From the NCBI GenBank assembly GCA_000004985.1, contig GG738876.1: a stretch of DNA of 64,000 nucleotides; one strand, given 5' to 3'. The position numbers and the translations under genes were made by a program. The stretch is from Naegleria gruberi. Lineage: Eukaryota. Under the pieces are notes generated by a model. That model was not told where the DNA came from. It saw only the letters and a list, made by a program, of their open reading frames with translations, and ran no database searches. Of the stretch, positions 1 to 64,000 are shown in pieces (positions within the stretch are counted from its first letter, which is position 1; every line of letters starts with the position of its first letter).

Positions 1-3000
1 TGATAATTCTCACAGAATCTTCCTTATCATAGGTAGTGACACAGAGTTTGAAATCTGGAAGAACTAGCTCTCTTTGAGAAGGTTGTGGTCTTTCCTTTTG
101 AAGATCCCATTTCTTTGGTGGTTCCTTCTTCTTTCTGTCCATTGTAGAGGAAGTACCATTGGCAGAGTTGACCTTCATGAAAGAGATGAGTTCATTTCTT
201 CCTTCTGAGATTACACATTCTGGGAATTGAGTTTGTGTATCATCAGTAAAGTAGATGAGACGAATTTGATTATCTTTGAATGGATAATTAATATCATCTT
301 CATCTTCATTATCCTTACTCTTGACACCATTTCTCATATTATTAATCTCATCTTCTAAAAGGGAAGAAAAGACATTCTGTTCGAAATTGCCAGTAGTTTG
401 GCAGAGAGATTCAAGATCAGAAACTTTCTTGAGTTGATTTTGAAGTACATTACGTTTCTCCTTAGTATGCCAATTGTGACAAAAGTGAATCTTGAGAACA
501 TTCTTCTCAGAATAACTATAGTCCACCAACATTCCAACGACATCACCTGAATAGTAACGTTGATTGTTAATTTCAAAACAGTGATGACAGCTGCCACTTG
601 GCCAAATGAAATTATCATAATGAGAAGGATTGAAATCTTTTGGTGCATCTGAATTATCAGATCCAGTAAAGTGAATATTTGGAACAATTCCAACACCAAG
701 ATTGATTCCTCCAATCTTTTCTACATAGAATTCAAAGTAGTATAAATTATTTGGAGTAAAGATTTGTTCACTTGTGGCATTTCTCCATCTGTAATCATTA
801 GGTGATTTCTTATTATCAGTTTCCATTAGTCTACTGATACAAGTATTATAAAGTACAGAATTCTTGGTAATGTCATTCTCTTTGGCAAGACCAGAAATAT
901 TTAACATGTTAGAGTCCTCACTGCAGGCATTCTTTGGACTGACTTGGAAAATTGGGAGTAAATAGTTAGGATTTAAATCAAATCTTGCAGGAATTGAATG
1001 CAAGTAGTGGTATGAATATTGCCACCACACTAATTCTTCCTGAACTGGAGGGTTGGAAATGAAAAAGTTTGCATTACTTCCAGAATTTTGTACAGCTCCA
1101 GTGGCTTGGAAGGATCCCATATTTTCATCGATTGCAAGATTGGAGAATTCAGAAGCATTTGAAATGTTGAGCATTCCTTGCAACCAATCACCAAGTTTGG
1201 CAATTTTAGAAGTTGGACAATCAGAACCACCATTCAATTGTTTAGAATAGATGGCATTCAGTAATTTCTTATCTACAGGTGGTTCAAGACAATCAGTTCT
1301 TGGAATATTGAAATAGGATTCACATATTAATTTCCAAAAATGAACATTCTTGAAATAGTTATGATACATGTAATTATTTACAAAACAAATTGAGAAAATT
1401 CCATATCTTGTCTGACTCATATATTGATATTCATCATCCATACTATCTTTGGAAGAAATGGAAATTCTGCTTGGATTAGGTTTAGAAGATTCCATCAAAT
1501 TCTTGACGAATCTCTTTTTCAAAAATTGATTATGTACAGATTGTTTAGCTTCGGTATGTAACTTTTTCAAATACTTTTCTCTAATATTCCAATAGGTATT
1601 ATATTCATGACACAACTCATCTTGATGAGGAATGAAAGTAATGATATGAAGAATCATTTCAAAAGGCAAGTCAATCAGTGATGGTTCATCATTATTAGCA
1701 GTAGAAGTAGTAGAATAACCAACAAATTGTTTGACGTCTCCATTAAACCTCGACAAGTGTGTCAGTGAAGAATGACTAGAACTATGAGTTAATGTCGTTG
1801 TCATATTTTTCTCGTCCAATACCATCATCTCTTTCATATTGATGGTTGGACTGTTGACCATCATTTGATGATCATAATTTACAGCATATTGGTGTTGATG
1901 GAAAGTTGATGATAACCTATTATTATTATTGGTATTTTGTTGTTGTTGCTTGTTCTGAGGAAGCATTTCAATGAATCCAAGAGGATGTACCTCATTGGGG
2001 AAGTAGTGATTAATAATTGTATTACCCATACTTGTTGTTGTTGTGTTTGTTTCAAAGATAGTACTATTGGTATCAGTTATTGTACAGGTTGTTAGTTGAG
2101 AATCAATGATTCTACTTGGATCCTCTTCCTGATGATTACTTTTAAAAGTGCAATAACTACTATTCTTGTAGGCAAAATTGGCAGGAGCAATAGAATCTTC
2201 TCCCAAAGAAGCACTAGGAGTTAAAGTTGAATCTTCTTTGACAGCAATAGCGAAGGAGGAATGGTCTTGTTTTTTCTTATTGATGTTAATATTAATAACA
2301 TCAGCACCACAACAGTCAAACCTCTTATCAGGATTCTCTTGTTGTTGTTCGTCGTTTAGATTTTGATCAGGTAGTGAAAATTGGTGTTTTTGGAAAGGTT
2401 GATACGATAATGGTTCCTCGCTGTTTGGAGATGATAATGTCTCTTCAGAATAATTGATCTTGTTACCTTGTTGATCATAAAGAACTGTTGTAGTGGCTGA
2501 ATAAAAACCATGATGGTGGTTAGTTTTTGACAGAGTATTAATTTGGTTGGATTTCTCGATTTTAGTAGAGACACTTGTCAAATCACTTAGAATACAAAGC
2601 TTGTTAAAGGACTCGGTATGTTCTTTGACTTGTTGTTGAGAACTGGCAGTAGTAGAATCATCATTGTAAACAGGAGTGCAGCACAAAAATTGATTAAGGG
2701 ATTTTAAGTGCGATTTACAGTGTTTTTCCTCCTCAATCAAATTTGTGGCGCCATTTTGCATGTTAACGGAAGATTGCTTTGAGGATTTGAATGATGAGCA
2801 AATTGCAGCAATATCTTTGGTGGAGAAGGTTTGTTGTCTGTGATGATAATCATTATTATTATTCGGATGTTGTGTGTATTCATCTGGGTATTCATCTAAT
2901 TGCATTGAATCTTCCTTATGATTATTATTATGGAGTGTTTGAGCTGAAATATTTGAACCTTCATCGAGTGCTATCATATTATCTTCATAATTTTGTGGTT

Positions 3001-3214
3001 CGACCAGAACTGTTGAATGATGGCTAGTAGTGGCTGCAGTCAGCCGAGGGGAATAATACAATGCAGCTTGTTCAATCTGTATGGATGATGCTAATGGTGT
3101 CGGTGAGGCAACCATCATTAGAGTTGTAGATGATTCAGTAGTACTACTTCTGCTAAATTCACCACACAGAGGTGATGTGTACGATGCTGTATTGTTATCA
3201 GAGAAGATGGTCAT
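1..3214 (-). CDS. F-box/SPRY-domain protein, N/Q-rich, 3-prime-truncated by the window edge (more than 1070 codons; ATG at 3214, upstream in-frame TAG at 3269-3271)
   Basis: I reverse-complemented and translated 3214 to 1 by hand and found one open frame. It starts MTIFSDNNTAS. It contains an F-box-like motif (LPFEMILHIITFIPHQDEL). Near the C-terminal part there is a SPRY/B30.2-like block (YYFEFYVEKIGGINLGVGIVPNIHFTG...YYSGDVVGMLVDYSYSEKNVLKIHFCHNWH). The ORF track omits it because it runs off the window. The track ORFs 355..714, 1030..1233, 1053..1250, 2178..2366, 2356..2574 and 2791..3027 are wrong-frame or antisense overlaps of it. Confidence 0.55.
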   Translation of the reverse strand, partial: MTIFSDNNTASYTSPLCGEFSRSSTTESSTTLMMVASPTPLASSIQIEQAALYYSPRLTAATTSHHSTVLVEPQNYEDNMIALDEGSNISAQTLHNNNHKEDSMQLDEYPDEYTQHPNNNNDYHHRQQTFSTKDIAAICSSFKSSKQSSVNMQNGATNLIEEEKHCKSHLKSLNQFLCCTPVYNDDSTTASSQQQVKEHTESFNKLCILSDLTSVSTKIEKSNQINTLSKTNHHHGFYSATTTVLYDQQGNKINYSEETLSSPNSEEPLSYQPFQKHQFSLPDQNLNDEQQQENPDKRFDCCGADVINININKKKQDHSSFAIAVKEDSTLTPSASLGEDSIAPANFAYKNSSYCTFKSNHQEEDPSRIIDSQLTTCTITDTNSTIFETNTTTTSMGNTIINHYFPNEVHPLGFIEMLPQNKQQQQNTNNNNRLSSTFHQHQYAVNYDHQMMVNSPTINMKEMMVLDEKNMTTTLTHSSSHSSLTHLSRFNGDVKQFVGYSTTSTANNDEPSLIDLPFEMILHIITFIPHQDELCHEYNTYWNIREKYLKKLHTEAKQSVHNQFLKKRFVKNLMESSKPNPSRISISSKDSMDDEYQYMSQTRYGIFSICFVNNYMYHNYFKNVHFWKLICESYFNIPRTDCLEPPVDKKLLNAIYSKQLNGGSDCPTSKIAKLGDWLQGMLNISNASEFSNLAIDENMGSFQATGAVQNSGSNANFFISNPPVQEELVWWQYSYHYLHSIPARFDLNPNYLLPIFQVSPKNACSEDSNMLNISGLAKENDITKNSVLYNTCISRLMETDNKKSPNDYRWRNATSEQIFTPNNLYYFEFYVEKIGGINLGVGIVPNIHFTGSDNSDAPKDFNPSHYDNFIWPSGSCHHCFEINNQRYYSGDVVGMLVDYSYSEKNVLKIHFCHNWHTKEKRNVLQNQLKKVSDLESLCQTTGNFEQNVFSSLLEDEINNMRNGVKSKDNEDEDDINYPFKDNQIRLIYFTDDTQTQFPECVISEGRNELISFMKVNSANGTSSTMDRKKKEPPKKWDLQKERPQPSQRELVLPDFKLCVTTYDKEDSVRII

Positions 3215-3324
3215 TTGGTTTTTTCTAAATGAATGTTGTGCTGGTGTGGTGTGAGTGTGAATGCACTTCTAGGAGAATTGGAGAGGATTTGGATTTACAG
3301 TAAAATGCACAAAATTCTAATGGA

Positions 3325-3345
3325 CAGATTTGGTTTCGAAATCTG
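3325..3345. other. Perfect 7-bp hairpin CAGATTT-ggtttcg-AAATCTG in the intergenic region 3-prime of the tubulin gene and 5-prime of the F-box gene
   Basis: Inverted repeat read directly from the sequence. It superficially resembles a tRNA T-arm (GGTTTCGAA), but no cloverleaf can be built around it. Confidence 0.4.
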
Positions 3346-3714
3346 TGTTATTGTTGGAGTGAGTGTTAGTGATGATACAAAGATCAGTCAGTTGATATTC
3401 TTTTGATATTCTTTTTTACTTGGAGAAAGAAGAATGGGATTCGAATGCATCTTTTTGAACAACGGTGAGCAGTTGTTGTCATCTGTTTTCGTGTGACAGT
3501 TATTAATAATCCAATTGCCAAATGAGATTTATTTCATTACCTGTAACTGAATGAAATGAGTAATGATATAAAGGATGATAATCATTGATAAAAAGGGTAA
3601 ATTCATTCTAAATCATATCAGGGCGATAGCTAGTCCATTTCAGGATTAATACCATATCAATAGAATGGCTAGCTATCTCTTTGTTCCAACTTTCTAAAAT
3701 ATCCGCAATTAATA

Positions 3715-5106
3715 TTACATATGTTGATAATCGTACAATATTTGCTCTGTTCTCATAAACATCTCTTCCATTTCTACCTTTCCAACATGGTGTTTCTCGT
3801 AGTGGTGAGTGTACGCCTTTGCATTAAACATTTGGAATGCTTTGGAAATTACCTTATCTAATTGAGGCACAATTGACTGACAATTACTCATTAAGAATGC
3901 AGTTTTCTCAAATCCATTAAATCCTGCTGGATTCTCATTAATATTAATTTTCATAGCTTCCCTTGGATTGATGTAGGATGAGTAAATTTTACTGTTGAAA
4001 AATGGATTGACAAGTTCTGCTTGGATTCCTCCAACTTCTTTTCCTCTCAAAATCATTAAATTGGTTATTGATTTGTTGATCATTGAGTCCCATCTTCTAT
4101 CAGATAAATTCACTTTCCAATTAATACATTCCTCAATAGGAGCATCCGCAATAAGCATTTGATGTAAATGCTTCATTAATCCTTCCCATCTAAAAACACT
4201 ATAATCTTTGCTTTTTGCTGACATGTGTGGTATTATTCTCGAATTTATAATCTTGTAAGCTGGATGCGAGCAAAGGTGTTGGATTGGATCATACAATAGT
4301 TGGCATGCATTATCAGCACAAGTAATTGGAGAGCTAGGTAAAGCTAAGCAACTCATATGGTCAGCAATGACAGTATTCATGTCATTGAATGAAGGACTTT
4401 CTATTCCCATCAATCTTTTACAAGTTAAAAACAATTGGTCATTTTTGAAACAGTAAATACTATCAGAAATTTCATATAATTTCTGTAGTGTGAGCAGAGT
4501 ATTATAATTCTGTACAATGACTTCTCCTGCCTCGTGAGGCCAAACAACTTGGTTCATGAGTAATGAATGAGGAAATTCATCTCTCAAAGTTTGAGAAATA
4601 TGACAACCCATTCCAGAACCAGTTCCACCAGCCATACTTTGCAGAAGAACAAATCCTGATAAACAATCACACAACTCTGCTTCCTTTCTCACTTTTTCCA
4701 AAATTGAATCTCCACAATTAGGTCCATGTACATTAAATCCATATGCCCAATTATTAGCACTTCCTGATTGTTGATGATAAACATTATTTGTATCATATTC
4801 AAATAATTGATTTTCATGCTTCCGATTTGCTGTATTCAATGTATTGTGTATTACTTTCGGTTCCATATCAATCAATAAGGCTCTTGCAATCATTGGATCG
4901 GAAGGATTTTTTGTATTGGGTCTAAAGAAACAATCCATAGCAGAGTCTCCGAAAGGTAAATAACGTTCCTCATTCACTACAAACTTGTCCCCAGCAACAA
5001 CTCTATTCAATCTATTTTGTATGAGTTGGGATGATAAATTCTGAAAAAACGAAAGCCCAACTTGATTACCACATTGGCCAATTTGGAGTGTTATCACATT
5101 GCTCAT
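3715..5106 (-). CDS. delta-tubulin (tubulin superfamily, TUBD1-like), single exon, 463 aa
   Basis: Tubulin GTP-binding loops GQCGNQVG and GGTGSGMG are present. Segments align closely with human delta-tubulin rather than alpha, beta or gamma. Matching segments: MSNVITLQIGQCGNQ; ARALLIDMEPKVIHNTLN; NNWAYGFNVHGP; FVLLQSMAGGTGSGMG; MNQVVWPHEAGEVIVQNYNTLLTL. ATG at 5106, TAA at 3715-3717. Confidence 0.75.
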   Translation of the reverse strand: MSNVITLQIGQCGNQVGLSFFQNLSSQLIQNRLNRVVAGDKFVVNEERYLPFGDSAMDCFFRPNTKNPSDPMIARALLIDMEPKVIHNTLNTANRKHENQLFEYDTNNVYHQQSGSANNWAYGFNVHGPNCGDSILEKVRKEAELCDCLSGFVLLQSMAGGTGSGMGCHISQTLRDEFPHSLLMNQVVWPHEAGEVIVQNYNTLLTLQKLYEISDSIYCFKNDQLFLTCKRLMGIESPSFNDMNTVIADHMSCLALPSSPITCADNACQLLYDPIQHLCSHPAYKIINSRIIPHMSAKSKDYSVFRWEGLMKHLHQMLIADAPIEECINWKVNLSDRRWDSMINKSITNLMILRGKEVGGIQAELVNPFFNSKIYSSYINPREAMKININENPAGFNGFEKTAFLMSNCQSIVPQLDKVISKAFQMFNAKAYTHHYEKHHVGKVEMEEMFMRTEQILYDYQHM

Positions 5107-5178
5107 ATTTTTTTTTAAATTATTTAGTAAAAGAATTTACAATTTTGTATTTTGAAATTAAGAATTAAGAATTTTTTA

Positions 5179-6273
5179 TTAATTAAATATTAAGAGTTTT
5201 AATAGCCTCTTGATTTTATGATTTTTTAAAAATTCATGAGCTAGTAATTTTAATTCATTAAAACTTTTACAACTTTGATTAAAAATAATAATAGAAGAAA
5301 ATAAACCAATAAATTGTTGTTCCATAAATGAATCATGACCAAAATAAATATCCATCTCAGTTTGTAAATAACTATCATCATTACATAAAAGTAATTCATT
5401 ATCAATAAAAGATAAATCAAAATAATATTCAACTCCATTTAATAGACACAATATTTCTCTATTATTATTATTATTATTATTAATTATTAAATGTTTATAA
5501 ATAAATCTCCGAGGTTCAATAGATTCAATGATGGATTTTGGATTATTATTATAGGATATCCAAATATCATTCCATTCACCTTCTTTTAATGGATTAAATG
5601 AAGTATTATTATTATTAAATGAATTAATTAAATTATTATTATTTAAATTATTATCATCATTTAAATTATTAATTGCATGATTAAATGATATATTATTATT
5701 AAATGAAAAATAATCTTTTGAATTATTTAATGTAATTGAATCTATATCAAGTTTAAACCATTTACTTCCTCTTCCAAAACATAGAATACATTGACCACTT
5801 CCTCTTTCAATAAATAATCTTAATAATATTGTAAATCCAGTATAATTAAATAAATGTTCAGGTGCAACTATGGGTCCAACTTTAGGTCGATAAGTTGAAT
5901 ATTCTCCATCAAGTATTGAACCAATTTCTGGATGAATAAATTCTTCATTTTGATAAATATAGGATCTGTAATCAATTCGTTGTTGATCTGTTGTGTGATA
6001 TTTTAATGATTTTGGATATTCATGTAATAGACTATTATTGGAATGTTTAGGAGAATCAATAAATAAATTAAAATCTGAACTATTCACATCAGTTAGTAAT
6101 GATTGAAACCAAAAATTCATTTCACTATGTTTTTTAGATAGCTTTTCTTTTAATCCTGTTGATAATGGATTCATTGTTGATTCGGAATGATGAAAATCAA
6201 TTAATATTAAATTGACCATTTTTTTTGATTGATGAAATTGAAACATCAAAAGTAATGAACATGATAAGTGCAT
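5179..6273 (-). CDS. hypothetical Asn-rich protein; compositional outlier with AT-rich codons
   Basis: ORF 5179..6279 in the track starts on ATT. The first true ATG is two codons in (MHLSCS...). Long poly-N runs are encoded by (AAT)n and (ATT)n. No recognisable domain. It could be a fast-evolving orphan gene. Confidence 0.35.
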   Translation of the reverse strand: MHLSCSLLLMFQFHQSKKMVNLILIDFHHSESTMNPLSTGLKEKLSKKHSEMNFWFQSLLTDVNSSDFNLFIDSPKHSNNSLLHEYPKSLKYHTTDQQRIDYRSYIYQNEEFIHPEIGSILDGEYSTYRPKVGPIVAPEHLFNYTGFTILLRLFIERGSGQCILCFGRGSKWFKLDIDSITLNNSKDYFSFNNNISFNHAINNLNDDNNLNNNNLINSFNNNNTSFNPLKEGEWNDIWISYNNNPKSIIESIEPRRFIYKHLIINNNNNNNREILCLLNGVEYYFDLSFIDNELLLCNDDSYLQTEMDIYFGHDSFMEQQFIGLFSSIIIFNQSCKSFNELKLLAHEFLKNHKIKRLLKLLIFN

Positions 6274-6499
6274 TATCAATATGTAATAAAGTGTAGTTTA
6301 ACAGCATTACAATTTGTAGTATAACCTCAACGATTTCCAAAATAAAATCTTTGTAAAAGTGATTTTTTTCCACTATTTACTGTACAATAGAATTAGGCAA
6401 GTATTTTTGTAAAAAACATCTTCTGGGACATGTGTTAGAAACCACAAAAAAATATTGCCACACTCTTGATCTGTGCACATCAAACATTTGACGAAGAAA

Positions 6500-8139
6500 A
6501 TGTGGGGACAAAGGAAAAAACCTGCTGCTGTTGAAAAAGCCAAGCCAATCCAAGTGAATCCAATTCATGCCGACAAGATTGTTCGACAAATTATTGCCAA
6601 ACACAATTGGCATGGTAAAATTGATAGAATGGATATTGTGAAGAAGTGGGAGAAGGAGAGTATGGACTCTGGCATTTCCAAATCTAGTTTTCTTGTGGCT
6701 ATGGATATTTTGAAAGATATCAAGGAGCTTTCACACACTCAAAAATCATGTTGTGGACACTGTGGTGCCACTCCTAAAAAGAGAGCATACACAGATCACA
6801 ATAGTGATAATGATGTGGATGAGAATGAAACTCTATTCGAAACAGCCAAGAAGAGGGATAAACCTGCTTCTGATCTTGAAGAACCAAAAAAGAAAAAGAA
6901 ATCTGAAGATGATGACGAAAATGACGAAGATGATGAAGATGATGAGGCATATTATTGGAGAAGTACCAAATTCTGTTTGTGTCCATGTGCTCATTGTGCA
7001 TTTGAAGAGAAACAAGTTGGTTTGAACATTTGTCACCAACAAGAAGATCTCATTCCAAAAGAATTAGCAGAAAGAGTCAAGAAACAATTTAGTGAATTGG
7101 TTGAGAATATTCCAGAGGATAAATATGATTGGCATCCTGGATCAAACCAACAGGTTTTGGATATTATTCATCCATCTCTCTATTGCTACTCTAAAAAGCA
7201 TAGCAAATTCAATGGAAAGTTTGAGGATGCAAAACAATTGGAGAAACAAATGGAAACAGCGAAAGTTGAAACACAATGGTTACCAACTGATTTTGAGATC
7301 CAAGAAAATGGAAAAGTCAAACCATTATCATATATTAACAATGTTGATCCAAAAAGTCAGAAAGAATTACAAGAAACCATTTGTGATGTATTGTCACGTT
7401 TCATTGAACCTGTCAAACAATTTATTCCAAAACTTAATGAAAAGAAGGTTCAAGTTATCATTAAGGCTGCTAATGTAATTGTTACACCTGAACAAGGTTT
7501 CTATCCAGGTGGTACATGGCACACTGAAGGTGACAGTGAGAATATTCTTGCCACTGGTATTTACTATTACGAATGTGAAAATGTGAAGGAAAGTGTATTG
7601 GAATTCAGAGCTTCATTGGATGAAGAGAATTTCTATGATATTGAACAGGATGGTGTTGAACAGGCCTGGAATGAATATGGTGTAAGTATTATTATTTCTT
7701 TGGATAATAACAAGTATTTCTATAGATTCATGACGGTGATCTTTTGCTTAAACATTTGGGTGGTGTAAAAACAACTGAAGGTAAATGCATTGTTTTCCCA
7801 AATCAACATCAACACAGAGTGAAGCATTTCTTCCCAAAGGATGCAACTAAGAATGCTGTTAGAAAAATCCTCGTCTTTTTCTTTGTTGATCCAAAAAAGC
7901 CAATAGTTTCTACATCTAACATTGATAATCAGAGAAGAGATGTAGCCATTTCAAGTGCTCTTCCACTTGCTAAGAAGATTACTTTCCCTGTTTTAATTGA
8001 ACATGTAATTCCATTCCTACCATTGATGACTAGAAAACAAGCTGAAGAGGAACGTGTCAAACTAATGGATCATAGAAAATTTAAAAGATCTAAGGATAAT
8101 GAAGAAGTGGAAAGACCTTTCTCGTTGTGTGAACATTAA
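6500..8139 (+). CDS. DUF4246-family protein (fungal-type), 2 exons: 6500..7681 and 7726..8139
   Basis: Conserved DUF4246 blocks: YDWHPGSNQQVLDIIHPSLY, HDGDLLKHLGGV, EGKCIVFPNQHQHRV, ILVFFFVDPKKP. Intron 7682..7725 is 44 nt, donor GTAAGT, acceptor TATAG, phase 0. Track ORF 6473 starts on GTG; the real ATG is at 6500 (context aaaATG). Confidence 0.7.
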
Positions 8140-8176
8140 CCTCCAACCAATTGACTTGAATGGAAATAAAAATCAT

Positions 8177-9634
8177 TTATTTACCTTCCATTTTGCTTTT
8201 CCAAGTATTAAGCCACATTTGCTTTAAATCCTTTTCTTGTTCTTCATTCGTTATCAAAATTGGATCACCATGAGCCATAACTACACCATTCCACTTCAGA
8301 TTTGTAATAAATTCCAAGCTTTTTTGAATCTTGTCACGTTCTGTGAATAATTTATCATCCACAAACGGAATATTCATTGTGTCTGCAAAATTAAAGAAAC
8401 GTGAATATTTGATGACGTAAGGCTCTAATTCTGGTTGCCTCAATCTGATAATTGCCTTTTCACGATTATTTTCATCTATTCTTTGATTTCCTTTGAGATT
8501 CATCATTAAATCACAAGAAACAATAAATCCAGATTTTCTATGATAAAGTAATGCCTCTTCAACACTAGTATCCAATCCTCTAAATCTAATAATATCAAAA
8601 TGACGAGAAACTAAATCCACAACTGGCTTTCTCAAATCCTTGGCCTGTTCCTTCTTTGAAACTCCAGCAAATCTTCCAAATTCCATAAATAATTCTGGAT
8701 CAATATTTACAACAGTATCTACTGAAATTTCCTTTCTAACAATCACATTCTTTCTTGCCTCCTCTTGGAATCTTTCCCTTGCATCCTTTTGACAAATGAA
8801 TAAAACTCTTGGTGCTGGAAGATTATCACGTGAAGGTTTGAAAACATATTCATAAAAGTAATCTCCAAAGAATTTGTGATGTTCATGATTTGGAAGGATA
8901 ACAACCATAGTATTTGATTTTGATTGACTGAGCAATCCATCCACATTCTTCTTTGTACTTTCATTCAAATGAGTTGGATTATAAACAACTATTAAGTTAG
9001 CATCCTTTTCTTCAACCTTTGCAATAAAACTATTACTGGAAATTGCCACCAAATCAGACATGCAAAAGTGATGTCTATTTGTATAGAGAGCATACTCTTC
9101 ATCATTACTTCCTTCCGAGCTTGTTAATAATTTCAAAGCACCATCATTAGCACTTTCATCAATCATTTCATGATATTTGGTATATTGTAATAAAAATCCA
9201 GTTGCCACAGCAAAGCAAATAGCAACATTCAACATTACTTTTGATTTTGGTCTTGGCTCTGCTTTTTCATTAGAATCCGATGATGATGATGATGAATTTT
9301 CCTCCTTCTTTTTCTGTGAATCTGAAGCCTTAAATTTCATAGGCTTTGTTGGAGTAGCTCCAACTCCTGTTCCTTTTAATAATACTCCTCCTCTTCCTGG
9401 TGAATTTCCATAGTTTGCTGCCCTATCCAAACTAGTATTATTACTTCCGTTAGATGCTGCTGTTGTTGATGATGATGGAGAATTTCTATTCAATAAATTA
9501 GAATGAAAACAATTCTTCTTATTAAAATTCGGAATGATGGATTGGATTACTAAATTATTTTGCTTTTTTCCAATCGGAGTGGAAATCAATGATTTTTTAG
9601 CAGCAGTACAACAATTATTCAAACATCGATGCAT
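8177..9634 (-). CDS. type II membrane protein with large C-terminal luminal domain; possible Golgi glycosyltransferase-like, family not recognised
   Basis: 485-aa ORF. S/N-rich cytosolic N-terminus, single TM helix (VMLNVAICFAVATGFLLQY), then a roughly 330-aa globular domain. ATG at 9634. Convergent with the DUF4246 gene, with a 37-nt gap between stop codons. Confidence 0.45.
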   Translation of the reverse strand: MHRCLNNCCTAAKKSLISTPIGKKQNNLVIQSIIPNFNKKNCFHSNLLNRNSPSSSTTAASNGSNNTSLDRAANYGNSPGRGGVLLKGTGVGATPTKPMKFKASDSQKKKEENSSSSSSDSNEKAEPRPKSKVMLNVAICFAVATGFLLQYTKYHEMIDESANDGALKLLTSSEGSNDEEYALYTNRHHFCMSDLVAISSNSFIAKVEEKDANLIVVYNPTHLNESTKKNVDGLLSQSKSNTMVVILPNHEHHKFFGDYFYEYVFKPSRDNLPAPRVLFICQKDARERFQEEARKNVIVRKEISVDTVVNIDPELFMEFGRFAGVSKKEQAKDLRKPVVDLVSRHFDIIRFRGLDTSVEEALLYHRKSGFIVSCDLMMNLKGNQRIDENNREKAIIRLRQPELEPYVIKYSRFFNFADTMNIPFVDDKLFTERDKIQKSLEFITNLKWNGVVMAHGDPILITNEEQEKDLKQMWLNTWKSKMEGK

Positions 9635-9790
9635 TTTTTTCTTCTTTTTCTCATCACTATTTAAATATTTTACAGTGTTAAATATATTGCTTAAATACAG
9701 TATTGGTTCTCAATAAGGAAACACTAATCCATCGAGTAATGTTATCTTTAATACAATTTCTCTAAAACTCCCCTAAAACGCGTAAAAAAA

Positions 9791-11602
9791 ATGTCCACAT
9801 TCTCCTCAACACTTTTCATTACTAGTTTTTCATCGACCTTTGAAGTCATTGTCGAATGTTCGATAGGTTTTATATTGACCAAATTGGGATTCATCAGTGC
9901 CGATAATGTTAGATTCCTATCCAAGATGTGGTTTAATTTATTTATTCCTTGTTTGTTTTTCAAGGATATGTCCACTTCCTTTTCTCTGGATTTACTTCAG
10001 AAATTATATTTAATTTTATTGTTTGGAGTGGTGAATCAAATTTTAGCAGTTGTGGTTGGGAAATTAGTGTTTAATAAGTGGACATTTAGGATTCTATTCG
10101 GACCTATTCGTTTTGTGTTGATGAAGGTTTTGAGCTTGTTCGGAAAGAGGAGTCAATTTGTTGAAAATATGGATAAGATGTCCAAGTGTGAAACTGATAT
10201 GTATACTGTGAGTTTCTTTTGCCATAATTCAGTATCATTGCCTTTGGTTTATTTGAGTGCATTGTGTTACTTGTCGACAACTTCTAGTGGAGGAGGAAAT
10301 TCATCTCATTCTCTCGATTTTATGAATTTAGCAACCGATTCAATGATGATTACTAGTACCAATGGAACTGTTGTGGATAATACTCCTGCATTTTACAAAT
10401 TAACATATTCGGAGGCTTATGAAAGGTCTATAACAGCTTTGAGTATTTTCATTGTTCCTGTTGAAATTATGTTTTACACTTTGGGAAGTTATGTATATAG
10501 CCATGGAGCTGAACAAATGAGAAAACAAATGAATGAACAATTGGAAAATCCAGAACCAACCACTACAGAAATGGTTTCAAATTTTGTAAATTTACATGAA
10601 GGAAATGAATCTGTTGTAGTTGCCAGTGAGGAACATCCTCAATCTTACAAACCAGAATTTAGTGAGGAAACCTTGCATCTCCAAGAGGAAGAAACTCCAT
10701 CTATTGAAGAAATGGAACCTGCCAACAATAATGAATCATCAATTAATCAAGAGAATTCTCCAATTGTTGAATCATCCACAACAGGAAATCAATCCAAATT
10801 ACACAAATTCAAAACCATTTCAAAGAATGTACTACTCTTCCTGTGGTTTAATATTATTTTGAATCCACCACTCACTGCCATCTTCCTTGCTTGCCTTATT
10901 TCAGTAATTAGTACTGATGTGAAAGATTTCCTTATTATTAATCCTCCACCTTTTGTTTCTACCATCAAACATCTTTGTTCTGTATTTGGTCAATCTGTTG
11001 CTCCTACATCTCTATTAATTTTAGGTGCAAATATTGCCGCTCAGGCATCTCCTCATGTGTTTGATGACGAAAAGAAAGATGACGATATTTCAAGCACAAC
11101 CAGTACTGAATCTTTGGATTTACAAGAAGTTGAAGTCATCCCAGTAGGTGAACGTATTAAGAGAAAGGTTTATCAAATTGGTCGTAAACTTAGAAGATTA
11201 TGTTTAGGATTCTTTTATGGAGTATTGAATACTTTCAAGATTAGAAAGTTGAATCCTGTTGCTCTCTTTTTCTCAATTATTATCAAACTTATAGTTTTCC
11301 CATTGCTTGGGGTTGGTTTAATGTACTTGACCAGAAGCTTATTCACAGATGCATTTGCCAATATTGATGACCCATTATTCTTTTTAGTTACATTGTTGCA
11401 ATTTGCAACACCACCAGCTATTGCTATTACAGCTCTTAGTAGTGTAAATGATAATTATGGTCAAGGAGAAACTTGCGAAATATTGTTATGGAGCTACCTT
11501 ATCACACCATTGACACTATCTCTATTTTGTTCATGGTTCTTGAAACTTTCATGTGAGTTGATTGTTAATCCGGAAGATGCCATGAGAGTGTGTAATATGT
11601 AA
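9791..11602 (+). CDS. membrane transport protein of the auxin efflux carrier / Mem_trans family (yeast Ecm3/YBR287W-like)
   Basis: 603 aa. N-terminal TM block FEVIVECSIGFILTKLGFISADNVRFLSKMWFNLFIPCLFF. C-terminal block TLLQFATPPAIAITALSSVNDNYGQGETCEILLWSYLITPLTL, typical of the PF03547 family. A long acidic central loop separates them. ATG at 9791 in context aaaaaaaATG. Confidence 0.7.
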   Translation: MSTFSSTLFITSFSSTFEVIVECSIGFILTKLGFISADNVRFLSKMWFNLFIPCLFFKDMSTSFSLDLLQKLYLILLFGVVNQILAVVVGKLVFNKWTFRILFGPIRFVLMKVLSLFGKRSQFVENMDKMSKCETDMYTVSFFCHNSVSLPLVYLSALCYLSTTSSGGGNSSHSLDFMNLATDSMMITSTNGTVVDNTPAFYKLTYSEAYERSITALSIFIVPVEIMFYTLGSYVYSHGAEQMRKQMNEQLENPEPTTTEMVSNFVNLHEGNESVVVASEEHPQSYKPEFSEETLHLQEEETPSIEEMEPANNNESSINQENSPIVESSTTGNQSKLHKFKTISKNVLLFLWFNIILNPPLTAIFLACLISVISTDVKDFLIINPPPFVSTIKHLCSVFGQSVAPTSLLILGANIAAQASPHVFDDEKKDDDISSTTSTESLDLQEVEVIPVGERIKRKVYQIGRKLRRLCLGFFYGVLNTFKIRKLNPVALFFSIIIKLIVFPLLGVGLMYLTRSLFTDAFANIDDPLFFLVTLLQFATPPAIAITALSSVNDNYGQGETCEILLWSYLITPLTLSLFCSWFLKLSCELIVNPEDAMRVCNM

Positions 11603-11651
11603 TTACAATTTTGCAGAGAATAAATTTTGAAACGGATAAAACTTTGACAAT

Positions 11652-12324
11652 TTACTTCTTTTCGAATAGTGTTTCACACTCAGCAGCAGTACAACAACAC
11701 AGAGCATTACAATAATTACAAACTAATCCACATTCAATATAGTAATTTCTCCAAGCATTTGGTCTGACCTTAATAACACGATGATTTGGACCATTCGATT
11801 GAGAAAGGGGTAAAGCTCCTCCACTTTCAGTCCAAACCTGAGTAATGAACCCCTTAGTATTTGAATCAGCTTTCAAAACTTGAGATTCCGACCATGAATG
11901 CATCTTTTTTCCAATACCCTTTCTTTGGAATTTTGGATGAACTGTTATAGCTTCACAAAAACCCAGCTCATCAAGAGGATATGAATATTCATGAGGTAAA
12001 AATTCCAAATAATAAATGTCACTATTTTTCCATTCATATTGTCAGGAATATTGTGGAAAATTCAAATCCTTACCTTGGTTGCCACATTTTAGGTGCATAG
12101 AAAATGTGAAATCCAACAGCTTGTCCATCAAATTCCTTCAATTCCTCTGTTTCATTTTCATTCCAATGATAAACAGCAACACACGATGTGACAATTCCCG
12201 ATGGTGTTGTTGAATGAGCCAATTTATCAGGTAAATCCTCTTCAAATCCGAAACCAATTTTAAATAATTCATCAACTTTTGGAAAATGTTTTTCCTCTAA
12301 CGCAACAATTTTAATTACTTCCAT
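11652..12324 (-). CDS. GNAT-family N-acetyltransferase, 2 exons: 12324..12074 and 12021..11652
   Basis: GNAT motif A is VHPKFQRKGIGKKM. The exon 1 ORF in the track (12070..12324) ends in a stop that lies inside the GTAAGG donor. Intron 12073..12022 is 52 nt, phase 2, with a CTGAC branch-like element. The junction reads ...KMWQP-S-DIYYLEFLPHEY. Confidence 0.65.
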
Positions 12325-12593
12325 CCTTTGATATTATTTAAATTATTTCTTGTGTGAATGAAAATGCAATAGTGTGAGAATCCTCTTGTTAATATTTTTT
12401 TTGAAGATTCTCCCAAACTTTCAGTTTTTGGTAATTGTTAAAGCTCCCCACAGATTACAATTCCCATAAAATATTTTCAATATTTTAATTATCTTTTGAA
12501 TTACTGTAAATTGGAGATTTAATTCGAATATTTGGTTTTGCAATTTAATTCTGAACTAATAAGATTGTCAATATACGATAGAGTACAATAAAT

Positions 12594-13641
12594 TTATAGC
12601 TGTGAGAGATGGAGAGCTCCTTTGATTCCTGCATGTTCACCATAAACAGAAGGCTTAATAATATTCTTGATACTTTCATTATTTATCATAACGTGATATC
12701 CATTCAATAGTTGAACTGTCTTTTCTCTAATCTTATCAAAGAGGATGCTTCTATTCATGATACCACCACCCATGACAATAACTTGACATGAGGAAATTAA
12801 AATTAAATTGACACACAAGTGTGCAAGATAGTGAGCTTCAATGTCCCAAATTTCATCATCATCAGATATGCTCTTTACATCATGAATGGAAATATTTCTT
12901 CTCTTTACAATTGAAGGTGAAGCTGCCTGTTAGAGTTTTATCATAATTCAATATTCCAAATTCTAATATCACTAACTTACCATTCCTTCCAAGCATCCTT
13001 CAGTGTGGAATGTACAAAATCCCTTAAAACCAGTTTCCATATCTCTTGGATGAAGTGGTGTATAAATATGTCCTGCCTCTGGATGCATCAAACCACTCAC
13101 TGTTGATCCATTAATTACCAATCCAACTCCAATTCCAGTACCAATTGTAACATATGCCAATGATTTAATTCCAGAACCTTTAACAAGTTGATATTCAGCC
13201 ATAGCTGGTCCATTAACATCAGTATCAAATTGAACATGTTTAACTTGTGGAAATTCTCTCTTGAAATACTCGACAATATTAAAACTTCTCCATGAAACTT
13301 TTGGAGTGGAAGGTAAAATACATCCAACATTCACATCAATAGGTCCGAAATTTGCAATTCCAATTCTCTTGATAATTCCACCCAATTCTGATTCCTTTTT
13401 AATGAGAAATTGTTTAATTGGTTCCATTGTCTCGTCTACAGTTTTAGTTTCCGTAATAAAAACATTTTCCATTGCATGTTCAATATTTAATCCAATAGCA
13501 ACCTTATATGAAGTACCTCTTTATATAACATTAGTATTCAAAGTAAATTAATTGATGATGATCAAGTTTACTGTAAATATTTAAAAATGATCAAAAGACA
13601 ACAAACCCTCCTTCAATTCCTACAATCAATTCGTTAGACAT
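12594..13641 (-). CDS. ROK-family sugar kinase (N-acetylglucosamine or N-acetylmannosamine kinase-like), 3 exons: 13641..13607, 13518..12981, 12926..12594
   Basis: Exon 1 encodes MSNELIVGIEGG. Splicing completes the ATP-binding GIEGGGTS motif, as in NAGK (GVEGGGT). The central ROK signature is LAYVTIGTGIGVGLVINGSTVSGLMHPEAGH. The zinc motif CTFHTEGCLEGM-AASP spans intron 2. Intron 1 is 88 nt with an unusual GTTTGT donor. Intron 2 is 54 nt, GTAAGT...CTCTAACAG. Confidence 0.65.
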
Positions 13642-13706
13642 TTTTTTGATTGTTGCAATGAAGATGATTATTCATCTATCAAAGCAAACAACCAAAAACA
13701 TTCAAG

Positions 13707-13726
13707 TTATTATTATTATTATTATT
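13707..13726. repeat. (TTA)n microsatellite, about 6.7 units, intergenic
   Basis: The run ttattattattattattatt can be read directly. It lies upstream of the ROK kinase gene. Confidence 0.85.
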
Positions 13727-13834
13727 GAAAATTGTTTATTTACACTCGGAAGCGAATTCTAAACGGATTATCATACAATAATCACAAAATGATCAAAGCC
13801 TTGGTTGTATTGATTGCAACAATGGAACCAAAAT

Positions 13835-14140
13835 TTAATCCTTCAACAATTGAGCAATGACATCGTGAGTGGAGGATGAGTTAGCCATAGCTGGACATCT
13901 ATTTTCCAAACCTTGAATGTGACCAACCTTTTCCTTCAAAGTCTTGAGGGTATGGATTTGAGTGAATGGACAACCGTGATTAGAGAATGCAGGACAGCCA
14001 GAGACAATTTGACCATGGTTTTCAATAAAGACCTTCTTTTCATCAGCAGTGAATGGGCATTCCTTAGCTTGTTCTTCTTCTGTTAATGAGAGGTGAGTCT
14101 TGAGTTTCAAAAGGACTTGTTCAATAGTTGGGGCAGACAT
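13835..14140 (-). CDS. small (101 aa) cysteine-rich protein with four CP[FA] motifs; function unknown
   Basis: Single ORF MSAPTIEQVLLKLKTHLSLTEEEQAKECPFTADEKK...GCPAFSNHGCPFTQ...NRCPAMANSS. The spacing of four Cys-Pro pairs suggests a metal-binding or redox fold. I recognise no family. Confidence 0.4.
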   Translation of the reverse strand: MSAPTIEQVLLKLKTHLSLTEEEQAKECPFTADEKKVFIENHGQIVSGCPAFSNHGCPFTQIHTLKTLKEKVGHIQGLENRCPAMANSSSTHDVIAQLLKD

Positions 14141-14472
14141 TGTTAGTTGATGTGTTGTTGTTGTTTTTTTGTTGTTGGTGAAGATCTTGAGTGATGTAAG
14201 ACGCGTTTTGAAGTGCTCTGAACAAAGACCAAAATAAAAAACAAATCACCGGATTGGTTGGAGCTTTACAACAAAAAAACCGACCAATCCGGAATTTTGT
14301 ATTTTTTACAAGATTCTGAATGTGTTTTGGTCCAAATAGACTTTGGATATCTAGTTATGTTTGATAGTGTGTGAGTTGCATCTACAGTGAATTTGTAGAT
14401 TCCAGCATTATGTAGTGTACGAATTGTTTTGAATCTGGATTTTTGATACAATGTATATTTTACAAAGATGTT

Positions 14473-16080
14473 TTATTCGAAAAATTCATCTTCATTCTGT
14501 AAGGAAAAGTTTTGGTACAGAGAACTATTATTGTTGTTATCCTCATCTGAAAAGATCTTGTCAAAATCTAGTTCGTCTGAATTATACTGGGATTGAGTTT
14601 GTTGGATTGTAGTATTGAGGGATTGATTTAAATTTTGTGGAGTAATTTCTCGGAACAGAGCTTCTAATGAAGGATCTTCAACTTCTCCAGATGAAATAAT
14701 GACAGATTGATCACCTCCAACATTAGATGGTTTCTTGTTATCCTCTTCTTTTCTTCTCATTAGTTCCTCTTTTTCCTTTTCCCAAGCTTGCTTTTCAAGT
14801 TCAAAAATTTTTCTTTGTACGAAAATGTCCTGCTCAATCGGTATGTACCTATCTAGTTCTCTAAAGATAACATCATTAACATGTTTTTCAGCAATTTTTG
14901 CTTGTTTTGAAAACTTTTCTGCTACACTCTTAATTTTTTCATCCCAATTTGGATCTTTCTTAATGGAATAGTAAAATGCTTCTTTGAATGGTTCTAATCT
15001 TTTAATCGAATCGTCTATCGAACGGAAAGGTGTCTTGTAATCAGGATCGAGAGCTAATTTCTTTTTATCCTTTTGGGAATACATATCATGATTTTGATTA
15101 GCATTGTTCATAGTAACAAATGAATTTCCTGGTTGGTTTGGATTAAAACCCTCAATCTTAGTGCCCACAACAGGTTCAGTTTTAAAAGGAGGATGACGTA
15201 CAGGGTTATTTACAGGGTTGTTTGCTAATATATTAATATTTGAAGACATATTCATAGTATTTGGTTGGGAGGATATTATTTGATTATTGGTTACAGGATT
15301 ATTTAAATTTAGCATACCATTTGGCGTTATAGTTGAGTTACCATTTTGATGTATTAGATTTGGAGGAGGTGTAGAGGCACTAGATGTTGGAGTAGATCGT
15401 TGAATTGAAGATGCTGAAGGTTGATGAATATTTACATGAGTAGTTGTAGTATTATTATTGTTTGGTGTAACATTCATATTCATAGCACCTGTATTTGATC
15501 CTTGTAATAAAGTTTGAATCAAGTTTGGATTCATGATTATAGCTTGCAACATTTGTGGTGTAATATTCACTCCACTACTGTGCAATGCTTGAAGTAATTG
15601 AAAAATTTGAGGATTGTTCTGTAATTGGAAGAGTAAAGGCATGAGTGTAGGATTACCTTGACTTGCTTGCATTAAAGCCATCAGCATACTATTTGGATTT
15701 CCTGATTGTGGATTGGTATTAGTATTGGGGGTATTGTTAACAGAAGGAATAACATTAGATGTTGTTGTTGTTGTTGATGTGGAAGTAGGAGTAGAAGCTC
15801 TAACAAGTCCCATCACGCCATTATTACTGTTGTTATTAGCAGATGTAGAGGGTGTGTTAAAGTTTCCTGTCATATTATTTTGTCCTCCTTGAAATCCAGC
15901 TAAATTTGATGGATTAATTCCCATCATTCCATTGCCCATACCTCCACTACTATTACCTCCTTGTTGATTCAACAACATGAAAGGATTTATCATACCTCCC
16001 ATTTGTTGTTGTTGTTGAAGAATTTGTTGTATTTGTAATTGACTTAGATTATTGTTGTTACCATTACCGTTTGGATTCAT
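14473..16080 (-). CDS. Asn/Gln/Thr-rich nuclear-type protein with a conserved about 130-aa C-terminal charged domain (unknown family)
   Basis: 535 aa. Starts MNPNGNGNNNN. Has poly-Q and poly-T tracts. The C-terminal block is KLALDPDYKTPFRSIDDSIKRLEPFKEAFYYSIKKDPNWDEKIKSVAEKFSKQAKIAEKHVNDVIFRELDRYIP. ATG at 16080. Confidence 0.5.
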   Translation of the reverse strand: MNPNGNGNNNNLSQLQIQQILQQQQQMGGMINPFMLLNQQGGNSSGGMGNGMMGINPSNLAGFQGGQNNMTGNFNTPSTSANNNSNNGVMGLVRASTPTSTSTTTTTSNVIPSVNNTPNTNTNPQSGNPNSMLMALMQASQGNPTLMPLLFQLQNNPQIFQLLQALHSSGVNITPQMLQAIIMNPNLIQTLLQGSNTGAMNMNVTPNNNNTTTTHVNIHQPSASSIQRSTPTSSASTPPPNLIHQNGNSTITPNGMLNLNNPVTNNQIISSQPNTMNMSSNINILANNPVNNPVRHPPFKTEPVVGTKIEGFNPNQPGNSFVTMNNANQNHDMYSQKDKKKLALDPDYKTPFRSIDDSIKRLEPFKEAFYYSIKKDPNWDEKIKSVAEKFSKQAKIAEKHVNDVIFRELDRYIPIEQDIFVQRKIFELEKQAWEKEKEELMRRKEEDNKKPSNVGGDQSVIISSGEVEDPSLEALFREITPQNLNQSLNTTIQQTQSQYNSDELDFDKIFSDEDNNNNSSLYQNFSLQNEDEFFE

Positions 16081-17229
16081 TTTTCATTGGATATTAGTAG
16101 TAGCTCGTATTGTTGTTGTTATTGTTGGAAATTAAAGATGATGATCAAAGTAAATAATGGTTATTGTTGGAATAAAAAACTAGTAATAAAAATAGTTATT
16201 GTATATAGAATAGGTGTAACAAAAACACTCTTTAGGAGAGTTGAGGACTGGTTCAATTGGTGTTAATGTTCAAACTCTTGTACTTTAGTGCCGATATTCT
16301 CTAAAAATAGGAATATTACTTTCACCCTTGTACGCGAAATAAAACTTAGGTTTAAATAGATTGAAGGAAAAGGTGCCGAGAAGTACTATCTAGTAACACT
16401 CAACATAAACCGCCAGATTAATAACAGTTATCAATCAACTTTTTAAATTGGTAACCACTCTTTTCTGACTCAAGATAATAAACTTGTTCACTATGTAAAA
16501 AAATCAGAGAAAAAAAGATCTATAAAACCAATTCCAATTATTATTTTCTGATGATGTTTTTAAAAACTTCCTTGCTGCCAAATAATAATGATGATGGCTA
16601 TTCTCTTTGACAAAAAATTGGAGGGAAGATTATTTTTTGCTTGGCCGTTTTTTTTAAAATATTAATATTAAAAATTAAATTGCATTTGTATCAGAAGCAC
16701 ACAAGTTGCTCTGGCTTGTCTTATTTTTCATCACCCAACAAGATTTCATAAACAACTGTTTAATCATCTTCGGAAGAAAATCTCATTTCCTGAACCTGAT
16801 ACTACCTTGTAATAATGTCCAATTAGAGTTCTGTTCCTTGTTTGTTTTTTTTTGAGAGATGAACGTTTTCTCGTAATGAAAGCTAGATTTTGGAAAAAAC
16901 GGACTGGTTTTGAATCCAAACAACAAGACAATCCGAGAGAAAAGTCCAATGCAATACCTACGGATGATTTTATGTGTATGCTTGGTGTTGTTTGTTCAAG
17001 ATCGGTGATGTGTACCTTTGCTCTCCGCATGTAGTCGACGACGTTATGCAAATGTGAGACCTGAATGTTGTTGTTTCGACTTGTTGGTAATTAAAGCTGA
17101 GATTGATTAAGATTTCACCTAGAATGCAACATTAGAATTTGTGGAGTTAGATGCAGGTGAAAATCTTGGGTTCAATCTCAAAACTTTGACACATTGGCGA
17201 GGAGTGCTGTTAAGCAGAGACATAAAAAC

Positions 17230-17990
17230 AAATTTTCAAACAGTAGACTGCACCCTTTGAAATGTACCCAGAAAATGCCAAATTCAAATTATATAACAAA
17301 ATAGCATCAAAAAACATCAAAATGTTAAAGAAACAATGACCCCCTAAAATACACAAACCGAATCATTGGAGCTATTCACCATTTGCAAATCTGTAGACTA
17401 AAAAGCAACATTTCTATGTGAATAGAACTGGCATTTTTACATCTCCAACTGAGAAAAGAGTTAATTGGCGAATAATTGGTAAGGAAACAATAATCTTTTA
17501 CAGATTCATTAAAGATCCAAAGAAAACAACCTTTCCTCAATAACAGTCGTTTCCCTTTTTACTGTTAGAATTGTCTAAAGCGAAATTAGATTCGAATCTC
17601 GAATAGAATGGCAAAGAAAATCTACAGAGGAAAAACTGAGCAAGGCTAAATGAAACCACAAAAAGTCTTCTTTTAAAAAAGGTACAAGACAAAACTAATC
17701 AATTAGTGAAACAACGCCCTATATTGGGCGAAATTAACGATTTGACTCGTTCCTGAAGCTGTCATTTTTGAAATCTGTAGATTGAGATGATAATTTTCGG
17801 CCCCTTAATTTCTATAGAAAGACTTCTCAATGCAAATCTGCTTGTAAGAAAATTGGCGTAATTTACAGAGATTGATATTTGTTGTCAGTTAACTGAATAC
17901 AAATGCCTCATAAAGAGCAATATTTTTACCATTTGTAAATTCTGAGCACAGGGTAATTTTTTTAGCTTTGAGAAAGGCCAAGCTGTCATC
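17230..17990. promoter_or_regulatory. cluster of about 5 degenerate copies of a TTTG[ACT]AAATCTGTAG-like motif upstream of the RWP-RK-like gene
   Basis: Copies: ctttgaaatgtaccc (17255), atttgcaaatctgtagac (17385), ttttgaaatctgtagattg (17768), aatgcaaatctgcttgtaag (17830), atttgtaaattctgagcac (17930). A reverse-orientation ctacaga lies at 17615. They sit within a 2-kb ORF-free block that is GC-richer than other intergenic DNA. Confidence 0.3.
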
Positions 17991-18126
17991 CTTCAATAAT
18001 CATTAAGTAGTTAATGAACCATCTTCAAGAAGCAATTAACACTTTAATACTGTGCGATAGGCTTCGTTGTTACCATTTCAAAATAAACCGAAGCCTCTGA
18101 ACCAACAAAACAACAGGTAAAAAAAT

Positions 18127-20919
18127 ATGTCTCTAAAGGAACCAATGACTTCTTGCGTTCCTGATGCTCTCCAAAGTGTATTGCCGTCATCTCATCAACA
18201 CAAAGCTGGTGATGGTATGATTTGTAATAGGAATGATATTGTTCCAAATTTCAATCATGTTCTTCAACAGGGAACAAGAACATGTGGCCAAATTTCTATC
18301 ATAGACAACAGTAAAAATTCAAACAAACATTTAAGTGAAGAGTTCCTACAACAACATCCAAAGTCCTTGTTTGGCATACATGCCAATAGTAATTTTCTTT
18401 ACTGTCATAATCAATTTGATGATGGTGCCAAAGAAATTACTTGTAACAATATGTTCAATAGACCAAACACATGTACAGAGACCCAAATAAGACAATCAAT
18501 AATCTCGAAGGAAATGGAGATGCATGACAACACAATGGACACTGCTCTTCCTCCATTACGATTTAACATAACTGACCTTAATGAATCAAATTCACCACAT
18601 TTGTCGAGATGCAGCCTACAGCAAAAAATTGAAGTATCCTTCACAAGTCAAAAGTTGAAAGATGAATCAAGAAGATCACCACCAACCTCACAAGGTGCAT
18701 CATCATGCATAACTAGGAATAATAGAGAACCAAATGCAAACTCTGACCTTGCATCTTTAAATATGGAAAGTTCAAACTACAGACCCCTACCTTACGAATA
18801 TGTTCCATCTGTACAGTCAAGCCTTAAATCAGAACCGCTAACAACCAAACATAACATTTACAGAGGAGGAAAAACAAATCTGTCACCACCTGATTTAGGT
18901 ATCACGACTAACAATGATACAACGCTCAATTCTCTAAGGTCGCCTCCCCAACGCCAACAACAACAAGACCAGCACCAAGAGCAAAATCATTCTTTGGGAA
19001 CTCGGGATGATCAGCAAGTAGTCAACGACACAAACAGAACCACCAAATATTCATTTCAACAAATGCAAAAACAACCACCTCTGGTAGAGATGAATCCTGT
19101 CGCTAGTGGTGGATCTTTTGCAACTAAGCAGCTTAGTACTCCTCCTACTCGTAACAACAACAACAATACAAGTACTCATAGTATGATGAGTCAGAGTAGT
19201 TGTACTCCAATTGCTTCTTCAAATCCTCTCTATTCATATAATCATCAACAATCCGCATCTCTTAATAACACTTGCCCACCACCTGCTAATTCATCAGCTC
19301 ATAATCCTCCTTACAGCAATAATAATTTGCTCATGGTATCACAACCACACCATAATTCCTACAGAAATCTTCCTTCAACAATATCACGTGCTTCAACAGC
19401 AACAGGATCAACACTCAGAGATCATGATACAGTGATACAAAGTTCAGCCTCTTCCCTACTACTCCTATCAGAACAAAAACAACCATCTTATATTGGTGGT
19501 GGTTTGATAGCTAATGATTCCGCTAGAAGTTTAGAAGCTGTTGCTGCTGTTCCTGTTGCCCAGGGCTGTACTAGTGAGAGAATCCCTACAACCCAATCAT
19601 CCTTGCATTATTCATCCATTCCACACTCTTCCTCTTCTTTACTGGGCAAAAAGCAAAGAATGACTTCAACAATAACTGCGAGTACTAATATTCCTCAATC
19701 ATCTTTGAACGCTCCTCAACAACCAACTAATCCTCTCTCCAATAATAATTCAATCAAACCTCACCAAACAACTAATATTAAGTTTCATCTCCTTGATGAT
19801 CCAAATCTTAAACAAGATGAGCATAGAAGCAATTTTGTAAGAATTGATGAGGAACAGATACGAAAAGTATTCCATCTTACTCAGAGACAAGCAGCTGCTT
19901 TTTTAGGAGTTAGTTTATCTACACTCAAAAGACGATTCTATGAAATGAGAGAAAGTTTAGGAATGGATAAGTGGCCTACTACAGCAAATGGTACTACAAC
20001 AATACCAGCAACACAAACTAGTGCATGTGTTGTTGGCCCAACCAATTCATCTTCGAGTAATTTGAGTAACAACAATGCAACTTCAAGAAATAATAAGGGG
20101 TCTAGAAAGAATTCTCTTCAATCTGATCAAACTTTGAATATTCCAACAACTCCTCTTACGAATTTGAATGATAATCATTCCTCCTATCATATTGATCCAT
20201 ATAACAATGCTTCCTCCCGTAGAACATCAGTAACTTCTCAAGACGAGTTTACTTATCAAAAAATTGGAACACCACATAATGGAAATTCCTCAATAATGAA
20301 TCAAAATAATCATTCTTCGTATTTACCTCAATCAACAAATAATCTCCCTGCTGTAAATATTTCACTTCCTCCAATAGTTACTTCCCCTTATTCTAACCCA
20401 ACTTCAAAACCCCAACTTCCAAACAATGATAGTCTCGACAATTTTCTTTCTAGGTATGCTCCTAAATCTTTCGATGATATTGCCCAAGATTCTGACAAGT
20501 GCCTTCCAGTTTCAACCACTTTAAAGAGAAGAACCAATGTTTTTGGGCAAGGTCATGATCCAATTCTTATTGCTAAAATGTTTTCTGAAGAGACAACAAC
20601 TAGTAATTCAAGAAAAAGATCCTATCCAAATATTTCTACAATTGAAAATAAGGAATTTGAGAAGGACAGTTACTCATCTCAATTACCAAGACATTCCAGT
20701 TTCAGTAGTCAAGGAAGTATGGATGGCTCATTTGAACCACCAAGAAAAGTCAACAAGGCATTCCCAATTAATAAGAGAGGAAGCACAGACGAAAATGCAG
20801 AACCAAAAACAAATAATCCATCCAACATGAGTTTTATCCTCAATGAAGGAGTTAAGGACCCAACTCATCTTGATAAGGAAGAATGGAATACACTAATGGA
20901 AGCATTTAAAAAACAATAA
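18127..20919 (+). CDS. large low-complexity protein with a C-terminal RWP-RK-like domain (KWP variant); putative transcription regulator
   Basis: 930 aa, single exon. The candidate domain is EEQIRKVFHLTQRQAAAFLGVSLSTLKRRFYEMRESLGMDKWP. Compare the RWP-RK core L..FHL...AA..LGV..T.LKR.CR..GI.RWP: this copy has a 4-aa insertion and K in place of R. The rest is S/T/N/Q/P-rich. Confidence 0.55.
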   Translation: MSLKEPMTSCVPDALQSVLPSSHQHKAGDGMICNRNDIVPNFNHVLQQGTRTCGQISIIDNSKNSNKHLSEEFLQQHPKSLFGIHANSNFLYCHNQFDDGAKEITCNNMFNRPNTCTETQIRQSIISKEMEMHDNTMDTALPPLRFNITDLNESNSPHLSRCSLQQKIEVSFTSQKLKDESRRSPPTSQGASSCITRNNREPNANSDLASLNMESSNYRPLPYEYVPSVQSSLKSEPLTTKHNIYRGGKTNLSPPDLGITTNNDTTLNSLRSPPQRQQQQDQHQEQNHSLGTRDDQQVVNDTNRTTKYSFQQMQKQPPLVEMNPVASGGSFATKQLSTPPTRNNNNNTSTHSMMSQSSCTPIASSNPLYSYNHQQSASLNNTCPPPANSSAHNPPYSNNNLLMVSQPHHNSYRNLPSTISRASTATGSTLRDHDTVIQSSASSLLLLSEQKQPSYIGGGLIANDSARSLEAVAAVPVAQGCTSERIPTTQSSLHYSSIPHSSSSLLGKKQRMTSTITASTNIPQSSLNAPQQPTNPLSNNNSIKPHQTTNIKFHLLDDPNLKQDEHRSNFVRIDEEQIRKVFHLTQRQAAAFLGVSLSTLKRRFYEMRESLGMDKWPTTANGTTTIPATQTSACVVGPTNSSSSNLSNNNATSRNNKGSRKNSLQSDQTLNIPTTPLTNLNDNHSSYHIDPYNNASSRRTSVTSQDEFTYQKIGTPHNGNSSIMNQNNHSSYLPQSTNNLPAVNISLPPIVTSPYSNPTSKPQLPNNDSLDNFLSRYAPKSFDDIAQDSDKCLPVSTTLKRRTNVFGQGHDPILIAKMFSEETTTSNSRKRSYPNISTIENKEFEKDSYSSQLPRHSSFSSQGSMDGSFEPPRKVNKAFPINKRGSTDENAEPKTNNPSNMSFILNEGVKDPTHLDKEEWNTLMEAFKKQ

Positions 20920-21163
20920 AGCATAATACGCTTTAATATATTTTGTTTTAATTCTTGTAATGATTCATTACAAAAAACAACACTCTTCAAAACCTACCTT
21001 TATTGAGGCGAAATTGTGGTATTACCCTGATTTGTAACTTTCATTTGAAGATGAAATTACCGTTTATCGGCGCCTTCAACAAAAATCAATAGCCAAAAAA
21101 AAACGTTACCTACAAGCAAAAAGACTCTCACAGTTGTAGACAACACGTTAAAGATTCTTTTTC

Positions 21164-23236
21164 ATGTCATCAACAATGAACAACAGCAACAGGGAGGAGG
21201 TAACGCCTCTGATACAGAACACTACTAGTGTAGTATCATCAACATCGATAAATAATGGCAATTATCAACAACAAGACACAACACTGATTAGGAGGAATGT
21301 ATCTCCTTCTACATTAAAAAGAGCTGATATTGGAAAAGACTATTATACAGACAATCATAGTAATCGCTCTAGCTCTAGTGATTTATCTAACCTCGAGAAA
21401 CAACCAATTTACAAAGCTAAAGGAACTAAAAAACAAAAATTTCTATTCCATTTCTTTAATATTTCATGCCCACTTTTCATTGTAGTACTGGTTGCTTTAG
21501 GACTGGGAGTGGGATTGATTTTTATACTGTCGAGGACACAAACTGAAGTACAACCAACTGGTACTAGGGCCGCTGTGGCAAGTGATAGTACGATTTGTTC
21601 CGAAATGGGATTGAAAGTCATAAAGGAAAAGAAAGGAAATGCTGTTGATGCAGCCATTGTAGTTGCTTTATGTTTGGGTGTCACTAGACCATTTGCTAGT
21701 GGAATAGGTGGAGGTGGATTTATTACTATTTTCATGAATGAAACAAAGACTGTGGATTTTATTAATTCAAGAGAAACTGCTCCTAGTGCTGCCAGTCAGG
21801 ATATGTATGAAAATAATTATGATGAAAGCGTATTTGGTGGAAAGTCCATTGCTGTTTATGGAGAAATTAGAGGATTACATACAGCTCACAAACTCTATGG
21901 TAAATTACCTTGGAAGGAGTTATTCACTGATGTTATCAATATTGCCAGAAATGGTTGGATTGTTGAGCCGTTGTTGGCTGTGCGATTATCACAGGATGAT
22001 ATTCTTAAATTCCCAACATTGGTACAATTTACAACCATTGGTTCTGATGGAAAGAGAAGAGTTTATCATGAAGGTGAATTAATTAAGAGAACTGATTTGG
22101 CAAATACTTTGGAGAAAATTGCTTCAGATGGTCCAAACATTCTCTATGAAGGTCCAATTGCTCAAAAGATTGTAGAAGAAATACAACAACAAGGTGGCAT
22201 TATTACATTGGATGATTTGAAGAACTATCAACCTGAAAGACCTTTCTATGATGAAAATCCAATTATTTCTCAAAAAGACATGACATTGGAATTGAATGAT
22301 TTTAAGGTGATTTTACCTCCACCACCATCTGCTGGACCTGTTATCAAGTTTATTTTGAGTATTTTGAATAATTTCAAGATTGGTGATAATTCACCAATGG
22401 GTCTTAACTATCACTATATTTTGGAAGCTTTGAAATTTGGATTTGGACATAGATCCAATCTAGGAGATGTTAATTTCTTACCTAAGGAAAATGTTACAAA
22501 ATATATCATTAATCAATTACTAAGTGATAGTTATGCCTCTAGTATTGCATCTGAGAGGGTTTCTCCATCAAGAACATTCCCATGGTCACATTATTATTCA
22601 GATAATTATGCACCTGTTAAGGATAAGGGTACATCCCATTTCTCTGTTATTGATGAAGATGGAAACTCTGTTGCCATGACCACTACAGTCAACCATAACT
22701 TTGGAAGTAAGGTTGCTAGTGCATCAACAGGTATTGTCTTTAATAACCAAATGAATGATTTCACAGTAGATCTTCACAAACCAAATCAATTCGGATTACC
22801 ACCATCTGCAGCTAATGTTATTGCTCCAGGCAAACGACCATTGAGCTCAATGTCACCTGCTATTTTCCTTGATAAGAGTGGAAATAGGGTCAAGTATATT
22901 ATTGGAGCTTCAGGAGGACCAACAATTATCAGTGCAATTATTGAAGTTTTTTATTCAATTGAAAAGTTTAAAGTCCAACCAAATCTCGCAGTTGCACTTC
23001 CAAGACTTCATGCTCAACCTGGTTCAGATGTAGTCAAAATGGAAGAGGGTTTCAATAGACAAGTTATCACTGCTCTACAAGAAAAGGGACATACCTTTGA
23101 ACCTGTTCAAATTCTTCCAGATGGCCATACTATAGGATGCTGTCAAGTCATTCAAGTTAGCAGCACTGAAAATGACCAAAATCTTTTCCTTCCTGGAACA
23201 GATCCAAGAAAATTAGGTAGTCCCGCTTGCTTTTAA
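21164..23236 (+). CDS. gamma-glutamyltranspeptidase (GGT, Ntn-hydrolase), type II membrane anchored
   Basis: 690 aa. N-terminal signal-anchor FHFFNISCPLFIVVLVALGLGVGLIF. Autocatalytic and catalytic region TSHFSVIDEDGNSVAMTTTVNHNFGSKV. PLSSMSPAIF and GASGGPTIISAI motifs are typical of GGT. Confidence 0.85.
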   Translation: MSSTMNNSNREEVTPLIQNTTSVVSSTSINNGNYQQQDTTLIRRNVSPSTLKRADIGKDYYTDNHSNRSSSSDLSNLEKQPIYKAKGTKKQKFLFHFFNISCPLFIVVLVALGLGVGLIFILSRTQTEVQPTGTRAAVASDSTICSEMGLKVIKEKKGNAVDAAIVVALCLGVTRPFASGIGGGGFITIFMNETKTVDFINSRETAPSAASQDMYENNYDESVFGGKSIAVYGEIRGLHTAHKLYGKLPWKELFTDVINIARNGWIVEPLLAVRLSQDDILKFPTLVQFTTIGSDGKRRVYHEGELIKRTDLANTLEKIASDGPNILYEGPIAQKIVEEIQQQGGIITLDDLKNYQPERPFYDENPIISQKDMTLELNDFKVILPPPPSAGPVIKFILSILNNFKIGDNSPMGLNYHYILEALKFGFGHRSNLGDVNFLPKENVTKYIINQLLSDSYASSIASERVSPSRTFPWSHYYSDNYAPVKDKGTSHFSVIDEDGNSVAMTTTVNHNFGSKVASASTGIVFNNQMNDFTVDLHKPNQFGLPPSAANVIAPGKRPLSSMSPAIFLDKSGNRVKYIIGASGGPTIISAIIEVFYSIEKFKVQPNLAVALPRLHAQPGSDVVKMEEGFNRQVITALQEKGHTFEPVQILPDGHTIGCCQVIQVSSTENDQNLFLPGTDPRKLGSPACF

Positions 23237-23803
23237 TAAATACCTTTTAAGGTGTATAGGATTCTTTATAATTTCTCATCTGGTCAGAGATTCCTCAATT
23301 GCACATTTGCAACACTCTTGTATTAGAAAGGAGAATATTGAATAAGGATGTTGTCGTTGTTTTCATTGAGATAGAGATTAGAATTTTATTTGTGAATGTA
23401 AAACAAGGTAATTTTAGAGTCAATAAGGATGAGTTGAAAGAGATAGAGCTACTATGCGATTGTATCTTGATTTTCATGGATCCTGATGGTTTATGAAAAA
23501 ACCGAACTGGTATTTTGAAAATTGACCAAATTCGAATGCATATCCCAAAACACATTATCTTTCGACATTAATGGTCCATTACATCAATTCAATAAATACG
23601 AATCAAAGTCTCGCTTTAAATTGTACTATCACAATCCATCAAAATGTGTGTTTTTTTAACGCGACACGAATTGGATCCCTACATGTAATTCCATCTCTTC
23701 ACTGGTTTAGATACCATTCAATTACGATTTTTGTGAGCCCACACCACTTGTTTCTATTGAGTTTTTTACCTTGTACAGTCGAAAAAAACACCACAACACA
23801 ATA

Positions 23804-25480
23804 ATGTTCCAATCTCAAATACCTTCTCAACAACTCTCAGCGATATGTATGAGAGAACAACAATCTCAACAGCCACAACAACATTATCCTAGAGATGCAT
23901 TAGAACTAAATCAACGATTCAAGGATCATCAACAATTTAAAGGTGATCATCCTTTTCATCACAAAGAGCTAGATTCATTAATTTATCAACAACCTCAACA
24001 ATACAATAAGGAAGATTTTGCTTTTCAAAACTCAGAAAACACTACAGCTCCATTAAATGTGATGGCAGTAATTTCAACAAGTTCCTCAATAGAACCAAGG
24101 TTAAGACTGGACATGTACAACAATGCATCTGGCCATTCCTCCTCGCAAGCGGCCACAGATTCAATCAAAATGGAAACAAAACAAGAGCTACCCATGCAGA
24201 TGCTCAATAAGGATAACAAAAATTCTCTCATAACCATGAGCACAACTCCCCATACTAATATTAACAGCAATAACCAACATGCAACTAATTTATTTCAACA
24301 TCATGTGAACATGCAGAATAATAACCATTCAGCTTCACCTATGAACCATCACCATTCTACAGATTCGATATCCTCACTCAATCATAATACTACAACATGT
24401 AAACAAAATTCTCAAAATTCCTCATGTCACATCCAACCATCCACTCAACAACAACCCTTCTTCCACAATTCACAGCCAATTAATCAAGAGACGCAACCAC
24501 AACAAAACACAGTTCAAGACAATTCAAAAAATAGGCCACAAAGGAGAAATAGTAACAGCTCCTGTTCTCCAAAGAAACGAACCACATTTGGGATGTCTAA
24601 TCATTATCAACAACAACATGTTGGTGGCACATCAGTAAGAGGTGATGGTGGCCAACAATCTTACATGCCATTTAATGCTTCTCCATCCAAATATAATAAC
24701 AATTTAAACACATCTACATGTGGTGAAATAATATCGAATAGCAATGGAACCACTTCTGAATATCATCAATTTATGAACAATAATTATTCATTGCAACAAC
24801 GAATTGAAACATCATCTCGATCAACAACTTCCCTACAAAATGTTTCTCCAATGCATGCTCAAAAGTCCGTGCAAGTTTCACCACCTCCATCTTCAAACAA
24901 CAGCACCACCACATTCAACATTCAACAGGAAAAGATTAAAAAACCAAGAAAAACCATCAAGAGAAAGTATCAATTCAAGAATGTCAAGTCAGGAGAGAAT
25001 GTTAGATCTAATTCCTCAAGTCCATCTTCTCCATCCTCCTCTCAGAATCAACATTCTAATGATTCTAAATGTAATTCCATTGAGACTGTATCCTATTATA
25101 CAACTACAGATGGAAAGGAATTGGATTTAACTGGCTATTATCAACATCAATTACAGTATACAACTTTTGATTTCTATAATAATTCATCAGTATCAATTGT
25201 AAAGGCAAATCCAACCTTTGATGTAAAGAGTTTCAAGAGGAGTGTTGATTCAATTTCAAAGGATGAATTACTCAGAGTTTTACATTTAACTCAACAACAG
25301 GCGAGTACAATATTGGGCTGCAGTGTTTCAACCATTAAAAGAAGATTTTATGGTTTGAGAAACGAGTTGGGTTTAACCAAGTGGCCAAATAATTACTTTG
25401 AATATAGTCATATGAAATTGTTTGAGGAGATTTATCCACTTTCCTTAAACTTTATTTTGAATAAGGGTGAGAGCAGATAG
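23804..25480 (+). CDS. paralogous low-complexity protein with C-terminal RWP-RK-like (KWP) domain
   Basis: The track ORF starts at a TTG at 23771; the first ATG is 23804 (MFQSQIPSQQ...). The C-terminal block is KDELLRVLHLTQQQASTILGCSVSTIKRRFYGLRNELGLTKWPNNYFEY. It is collinear with the domain of the 18127..20919 protein. Confidence 0.55.
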   Translation: MFQSQIPSQQLSAICMREQQSQQPQQHYPRDALELNQRFKDHQQFKGDHPFHHKELDSLIYQQPQQYNKEDFAFQNSENTTAPLNVMAVISTSSSIEPRLRLDMYNNASGHSSSQAATDSIKMETKQELPMQMLNKDNKNSLITMSTTPHTNINSNNQHATNLFQHHVNMQNNNHSASPMNHHHSTDSISSLNHNTTTCKQNSQNSSCHIQPSTQQQPFFHNSQPINQETQPQQNTVQDNSKNRPQRRNSNSSCSPKKRTTFGMSNHYQQQHVGGTSVRGDGGQQSYMPFNASPSKYNNNLNTSTCGEIISNSNGTTSEYHQFMNNNYSLQQRIETSSRSTTSLQNVSPMHAQKSVQVSPPPSSNNSTTTFNIQQEKIKKPRKTIKRKYQFKNVKSGENVRSNSSSPSSPSSSQNQHSNDSKCNSIETVSYYTTTDGKELDLTGYYQHQLQYTTFDFYNNSSVSIVKANPTFDVKSFKRSVDSISKDELLRVLHLTQQQASTILGCSVSTIKRRFYGLRNELGLTKWPNNYFEYSHMKLFEEIYPLSLNFILNKGESR

Positions 25481-25650
25481 CATGCTTTGCATGTGTTGAA
25501 TATTCAGATGTTAGTTTCGTTAACATCCATGCGTTACCTGAGCATGCATGATCATTATGCATGAGAACGACGTTGTATAGTGAATCTAAGATGCATGAGA
25601 TACTTGCATCATGTATGCAGGCTGAATCTCAAAATTAAGTTGGTTTGATT
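25481..25650. promoter_or_regulatory. (T)GCATG / CATGC-rich palindromic cluster in the shared 3-prime region of two convergent genes
   Basis: At least 8 copies of GCATG or TGCATG sit within about 140 bp, for example gcatgc, tgcatg, ccatgcg, gcatgcatgatcattatgcatg, gatgcatgag, gtatgcagg. The surrounding intergenic DNA lacks the motif. UGCAUG is a known RNA-binding-protein site class. Confidence 0.35.
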
Positions 25651-25898
25651 CTCATACTATAGGTCAGAGATATTCCAAAAAAAAAGAGTTCATTAAAGCC
25701 GTAATTTTCTAGAAATCGAAAAACCACATGTGGTTTTATACAATGAGCATGTCACCTGCTTATGGATAAATACTTGTCTTCAATACGAGTGAATCCTGCT
25801 TGTAAAGAAAAACTAATACCACTTCGGCATCAAGTGACTTTTTGATATTCATCCAGCACCAGGAAAGACTAAGAACCTTACAGATACAAATCACATAT

Positions 25899-28276
25899 TC
25901 ATTTACTCATATCAATGGAAATATCATCAGTGAGGGTTTGGGTGCTGTGTGTAGAGATAGATGAAATACTCTCTCTTATCTTTTTGATAGCAAAGTCTAG
26001 TAAACCAACGATTGGAAAATCAAGCCATATTTTCTCATCATTATTCATTTCGTTTGTCCATAGAATCAATCTTTGAAGGAGGAATGATTTTTCTTCACTA
26101 GAAATTTGGGATGGATTAGTAAGGCATTTGGAGAGCTCTTGCCTTAGTTCTATCCTCTCTTTATCACATGGTTCAATATAGATTGGTAAAGTGAGCATTG
26201 AGACAGACTCTCTAAATTGGTTTCCTAATTCAAAGTGTTGGACATAGTACCTTCTTGGTGAGTTAGAATCAATGGCCCAGTAAAGGGTATGCGTTCCCTC
26301 TAAGCCTTTGAGCTCAAAATTACCCATATTATCAAAGTGAATCTGTCCATCTTGGACTAGTTCTTTAAATTGCTCTAGTTCGTCTTTGAAAGTCGTAATA
26401 AAAGGAGTATCTTTAGGCAGACTATTGGTAGATGAAAGAGCTGTGGCGCGGTGCTTAATAAAACTTTGGACATCTGAACTGACATATACTCTACCACCAT
26501 GTGATTTGCTTTCAGTTCTTGCAGCTTGGTTGACTGCAGTGCCAAAGTAATCATATCTCTTGGTGGTTGGGTCAAATTGGGATTCAATTTCTTTTCCAAA
26601 GTGAACGCCCATTTTAACTCTTGGTCCTTTGTAAATAATTTCATTATTCCACTTGACTTCTTTCATGTCTGGAAATTCCAACATTTCAGGTGTCCAATGT
26701 CCTTTCAATAAGCCGTTTTGAATAGCAAAACAGCAACCTAGTGCTTCTATTGGATCATTGAATGCGATCATAAAACTGTCTGATTGGGTTTTCACTTCAT
26801 ATCCTTTAAACTTTCGAATATTTTCTCGCACTATTCTATGGTGAATGGCCAATACTTTCTTCATCAAATCTGAATCTAAAGTCCACATTAAGGATGAATT
26901 TTGTATGTGAGTGAAAACAATGCAAATAGGAGCTACTTTTGGAGCTAGACGATTTTCTCTCTTTCTAATCGAATTCTTTCTAACAACCCATCCAATCAAG
27001 AACACAAAAATTCCAACCAATAATATTGCAATAGTAAAACTGACAACACTGATGGAAATAATGAATTCGTTTCTCTTCTCAATTGGTAATACAGGCTCAG
27101 CAGTCCAAGCTTTCCACTTGGCTGTATTGTTTGGGTTTGATAACCACTTACAAGCAGCATCTTCTAAAGTCATTGAATTGTAAGCAACATATCCCATCAT
27201 GGTTACTTGATCTCTACCTCTATAATTCAAATTTTTAAGAAAGTTTTGAACACTTGAAGAGAGAGAAGAGACAGCACTCGTTTGGAGCTTACTATATGTT
27301 GACAAAGGGTAATCACAATCAACCAATCCATTGGCAATATTGTGAGCTGTATGACAGCTATCAGTAAATTGAGGAAGATAGATTCTAGATGGTGGATTAG
27401 GTCTACTGAATAATTGATGTGGAAACCAAAAATATGAAACCATCTCTTTTCGTTGTTGTTGAGCGTTTTGTAAATTTTCAATGAGATAGGTTTCAGTATC
27501 ATTATCAGGTGCATATTCCAACTGCAAATTCAACTTTAAATTCTTGATAATCTGATCATCATAATTCACCCAAGTTTTAGAGCCACTGACCATTCTTGTC
27601 ATGTTTGAAAGTCTAAAGTATCTGTAGTTATTTTGAACTGCATCCTTCATGAAATTTGGAATGAAAAACCCAATTTGGCCACTCGGACCCAAATCGCCAA
27701 TGTCTGTAATATGTTTACCATTAACCACATATTTTCTAAGATGAAAAGATTACTTGTTAGAAAGATCAGCGCATGCACTTACTTGTAATTTTCAAAGTTA
27801 GATAATTTCCAGTATTCTAACAACGCAATTGGACGTGTGGCTCCTTCCTTTTCCATAAGTTCCAAAGAATCCACAATATTTAGTTTTAAAATATCAACGC
27901 AAACTCCTAATTTTTCCTCGAGTATTATTGTTGCAAGAGCATTATTCATCGAGCTCGCCAGCCAATTATTTTCAATAAGAGTTATTCTTGGTGAAAAAGA
28001 GGAACAGTGGCTTGAAGATGCATCTTCAGGTAGACAACTGGCAACTGTTTTTCTAGTCGACGAAATATGTTGATACTGATGGGTTTGCATGTTTTCCAAT
28101 GGCGATCCACTCACAAAATAATAAGTTTCGTAATCGTGATTGTCAAGCTTATCAGCACCAATAAACATGCTAATAACAAATACAAAAAGTATTAATTTTG
28201 TGATAATGGATAATCTGGACCGTTTCCAATAATGTAATCCAACAAAACTACTACTACTAATATTCCTCGTAATCAT
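25899..28276 (-). CDS. receptor-type class III adenylyl cyclase, paralog 1: signal peptide, about 390-aa extracellular domain, 1 TM, catalytic domain; 2 exons 28276(or 28516)..27783 and 27735..25899
   Basis: The catalytic domain shows the adenine-specifying Lys in KGYEVKTQSDSFM and Asp in KRYDYFGTAVNQAARTES, which suggests ATP rather than GTP specificity. TM helix is FTIAILLVGIFVFLIGWVV. Exon 1 carries a hydrophobic signal-like segment (LSIITKLILFVFVISMFIGA). Intron 27782..27736 is 47 nt, GTAAGT...CTTAG, phase 2, with a CTAAC branch. The junction reads ...LEYWKLSNFENY-K-KYVVNGKHITDIGDLGP. The start codon is ambiguous: in-frame ATGs lie at 28516, 28276 and others. Confidence 0.7.
26590..26990. 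repeat. about 400-bp segment nearly identical at nucleotide level to 31160..31560 in the paralogous cyclase gene
   Basis: One run is 100% identical: ctcttggtcctttgtaaataatttcattattccacttgacttctttcatgtctggaaattccaacatttcaggtgtccaat, at 26616..26698 versus 31187..31269. The flanks are about 90% identical. The rest of the two genes is much more diverged. This fits gene conversion between tandem paralogs. Confidence 0.6.
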
Positions 28277-28835
28277 AATATTCAATATAAAATAGCAAAT
28301 CCACCACATAATTCTCGAATCAAACATGATAAAATCACAATATGAAATTTCATCCATTTGTATTTCAAACTTTCTTTGATTAATCGTGTATTCATCATCT
28401 CCTACTTCTTGTTCATTCCGTCTTCCCTCCAGAAGCAGCATTAATACGTTGTTGTTGCCAGCACAAGTTGTATCGGAAAGAACATGTTTGCCCATTTTTT
28501 TTCGTTCTCTCGTCATGTAAGATCGTGATGCCTAGCCTTATCTTCTTTTTTATACCAAATCCAGCTTGCGCGCCAAAGATTCTCTCATTACAGCGAATTT
28601 AGAGAGTTTCATTAAGGAAATGATGCAATAGAATATTGTGTTATTTATTTGTAATGGATTATATTCTATCATCTCCCAGTGCAGTTCTTCGACATTTCGT
28701 TTATATTGAATTGAAAGAAGTATTTATGCTTGAAGTATAGATAACTTACAATTTTGTAACTTTTAAATTCTGAATGAGTTGAGTAATGTTGTGATCGAAA
28801 ATGAACTTTTTTTCTAAAAATAAAAATATAAAAAA

Positions 28836-30368
28836 ATGGCATCAAAATCATCAAAAGAAACAAGAGGTTCCCATGTTGATGCAATCAGAGAAGAATTAGA
28901 ACAAGGCAAGGGACGTGATAATTTGATCGGTAAAGAATTTATTAAAAATAATAACAGAAATTATTTGGAATCTGGGTTAAAAACAAATATTAGACCCTTG
29001 ACAGAAAGTGATGATTATGAAATTTATTTTAGCGGCAAATCAACGAATGGCGCATTATTGACAGGATCAACGGAACCAAAGCAATTGGATGGGTTTGAAA
29101 AGTTTACAAAATATGATAGTGATAATGCAAAGAAATTATCAATCCCGAAAGATCAAGCTTTGAAATTTATTGATATTGGACTACAATTTACAGTGATAAT
29201 GACAACTAGGAATGAAGCTTTTTTATATGGAGACTTTGTATATGGATCAAGTTCGGCTTCTATTAATCCTCTTGGAAGGCAATTATCAATTCTAATGACG
29301 CTCACACCAGAAGTTAAACTTAATTATTTCCCTGATGAACCTGTTGCCATGTTGTGTGGAGAACAATTTGTTGCAGTATTGGATAGCTGTAATAGATTGT
29401 GGTATTGTGGTATTGAAAAGTTTGGAACTGCTAATAGTAGTTGTACTTATGATTTTGTGGAAATTGGATTGAAAAAATATTTGGAGACTGAATTTGTTGA
29501 TGAACCTACACATATCACTCACTTTAGAGTTGGAGGAAGACACTTGTGTTTTTGTATTAATAATAGGACTATTATTTCAACAGGTAAGTGACAATTCTTT
29601 CCATTTCATTCGAATACTCATATTATTCAAAGGTGCAAACTATTATGGACAGGTAGGTCATTAGCTTTAAATTAAATACTCAATCCAAAAGTTGGGAATT
29701 ATAAACACACCAGATTTGACACCACCAGTTCCCCCAAGTACTGTACTGACTGTTGCTAGTACACTTTCTCGCTATACATTCGTTAAAACTTGGAATGCAG
29801 ATGGAAAGTATAGAGTAAGAGACGTTGCTTGTTCTGGAAATATGACAGCTATTCTAACAGGTAAGCTCTAATCATAACACCCAAATTTTAACATTAATTA
29901 TTAGAATGTGGAAAATTATTTAAAACCTCTAATGCAGCTATTGCATCTGAGTCAATTGAATCAGTTGTTCTGGATGGATTTTCACTTACTACCATCTCTG
30001 GTAATTGGACTCATATTCTGGCACATACAAGCAAAAACCAAATGATGGGCGTTACGGATAATCATGTTACTGAATTCTTTAGCGAATCTCCTCTAAAGAA
30101 TTGTGATAATTTACACATCTCAACAGGAACCAATTCTAACAATACCTATTTTATTTACTCAAATAATGAATTATATGAACCACATAATCCAAAGGCAGTT
30201 CTCAAATCTTCCCTACCAATAGTTGTTTGTAAATTGACCTCTGAAGCAACTATGGTTTTATGTATGAATTTTAAGAGCAACAAGTCAATTCTTGCAATGA
30301 AACGAAACCTTCTCCAATGTACAGTATCACAAGGGCTATCAGATGTTCTAATCAATGCCCAACAATAA
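28836..30368 (+). CDS. RCC1-repeat-like protein, 4 exons: 28836..29583, 29633..29652 (20-nt micro-exon), 29692..29860, 29905..30368
   Basis: Splicing produces an RCC1 signature: ...NNRTIISTG|ANYYGQ|LGIINTPDL.... Introns are 49, 39 and 44 nt (donors GTAAGT, GTAGGT, GTAAGC). An alternative in-frame acceptor at 29937 would give a 77-nt last intron. The gene lies between the two tandem cyclase paralogs on the opposite strand. Confidence 0.5.
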
Positions 30369-30370
30369 AT

Positions 30371-32832
30371 TTATGCTCCAGATTGAATCAATTCTTCAGG
30401 GCATGACATTACTGCGATAGAACTAGAAGAAGAAAGCGACTCTTTTCTACAGGGTTGAGCGACACTATTTCGTCTTTTCCTGTTATCTGGACGGATAATT
30501 GTATCTTCATATGCATATTCTTTGTTATCTGAAACAATGTTATCCATTTCAGCAGGAAGATAATGAGAGATGACAATTGGTATGAGATGCTTCAATTCCA
30601 ATTCAGTCCATGCATCCTTTTCTTCTTCGGTATCATTATTCCACAATACAAGCCTATGCAGAAGTTTACTCTTCTCATTTTCATTCCATTTCGATGGATC
30701 ACTTATACATGATGCACACGATTGTTTCAATTCCATTCGTTCCTTATCAATTTTCTCTCTCAACAATGGAACTGATAATCCAGAGTCAATTCTAACATGA
30801 GGCAACAATTCGAATTGTTGAATGTAGGAAGTTCGAGGGGAAGTTGTATCCATAATCCAAAACAAAGTGTGATTACCTTCCAATCCTTTCAAAATAAAGT
30901 TTCCCATATTTTCGAATTGGATTTTTCCAGAGTAAAGCAATTGTTTGAATTGAAAGATTGGATCCTTATGAATGGGAAACCCCTTATCCATGCAAATATT
31001 GCAACGAGAAGCTCCTCCCATTTGATGCTTTAGGTGGTCGTGAATATTTGAGCAAATGTAAATTCTTCCTCCTTGAGCTTGATTTTCAGTTCTAGATGCT
31101 TGGTTGACCGTCGTGCCAAAGTAATCATATCTCTTGGTGGTTGGATCAAAATGAGCTTCCACTTCACTGCCATAATGAAGGCCCATTCTAACTCTTGGTC
31201 CTTTGTAAATAATTTCATTATTCCACTTGACTTCTTTCATGTCTGGAAATTCCAACATTTCAGGTGTCCAATTTCCTTTCAACAAATCATTCTGAATAGC
31301 AAAACAACAACCAATTGCTTCTATTGGGTCACTGAAGGCAATCATAAAGCTGTCTGATTGAGTTTTCACTTCATATCCTTTAAACTTTCGAATATTGTCT
31401 CGAACAATTTTGTGATGAATGGTAACAACTTTCTTCATCAAATCTGAATCCAAAGTCCACAACAGTGAAGCATTCTGAATATGAGTGAAAACAATGCAAA
31501 TAGGTGGTGCTTTTGGGGCCAATCTATTTTCTCTCTTTCTAATCGAATTCTTTCGAATGCAAAATCCACAGCAAAAAACACAAAAACCAATTAGTATAAT
31601 AGCAAGTGTAAACCCCACAACAGTCATTGAAATAATAAAGGCATTACTCTTCTCCGGTTGAAAAGGTGGCTCTGAAATCCAACTCTTCCATCTCTCTGTA
31701 TTATTGCCTTTCAAAATCCAAGTACAGGCAGCATCCTCTTTCGACATTTTATCATACGAAACTAAGCCTAACAGTTCAATCTGGTCAGCATTCGTCAGTT
31801 TCATCCTTTCCAAAAAGTTTTGCACTTTTTCAGGAAAACTCAACACTGCCCTAGTTTGCAGTTTACTGTAAGTAGTCATGGCAAAATCACAATCCACCAA
31901 ATTATTCTCCACATTGTGAGGTGATACACATTCTGCAGTAAATGGTGGAAGTGTCACACGTTGTGGAGCATTAGGTCTACTGAATAATTGATGAGGTGTG
32001 AAAAAGTAGGAAACCAGCTGCTTTCTCTCCCGTTCTGCATTTCTCAACTCTTGAATCAGAAACTTCTCAGTGTAATTCTGAGGAGGATATTCCAAAACGA
32101 GATTCAATTTCAGATTTTTAATAACCTGCTCATCAAAGTTGACCCAAGTTTTTGCTCCACTAATGTAACGTGTAGCATTCACTGTACGATAGTATCGATA
32201 ATTCAAGCTCAGTGGATTATCTATAGCCATCCAATTAGGAATATACCATCCAACTTGTCCTAATGGACCTAAATCTCCAATATCCATTACATTTCGTCCA
32301 TTTAACACATACTTTCTAAAACATTTCAATAAGAAACATTCAATTATTATTCCACCATTCCAGAAAACAATCCAAAAATCAATCACAGTTTAATTATTTA
32401 TCAAGTAAAAATTGAGATTTCTTACCTGTAAACATCCAAATGATTTAACTTCCAAAATTCTAACAAGACGTAGGGAACCTCATCTCCTCTACTCTCCATC
32501 ACTCTAAGAGATTCATCCACGCCATATTCCTCAACATCGACACATACTCCAAGTACTTCCTCGAGGAAAACTTTTGCTATTTGAATGTTCATCGTTGTTG
32601 CTAACCAATTATATTGGATTAGTTTAATTCTGGGCGAAAGTGGTGTGCATGCAGTTCCTGAGGCGGTATGAAGTGAAGGAAGGCATGATGATGATGTTGA
32701 ATATGATGTTGGTGAAACATGTTGTTGGTTTGATGGTTTAGAATGTGCAAACAAGATGACTAAACACAAGACTAAACTCAATCGAAAGAAGTAACGAAAT
32801 AGAAGGGAATAATTGCGTCGCCGTTTCTTCAT
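30371..32832 (-). CDS. receptor-type class III adenylyl cyclase, paralog 2; 2 exons 32832..32426 and 32315..30371
   Basis: Signal peptide MKKRRRNYSLLFRYFFRLSLVLCLVILFAHS. The probable start at 32832 is internal to track ORF 32422..33132. Same architecture and same intron position and phase as paralog 1. Intron 32425..32316 is 110 nt, GTAAGA...TTTTAG. The junction reads ...LEFWKLNHLDVY-R-KYVLNGRNVMDIGDLGP. Catalytic motifs: KGYEVKTQSDSFMIAF and RYDYFGTTVNQASRTE. Confidence 0.7.
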
Positions 32833-33994
32833 TGTTTCTTTTCTCAAAAACCACACAAACAACCAATACAGTACCAACTCCAGTTTGGATTCGTTCAGTT
32901 TCCCTTTATCTATATTAGGACATGAGACATATAAATATTGAGGACCAAGTTTCCTCCACATGTTGAGAGATTCTATCCCGCATGTTGGGATCCATGTCTT
33001 CTCATTTCGTACAAAATTATTAAGGCCTACGACGTTTAGTGATTGCTTGTTCTGTACAGTTTCATTTGAGGAAATAGATATTGATAAAAAAGATGAGAAG
33101 GATAGTAATTGATCACAAGATAATAGTTTCATTTGTGCAAGTGATGATAAAGGTAATTACTAGAGCTGGTTTCGGATTGGTTGGTTTCGAATAATATTGG
33201 TTAACAGATGTAAGTTGATGATGATAAAATAACCTGTGTGCTATCATGTTATCTGGTTTCGGCAGTTTTTTAAATGATTATTGTGTTCTATCTTTCTAAT
33301 AATTATTGTGATCAATTTCGAATACACATGTATTATCAGAAACGTACGTTACTATTTTGAACTCTCTACGAAAGTAATAGGCAGTTAATGGCAAGACATT
33401 ATGACAATCATTTGATTGAAAAAGCAAGAATAGTTTCAGTTTCCAATAATGAAATCTGCAAATCGTACAAGTTCATTCTCTCTGATTTTCAAAAGACCTT
33501 TTCAATAATCAAATCTTCCAAAATCAACACGTTCCCCTTACAACCCGAACCATTAAGCTTTTCAAGTTTTTTATCCATACTTTCGAATTTTCTTTCGAAT
33601 TTAATTTCTTATTAAGAAGCACAAGAGACCATTGTATTTTTCCAAAACAACACTTTAAATAAAACTTTTCTTTTTCACTTTTGGCTATTGGGAGTAATTT
33701 CACAAACCACTCTCTATTTGTCGATTTACAACAATATCCAAAATTCTCATCCAACACTATTAATATTTTTTTACAAACACTTGAAAAAATGTTTGAAAAA
33801 ATGTTATGAAAATTTTCTCAAATCTCTTTCGATTGATTTAGTAATTAATTGTTAAATTTATTGAAATTCAACCTTTTTAAAAAGACAAGCGAAGTTATTG
33901 GTCTTGCTTGTTCATAGATGGCATATGCACGTAAAGTTGTCACAACTCGATACCAAATTAAACAACTGCAAGATTTCGAATAAGATTAAAAAAA

Positions 33995-36900
33995 ATGTCA
34001 CTACTCAATGCCAGTGATTTTTCTGATGGAATTCCTTCGCCGATTCATACACCAAAATCTAACAAGGAGATAGTCTTTCCGAATGGTGATTCTGGTATGC
34101 TAACGCCTCTTCAAGATGATTCGAATGTACTTTCAGAAGATTCGAATAATATTTCTTCTTCAAATTCTTCACCTTCTATTGCTATTATCAAGAATGGATC
34201 ACATGAAGAGGATTTAAAAGATGATATCAAGATTTATTCATCATCACCTGTTCCTGCACTTGCCCTGTCAAAATTAATGAAAAATCATCAGGAAGAATCT
34301 ATCCGAAACATTTCCAATAATTATCCAAATAATAATAACAATAACAACACTCTTCAAACAACACCAAACAGTAGCCGAAGTACTCATTCCACTCTCTCAA
34401 ATGGTTCTTCCACCATCATGATGGGAAATACTTCACAAAGAACACTTTCTCCCATTTATCATTCTCTTCACAATGCTTCGTCTACCTATTCGAATGTTAA
34501 TCACAGTCAGCAGCATAATTTAAACTCGAGTCGTTCCAACAATTCTTCGTCAGGTTCAAGATTTCTTTCACCCCAAACTCCAAGAAGATTTAATCATTAT
34601 CCAATGTATCGATCAACTTCGACACCAATCATTTCTCCAAGGTACAATCCACAAATGGTTTCTCCACGTGTCATGATGAATACAAGTTTACATAGTGGAT
34701 TAAACTCTGCTAGATCGAATAGAATGATTTCCATGCAGCAACAACAGTTCAATTCATCAGCAGCAGCAGCAGCATCAGCAGACGAAACTTCATTGAGTGA
34801 AATAGTGCAGATGAGTATTGATGAGGAAGGTACTTATCCTTCATTTGGATTCTTATTGGATACGTTGTGTGAGAGACAGTTTGATAGAGTTGTGAAGGGA
34901 GTTCACACAATTATCGATGATTCTGAGAGGGAAATTGAACAATTGAAAATGTGGATTGAAAAGAATGTGGAAGAAATTGATTATCTGAATCAAGTGAAAG
35001 ATAGTTTAATGGTTCAGTATCAGGAATTAACGAGAGAGATGGATAGAGAAAGACAAACTCTATTGATTAAGAGTAAGGAGAATGAAAATCTCAAATTTGA
35101 GCTGGAAATGAAGAGTATGGAAATTAAGAATGTTGAAAGACAGTTAATGACCAATAAGAATCAAAATTCTGAATTGAATGATAGAATTGAACAAGTGGAA
35201 AAGGAACTAAAGCAAAAAGAAAGACAAATTAATTCCACAAATAATAATTTAATCGAATCAGAGGAGAAATTGAAATCCAAATTGAATGAAATCTCCTCAC
35301 TGAATAACAAGATTGAAATGTACACTTTAGAAACGAGCGAACTCAAACTTGCAAAGGAAAAGTTAGAGAAACAAATTGAAACTCTGAGAAATGAGGTCAA
35401 AACTCTCAAGAGTAATAATGAAGGATACGTGACAATTATCGATCAACAAAACAAGACAATCAATAGAGTTAATGCCAATCTGAAAGAGAAGCAATCAGAG
35501 CTGGAAGAAAAAGATAATGAAAAACAAGATTTATACAATCAAATGGTCATTCTCAAGAGAAATTTCACAGAGAAGGAAAATTCATTGGTTGACTCTCAAA
35601 GTGATTTGGTCAAAATGAAGAGAAAGTTTGAAGATCAGGCACGAGAATTTGAATCATATCGACAAGAGATGAAACAGGAAATGGAAAAGTATCACACCCT
35701 TGTTTCTGATCATCAACAATCAAAGATGAATGAATTAGAAAAGGATCAAGTATTGAAAAAGCATGCAACACTGTTGGAACAATTTGAAGCTTTGCAATTG
35801 AAACATAACAGTTCAGTGTATGATTTACATGAAACCAGACGTGAAAGTCAAGAATATCAAAGAACAAACGAATCCCAAAAGAAGGACATTGAGAAATTGT
35901 TAAAGAGAATTAAGGAACAGGACGATGAAAAATTACAACTCGAAGAGAGGATCAAATGGTTAGAGAGTAACTCTCTCGAGCAAAAGAGCTCCATATCCAA
36001 ACTTCATAAGGAAAATGAAGAGCTCGAGAGTACCGTGTATGGCCTGAAAAAGGATATCAAGATAAGAGAACAAGTATTGGCAGATAAGGATAATGAAATT
36101 TCGCAAAAGGAAAAGGAAATTCAACTCTCCACTGATATTGCCAAAGAAAAAGATTTGGAAATTGAAAAATCTCAAGAAAAGAACCTTTCTCTCCAAAAGC
36201 AAATCGAGCAACTTGATACACAAGTCAAACAATTAACTGGTGATGTTTCAGATCTGAATGAAGAATGTGAAATGTTGAGAAAATATATTTCAGAAGAGAA
36301 GAGTTTCATTCTAGAATCAGATCCAACTCTCAAATTAGTATTACTCATGAAGCAAGAAGGTTTCCCAATTGATGAGTCATACGTTGATAAAATTAGAGGA
36401 AGAAGCATATTCAATTTATTGAGAATGGGAGTTGGTGCTTACAATGTTAGAGTTGGAGATGATGGAAATGGACAAATTGATAGTGAGAGAAGAAAGGAAG
36501 AAACCTTCTTTGCTGAAAAGGCACTCTCTAAATGGTTGCAAAATTTACTTCCTGAAGATTACAATCCTGAACAGAATTTGTATGAAAATATTGCTGATGG
36601 TTTCATGTTGTGTAGAATGATCGATACATTATTTAAGGAAGTTCAGCCTTGCGATCATATTAGAGTAGATAATGCTCTTATTAGAAATCAAAGATCAGAT
36701 TCTGATAACTTGGCAGTTTATTTGGATTATTGTAAAAAGTTAGAATTGAAGAGCTATTTTGAACCTGATATGCTATTCAAAGTTAAAGAAGCCTTTCATG
36801 GTATTCCATCTCTAGCACAAGATTCCATGATAATGGCAAGAGAAAGAGCCTTGATTGTTTCTAATATTGCACAAATATTCGAATTGAATATTAAATGCAA

Positions 36901-37696
36901 CATGTCACCAAGAAAGAAAGAAGAAATACTCGGAAAACTTTTTAATGCAAAACTGGAAAGAGATGCTAATTCACCAATTCTACCAAGATCCAGATCTTCA
37001 TCTGTCAACTCATCTAGAAGTGGTGGTATACGTCCATCAAAAAGAAATAGCATTGCCTTAACTAACTTTTCTATAGCTGTTTCTCCTTCACCACGTATGA
37101 ATGAGGGAATTACACCAAAATCAGCTCGATTTGCAAAAGACATGTTTGAATCTCCAACGATTGGAAACAAAACTCCACCTACTATTCCCTATCTCAAACC
37201 GTTCACATCAAATATGGATTGTCTTTCTCAAGTTTCATCGCCACTCAGTAATGTAACAACTGAGGATGATATTTGGTTGGAACACATGTTAGAAGATATG
37301 AAAATTACACCTTCATCACCTGCAGAATCCAAATTTCAACTCAAATATTATTTGAACAGAGCTGGATCATACTTTGCAAGTGAAGAGCAAAGAGATGAAT
37401 TCATGTCACTTTTGAGAACATTCAAGTTTTTACAAATTGATTTATCAGATTGTCAAAAGTTTGTCAATGAGAAGGAGATTGTTGAAATATTGACAAGATT
37501 GTGTGAAAATAGACATGCATTAAGATTGGATCTGAGTGGATATTGTCTAAAGCCTTACATTAGTCTTGTTGAAAAGTATCTTGCATCTAAAACAGCCATC
37601 AAATATTTGATAATGAAAGACTGTGGATTTAGTGAGGAAGAAAAATCTTCATTGAAACGAGTTGCAAAGACCTTTGACATTTTGACAGATCTGTAA
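33995..37696 (+). CDS. large (1233 aa) coiled-coil protein with a calponin-homology (CH)-like domain and a C-terminal leucine-rich region
   Basis: The N-terminus is S/N-rich. About 520 aa of heptad-rich coiled coil follow (KLKSKLNEISSLNNKIEMYTLETSELKLAKEKLEKQIETLRNEVKTLK...). CH-like block: FAEKALSKWLQNLLPEDYNPEQNLYENIADGFMLCRMIDTLFKE. C-terminal region: LRLDLSGYCLKPYISLVEKYL. ATG at 33995 in context aaaaaaaATG. Confidence 0.6.
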   Translation: MSLLNASDFSDGIPSPIHTPKSNKEIVFPNGDSGMLTPLQDDSNVLSEDSNNISSSNSSPSIAIIKNGSHEEDLKDDIKIYSSSPVPALALSKLMKNHQEESIRNISNNYPNNNNNNNTLQTTPNSSRSTHSTLSNGSSTIMMGNTSQRTLSPIYHSLHNASSTYSNVNHSQQHNLNSSRSNNSSSGSRFLSPQTPRRFNHYPMYRSTSTPIISPRYNPQMVSPRVMMNTSLHSGLNSARSNRMISMQQQQFNSSAAAAASADETSLSEIVQMSIDEEGTYPSFGFLLDTLCERQFDRVVKGVHTIIDDSEREIEQLKMWIEKNVEEIDYLNQVKDSLMVQYQELTREMDRERQTLLIKSKENENLKFELEMKSMEIKNVERQLMTNKNQNSELNDRIEQVEKELKQKERQINSTNNNLIESEEKLKSKLNEISSLNNKIEMYTLETSELKLAKEKLEKQIETLRNEVKTLKSNNEGYVTIIDQQNKTINRVNANLKEKQSELEEKDNEKQDLYNQMVILKRNFTEKENSLVDSQSDLVKMKRKFEDQAREFESYRQEMKQEMEKYHTLVSDHQQSKMNELEKDQVLKKHATLLEQFEALQLKHNSSVYDLHETRRESQEYQRTNESQKKDIEKLLKRIKEQDDEKLQLEERIKWLESNSLEQKSSISKLHKENEELESTVYGLKKDIKIREQVLADKDNEISQKEKEIQLSTDIAKEKDLEIEKSQEKNLSLQKQIEQLDTQVKQLTGDVSDLNEECEMLRKYISEEKSFILESDPTLKLVLLMKQEGFPIDESYVDKIRGRSIFNLLRMGVGAYNVRVGDDGNGQIDSERRKEETFFAEKALSKWLQNLLPEDYNPEQNLYENIADGFMLCRMIDTLFKEVQPCDHIRVDNALIRNQRSDSDNLAVYLDYCKKLELKSYFEPDMLFKVKEAFHGIPSLAQDSMIMARERALIVSNIAQIFELNIKCNMSPRKKEEILGKLFNAKLERDANSPILPRSRSSSVNSSRSGGIRPSKRNSIALTNFSIAVSPSPRMNEGITPKSARFAKDMFESPTIGNKTPPTIPYLKPFTSNMDCLSQVSSPLSNVTTEDDIWLEHMLEDMKITPSSPAESKFQLKYYLNRAGSYFASEEQRDEFMSLLRTFKFLQIDLSDCQKFVNEKEIVEILTRLCENRHALRLDLSGYCLKPYISLVEKYLASKTAIKYLIMKDCGFSEEEKSSLKRVAKTFDILTDL

Positions 37697-37713
37697 TAAA
37701 TATTAGTGTATTA

Positions 37714-40179
37714 TTACTTAGTCTTTTTTGGTGTTGATTTCTTTTTTCCTCTTCCTGGACTTTTCTTGGTCTTTGATTTAGATTTTGGAGTGGAAGGTTC
37801 CTCTTTTGGTTCTTCTTTGCTTTCAGTTTCTTCCTTTACAGGTGTGGAAGGCTCTTCTTTTTTCTCTGCCATTTGCTCTTCCTTAATTTCTTCCTTCTCC
37901 TTTTTTTCCACCTTCTTTTCTTTTTTTGGTGTTGCTTTCTTTTTCTTAGTTTCTTTCTTAGGAGTACTCTTCTTTTTTGGAGATTTCTTTGGCTTTTTTT
38001 CCTCCTCTTCTTCTGTTTGATACTCTTCCTCATCTTCATCAGGAAGTTCTAGATTTTCAAAGTCAACTGGAGCCTCTTTCTTTGCTGCTCTCTTTCTCTT
38101 TTTTTCAGGTTGTACATTCTGTGAAAATATTGTTGGATAGGTCATGAAAAGAATATTTGAGAGTGCGTTAGAAAGCCATTCTTGCTCTGGATCCAGGTCA
38201 CTTGCTTTCTTAGAGTTCAACTTGGTAAATTTATCCTTCAACAGACCAGAGATTATTGTATCAAAAAGAATATGATTGTTAAATGTTGGTGTACATTCTT
38301 CCGTTAATAATTTTTCAAAACTATTTTCAATCAGCTCAGAAATATCTACTAATGGGAAATAATATGAAAATACCTTCTTGATATTTTCAACATTTTCACT
38401 ATAATTATAGATATCAGGTACAATGGTAAGCTCATACTGCTTCAGAGGTAATTTTCGAAGTAATGAAATTTTCTCCTTGAGATAGACTTTTGGAAGTGTT
38501 GTAGATCTTCTTGGTCTTGAAGATGTTGAAGTTTCAACCTCTGTTCCAGCTGTCTCTGTAAATGTTCTTCCTATTAAAACTCTAGAAACTCCCTCCTCTG
38601 CATGTTTCGAAAAATATTGAATAGCATCCATTACTGGTTCAATGATTGGCTGATAACTAGATGATCCGTTTCCACTCAATAACTCGCTTCCATTTCCAGA
38701 ACTATTACCGAAAATATTTGAGAAAACATTATGTGAATAATAAGATGCCTCAGGTACTTGCGTTTGACATCCATCATGATCGAAACGTGACTTGTATATA
38801 TACAAAAACTTAGAGTGATCCACCAATTCTTGAATTTGATCAAATACTAGATTAATATTTACACTTTCACTCTTTTGTGAGTGTCCAATAAGATAATCAG
38901 TCAAATATTGGCAAAATTGTTGTGATGTAAACTTGGTATTAACATTAGATAGAATAGTTGTATAAATTTTAGAAAGTGAAGTATTTTCAAACTTTCTAAA
39001 AAGATAATAATCCATTGGAGATGCATCACCTTGTTCTTCCAAATCTTCTTTAGATAAATTTTCTTCTGGTTTTTTTTGCCTTGTACTTCTTCTCGTGTTA
39101 GTGGATTCTGTTGGAGTAGTTGGGCTTGATTCAAGTAATTTCTTACGATCTTTCTTCATCTGTAAATATGCCAACAGATCAAACATGTGCACATATATTA
39201 AGAGTAAAAAGCTTCTCCTAACAATATAGAAATTTTTGCAATGCTCAGTCGGATTCATGTACATTGGTTTCTCTTTACCACTCTTGGTGGCAGATCCAAA
39301 CTTTTGAAGTAAATTCTCGTAGAATGTTTCATGTACTAAATTTTGTGCTTTTGGATAATGTTTAAATCCTGCTTTTCCAATTAAACTTTTTGATCCTTTT
39401 GGGCTAGAAGCACTAAACTTATTTCCAACATAAAAATTACCACTCACAGATTGATGTCTTCTTTCAAATTCTCTCATGTCTATAGCAAAATCAAAGTAGA
39501 GTAAATATGAATCTCCAGAAAGAAGAGAATCTAATATGAACTTTGTTTTTCCTGCTGCTTCATCCTGTATAAGAACGTGAGCTTTTGATTTGTTTGATTC
39601 CACTAATTTTTTGAATGCCTCAGGACTAAGAGATTGATCTGATTTGTCATCAAATAATGCTCGACTTTTCTTTTTCTCTGGTTCGGTTGTATCTTGCTCT
39701 TTTCTAAATGTTGCTCCCATGAGCATATCAACTTCTCCAACATTCGAATAATTATTTTCTATAGGACATGATAAGAACATGTTAGAATTGGTTGTTTTGT
39801 CAATTGGAAGAGTAGCTTCGGATAATGATTTTTGTGAACTTTTCCATCTCAAATATTCAACTTTAAGTTGTGCAATATGTGATGCTAGAATGGATTGAAT
39901 ATTACCCTCTATAGTTGAGCTTGCAAAGTCTAATGAAATACAAGATGCATTGTCTGAGTCATTTGTCTTCGGACTTGGTGCGAATTGTGTTTTTAAAGTA
40001 TTAGATAAAAGTAGGCTAGATTGCTTCTTTTTTTGCTTTTGAATAGAGTTTCTCATCTTTAATAATACATTCCACTTGGCTGATTGATCATCCGATGATG
40101 AAGATTCCTTTTTAGTTTCCTTCTCATTGTTTTTCTTTGATCCACCATCTATTAGTTTTACAATAAATTTAGTTGTCAT
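37714..40179 (-). CDS. Lys/Glu-rich probable nuclear protein with histone-H1-like SPKK/TPKK C-terminal tail; family not recognised
   Basis: Track ORF 37714..40182 starts on GTG; the ATG is at 40179. The C-terminal 120 aa read KKSPKKKSTPKKETKKKKATPKKEKK...TPKSKSKTKKSPGRGKKKSTPKKTK. Its stop is only 17 nt from the stop of the convergent 33995..37696 gene. Confidence 0.5.
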   Translation of the reverse strand: MTTKFIVKLIDGGSKKNNEKETKKESSSSDDQSAKWNVLLKMRNSIQKQKKKQSSLLLSNTLKTQFAPSPKTNDSDNASCISLDFASSTIEGNIQSILASHIAQLKVEYLRWKSSQKSLSEATLPIDKTTNSNMFLSCPIENNYSNVGEVDMLMGATFRKEQDTTEPEKKKSRALFDDKSDQSLSPEAFKKLVESNKSKAHVLIQDEAAGKTKFILDSLLSGDSYLLYFDFAIDMREFERRHQSVSGNFYVGNKFSASSPKGSKSLIGKAGFKHYPKAQNLVHETFYENLLQKFGSATKSGKEKPMYMNPTEHCKNFYIVRRSFLLLIYVHMFDLLAYLQMKKDRKKLLESSPTTPTESTNTRRSTRQKKPEENLSKEDLEEQGDASPMDYYLFRKFENTSLSKIYTTILSNVNTKFTSQQFCQYLTDYLIGHSQKSESVNINLVFDQIQELVDHSKFLYIYKSRFDHDGCQTQVPEASYYSHNVFSNIFGNSSGNGSELLSGNGSSSYQPIIEPVMDAIQYFSKHAEEGVSRVLIGRTFTETAGTEVETSTSSRPRRSTTLPKVYLKEKISLLRKLPLKQYELTIVPDIYNYSENVENIKKVFSYYFPLVDISELIENSFEKLLTEECTPTFNNHILFDTIISGLLKDKFTKLNSKKASDLDPEQEWLSNALSNILFMTYPTIFSQNVQPEKKRKRAAKKEAPVDFENLELPDEDEEEYQTEEEEEKKPKKSPKKKSTPKKETKKKKATPKKEKKVEKKEKEEIKEEQMAEKKEEPSTPVKEETESKEEPKEEPSTPKSKSKTKKSPGRGKKKSTPKKTK

Positions 40180-40613
40180 CACACATGATGATAAATGTTC
40201 AATTAATCACAATTTTAATGATGAAAAAAACAAACCCTTCTTTGAAGATCTTGTTGCAGGCATTTTTTTGGCGGTAATTGTTCTTACCCATTTCCTCTAA
40301 AAGCTGGAAACATAAAAATATTCCAAATACACTTTTCAGCCTTGGTTATTCCGTAACTTGAAGAGCCTAACAAAATTGGATTGAATTTTATTGTCTTGTT
40401 CATTATCAAATTAAGCAAATTTCAAACTCAGCATGTACAATTAATCGAAAATAAAACTAAAATATTCTCAAGTGTGATGAGTGCTTGGGAGAATATTTTT
40501 AGGTTTTAAAGAGATCCAAAATTTTATTGTTTAAAAAAAACTTAACACAACAACAACTAGCAGCATTTCGGAACCTTCTATTATCAAGAAGTAAATTTAA
40601 TAATAACAACAAC

Positions 40614-43600
40614 ATGGAAGAAGAGTATCAAAATTCAAATCAAATAGAAGAGGAAGAAGAAGAAGAAACAACTGAACAAATTTTGGAAGAAATCGCCGAA
40701 GGTGATGATATTGATGATGATGATGAATTGTTGCAACAATCATTACTTCCAACAAAGAAACATCACGATATTTCCATCCAATCACTTGACCAAATTAAAC
40801 AAATTATATCTTTTAATCAATATGATTTAATTGATGCTAAAGGAGGTTTAGATTTGGTTATTGTTAATGGCGATCAATTAGTAGCACACTTTTTAAGAGA
40901 CTCCTTCGGAAGAAATGAATCTAATGAAAGTCTTTATAGATTGGATTGGTTAAAACATGGTGGTCAACTTCTTCACCTGACATACCTTGTTGAAACATTC
41001 GTTAAAAACTTGTTGGATCGTGATATGAGAATTGATATTGTCTTTTTTGAAGATATTAGAACAAGTCAATGTATCAAATCATCATTCTTGTTGAATTTGG
41101 CTTATGAAATTCATCAAGATTTAGGAATTTCTTTCCAATCATTAGCTTACAGCTTTTTGGTTGCCAAACAAGCTATTTCATCACAATTGAAGAAAATTTC
41201 CGAGAATTATTCCAAGTCAGATGTTTTTACTGTTACTTTCCTCAACGATACATGGTACAAATCAAGTAATTGGGAAAATCTTATCACAAAGAGAAAACCA
41301 TCATTTATTATTTCAACATTGGCACAAAATTCGATCATTGACGAACTTTTCTGTACAGAGACTGTCCTTGTAAGACAAGTAATTTTGACCTATGATTTAT
41401 GTTTTTACGGAAATACTGTAATTGGTTTCTGTTCAGCTGTTAGAGATAACATGACAAACTCTTACAAATTGAGAGAAGTTGAATTGTTTTTGGAAAAAAA
41501 TTTCTCTGAAGAAAGGTCAGAAAATGTATTCAAATTGACTTCTCAAATTGGGCTTGCAGCTGAAAAACATTTCTCAGAAATTAAATCAAATATTGAGCAA
41601 ATTATTTCAAAGGAGCTCTCGGATTCATCTCTTACCAAAAAGGTTTCTGTGTCAAGTTTAACCCTTTCAGCCATTGCCTCCATTGATTCTCTCTCTGAAC
41701 AAACAACTCCAAATGCATTGGCTCTCTCAAAGATATTTATTCTCACTAATATTATTCAAAACATTATTCCACTCAAAGACAGAGCACAACATATTGAAGA
41801 CGTTTCCTTGGATACATCATTAATCTCATTCCAAGAAAAAATTTTGACATCCCTTTACCACTCTCTCAAGCAAACAAACATTGAAGATAATTTATATGAT
41901 CTTTTGGACTTTAGATTGTTTTTGAAGGTTCTGACTATTTTATTGAGCTCAGGAGTTGCTCAAAAACTTGAAAATAATTCATCAGATGATCACCTTTTAG
42001 CAGAACTTTTACCAAAAGAGCTTCAGAATCTATTTAAATCCTTGGTGTCTCTATTGACAACATCAAAGTCAACCAAGGATGCCTCATGGTGGGAAAAGGT
42101 ATTAAATCCTTTAGTTTCAAAAAGATCAGAAACTGAGGATTACAAACCAAGACATCCTGAGTGTCTTTTAAGAGAGATTCTACCATTAAATCAAGATGTA
42201 ATCAATGGATTGGTATCTGGCGTAAATATTACTCTTCCTCACAAATCTGAAAAGATAATTACTGAACAAGCTCCTGTTAAAGAAGAACCTAAACCAGAAA
42301 TTGTAGAAGAAGCACAAGATGGATTGGAAGATTGGGAAAAGGAAGACTGGCTTCAGGAAGAACAAGTTGAGGAAGTTGTCGAAGTTAAAGAAGAACAAGA
42401 AATACTCACAGAAGAAGAAGCTAAGGAACTCAGTTTTGAAAGATGTTTCCCTGTGAGAGAACAAGAAGTCAACTATTCCCAAAAGAAGGACGTCGAAGAA
42501 CAAATTCCAAACGATTTTTCTGGACCAAAGAGTGAATGGGAAAAGATCAAGGTACAAGAAGCTCAAAAGAGATTGCACAGATACTCCGAATCAATGAGGG
42601 CTTTATCCGATAAGAAGGTTATTGAAAATGCTAAATCATCAGGTGTTGTAGCTGAAGAAGTCAAACCTGTCGAACAAACAAAGGGTGGAAAACCAGCTAA
42701 ACCTAATAAGAAGGAAGAAAAACAAGCAACTCCAGCTGCATCAGCAGCTCCTTCAACAAAGGTTAGATTGATGATGATTGAATCTAACACAAAGAAACGT
42801 GAAAAGGAAATTAATGAACTTACTGGAAAATTGTCTGAATACCAACAAAAATTCAGCGAATATAACAATAAGGCCGACGAATTGAAAGAACACGGAGGAA
42901 AGATTGAACAATATGAATCATTGACCAAATTATTGTTGGAAGGTATTTTCAAGGATATTAGACTTGTACAAAATATTCAAGCTACTGAAGGTGGTAGCTC
43001 TGCAAATAAGAAGAGTGCCAGTAGTAGTTCTGAAAGTTTCACAGCTGCTACTTTGTTACTAGAACAAAGAACAACTTGTGAAAATTTGTGGGTTCAACTT
43101 TCTATCCTCAGGCTTCAATTTATGACAAGAAAGTTGTTACTTGAAAGACAAGATCTTCAAACCTCTTTGAGAAGAACTCAATCATCTGCTCCAAAGAAGG
43201 GCGTTAAATTCCTTAGTTTTGACGAAGAGCCATCCGAAGACTCCAAAGAAAAGAAAGACGATAAGAAGAAAGGTGCCCTCAAGGAAGCAAACCCTAATGC
43301 AATTCCACAAATTGACAACTTGTCTGGAGGTGCTGACTTGGATTTATCTTTGTACTGGGAGCCTTTTGAACTTACCAATAGGATCTACGAAATTGTTACA
43401 CAATTGATTAATGATTCCTACATTTCAGAATTGTCTGTGGCAACATCAGCATCCCAAGAAAAGGATAAAAAACCAACAAAGGCTGCTGCCAAAAAGCCTG
43501 CAAAGGGGGACAAGAAGGGTGAAAAAGTTAAACCAATCTCAAAGATTGATCTCAAAGATGTCATTCAAACCTTGATCAATTTCATGTGTGATTTGGGCTT

Positions 43601-46600
43601 TGTTAAATTTGCAAGCAGAATTTCTGAAAAATTCAATCAAGGAGAAATTACTTTTGGTTCTCTTATCAAGGATAATTTGATGCAACAATTAGAAGTTGAA
43701 TCTCTTCCTGCTGAAACTGTCAATGTTAAAGATTCTGTCAACGATAAGCCTGAATCAGCTGAATTCCAACTTCTCTATAACAATGCAATTATTGATTCTG
43801 CCACAAATATTGAAATTCCTCCAGCTGAAATTCCAGAGACTGTAACCATTGACTCTAAGGGAGCCAAGCCAAAGGGACATCCTAAGAAGGAAAAGCCTTC
43901 TCGTACCAGAAAGGATGAAAAGGCAACAACAGAAGAAGAATCAACAACAGATGAACCTTCTACACCTATTTCTCAAAATTATGTTATACCAACGGCTAAA
44001 TCTCTTGGTTTCACACCAGATCCTTGGCAAGAGAATATGATTTTATCAATTTTACAAAATAAGTCAATCCTGGTTAGTGCTCCAACCAGTTCTGGTAAGA
44101 CATTTATTGCATTCTTTGCCATGGAAAAGGTTTTGAGGGAATCTGATGATTCTATCATTGTTTATTGCTGTCCAACAAAGGCCTTGGTAAATCAAGCTTA
44201 TGCTGAAGTTTATAGTAGATTCCAAAAGGTTTACAACAATACTTCACCTTATGGTGTTTCCAGTATGTTGGGAATGTACACTGCTGACGAAAAGATTAAC
44301 GTAACTACATGTCAAGTACTCGTCACTGTTCCACAATCTTTAGAACATTTGATGACCAGTCCAGAAAATCTAGAATGGAAGAGAAGAATGAAGTACATCA
44401 TCCTCGACGAAATTCACTGTATCAACGAATCATCATCCAGTGGTCAAGTTTGGGAACATGTTTTGAGTCTTCTTGAATGTCCATTTATTGCCCTCAGTGC
44501 CTCTATTGGTAATCCAAAGGAATTCGCAGATTGGTTGAATGAAAATTACAACAAGGAAATTGTAAGCCACATCACTTACTTGAACGATCAACAACAAGGT
44601 GTAGACTTGGTTGTTCACGACGAAAGACCTCGTCCATTAGAATTCTATAACTATGATAGTTCTGCAGATAGATTCACCGAAATCCATCCAATGGCCACAC
44701 TTAATCCAAATTCTATTGATACTGTTTCTTTCTCATTGATTCAAAACTTCTCTCCTCTCCAATGTCTTACTCTTTTCAAGGTTGCTACAGCAATCAAAAC
44801 CTCATTCAAGGAGCAAGGAAAGCCAATCTCTACTGCTATTGAAAAATTCTTGGCTACTTTCAATCCAGATTCATACTTTAATAACTTTGGACTTTTCAAG
44901 AGACAACAATTCTCTAGTTATGGCAAGACTATGAAGGAAGAATTAATCAAACTCTCAACTGAAACTGAGAATCATGAATTCTTGTTAGGTATTATTAGAA
45001 CCTTGTTGAAGGATGTTAGTTTAAGTTTTGACAACATGGAAGGAGATTACAAGTCTCAACAATCAATTTCAGACAATGTTTCTGAATCGGATGCTGCTTC
45101 TACTACATCTAGTAAGGTTATTTCTAGACACAAGTTCGGTTCAGATGGTTGGTTGAAGGACAATATTATTCAATTGGTTACTAGATTGGCAGAAGAAAAG
45201 CTAACTCCTTCAATCTTCTTTAGCTTTGATAGAACTATGTGTGATTATTTACTCAAAAAGATTTCCACCCATCTCCGTACAGCCCGTGCCAATTCACAAC
45301 TTGGTAACTATTTCCATCTCTATTCATCTAGCTTGGAAAAGGTTAGATCTGAAAAGGAAATTCGTTACAGTTTACAAAGTATTGAACAATTCGGAACTAA
45401 AATTCCAATCGAACTTAAGGAAGGTTTAGAAGTTGGTGTTGCTGTCCATCACCACAGTTGCCCAAGTGAATATCTCACTGAAGTTGAAAGACTTTTCAGA
45501 TTGAGATGTTTACCTGTTGTCATTTCTACTTCTACTTTAGCTCTTGGTATTCACATGCCTTGTAAGACTGTAGTCATGGTTGGTCACTCAATTTACTTGA
45601 CCACGACAATGTTCCAACAATGTGCTGGTCGTTCTGGTCGTAGAGGTTACGATGTCAAGGGTAGAGTTGTTCTCTATGGTATTCCTCAAGTTACAGCCAA
45701 CAGATTGCTCTCTGGTGTTACTCCAAAGATCAAGGGTGCTATGGGTTTAAGAGCTAATTTCTTGTTAAAGATGCTTACTCTCCTCAATAGGGCTAAATCC
45801 GATGACACCAAATATCAAATTGTAGCTGACGATCTTTCTCGTTTGGTAAACAAGAAGATTTTCTATCTTGGACAAATTTTGGAAAATTCTGAACTCCAAA
45901 ACAAATTGTGCTTTAGATTTATTTTAGACTTTTTGAGAAGAAACAATTACATTCAAGAAGATGGTACTTTGGGAGAGTTCTCCTTGCTCGCCAATAGTCT
46001 TTTCTATTATGAACCAGCTAATTTCTTATTCATTCATTTGTTAAAGACTGGCGCCATCAACACTTATTTGCAAAAGTGGAAAGATGTTTTGGACGAATCA
46101 TCAATGAGACCTGAAGAAAAGGTTGAATTATTAGGTGAAAAATTATTAATCTTGTTGAACTTGCTTTTCGAAGCCAGAAAATTATCTCATTGGGATCTTT
46201 CTCCATACAAATTGGAAAATTATTATTCCAATGACACTTTGGAAATTATTACCAGTGGTAAGGCTGCTCTTAATAGCAAGACAGATATTTCCTCAGAAAA
46301 TGTCTTATCTCAATTGAATGACTACAATAGAATTGTTCTCAAGGAATTTGCAACATTTGTAGTATCTTATTGCAAGAATTATCAAAAGGAAACTGTTGAT
46401 AATGTTCTTCCATTATCTAATATTGCCTTCCCTCATGAAGAAAGCTATCTCGAACAACTTTATCAAGAATCCAGTCTCTGCAAGTCTCTCAATGAAAGTA
46501 AGCTCAAGTATTATGGTACTAGCAGCTTTGTTGCTATCAGTGGTAATGATGACATGTTTACTAGTGTTTCTCAATTACTCAATTGCCGTAATCAGAATGT

Positions 46601-47054
46601 AATTTTGGATGTATCATTGTTGCCATATCTTGACCTTGTAGAAAAGATTTCTCAAAAGGCTAGTTTGTCCCTCAGCTCATATGCTGTTGAATTCTTGAGA
46701 AATGGTCAAAAGAGACAAGTATCAACTGATTGCGACTTCCCTTCACTTTCTCTTTGCTTCAATTCTCTTAAGAATGTTGATAGAGTTTTAGGTCAAGCTC
46801 TTTACAATATCCATTTGTTCATGAATATTAAGAATGGTGCAAACAATGATTTATTCCTCTCTACTCTTACCAAATTACGTACCAGATTCCATGACCGTGT
46901 CACTGGAGGTAAGAAGACAAGAAAAAAGCTCAAGATGTTGAAGACTATCAATGTAGAAATGGACGATTTGGAAATGGTAAACTCCAAAGGAAAATTGAAA
47001 AATGTATCCAAATCTACAAAGAAAGACTCAGTAACCAAAGATCCATCACTGTAA
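40614..47054 (+). CDS. SF2 DExH-box helicase of the DDX60 / Ski2-like type (2147 aa)
   Basis: The helicase core lies in the C-terminal half. Motif I LVSAPTSSGKTF, Ia CPTKALVNQ, II ILDEIHCINE, III LSASIGNP, VI QCAGRSGRRGYDVKGRVVLYG. The N-terminal half is acidic and low-complexity. The track start 40527 is a TTG; the first ATG is 40614 (MEEEYQNSNQ). Confidence 0.7.
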   Translation: MEEEYQNSNQIEEEEEEETTEQILEEIAEGDDIDDDDELLQQSLLPTKKHHDISIQSLDQIKQIISFNQYDLIDAKGGLDLVIVNGDQLVAHFLRDSFGRNESNESLYRLDWLKHGGQLLHLTYLVETFVKNLLDRDMRIDIVFFEDIRTSQCIKSSFLLNLAYEIHQDLGISFQSLAYSFLVAKQAISSQLKKISENYSKSDVFTVTFLNDTWYKSSNWENLITKRKPSFIISTLAQNSIIDELFCTETVLVRQVILTYDLCFYGNTVIGFCSAVRDNMTNSYKLREVELFLEKNFSEERSENVFKLTSQIGLAAEKHFSEIKSNIEQIISKELSDSSLTKKVSVSSLTLSAIASIDSLSEQTTPNALALSKIFILTNIIQNIIPLKDRAQHIEDVSLDTSLISFQEKILTSLYHSLKQTNIEDNLYDLLDFRLFLKVLTILLSSGVAQKLENNSSDDHLLAELLPKELQNLFKSLVSLLTTSKSTKDASWWEKVLNPLVSKRSETEDYKPRHPECLLREILPLNQDVINGLVSGVNITLPHKSEKIITEQAPVKEEPKPEIVEEAQDGLEDWEKEDWLQEEQVEEVVEVKEEQEILTEEEAKELSFERCFPVREQEVNYSQKKDVEEQIPNDFSGPKSEWEKIKVQEAQKRLHRYSESMRALSDKKVIENAKSSGVVAEEVKPVEQTKGGKPAKPNKKEEKQATPAASAAPSTKVRLMMIESNTKKREKEINELTGKLSEYQQKFSEYNNKADELKEHGGKIEQYESLTKLLLEGIFKDIRLVQNIQATEGGSSANKKSASSSSESFTAATLLLEQRTTCENLWVQLSILRLQFMTRKLLLERQDLQTSLRRTQSSAPKKGVKFLSFDEEPSEDSKEKKDDKKKGALKEANPNAIPQIDNLSGGADLDLSLYWEPFELTNRIYEIVTQLINDSYISELSVATSASQEKDKKPTKAAAKKPAKGDKKGEKVKPISKIDLKDVIQTLINFMCDLGFVKFASRISEKFNQGEITFGSLIKDNLMQQLEVESLPAETVNVKDSVNDKPESAEFQLLYNNAIIDSATNIEIPPAEIPETVTIDSKGAKPKGHPKKEKPSRTRKDEKATTEEESTTDEPSTPISQNYVIPTAKSLGFTPDPWQENMILSILQNKSILVSAPTSSGKTFIAFFAMEKVLRESDDSIIVYCCPTKALVNQAYAEVYSRFQKVYNNTSPYGVSSMLGMYTADEKINVTTCQVLVTVPQSLEHLMTSPENLEWKRRMKYIILDEIHCINESSSSGQVWEHVLSLLECPFIALSASIGNPKEFADWLNENYNKEIVSHITYLNDQQQGVDLVVHDERPRPLEFYNYDSSADRFTEIHPMATLNPNSIDTVSFSLIQNFSPLQCLTLFKVATAIKTSFKEQGKPISTAIEKFLATFNPDSYFNNFGLFKRQQFSSYGKTMKEELIKLSTETENHEFLLGIIRTLLKDVSLSFDNMEGDYKSQQSISDNVSESDAASTTSSKVISRHKFGSDGWLKDNIIQLVTRLAEEKLTPSIFFSFDRTMCDYLLKKISTHLRTARANSQLGNYFHLYSSSLEKVRSEKEIRYSLQSIEQFGTKIPIELKEGLEVGVAVHHHSCPSEYLTEVERLFRLRCLPVVISTSTLALGIHMPCKTVVMVGHSIYLTTTMFQQCAGRSGRRGYDVKGRVVLYGIPQVTANRLLSGVTPKIKGAMGLRANFLLKMLTLLNRAKSDDTKYQIVADDLSRLVNKKIFYLGQILENSELQNKLCFRFILDFLRRNNYIQEDGTLGEFSLLANSLFYYEPANFLFIHLLKTGAINTYLQKWKDVLDESSMRPEEKVELLGEKLLILLNLLFEARKLSHWDLSPYKLENYYSNDTLEIITSGKAALNSKTDISSENVLSQLNDYNRIVLKEFATFVVSYCKNYQKETVDNVLPLSNIAFPHEESYLEQLYQESSLCKSLNESKLKYYGTSSFVAISGNDDMFTSVSQLLNCRNQNVILDVSLLPYLDLVEKISQKASLSLSSYAVEFLRNGQKRQVSTDCDFPSLSLCFNSLKNVDRVLGQALYNIHLFMNIKNGANNDLFLSTLTKLRTRFHDRVTGGKKTRKKLKMLKTINVEMDDLEMVNSKGKLKNVSKSTKKDSVTKDPSL

Positions 47055-47135
47055 ATGCTGGTTCAATAATAAATTTACATTTATTTTGTTTCAAAATTGT
47101 TCGAAAATATTTACACCTCTCTTTTGTGTTTTAAA

Positions 47136-49127
47136 TTATAATAAATAATTGGAAAAGTAATTATCTAAATCGTGAGCCAAAGTTTGAATGGAAGTTTCAA
47201 GATTTTGACCAGTTTTTGCACTACATTCGAAAAATTTGACTGCATCAATCCTGTCACAATCATCTACAGAAGAAATTGAATTTCCTGTTAGACTGTTATC
47301 CTCAAAACTTGCTGCAACATTGGTATTTGAAAGAGCCCCAAGATCATTCTTGAATGATTTCAATTCATTATTAGATTTGTCATCAAAAACATTAGCAACC
47401 TTTTGAGGTATGGTGGTTGGAGAAGGAGATGATGAGATGGCATTCAAAATACTTCTGTTCATAGCTCTTGCAAACTCAAGACCTTGAATAAAGTCAACAC
47501 TTCGTTCACAGTCAAGATCAGTCTTATTTCCAAGTAAAACAATTTTAACATGTGGTAGATAGTGGTTCTTAATTAATTGAGGAAGCACTTGAGTGTTCCA
47601 TAATTGCTTCAGCCTTTCAAAGCTAGAAACTGAATTGATAGAATAAACACAGATAATACATTGAATATCTTTCAAGTATTCTCTGAAAAGTGATTCTTCC
47701 TGATAACTACTGAATCCCATATCCCAAAATTGAAGTTGAATTTTGTGTTTGTTAGTGAACAAAATACTTCCTTGTGGACTTGTGGATGTCATGTGAGGAG
47801 AAGCTGCCGTCAAGCTATTAGCTTGTGTTTTTGCTGTATGATCAATAAATCTGGTTGTAAACTCCAAACCAACTGTTCTTCTTGTTGAACTAGAGAATGT
47901 ATTTCCTTCAAATCTTGACAGACATGAACTTTTACCAACTTCTCCATCTCCAATAAAAACAACTTTAAAAAGTAATGTTGTATCTGAGTCAACTTGATTC
48001 TTTGAATTTGATTTTGATGTTTTCACCTTATTCACTTTAGGCAAATTGTTTGGAATAGCAAACCAAGAATTTGTACCAGAGCTCAAATCCAAACTATTAG
48101 GTGGAAGTGTACTAGATTTTTCCTTTTGTGGATGCTTTCTAATAGTACCAGTTTCTTGTTGAATCTTGGCAAATTGTTGAACAGAATCCAATGATTCATC
48201 TTCATCAGAAATGTCCATATCTTCCTCTTCAGATTCATCAGATTCTTCCAATTTAACAATCAAGTTACTGGATGATGGCTTTTTAAAATCAGAGATTTGT
48301 TGTTTCTTTGAATCAATCACTGGCTTTTTTTCATTAAAACTCAACATTGAAGTGCTCGAAGTAACCTCTAAATGGCTTGGTTGTTGATATTCTGAGAGTG
48401 TCCTTCTTGATGCTCCTTGCTTTCTCTTCATTGACTCCATATGTTGTTTAATTTGTTGCTGTTGTAAACTTAATGTCAACAATGAAGGAGATGAAGGAAC
48501 ATGATGATGGTGATGTCCATGACTACTCGTACTATTGCTTGATACTAAAGACCCCAGTGCTGGATTAATTCCTTTCATAATACTAGAATATTTCACAGCT
48601 GATGAATAGGATGAATTAGCAAGGGATGATATTTTCAATGATTCTAAGTCACCATTCGTTGGATGATTTAGAGAAACATGATGATTGGATGGATGTTGAT
48701 CATCGGAATCATGTTCCATCTCAGCTGTATTGACAATATCCTCGTAATAATAGTAATTTGTTCTTGGACTATTACTTGGTGAATTTTCAAACGAAGCTGC
48801 TAATTCGTCTTGTCTTGACTTTGAAAACTTTCTGGTTAAACTCTTCTTTGAACGATTCTTCTTCTTTCTCTTTTGATTCTTCTTTGGAGAGGTCGGATCA
48901 TGATCCTCTTCAGAGCTACTATGTACGGAATGTTGATTCCGAAGACTTGATGTTACTGATGCTACAGTATTGCTATTGGTTTTTCCATGTAAACTAATGT
49001 TAATAGATTCTAGGGTTGTATTTTGTAAATTAGAGTTTGATATTGAATGACGTTCCTCATCATCCTCCAGTGGATGATTCGTATGATGATCATCTACAGT
49101 ATCAGCAGAAGAGCAACACAATCCCAT
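47136..49127 (-). CDS. atypical Ras-superfamily small GTPase with long low-complexity N-terminal extension and N-terminal MGLCCS acylation motif
   Basis: C-terminal GTPase domain: G1 GDGEVGKSS, G4 GNKTD, G5 ECSAK. G3 is degenerate (WDMGFSSYQEE instead of WDTAGQE). There is no CaaX box (the protein ends SNYLL). The N-terminus MGLCCS fits Gly2 myristoylation plus Cys palmitoylation. Confidence 0.6.
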   Translation of the reverse strand: MGLCCSSADTVDDHHTNHPLEDDEERHSISNSNLQNTTLESINISLHGKTNSNTVASVTSSLRNQHSVHSSSEEDHDPTSPKKNQKRKKKNRSKKSLTRKFSKSRQDELAASFENSPSNSPRTNYYYYEDIVNTAEMEHDSDDQHPSNHHVSLNHPTNGDLESLKISSLANSSYSSAVKYSSIMKGINPALGSLVSSNSTSSHGHHHHHVPSSPSLLTLSLQQQQIKQHMESMKRKQGASRRTLSEYQQPSHLEVTSSTSMLSFNEKKPVIDSKKQQISDFKKPSSSNLIVKLEESDESEEEDMDISDEDESLDSVQQFAKIQQETGTIRKHPQKEKSSTLPPNSLDLSSGTNSWFAIPNNLPKVNKVKTSKSNSKNQVDSDTTLLFKVVFIGDGEVGKSSCLSRFEGNTFSSSTRRTVGLEFTTRFIDHTAKTQANSLTAASPHMTSTSPQGSILFTNKHKIQLQFWDMGFSSYQEESLFREYLKDIQCIICVYSINSVSSFERLKQLWNTQVLPQLIKNHYLPHVKIVLLGNKTDLDCERSVDFIQGLEFARAMNRSILNAISSSPSPTTIPQKVANVFDDKSNNELKSFKNDLGALSNTNVAASFEDNSLTGNSISSVDDCDRIDAVKFFECSAKTGQNLETSIQTLAHDLDNYFSNYLL

Positions 49128-50309
49128 TATAATGTTGTTGTTATTATATGATGATGATGATATTTAAATTACACTATATTCAAGAAGCTTAATTATTACT
49201 AATATTATTATTATTATTATACATATGAGTTATTGTTGTTAATGATTATATTATATACAAATTATTAATAATAATTTCAAAATATTGAGAGAAATTATTC
49301 TTCTTCTCTTTCAAATTGTTATGAAAATTCCAATCAATTTTTGGACCACCAACAAGTAAAACTACCACACGTGTTGATATATAATTGCAATAGGTCTCTC
49401 AAGAGTTTTCTAAAGCAAATAATAAATTGTGTCGTCGTCGTAACTTTTTGTATTTTCCACCGAGGTGCAACAAATAGGGAAACGTGTTGAAAAAGTAGGT
49501 TTTTTCCTTTGCAATTTGTTTCAAACAAATGGGTATCTTCTTTGAGAACAAATAAAGAAATATAACTGTAAATTGCAGAAGAGAAGCGACCACAAATAGA
49601 ATTGAAACAGTTGTGCAAGAGGAATGTTTGAAACAATGTGCAGTACACTGTAATGATGATACTGATCGGTTGCTGTTGGTCGATGATAATAAAAAACCAA
49701 ATCAAAATGAAGGTGTGATGCAATCAATAGTGGTCGTTGAGTGTCAAGTCAATCGGAGCTTCCTAGGCAGAGCTCCTTTATGCACTTTTTTTATTGTGAT
49801 TGGGGAAGTACTCCTTCCAATATGAATGTGAGAAATTAACGTGTAAATGCTCTTTTTAGTGAAGGAGCAAATCGGTATCTTATTGTGTGAATTAGTGAGA
49901 AATTGGAATTGAGGTAATAGATTTTAGCTGAATGAGTGATACGTGTCCATCCACACTTAATGTCTTCCAATTAGAAAGGCACTAAGAACATGAAATATTT
50001 CTTCTTCGGCCGATGCTACTCCTGAATTATTGCATCCTATCCTACTCCCAAAGTTCTTCCACCAATTAATAATATAAAATTAATACGCAACACCATGGCT
50101 TTAGGAATCTTAAATATGTTCATGGTATTTACAATGATTTTTGGATCCAGGATTTCGAAACTCGTACCGTATCATCATCACCATATTATTAATATTAATA
50201 TTGAAAATTACTAAATGGAAAATTATTAAAATTAATTTTGGCAATTTAAAAAAAATTTTCTCAACACTTGGATAGGAGAGGATTTTTTGTATTATTCGGA
50301 ACAATCATT

Positions 50310-51371
50310 ATGTTTGAAAATATTGATTCTGGTTTATTAACAGCTGGATTTCTTGCTGGTACAACCCTCTTGTTGGGTTATTTGATGGGTAAATCTGATG
50401 ATAATAGTAGTGAAATTAAGAAATCAATGACAAAGGAGGAAATTGAAGATATGCTTTCAAAAGCTACCAAGGAAATTGAATCCGGATTGGTTGGAGCTTC
50501 CGATAAAACAACACAAAAGTTGAATGCTCTCAAGCAACTTGTAAAATGTGTTTATGATCTTTATGATATTAGTTACACTGAAAGCTTACCAATTAATCAA
50601 GGAGTTGATTGTGAATGTGCATATGGTTTTAAACGTGAGGAATTTAAAGATCCACAAGACAAACTTGTTGGTAGAATTACACCACATAATTCATTATTAT
50701 TATTCTTAACAAATGTTCGTGCTACTGAATGGGAAGCAAATGCTGAAGAAACTCAATTCCCAATGATTGGTAAGGCAACAACTCTTTTAAAGAAGAAGAA
50801 GATAAAAATCAGTATTGCTGAAGCTTATGATGGAGAAAAGATTGAAGGAAATACATTTATCATGATACCTGAACAAATCAAATTTACAAATGTTGTAGAT
50901 GAAGTTGAATTGGAAAAGCTTGTAACATTTGCAATGAGTGGACAAACTAGCAGTGCAGAAGTTGATGTATCTAAAATAGAGAGAAATGTTAAACAAAGTA
51001 CTATTATGATTTGTTGTCACCATCAAAGAGATCAAAGATGTGGATATTGTGGACCAAGATTATATGAAGCTTTCCGTGATTTCTGTATTCAAAATCAAAT
51101 TGATATTGTTTTAAGAAGAGTTAACCATTTAGGAGGACACAAATATGCTGGAAACGTTGTCATTGTTTACCAAAATAAGAAAATGCAAAAATTACCATGG
51201 TTTGTTGATTGGTACGGATATGTAGATTTGAAGGATGTAGAAAGATTAATGTATGCCCATTTTGATTTCACAGAAAATCCTCAACCTTCATACAGAGTTG
51301 TTAAGGATTTATGGAAAGGTAGACCATCAATGAATAAGGATATGTTTGAAAAGTTTTTAATGATGCAATAG
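50310..51371 (+). CDS. sucrase/ferredoxin-like family protein (yeast Apd1/Aim32-type thioredoxin-like ferredoxin)
   Basis: Conserved Cys/His ligand motifs are present: CCHHQRDQRCGYCGPRLYEAF and VNHLGGHKYAGNVVIV. The track start 50268 is TTG; the first ATG is 50310 (MFENIDSGLL...), with a hydrophobic N-terminus. Confidence 0.75.
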   Translation: MFENIDSGLLTAGFLAGTTLLLGYLMGKSDDNSSEIKKSMTKEEIEDMLSKATKEIESGLVGASDKTTQKLNALKQLVKCVYDLYDISYTESLPINQGVDCECAYGFKREEFKDPQDKLVGRITPHNSLLLFLTNVRATEWEANAEETQFPMIGKATTLLKKKKIKISIAEAYDGEKIEGNTFIMIPEQIKFTNVVDEVELEKLVTFAMSGQTSSAEVDVSKIERNVKQSTIMICCHHQRDQRCGYCGPRLYEAFRDFCIQNQIDIVLRRVNHLGGHKYAGNVVIVYQNKKMQKLPWFVDWYGYVDLKDVERLMYAHFDFTENPQPSYRVVKDLWKGRPSMNKDMFEKFLMMQ

Positions 51372-51716
51372 GCCTAACTTTGTACAGTATTATCGAAAAT
51401 AAAAAGATTATTTATGACAACCATGCTTTGACGTTTAAATTTTGTCATTTGTCACCGATTGGCGCACTCAACAGAAAAAAATACACAACCTCACACACTT
51501 CTCCATTCATCAATATTTGCTACACTTTCTATTTCCTGTACATTATATCATATCAGTAACAATAGTATATTATTCCTAATAGTAGTAGTAGTCGAGAGTA
51601 GTGATCATCATCTCCATAACACAACTGCATCATCGTGACGACACGTTCACCACACTTTCATTATCAATAGATATATATAATTTATCAACACATCTTTACT
51701 CTTTATTAGCATCAAT

Positions 51717-54611
51717 ATGAGTTCAGCAGCGAGTAGAAAGAGACAAAAGATTTTCGAAGAAATTATTGAAACAGAAGAGGAATATGTTAACAATTTGGAA
51801 ATTCTTAGTGTAGTCTATGAGAAACCACTACAAGAAAAAGGAGAAGAAGTTGGTTGTTCCAAATCTCTTCATATTAAAGTATTCAATGATTTGGGTCCGA
51901 TTCGTAAGTTATTTCTTTCAGTGTTCGGTGTGTGCGAATTAGAATCCTTGTTTCGAATATGTAATTTTTTAAAATAATTATTGGAATAATGTTGTTTCGT
52001 TCACAGGTATTACAAATGGAAGATTATTGGCCGATTTGAAAAAGCTCATGGAAGAGGAAAAACAAACAGGAAAGAAACCAGAACAAACAATTGGTGAAAT
52101 CTTTTTGAGATATGCACCATTCATGAAGAGTTACACAACCTATTGTAATCAATATAATAATATTGCTACAGCATTGAGAGTTGCCAAGTAGGTATTTAAT
52201 TTTTTTCTTTATAGAAATACTAATCAATTATTTTTCCAGAAAGGAACATCCAGAATTGGATAAATTCTTAACATCTCAACAAAAGAGTGGATTGCATGGA
52301 GTCAATAATAGAGCACTCAATTCGTTCCTTATTTTACCAGTTCAGAGAATTCCAAGATACAAGATGCTTCTTTCAGAACTTTTATCAAAAACTTCTCAAT
52401 ATCACAAGGATTTTGCCTCTCTCACTGAGGCCTTAAAAGCAGTTTCAGATATTGCTGATTATGTCAATGAGAAAATTAGAGCATATGAGAGTGAGGAACG
52501 TCTCGTTTCTCTCTTTACTCTCTTTGAGGATGATATGAAAATGGATGGAATTGATGAAAAGGAACTTAAGGAAAAACATACTAGAAAATTCCAATGTGAA
52601 GTTTTGAAAAATGTAAAATTCTTTTCCTATTCGAAGCATTTGAAATTGCAAAAAGTCAACTTGTACTTGTTTAATGATTTAATTCTAGTCAGTATTCCTC
52701 CACCTCCAGTAGTTCCGTATGTATTTTCTCTAACTGTTAACATTATTCTAACATTCTAATTTATATAGACAAACCGATGAAAAGAAAAAGGTAAAGGAAG
52801 AAGAACCAGTTCAAGAAAAGTACTTGTGCAGAATTCATTTAGATTCATCACCATATCCTTGGCTTAGAGATATTGCAGATAAATTCATTCCTGAATTGTC
52901 TTTAGGTATGGGTTCATTTGGCTTTGATTCTCAAATGGCAAGAGTAAGAAACACACTCTCCACCCCAACAAGTCCAGCATATGGTGGAAGTGGTCATTTA
53001 TTATCAACTCCATCTACTGCATCAGTTGGTGGAATTCTCGTGGGAAGTCACACCTCCCTCGTTGTACCATCCAATGATAAGGATAGAAGAGCTAGCACAG
53101 ATTCTCTATCATCTACTAATTCATCATTTTCTATTTTTGATAATTTGGAAATTGTTGGTCTGAATAATGCATTCCAAGTAATTGCTCATGATGATGTCTA
53201 TGTATTTGATTTTCCAGATTTTGATATGAAGGTCAAGTACATTACACAAATAACTGATAATATTCACGAGTATGCAAAGAATGCAACTTCATTAGAGTAT
53301 GCCATTGTACACAACAGTGGACTCATTCCTTATCCATTCTATACTAATTTGTCCTATCTCACTCAAAAGTTAGCCAATGAGGAAAGGAGGAAGAGTAAGA
53401 GATCAAATTCTGGAGGTGCCAATAAGTTGAATCAAGATTCTCCAACTCTTCAATCATCCTCATCTCAACAAACTGAACCAAAGAAGAAGGGAGGATTTTT
53501 AAGATTTTTCAAGAGTAAGAAACATTTAGGTGGTGAAAATACAGAAAAAACCAAATATAATGATGTTGAATTGGATCCAAATGAGATTAATCCTGATGAA
53601 ATTCCAAAAGTATCATCATCAGATATTCCATCTGAATCTCGTCTCGAAGTAGTGAAGGGAAGAGATCTCGAAGAGAGATTCTACATTGCTCAAGCCATGA
53701 ATACATATAGACCTCACCGATTCTTCAATGGTAAAGGAGTTGGCCAAACAGATTCACAAGGTGTCATGTCATTCCATCGTGGAGATGTTTTGATTGTTTT
53801 TGAGAAACCAAATACTGATTTTGTTTTGGTCAAGAAGGCAGGTTTAAATAGTGATCCAGATAGAAAGCAAAAGATTTTAGAAAGTTACATTCCTAGAGAT
53901 TTTGAAACATTGAAAATCCTCATGAATACTCAAAGAAATCGTGAAGGAATCAATGCTGGAGATCCACCAGCAGTCAAACAATTGAGAAGAATCAAGCACA
54001 GTTTTATTCAAATCAGAGATTTAAATAATGAATTGTTAGAATACTACAGCTCCAGTTCTTCTAAAGATATGGCAGTCAATGTTAGAAACAGCACTTCGAC
54101 ACTCATTAACAATAATAAGGGAGATGATTTAATTCAAAAGATGGACTTGTTATCACTCTTTGAAGCAAGTGAACAAAAGAAAAAGACAACATCTTCATCT
54201 AATTTCGAAAAGGATCAAGTATTGAGTAAGGTCAGTGCCAGAAAATCCCTTTCATCCATTTTCGGAACCGATAGCACAAAGGGTTATGCCAATGATGAGG
54301 AAGAGAGTTTGTTCAGAAATTTGATCAATCTCTACGAAGAATGGAATGAAGTGGGTCTCGTTCCTGTTAAATATATTGAAGAATTCAAATCCACCTCAAC
54401 AAGCTCAAAACTTGCCAAATTAATTGAATGGAGAAATGAACAAGAAGACAGAAAGGTAAGAAACTTTGTCATTAAAAAGAAAAAACCAACCAAGGCCGTC
54501 GAAGTTGATGATTTGGGAATAAGCTGTAGTATTGCTGTTTCAGGCATTCCAAGAATTGATACTATTAATGAAAAGGAAGTTGCTGCCATTATCAAGAAAT
54601 CTAAGAAATAA
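51717..54611 (+). CDS. Dbl-homology (DH) RhoGEF, 4 exons: 51717..51903, 52007..52187, 52240..52716, 52769..54611
   Basis: DH domain blocks: RKRQKIFEEIIETEEEYVNNLEIL, LRYAPFMKSYTTYCNQY, LNSFLILPVQRIPRYKMLLSELL. Introns are 103, 52 and 52 nt, with donors GTAAGT, GTAGGT, GTATGT and phases 1, 2, 2. An ATACTAAT branch lies in intron 2. The track splits the gene into ORFs 51717..51977, 52181..52759 and 52824..54611. Confidence 0.7.
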
Positions 54612-54716
54612 AGTCTTAAGTTATATTGTCAATATATCAAGAAAAATACCAATGTTATGTATAACAATTAACACAGTTGAACTTACAAATATTTTTTAAT
54701 ATTTTTAGCTCATTCC

Positions 54717-55651
54717 TTAATGCAAATTAAGATTGTTAATTCCATTGAAGGATCTTCGTCCTACTTTATACACAAGCTTCCTTTCCAAAGCATAAATCTT
54801 CGCTTTACGGGAGCTGTAATTGTCGTCAAATAAATGCAAAATTCTCTTTTTTGAATTTCGGTCCAGACAACCTAAAAAAGCAGCCAATTCTACAAACCTC
54901 TCATATAGGCATTGGATCCTCAATCATAGTTGCACAACTCGCTTGTTGATGAAGAAGGTGGAAATTTAAAGGTTTGCAATCTCTTGTGTAGCTCTATTGA
55001 TGAATGGTTTTCTGAGAAGGACTTTTTCAATACAAAGGTCTTCTTCATCAAATGTTGATGGAATTTATCTTGAGGGAGCGATTTCTCAATAGTAACGATT
55101 GAAGGAAGTTTGAGATAGTGAGGTTCTCTTCTTCCTTTTGGTGTTTCATCAGGTTCTTCTCTGTTGATTAACTTGTTTGTTTGAATATCAGTGAGCTGAA
55201 GACAACTCTCACTCTTACACGATTTCAAACTAGAGAGGGATAATCTTTCCTTAAATTTCACTGGTATAATTACTTCTATATTTTCACAGGTGGATTCAGG
55301 AATCAATGATTCTTCTTCCTCTTCTTCATCTTCAATTGTTGCTTCTGAAAATCTGTTACTACTTAATTCGAGTGAGGAATTTGATTTGGTTAGTGTTGAT
55401 GAATGTTGAATGGATGGTTGTGGAGAGTTGTTGTTGATAGTGGCAGAAGTCTCATCGATGACCTCTCCAAGAATCGACAATGATCTCGAATGCACCAAAT
55501 GCTGCGAGGCCTCATATTCTATGTTATCCAAAGACATTCTTCTCACATTGAGATATTCAGGTGGAAGTGATAGTGCTTGCATAATCAATGAAAATAAATT
55601 GCTGAGAAGGGTCAAAATTGTGAAAACATATTCCTTAGTGGTTTGTATCAT
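54717..55651 (-). CDS. hypothetical Ser-rich acidic protein; ORFs 54920..55651 and 54717..54923 probably belong to one gene joined by an unresolved short intron
   Basis: The two minus-strand ORFs abut with a +1 frame offset at about 54920. No recognisable domain. Contains an acidic run EDEEEEEES. Confidence 0.3.
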
Positions 55652-55865
55652 CTTGATCTGGTGTGAGGTGTAGAATGAATATTCTTGATGAGATTTTAAA
55701 GGAGAATTAATGGTAGTTAGGTTTTGCTCTTTTTTTTATATTGAGAGAGAGGGCAAACATTGCTCGGCGGTCTTGTCCTCAATGTTCAACACGATTCGAG
55801 TCCTCAATATGTACATTCGGCTACACATTTAAGGAAGGTAAATACTTCGATATTAAGACTATCCT

Positions 55866-55872
55866 TATAAAA
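55866..55872 (+). promoter_or_regulatory. TATAAAA box inside a GC-richer, ORF-free block (55700..56050)
   Basis: The sequence tccTTATAAAAGGaaggg is canonical. It lies about 420 nt upstream of the NO66-like gene ATG. It could drive a long 5-prime UTR or an unannotated ncRNA. Confidence 0.3.
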
Positions 55873-56287
55873 GGAAGGGTTGGGAAGCTTTTTGGTGAGC
55901 TGGAGGCGCTGTGAGGAAATTTATATTGAGAATATGGCTCGGTTGTGTTCTTGTAGATAGCTAGGTTGGAGAATTTGTGTTTGGTGGTGCGCTGGGTTAT
56001 TCACCATTGTGATCATGAGAAGAATCCTTGTATCTTGTTCTGTCGTGGGATTATATTTGTATATTGATTCATTTATGAAACCTTAAATTATACAAGTAAT
56101 TCCTATTGATAGAAATTGCTGTTAGTGAACTCTGTGAAGAATCAGCATTTTTCATTTATCAAAGTCCTATCAATGTTTGCATAAAGGCAATCCTTCGGAG
56201 GCAATTAGGCTGTAGATGATACCAAAGAGCACTTGAATTTTGTTCAAATTTGAATAAAAAAATGTTGAATAATAAATATCGAAAAAA

Positions 56288-57916
56288 ATGAAAAGAGGTG
56301 CAGCCCCAGTTTCCGAAAGATTATTGAAAAAGGTCAAACAAGGTAGTGGTAAGACTGCTACAAGTGGTGAAGAGAAGAAGAAGGCATCATCTTCATCAAG
56401 TGCTGAAAAAAAAGTTGAAATACAATATTGTAATGTACCATTGATGATTGAACCAGAATCGGAGGAAGAAGAACCAATTCTTCAACCAGCTGAAATTAAA
56501 AAGGAACAACTTGTGATGAAGCATACACCAAAGGATGGTATTGAATTGATGAAAAATCCAAAATCTAATGATTCCAGAGCTCAAGGAAAGTCAGTATTAG
56601 ACTGGGTTTATGCACCAATAGATATGGATAAATTATATCAAGAATTCGTAGAGAAGAGAGTTTTGGTAATCAGAAGAAATGAAGTATATCCAGATTACTA
56701 CAAGGGATTATACAGTTTGGATGAAATTAAGAAAACTCTTGTGGATCATGAACTTAGATATTCTTACGATTTGGATTTGGCTCTCTATAGAAATGGACGT
56801 CGTTTCACATTGAATCCTAATAAGGATGATGTTGCTGATCCAACATTAGTATGGGATTTATATGAAAATGAAAAGTGTTCCATTAGAATGTTGAGACCAC
56901 AAGAACACTCTGATGTCTTGTTGTCTTTATTGTGTCATTTTGAAGAATATTTCGGTCAAGGAGCTGGTTTGAATGCTTATTTAACACCTGCTGGTTCTCA
57001 AGGATTTGCTCCTCATTACGATGATATTGAAGCTTTCCTCATTCAATTGGAAGGTGAAAAGCATTGGAAGATTTACAGACCTCTTGAAAATCAACAATAT
57101 TTGGATAGATTCAGTTCCAAGAATTTCACTCAAGAAGAAGTTGCAGGATTTGAATGCTTTGAAATCTTGTTAAAACCTGGTGATATGTTATATGTTCCAA
57201 AGGGTGTTATTCACCAAGCTGTCACATCACAAGATCAGCACTCCCTCCACATTACTGTTTCCACTTCACATTTGATGAGTTGGACTGATTACTTGGAAAA
57301 GGCCCTTCCTTTGGCTCTCCAAATGGCTACAGAAAATCATGTTGACTTGAGAACAGCTCTACCAAAAGACTTTAAAGAATACATGGGAACTAATATTGCT
57401 GAATGTGAGGATCCAAGAAGAGAGGAATTCATTTTAAAGTGTTCTGAAATGGTTGGTCTTGTTATGAACTCAATTCCTATGGATCAAGCTGCAGATGAAA
57501 TGGTCAAGAAATTCATGCATGATAGACATGTGTCGAGTGGTCTTTCAATTTTGAGAGAAAAATCAAATAAGGATCAACAAATTAGTGAGGCAACTGTTTC
57601 AAAGTTGAAGGTCAGACTTGCCACTGCTAACACTGCTCACATTGTTATTGATAATTTATCGGAGGAGAAATCTGAAAACCAAGAAGAGGAAGAAGAAGTC
57701 TTTTCAATTATTTATTCATCTCAAAATACCAGAGTTTACCATGAAGTTGAACTCCAACATTTGGACTTGGACGGAATCTTCTTGGAAGCTGTTCAAACCA
57801 TTTTTACTGCCTATCCAAAGAGTGTCAAGGTTGCTGATCTTCCAAACCTTTCAGATGAAGAAAAGGTCATGTTGATCGAACAATTAGTGGGAGAAAAAAT
57901 TGTTGAACTTGCTTAA
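56288..57916 (+). CDS. JmjC/cupin ribosomal oxygenase of the NO66/MINA53 (RIOX) type
   Basis: The Fe(II)-binding HxD...H facial triad is present (HYD and a distal His). Close match to human NO66 core: YLTPAGSQGFAPHYDDIEAFLIQLEGEKHWKIYRP ... DMLYVPKGVIHQAVTSQDQHSLHITVS. 542 aa, single exon, basic N-terminal tail. Confidence 0.8.
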   Translation: MKRGAAPVSERLLKKVKQGSGKTATSGEEKKKASSSSSAEKKVEIQYCNVPLMIEPESEEEEPILQPAEIKKEQLVMKHTPKDGIELMKNPKSNDSRAQGKSVLDWVYAPIDMDKLYQEFVEKRVLVIRRNEVYPDYYKGLYSLDEIKKTLVDHELRYSYDLDLALYRNGRRFTLNPNKDDVADPTLVWDLYENEKCSIRMLRPQEHSDVLLSLLCHFEEYFGQGAGLNAYLTPAGSQGFAPHYDDIEAFLIQLEGEKHWKIYRPLENQQYLDRFSSKNFTQEEVAGFECFEILLKPGDMLYVPKGVIHQAVTSQDQHSLHITVSTSHLMSWTDYLEKALPLALQMATENHVDLRTALPKDFKEYMGTNIAECEDPRREEFILKCSEMVGLVMNSIPMDQAADEMVKKFMHDRHVSSGLSILREKSNKDQQISEATVSKLKVRLATANTAHIVIDNLSEEKSENQEEEEEVFSIIYSSQNTRVYHEVELQHLDLDGIFLEAVQTIFTAYPKSVKVADLPNLSDEEKVMLIEQLVGEKIVELA

Positions 57917-57929
57917 TTAAATAATTTAT

Positions 57930-58815
57930 TTACCACTTTAGTTCAACACCGTCATATTGTAAGAATTTACCATTCTGAGTTTCGGGTTTGAACTCATCAA
58001 TTAGACTTTTAATTGATGGACCTACATCGTCAACAGATAATGGAGCTCTTTCTCCACCTAAAATAATAAAATTAAATACTATTCGAATAATTACTAACCT
58101 GTGTCCGTTTTAACCCAACCTTAAATAATTAAGAATTAAATAAAATTAAAATAACTGAATAATACCAACCAGGATGAATGCAAAAACAGTAAACTCCTTC
58201 CAACTCTATACTAATCATTTTTGTTAACATATTCAATGCTGCCTTTGATGTACAATAGCTCACTCTCTTTCTTGGCCTATTTGTCCTATTAATACTGGCC
58301 ATACCACTCGAAATATTGGCAATAATTGCATCATTTTCAAAACATTGATTATTATACAAATGTTGCATCATTAGCATTGGTCCAATACAGTTAGTTTCAT
58401 ATACAGACAGCATCCCTTCTTTGGTAGCATTTTGGAGATTTTCAAATCGATCCAAGGAATAAGTTCCTGCATTATTTATCAGTACTTTGAATTTAACAGA
58501 ATCCCTTCTTTTTTCAACATAATTCTTAATAGTCTCCTCCTTTGAAACATCAATCATATCAATATCCAAACGACTCGGATACTTTTCCAATAATTCATTC
58601 AATTTCGTAGCATTTTCTGGATTTCTACAAGTGGCAAATACTTTTTTAGTTTCATCCTTCAAAAATAATTCCACCAATTTTAATCCACTAAATATTCGTA
58701 TGAACATGTCATTAACATTCCACACACTCACACTGATTACCTACATTCCTTTCGAACATCCAGTAATCAGAATATTTTCCAAAGCCCGTGATGAGTGACT
58801 TAGTAGTTGACTCAT
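57930..58815 (-). CDS. short-chain dehydrogenase/reductase (C-factor-like SDR), 4 exons: 58815..58745, 58687..58170, 58119..58099 (21-nt micro-exon), 58057..57930
   Basis: Splicing restores the canonical motifs. These are TGCSKG|IGLKLVELFL (Rossmann TGxxxGIG across intron 1, 57 nt, GTAGGT), NNAG and YCTSKAALN. The C-terminus reads IHPG|GWVKTDT|GGERAPLSVDDVGPSIKSLI...GKFLQYDGVELKW. Track ORF 58129..58731 reads through intron 2 into a false stop. The true stop at 57930 is only 13 nt from the stop of the convergent NO66-like gene. Confidence 0.7.
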
Positions 58816-59159
58816 TTTTTTCTCAAACTCTTCCGATTGGTTCTTTTGTCGTGTTTGATAACGAAGACTCTAGTTTACAACGTGAATAACATCAAGCCTC
58901 ATCAATAGAAACATTTCATTTTGATGGGTGTATTCGTTCCTTATTGTTTTCCATAAACATCAAGTTTGTTATCCACTTTCTGATGTTGTACAATAAATTC
59001 TCTTTGCATTTCGATCATAACTAGAATGCTATTTTTATATTAAAAAAATCAAAAAACAAATAACACGTTTCAAGTCCACTCAGACTTGAAAAAGAGTTTC
59101 ATTTGGTTCAAACCGATAATAACAATATTTCAGCCCCACAGGGTTTTGTATTATATAAT

Positions 59160-60044
59160 ATGTTCGCAGGATTTAATATCAAGGAGGATTATTTGAGTGA
59201 TGAGGAATCAAGTATGCATGTAAATAATAATCAGCAGACTACTACATCATCATCAATTGAAAGTCTTGTTGCCGATGATGAATTATTGTCATCAGAAGGC
59301 TCTAGAAACGTTGTGGTGATAAATAATAATATTAGTACACAAGAAGATGAAGATTCGTTCATTCTCATTACAAATTATAATACATCAAATCAAGAAGAAA
59401 ATCAAAATGCTAGTACTATGGCAACTAGTAGCATGACCGAATTGCCAACAACACAAGAAATTACCGAGTCGTATCATAACAAAGTTAGTACAGGATTCAT
59501 TGCCGAATCAGTTACTGCACATGAGGAAATTGTCGAGTTTCATGCAACCATGGATCAATCATATCAAAATGAACAGCCGTTTGAGAATATGACACAATCT
59601 TTCATGGCACATGAAACTTCAGTAACATCACAAACTCGTGAGCCTTTGAGTATTTTAGCAAGTGAAGAAATTGATACAGATGATTCATCAGCATCAAGTT
59701 CTCCAGTACTTTTAATCGAGGAAGGAGATCAAGTAATTGAATCTCAACAAGATGTTGTCGAAACTGTTGAGGAAACCAGACAGGTATTCGATGAAACTCT
59801 ATCCAATTCAAATGAAGAAACTATTCTAGGAACTGTTCTCTCTCAAGAAACATCTAATGATTCTGTTGTCCAATCAGAAGACAACAATAACACCACTTGT
59901 ACTACCATTAATGAGGTTGGAATTGCCAATTTTTTAGCCCAAATCAGCCCAGGAAACCCAAGATTTAATTTCTTGGTGCAAGCAGGAGTGATCGCCTGTC
60001 TTTCCGTATTTGTTTTCAGTTTATTCGAGATTGTTTGTAATTAA
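59160..60044 (+). CDS. acidic Ser/Thr/Glu-rich protein with a single C-terminal transmembrane segment (tail-anchored topology)
   Basis: The track start 59103 is TTG; the first ATG is 59160. The C-terminal hydrophobic segment is FLVQAGVIACLSVFVFSLFEIV, followed by CN and the stop. No recognisable domain. Confidence 0.45.
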   Translation: MFAGFNIKEDYLSDEESSMHVNNNQQTTTSSSIESLVADDELLSSEGSRNVVVINNNISTQEDEDSFILITNYNTSNQEENQNASTMATSSMTELPTTQEITESYHNKVSTGFIAESVTAHEEIVEFHATMDQSYQNEQPFENMTQSFMAHETSVTSQTREPLSILASEEIDTDDSSASSSPVLLIEEGDQVIESQQDVVETVEETRQVFDETLSNSNEETILGTVLSQETSNDSVVQSEDNNNTTCTTINEVGIANFLAQISPGNPRFNFLVQAGVIACLSVFVFSLFEIVCN

Positions 60045-60073
60045 TAAATAAGTAAAGTTTATAAGAAATTAGA

Positions 60074-62440
60074 CTACCTCTTTATTTTCTTAATGGCAGC
60101 TGATTTGAGAACTACAACATCAGTAGTGACTCCAAATGTTCTACTCGAAAGCTTTGAAAGTTTCTTTCCACCAGAATCGTATCTACAAAATACATCAACC
60201 ACATCCTCGGTAAGGAATTTTGGCCCTTTTCCAATGATTTTCTTAACCAGTATTTGGTCAGATCTCTTTTCAATATTTGGTGACTCTGAACGAGAGGAAT
60301 TGTCTGTCCTGTTACTGTCTGTAGTTGAAGTGCTACTGCCAACGTTTGCATTAAGGCCATCAGTTACGACAACATAGAGAGCTCTGAAAGCTGGAACATT
60401 AACCTCTCTAACAAGTATTATCATTTGGTTTGTATCTTCGTATTCTTTCATGGCCTCAAACACATCTTCTCGTTCCTTCTTATTTACCTCGCCTGCTAAT
60501 GTTAAATGGATAAGAGCATTCTTTATCAGCAGTTTGTTCGTCTTATTTGGTTGTTTCATATTTTTCAAAATCATTCCATTTTCGGCTGTCTTTGCTTCTG
60601 TTGAAATTGGTTGGGGTTTCTCTTTCTTTTTGGTTTCCTCAATTTTCTCTATCTTTTGCTTTCTAACCTCTAAGAATTTCTTATTCCTCATTTCCATTTG
60701 CTTTTTCATATCAGCAGTATTTTCAAATTCATCAGGGAGAATCTCAATAACTTCCTTCTTTTTAGGTTTCGTGGTGGCTATTGTTGCTCTTGGAGACTCT
60801 TTCACTCTGATGGTTTCAACACTCTTCTCTGGGGACTCAGACTTTTTCATATCTCTGACAGTTTTCTTCTCTGGTTTTTGCTCTGTAGGGGTTGGAGTTT
60901 GTTGTTTCTTTGAGGAAATGAAATCTTTCAAAGCTTCTGATTTTGCTCTTTCAATTTCTTGCTCAATTCTTTCCTGAAGTACAATTTTCCCTTCTTCTAT
61001 CATTCTCTGTTGTTCTAAGAGTTGCATTCGTAGTAAATGATTTTGTTTCTTAATTTTATCCATATCATTTTCTGAAATTGACTCGTTAAGGTTGATATTG
61101 GGTTTTGGAATTTCCAAAACTTTGGAAACTCTTAAAGGTTGGTCTGTTGGTGTTTTGAGCTTCTTTGAAGAGTGATCTAATCCAACAACACTTTGAGAAA
61201 CTTGATTCGCCTTGTATTGTTTGAAGAGAGAAATACTCTGAAGAATGTTTTCTTTCATGTCAGAAGACTGATGCTTCATTTCTTCGTTGCGTGTAGTAAC
61301 AACGGTTGGTAAATTGTCTTGATGTTTTTCAACACTTCTATGTACATGGTTGGTTTGAAGTTCATCTTCAGCATCATCTTGAACCTCTGTTTCCAACTCC
61401 TCTAAATCCTTATAACCATCTCCTTCTTCATCATCAGTCCCTTCAATTTCAGTTTTAATTGTGTTGGCAAGTGAGGACTCTTCAGAAATGACCTTTTCAG
61501 AGAACGATTGTTTAAGCATACTCTTGGTCATTGAATTGGAGGGAGGTAACACAGCTTCATCTATTTCCTCATCAATATGCTCTTTCTCTTCAGCAAGCTC
61601 ATCTGTTTCACTGTCATCCTCGCTTCCATACGCAATTGAGTTTTGGTGTTGAGTGGAATACCTCATATCTTCTGCGATACTAGTTCTAATGGAGCTCCTA
61701 GCTATAGATGAACTGCTGGAATTTCTTGCATTTAAATTATTAGTTGACCTGGTTACTTCACGTACTTGAAAGTCTGTTTCTTCTTCCTGATTCTCTTCCT
61801 CTTCTTCCTCATCCTGCACCTCTTCAGACTCCTTGAATTCATCGGTTTCCTCTTCTTGATCCTCATCTTGAGATTCTTCATTGTATTCTTGGTGATCCTC
61901 TTCTGTTTCTTCATTGTATTCTTCCTTATTCTCTTCCTCATCTTCCTGCTTCTCGTCTTGTTGCTCATTTTCATAATCAGAGCACTCCATTTCTTCTTCC
62001 TCTTCTTCCTCATCTACCTCCTGTTGGGTTTGATGTTCTGGCAATGTTGATTCCGAAATACTATATGAACATGTCAAATCAGCTTGATATCTCTGGGGAA
62101 ATGAGTTCATATTTGTATTCTTAATAGCAGATAATGAAACAAGAGAGTCATTAACTAAGCATATCCTTGGATTAACACTTTGACCCTTTGAGGAGGAATT
62201 GTTTTTTGTTTGTTGTTGTAAATTTTCATTAGACTTTTTTGAGTTTTTGTACATTTGGGCATAACTTCCACCACCCTTGGCAGGTGACTTGGAGATTGTA
62301 TCAACCTTAACCACAGTTGTTACAGAGGCTAATAAATCCTCTGGAGCGTGTTCATCTTCCCCTTCGGAAGATAGATCCTTATAGCTATCTTCATCATCTT
62401 CCTCTTCAATAATGTAATTCTGTTTTTCTATTCTACTCAT
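60074..62440 (-). CDS. CAMSAP/patronin-family protein with C-terminal CKK domain (microtubule minus-end binding)
   Basis: The C-terminal about 130 aa read KTNKLLIKNALIHLTLAGEVNKKEREDVFEAMKEYEDTNQMIILVREVNVPAFRALYVVVTDG...IIGKGPKFLTEDVVDVFCRYDSGGKKLSKLSSRTFGVTTDVVVL. They match the CKK consensus (NAI..VCLAG.VN, FLILFRD..FRALY, G.GP..I, YKYDS). The remainder is acidic E/D/K low complexity. The overlapping track ORFs 60093..60377, 60450..60977, 61753..62013 and 61766..62050 are alternative-frame artefacts. Confidence 0.6.
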   Translation of the reverse strand: MSRIEKQNYIIEEEDDEDSYKDLSSEGEDEHAPEDLLASVTTVVKVDTISKSPAKGGGSYAQMYKNSKKSNENLQQQTKNNSSSKGQSVNPRICLVNDSLVSLSAIKNTNMNSFPQRYQADLTCSYSISESTLPEHQTQQEVDEEEEEEEMECSDYENEQQDEKQEDEEENKEEYNEETEEDHQEYNEESQDEDQEEETDEFKESEEVQDEEEEEENQEEETDFQVREVTRSTNNLNARNSSSSSIARSSIRTSIAEDMRYSTQHQNSIAYGSEDDSETDELAEEKEHIDEEIDEAVLPPSNSMTKSMLKQSFSEKVISEESSLANTIKTEIEGTDDEEGDGYKDLEELETEVQDDAEDELQTNHVHRSVEKHQDNLPTVVTTRNEEMKHQSSDMKENILQSISLFKQYKANQVSQSVVGLDHSSKKLKTPTDQPLRVSKVLEIPKPNINLNESISENDMDKIKKQNHLLRMQLLEQQRMIEEGKIVLQERIEQEIERAKSEALKDFISSKKQQTPTPTEQKPEKKTVRDMKKSESPEKSVETIRVKESPRATIATTKPKKKEVIEILPDEFENTADMKKQMEMRNKKFLEVRKQKIEKIEETKKKEKPQPISTEAKTAENGMILKNMKQPNKTNKLLIKNALIHLTLAGEVNKKEREDVFEAMKEYEDTNQMIILVREVNVPAFRALYVVVTDGLNANVGSSTSTTDSNRTDNSSRSESPNIEKRSDQILVKKIIGKGPKFLTEDVVDVFCRYDSGGKKLSKLSSRTFGVTTDVVVLKSAAIKKIKR

Positions 62441-62666
62441 CTCCTATTTTTACTAAATAAATTGTATGTATGATTTTAATTAAATTTTTTCTCTGAAGAG
62501 AAAGGGATTGATAGATTTTGGAGAGGAATTGAAAAATTGTTTCCTTCTCCTATCGGTTTCGATCAATTTTTTTAAAGTGTAGTTGGTTGGCGCTAACTCG
62601 TTTTCGCGCCAAATCTTTTTTAAATTAAAAAACCAAAAAATAGGTTTTTAGAAAAAGTTAAAAAAA

Positions 62667-64000
62667 ATGTCCAACAACGAAAATGATGCTATTGAAATTG
62701 ATTTAATGGAAGACGATGATGAAGAAGACGAAGAAGAAGAAGAGGAAATAAAAATTGCCAATAATGAGGAGATAATCCTTTCCGATGATGAAGAGGAAGA
62801 CGATGATGACGATATGGAGGATGAAGACGCAAAGTTTATAGTAGAGGAAACAGCAGAAGGCATACCGGAACAAATCCAAGATCCGATGATGGTTGTTGCA
62901 GATTTATTGAATGAAGAACAAACAGACCTTCAAAAGGATAATGAAGAAACAGAAGTGGAAACTGAAACTAATCAACCTCAAACCGAAACTAAGTCATTGA
63001 GTCTTGCTGCTCAAGTAGCTGTTTATTTGAAAGGAACGCAAAATATTGTAGTTGAAAAAGAAGAGTCAATTGCAAAAAGTATATATTGCACTGCTCTGTC
63101 TTATCATTCTAAACGTGATTATGATAGAGCCATCGATTATTATTTCAAAGTTTTGAAACGTGAATTCGTGGATCAAGCTCTTGTAGATCCGTTACAAAAA
63201 GAATTTTTTGAAATCAAACAAAACACATTCATTTATTTGAAATATTTGTCTCTTAAAAACCTTGGAGCTATTTTCCTTGCCAAGAAGAATTATTCAGATG
63301 CATCAATTTCCCTTGCAAAAGCTCTCACTATTGAAGATAAGGATACGTCCTTATGGTATGATTATGGTGTGGCTTGTTTTAAAAATAATGATCATGCAGC
63401 TGCCAAATTAGCACTGGAAAAAACTATAATACTCAATCCTAATCACTACCCAGCCTTTAACTTGCTTTTAGAGTTGTCATACATTGTTGGTGATATTGAG
63501 GGATGTGATTCTGTTTCCAAAGATATTTTGAAATTAAGCAGTGACCACAAGGTAGCCAATTTTGTTCAAAAAGAAATTCACCCAAGCCCATATCATCTGC
63601 TTTTCTTTCAAAACACAGCTCTAAGCAATTCTCTCTATAAGGGATGGTGTAATTATTGTATACCCGAAGATGAGAAAGATGAAACACACAAATGCCTTGT
63701 TAAAATATCAGAACTTGATTGGAAATTTATTTGTACAAAATTACTGAAAATTTATGCTTACATGAAGTCTGATTGCGAGATATTGATTATGTATGAGGAG
63801 AAGGATATCATAGCAGAGACGAATGAAACAACCGATGAAGTAGTAGAGGAAACAGTTGTTGATGAGCCAAAAGCACAAGAGTCACTGAGAAGATTTAAAC
63901 GAAAGAGATATGATCTAGGAGTTCCTCTGTAAGTATTTAAGAATAATTATTGTACTAACATTTTCAAGTTCAAAAAAGCCAAAAACTTTAGCAGGAACTC
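62667..64000 (+). CDS. CABIN1/Hir3-like TPR protein (HIRA histone-chaperone complex subunit), 5-prime part only: exon 1 62667..63928, exon 2 starts 63969 and runs off the window
   Basis: An acidic N-terminus is followed by TPR-like helices. These align with the human CABIN1 N-terminus (NLGAIFLAKKNYSDASISLAKALTIEDKDTSLWYDYG versus [51 protein letters not shown] versus NPDHWPCLDNLITVL). The terminal TAA of the track ORF lies inside the GTAAGT donor. Intron 63929..63968 is 40 nt, with a TACTAAC branch 9 nt before the AAG acceptor. Confidence 0.6.

What the first reader, a model, noticed from the sequence alone, without database searches (positions are those of the whole stretch)
57930..58815. 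Micro-exons of 21 and 20 nt and 39-57-nt introns: the SDR and RCC1-like genes are mis-represented by simple ORF calling
The SDR gene only makes sense after removing three tiny introns (57, 50, 41 nt). Splicing regenerates the Rossmann motif TGCSKG|IGLKLV and the C-factor-type C-terminus HPG|GWVKTDT|GGERAPL…YDGVELKW. The middle exon is 21 nt (58119..58099). The ORF track instead shows a 200-aa ORF that lacks the N-terminal glycine motif and ends in a false stop inside intron 2. The RCC1-like gene likewise has a 20-nt exon (29633..29652) whose inclusion creates the RCC1 signature G-ANYYGQ-LG. The SDR intron 2 is flanked by the direct repeat GGTTGG at both splice sites, so its exact boundaries are ambiguous. 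Gene finders trained on larger exons would miss these genes.
Basis: partly seen in the sequence, partly recalled or inferred. Interest (0 to 1): 0.5.

Follow-up and report, generated by a model that had tools for sequence, protein, structure and literature searches.

The report
Truncated Naegleria reductase gene, 21-nt exon

Summary
The window is Naegleria gruberi DNA. On the minus strand, exons 58815-58745, 58687-58170, 58119-58099 (21 nt) and 58057-57930 are separated by GT..AG introns of 57, 50 and 41 nt. They splice to a 245-aa sniffer/C-factor-type SDR.

- Of 178,340 possible GT-AG models, this one scores best against a profile of 116 distant homologues (250.5 bits; next best 237.4).
- It aligns without gaps across all three junctions to Drosophila sniffer (1SNY, E 1e-29).
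- The micro-exon encodes the family's invariant W198 and T201.
- The reference protein EFC43034.1 (192 aa) is a single ORF that starts in intron 1 and stops in intron 2.

The RCC1-like 20-nt exon (29633-29652) is also real. The reference model already contains it, but misses the next intron, of 44 nt. Introns of 39-57 nt are normal in this window.

One mildly unusual point concerns intron positions within the 21 nt encoding GWVKTDTG:

| Species | Intron position(s) |
|---|---|
| N. gruberi | 0 and +21 |
| N. lovaniensis, N. fowleri | +6 |
| Willaertia magna | +17 |

No transcript data could be reached.

The parts
58745..58815 (-). SDR exon 1 (71 nt). Runs from ATG 58815 to ...ITGCSKG plus 2 nt of Ile24.
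   Evidence: First in-frame ATG after an upstream stop. T18, G19 and G23 are invariant in 30 homologues.
58688..58744 (-). SDR intron 1 (57 nt, GTAGGT..TTTAG, phase 2).
   Evidence: Position and phase are conserved in N. lovaniensis, N. fowleri and Willaertia magna. It holds an in-frame TAG. All top-scoring models use it.
58170..58687 (-). SDR exon 2 (518 nt). The core of the Rossmann fold, ending ...CIHP plus 1 nt of Gly197.
   Evidence: Pfam adh_short match. NNAG at residue 95 and YCTSK at residue 168.
58120..58169 (-). SDR intron 2 (50 nt, GTTGGT..TTAAG, phase 1). Weak donor with T at +3. Specific to N. gruberi at this exact position.
58099..58119 (-). SDR micro-exon (21 nt). Encodes 2 nt of G197, W198-V-K-T-D-T203, and 1 nt of G204.
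   Evidence: G197, W198, T201 and G204 are invariant in 30 homologues. Versus N. lovaniensis there are 3-4 synonymous and 0 non-synonymous changes. Including it raises the Pfam score from 89.0 to 96.1 bits.
58058..58098 (-). SDR intron 3 (41 nt, GTTAGT..TTTAG, phase 1). Specific to N. gruberi.
   Evidence: Absent in N. lovaniensis and N. fowleri, where this stretch is continuous coding sequence.
57930..58057 (-). SDR exon 4 (128 nt including the TAA stop). Encodes GERAPL...YDGVELKW.
   Evidence: The C-terminal Trp245 is invariant. The alignment to 1SNY runs to its last residue.
58165..58170 (-). Direct repeat GGTTGG, copy 1 (last base of exon 2 plus the first 5 bases of intron 2).
   Evidence: It is the longest boundary repeat among 20 introns surveyed; the others are 0-4 nt.
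58115..58120 (-). Direct repeat GGTTGG, copy 2 (last base of intron 2 plus the first 5 bases of the micro-exon).
28836..29583 (+). RCC1-like gene exon 1 (748 nt).
   Evidence: Identical to the N-terminus of reference protein P0124.
29584..29632 (+). RCC1-like intron 1 (49 nt, GTAAGT..AAAG).
29633..29652 (+). RCC1-like micro-exon (20 nt), encoding (G)ANYYGQ.
   Evidence: Needed to keep the frame. GANYYGQL is continuous coding sequence in the N. lovaniensis orthologue. Present in reference models P0123 and P0124.
29653..29691 (+). RCC1-like intron 2 (39 nt, GTAGGT..AAAAG).
29692..29860 (+). RCC1-like exon 3 (169 nt).
29861..29904 (+). RCC1-like intron 3 (44 nt, GTAAGC..ATTAG). The reference model P0124 misses it and reads through to ...AILTGKL*.
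   Evidence: The junction AILT|ECGKLFKT aligns with CIVTTCGKIFKT of N. lovaniensis.
29905..30368 (+). RCC1-like exon 4 (464 nt including the stop). Completes a 466-aa protein.
   Evidence: 42% identity over residues 55-465 to N. lovaniensis P0125. 82% identity and 99% coverage to paralogue P0123.

Best explanation
The region is a four-exon nuclear gene of Naegleria gruberi on the minus strand. It encodes a 245-aa classical short-chain dehydrogenase/reductase of the sniffer / C-factor-like carbonyl-reductase group.

The pre-mRNA loses three short U2-type GT..AG introns (57, 50 and 41 nt). The 21-nt exon between introns 2 and 3 is included constitutively.

That exon supplies WVKTDT of the invariant block HPGWVKTD(T/M)GG. 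By established SDR knowledge, this is the 'PG...T' segment that packs against the nicotinamide of NAD(P)H.

In a genome where nearly all introns are 40-60 nt, splice sites are presumably paired across the intron (intron definition). A 21-nt exon would then be no obstacle. This step is inferred.

The public protein for the locus (NAEGRDRAFT_69028, 192 aa) is an unspliced-ORF artefact, truncated at both ends.

The RCC1-like gene at 28836-30368 is built the same way, with a 20-nt exon. Its reference model is truncated because a 44-nt intron was missed.
For: Shown:
- Organism: the neighbouring ORF is identical to N. gruberi EFC42938.1.
- The splice model gives an open 738-nt CDS, and any intron retention gives a premature stop.
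- Pfam adh_short scores 96.1 bits for the spliced model, 89.0 without the micro-exon, and 66.3 for the bare ORF.
- Ungapped alignment over all junctions to Drosophila sniffer 1SNY (E 1e-29, to the last residue) and to 3WXB.
- Best of 178,340 enumerated GT-AG models, 250.5 bits against 237.4 for the runner-up.
- T18, G19, G23, G25, N95, N123, S155, Y168, K172, P196, G197, W198, T201, G204 and W245 are invariant in 30 homologues, with no gaps at the junctions.
- Orthologues of 243-244 aa in N. lovaniensis, N. fowleri and Willaertia share intron 1 at the same position and phase.
- N. gruberi versus N. lovaniensis: pN 0.19 and pS 0.66 overall. In the micro-exon there are 0 non-synonymous and 3-4 synonymous changes.
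- The reference model is the 192-aa ORF MFIRIFSGLKLV...HPGWYYSVILILFNS.
- RCC1-like gene.
- Introns of 44-54 nt are typical of the window.

Inferred: constitutive inclusion, intron definition, and NADPH-dependent carbonyl reduction (by homology only).
Against: - No transcript evidence could be reached. The collections hold no protein that spans the junctions.
- Both introns flanking the micro-exon have unusual donors with T at +3 (GTTGGT, GTTAGT). The other 11 window introns have A at +3. Intron 2 also lacks the CAG exon context.
- Skipping the micro-exon keeps the frame, so a 238-aa isoform cannot be excluded.
- The orthologues do not share the two-intron arrangement, so conservation does not support the micro-exon structure itself. 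It supports only the coding content.
Confidence: 0.92

Rival explanations
1. The reference annotation is right. The locus makes an unspliced mRNA that encodes the 192-200-aa ORF (58129-58731).
For: This is the model deposited as EFC43034.1 / XP_002675778.1. The ORF is the only long one in the six-frame list.
Against: - That product lacks the TGxxxGxG dinucleotide-binding motif and everything after HPG. It ends in 11 residues (YYSVILILFNS) with no homology.
- It scores 66.3 bits against 96.1 for the spliced model.
- The sequences that complete the family's invariant motifs lie exactly at GT..AG distance on both sides.
- Orthologues are 243-244 aa.
Confidence: 0.02
2. The micro-exon is skipped in the main or a regulated product. 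Splicing from 58170 to 58057 gives an in-frame 238-aa protein that lacks WVKTDTG.
For: - The exon is 21 nt, a multiple of 3, so skipping keeps the frame.
- Both flanking donors are weak.
- Exons of 27 nt or less are known to challenge the splicing machinery (PMC8378409 abstract).
Against: - The deleted residues include W198 and T201, invariant in 30 homologues.
- There is purifying selection on exactly these codons.
- The profile score is lower (89.0 against 96.1; the one-intron skip model 58169-58058 is not among the top 25).
- A minor skipped isoform is not excluded.
Confidence: 0.04
3. The gene is spliced, but at other junctions than those proposed. Examples are the intron-3 acceptor at 58052 or 58046, or the donor at 58165 paired with other sites.
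For: Such models also give open frames and score 225-237 bits. The GGTTGG repeat allows seven equivalent placements of intron 2 in the mRNA alignment.
Against: - They score 13 or more bits lower, and they delete or alter conserved residues (GGERAPL).
- Only one placement of intron 2 has GT..AG ends.
Confidence: 0.02

Closest known systems
Drosophila melanogaster sniffer (CG10964; PDB 1SNY) and the C-factor/CsgA-like carbonyl-reductase group of classical SDRs
   Same: Full-length collinear alignment (E 1e-29, query 12-245 to chain 21-267). Shared motifs are ILITGCxxGxGL, TCRN, NNAG, YxxSK, HPGWVKTDMGG and a C-terminal Trp. Many homologues are named C-factor, C-signal-like or SDR family oxidoreductase.
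   Different: About 35-40% identity only. T203 stands where nearly all others have Met. The loop between beta-4 and the active-site helix is shorter. No enzymatic data exist.
Naegleria lovaniensis C9374_004898 (P0003, 244 aa), with the N. fowleri and Willaertia magna orthologues
   Same: 70-71% (N. lovaniensis) and 57-58% (Willaertia) identity. Same length. Intron 1 is at the same position and phase.
   Different: They have three exons, not four. There is one intron in the HPGWVKTD(T/M)G stretch, at +6 nt (N. lovaniensis, N. fowleri) or +17 nt (Willaertia). N. gruberi has two, at 0 and +21 nt. The introns of N. lovaniensis and N. fowleri are 131-167 nt, against 41-57 nt in N. gruberi.
Micro-exons (27 nt or less) of animals, plants and other eukaryotes
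   Same: Internal coding exons of 21 and 20 nt that ORF-based and some model-based gene calling miss. They encode a conserved structural motif.
   Different: Here there is no evidence of regulated inclusion. The flanking introns are tiny (39-50 nt) rather than long, so recognition is presumably across introns.
Near intron pairs / intron sliding (Lehmann et al. 2010, PMC2891723)
   Same: Orthologous genes carry introns at different positions less than 32 nt apart in an ungapped, conserved coding block.
   Different: [quoted passage not shown] In N. gruberi two of them do coexist, 21 nt apart. The mechanism (sliding, or loss plus gain) is not resolved here.

Membership tests
Classical short-chain dehydrogenase/reductase (Pfam PF00106 adh_short) | Profile match above the curated threshold | tested here: met
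   96.1 bits against a cut-off of 26.6, residues 14-206.
Classical short-chain dehydrogenase/reductase (Pfam PF00106 adh_short) | N-terminal TGxxxGxG cofactor-binding motif | tested here: met
   T18-G19-C-S-K-G23-I-G25. It is formed only after intron 1 is removed. T18, G19, G23 and G25 are invariant.
Classical short-chain dehydrogenase/reductase (Pfam PF00106 adh_short) | NNAG motif and the Asn-Ser-Tyr-Lys catalytic residues (YxxxK) | tested here: met
   NNAG at 95-98. N123, S155 and Y168-C-T-S-K172 are all invariant in alignment A1. Which Ser is catalytic was not resolved.
Classical short-chain dehydrogenase/reductase (Pfam PF00106 adh_short) | PG motif followed by the conserved Thr after beta-6 | tested here: met
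   P196-G197-W-V-K-T201. G197 is split across intron 2, and T201 is encoded by the micro-exon.
Sniffer / C-factor-like carbonyl reductases | End-to-end similarity to solved members, including the HPGWVKTDMGG block and the C-terminal Trp | tested here: met
   1SNY E 1e-29, 3WXB E 1.3e-28, 1YO6 E 1.1e-17. W245 is invariant.
Sniffer / C-factor-like carbonyl reductases | NADPH-dependent reduction of carbonyl substrates | not testable with these tools
   Only indirect: the conserved basic residue R45 in ATCRN.
U2-type spliceosomal introns | GT..AG termini; removal restores the frame and retention disrupts it | tested here: met
   All six introns of the two genes.
U2-type spliceosomal introns | Branch-site motif upstream of the 3' splice site | tested here: inconclusive
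   YTNAY motifs lie 9-26 nt upstream in all three SDR introns. In DNA that is 85% A+T this is weak evidence.
U2-type spliceosomal introns | Spliced transcripts observed | not testable with these tools
   No junction-spanning protein or transcript is in the searchable collections.
RCC1 / RCC1-like domain proteins | Profile match above the curated threshold | tested here: not met
   PF25390 scores 54.7 bits against a cut-off of 150; PF00415 scores 17.6 against 21.7; PF13540 scores 16.5 against 22. E is 1.4e-14 for PF25390, and the GxNxxGQLG signature is present. This is a divergent relative, not a certified member.
Near intron pair produced by intron sliding | Different intron positions less than 32 nt apart in orthologues, within an ungapped alignment | tested here: met
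   Positions 0 and +21 (N. gruberi), +6 (N. lovaniensis, N. fowleri) and +17 (Willaertia).
Near intron pair produced by intron sliding | The shifted introns are homologous (same intron moved), not a loss plus an independent gain | not testable with these tools
   Synonymous sites are saturated (pS 0.66). No closer relatives of N. gruberi were found.

The most novel reading that the evidence does not exclude
The 21-nt exon may be a snapshot of intron turnover.

- Within the 21 nt that encode (G)WVKTDT(G), four related amoebae carry introns at four different positions. N. gruberi holds two of them at once, a coexisting 'near intron pair'.
- Its intron 2 lies exactly 6 nt upstream of the N. lovaniensis / N. 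fowleri position.
- That intron is bracketed by a 6-nt direct repeat (GGTTGG) whose upstream copy is the old exon end.
- This would fit either a true 6-nt intron slide or an insertion with a target-site duplication.
- Both N. gruberi-specific introns have atypical GTT donors, as young introns often do.
Probability: 0.25. Interest if true: 0.45.

Novelty: new member of a known kind. Interest (0 to 1): 0.2.

Why it matters
**Practical value.** The deposited N. gruberi proteins for both loci are truncated. These are EFC43034.1 (192 aa instead of 245) and the 315-aa RCC1-like model (instead of 466). Proteome-based work on this model amoeba therefore sees an SDR without its cofactor-binding motif or its C-terminal third. 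This applies to orthology, domain counts and metabolic reconstruction.

Other groups have already had to correct N. gruberi gene models by hand with RNA-seq (bioRxiv 10.64898/2026.08.18.745565). This fits a known weakness of the 2010 annotation and does not reveal new biology.

**Evolutionary value.** The cluster of four intron positions within 21 nt is a tidy case for people who study intron sliding and gain. So is the coexistence of two of those introns in one species. It is one locus, and its mechanism is unresolved.

Tried and rejected
1. **Introns 2 and 3 as duplicates of each other.** They are the most similar pair among 13 window introns (score 31). An unrelated pair scores 29, and composition-preserving shuffles give p of about 0.03. 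This was not accepted.
2. **An 'introner'-like repeated intron family.** The shared 5' motif GTTRGTANTTATTC is not enriched in the window (5 matches, 5.1 expected).
3. **Origin of intron 2 by tandem duplication of a 50-nt coding unit.** By eye I saw no similarity between the intron and the flanking exons beyond the 6-nt repeat. This was not scored.
4. **Transcript or closer-relative evidence.**
   - Exact look-up of the spliced 245-aa and 238-aa proteins found nothing.
   - The JGI metagenome scan gave only a bacterial SDR at 25% identity.
   - The N. gruberi genome is not in the gene-position index.
   - A metagenome contig 99.5% identical to the window (L003) has all 8 differences upstream or in exon 1, so it says nothing about the introns.
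6. **A simple two-ORF joining heuristic**. It fails at both micro-exons, proposing a 109-nt intron 58187-58079 and a 130-nt intron 29584-29713. In the profile test, no model using 58187-58079 is among the 25 best.
7. **The Fritz-Laylin 2010 genome paper.** It is not held. Genome statistics were taken from PMC8296547, Table 2.

Full report
**What the window is.** The 542-aa ORF next to the finding (56288-57916, +) is identical to Naegleria gruberi EFC42938.1 / XP_002675682.1. The window has 28-38% G+C. Published figures for N. gruberi NEG-M are 33% G+C and 1.7 exons per gene (PMC8296547, Table 2). This is therefore nuclear DNA of a heterolobosean amoeba. Spliceosomal introns are expected, and a bacterial-style ORF list is the wrong tool.

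**Checking the observation.** Reading the minus strand gives the following structure.

| Feature | Coordinates | Length | Note |
|---|---|---|---|
| Exon 1 | 58815-58745 | 71 nt | |
| Intron 1 | 58744-58688 | 57 nt | GTAGGT...TTTAG |
| Exon 2 | 58687-58170 | 518 nt | |
| Intron 2 | 58169-58120 | 50 nt | GTTGGT...TTAAG |
| Micro-exon | 58119-58099 | 21 nt | |
| Intron 3 | 58098-58058 | 41 nt | GTTAGT...TTTAG |
| Exon 4 | 58057-57930 | 128 nt | includes TAA |

- The spliced CDS is 738 nt and gives 245 aa.
- ATG 58815 is the first in-frame ATG after a stop.
- Retaining any intron gives a stop at codon 24, 209 or 204.
- In the RCC1-like gene, 29633-29652 is a 20-nt exon between GT..AG introns of 49 and 39 nt. 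Without it the frame breaks.
The notation 'HPG|GWVKTDT|GG' counts the two split glycine codons twice; the protein reads HPGWVKTDTGG.

**Is the splice model more than a plausible story?** Four independent tests say yes.
1. *Profile scores.* Pfam adh_short scores 96.1 bits for the spliced protein, 89.0 if the micro-exon is skipped, and 66.3 for the bare ORF.
2. *Solved structures.* The protein aligns end to end with Drosophila sniffer (1SNY, E 1e-29) and with 3WXB (E 1.3e-28). There are no gaps at any junction: ILITGCSKGIGLKLV aligns with ILITGCNRGLGLGLV, and HPGWVKTDTGGERAPL with HPGWVKTDMGGSSAPL.
3. *Exhaustive enumeration.* I enumerated every model with up to three GT..AG introns of 25-250 nt starting from ATG 58815. 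That gave 178,340 models, of which 40,962 encode at least 150 aa. Each was scored against an HMM built from 116 homologues that exclude the heterolobosean sequences. The runner-up (237.4 bits) differs only in the acceptor of intron 3.
4. *Conservation.* In an alignment with 29 homologues, the invariant columns include T18, G19, G23 and G25 (across junction 1). They also include P196, G197, W198, T201 and G204, that is, the micro-exon and both of its split codons, and the terminal W245.

**Comparative evidence.** Orthologues exist in three relatives.

| Species | Protein | Identity to N. gruberi |
|---|---|---|
| N. lovaniensis | P0003, 244 aa | 70-71% |
| Willaertia magna | P0004, 243 aa | 57-58% |
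| N. fowleri (Logan contig L004) | rebuilt here | 73% over the part covered by P0005 |

- I identify L004 as N. fowleri because its neighbouring acetyltransferase is identical to KAF0974010.1.
- Exact back-mapping of these proteins to their DNA shows that intron 1 (KG|I, phase 2) is conserved in all four species.
- Between N. gruberi and N. lovaniensis the gene has pN 0.19 and pS 0.66.
- In the micro-exon there are 3-4 synonymous and no non-synonymous differences. These 21 nt are therefore translated in the proposed frame and are under selection.

**What the public annotation says.**
- *SDR locus.* The spliced 245-aa protein is not among about 15 billion public sequences. The N. gruberi protein for this locus is EFC43034.1 / XP_002675778.1 (NAEGRDRAFT_69028), 192 aa, MFIRIFSGLKLV...HPGWYYSVILILFNS.
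- *RCC1-like locus.* The result is different. The reference model P0124 (315 aa) already contains the 20-nt exon (...ISTGANYYGQLGII...) but runs into the next intron (...AILTGKL*). The paralogue P0123 (455 aa) is complete. My four-exon model (28836-29583, 29633-29652, 29692-29860, 29905-30368; 466 aa) aligns with N. lovaniensis P0125 through both corrected junctions.
- *Consequence.* 'Gene finders would miss micro-exons' is true for the SDR only.
- *Family membership.* The RCC1 family match is below Pfam's curated thresholds. 'RCC1-like' should be read as 'divergent relative'.

**Are the tiny introns unusual?** No. A simple ORF-joining survey of the window found nine further plausible introns. 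Seven are 44-54 nt and one is 103 nt, with donors GTAAGT, GTAGGT or GTATGT. The related Acrasis kona has introns of 9-95 bp (PMC11589745). The same survey fails at both micro-exons and proposes false 109-nt and 130-nt introns, which illustrates why they are missed. The 2010 N. gruberi models are already known to need manual correction with RNA-seq (bioRxiv 10.64898/2026.08.18.745565).

**How it most likely works.**
- *Shown.* The gene encodes a complete classical SDR with TGxxxGxG, NNAG, N123, S155, Y168-x3-K172 and PG...T201.
- *From established SDR knowledge.* The Gly-rich turn binds the cofactor. Tyr and Lys are catalytic. The Thr after the PG motif contacts the nicotinamide.
- *Consequence.* Both ends cut off by the reference model are essential, and skipping the micro-exon should inactivate the enzyme.
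- *Inferred.* The activity is NADPH-dependent carbonyl reduction, by homology to sniffer. Splicing is by intron definition, with constitutive inclusion of the 21-nt exon. YTNAY branch-like motifs lie 9-26 nt upstream of each acceptor, but this is weak evidence in such A+T-rich sequence.

**The one point that is not routine.** Take the N. gruberi intron-2 site as 0, within the ungapped HPGWVKTD(T/M)GG block. Intron positions are then as follows.

| Species | Position(s) | Phase |
|---|---|---|
| N. gruberi | 0 and +21 | both phase 1 |
| N. lovaniensis, N. fowleri | +6 | phase 1 |
| Willaertia magna | +17 | phase 0 |

- The micro-exon exists only in N. gruberi.
- The three introns of the RCC1-like gene are likewise absent from the N. 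lovaniensis orthologue, which has one intron elsewhere.
- Intron 2 is bracketed by the direct repeat GGTTGG. This is the longest boundary repeat among 20 introns examined; the others are 0-4 nt. Its upstream copy corresponds to the exon end of the other Naegleria species.
- Both N. gruberi-specific SDR introns have T at donor position +3, unlike the 11 other window introns.
- This pattern fits a 6-nt intron slide, or an insertion with a short duplication, plus a second gain. Lehmann et al. (PMC2891723) argue that introns less than 32 nt apart are very unlikely to coexist. Poverennaya et al. (PMC7730772) regard sliding as very rare. A verified case would therefore interest that field.
- I could not show homology of the introns.
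- My tests for duplication of intron 2 and intron 3, and for a repeated intron family, were negative or marginal. A by-eye look for tandem duplication of coding sequence found nothing.

**Limits.**
- No RNA evidence was reachable.
- A minor in-frame skipped isoform cannot be excluded.

**Verdict.** The observation and its interpretation are correct. The biology is ordinary: a known enzyme family, normal short introns, and micro-exons of a known kind. The concrete output is two corrected gene models, plus a small, unresolved curiosity about intron positions.

Noticed in passing
window 57914-57932: The SDR stop codon (57932-57930, minus strand) and the stop of the convergent JmjC / ribosomal-oxygenase-like gene (56288-57916, plus strand; Pfam JmjC_2 and RIOX1_C_WH) are only 13 nt apart. 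Their 3' UTRs must overlap.
   Followed up: partly
window 29861-29904: The reference N. gruberi RCC1-like protein (P0124, 315 aa) is truncated because this 44-nt intron was not removed. The corrected model is 466 aa, and paralogue P0123 on another scaffold is complete (455 aa).
   Followed up: yes
window 25899-28516 (-) and 30371-32386 (-): Two paralogous adenylate/guanylate cyclase genes (PF00211, E about 1e-20 each) flank the RCC1-like gene. The first probably continues upstream through a 47-nt intron (27736-27782) into the ORF 27779-28516.
   Followed up: partly
L004 2774-3800 (N. fowleri contig from Logan SRR29240419): The N. fowleri orthologue of the SDR has exons 2774-2829, 2997-3526 and 3658-3800, with introns of 167 and 131 nt. 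No NCBI protein for it appears among the search hits, only a prokaryote-style 178-aa ORF call. It may be unannotated there too.
   Followed up: partly
L003 (ENA metagenome assembly ERZ929261, 1745 nt) = window 57539-59283: An environmental contig is 99.5% identical to the N. gruberi reference. All 8 differences lie upstream of the ATG or in exon 1 (one synonymous, one Ala to Thr). The three introns are identical.
   Followed up: yes
window 58165-58169, 58094-58098: Both introns flanking the SDR micro-exon start GTT (GTTGGT, GTTAGT). The 11 other introns surveyed in the window have A at position +3.
   Followed up: partly
window 29580-29583, 29649-29652, 29857-29860, 58102-58099(-): Four of the five N. 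gruberi-specific introns in these two genes are preceded by the same exon tetramer, ACAG. The conserved SDR intron 1 is preceded by GAAT. This may be a proto-splice-site preference for newer introns.
   Followed up: no
L005 899-950 compared with window 28836-30368: N. gruberi and N. lovaniensis share no intron position in the RCC1-like gene (three introns against one, all at different sites). This suggests high intron turnover within the genus.
   Followed up: partly
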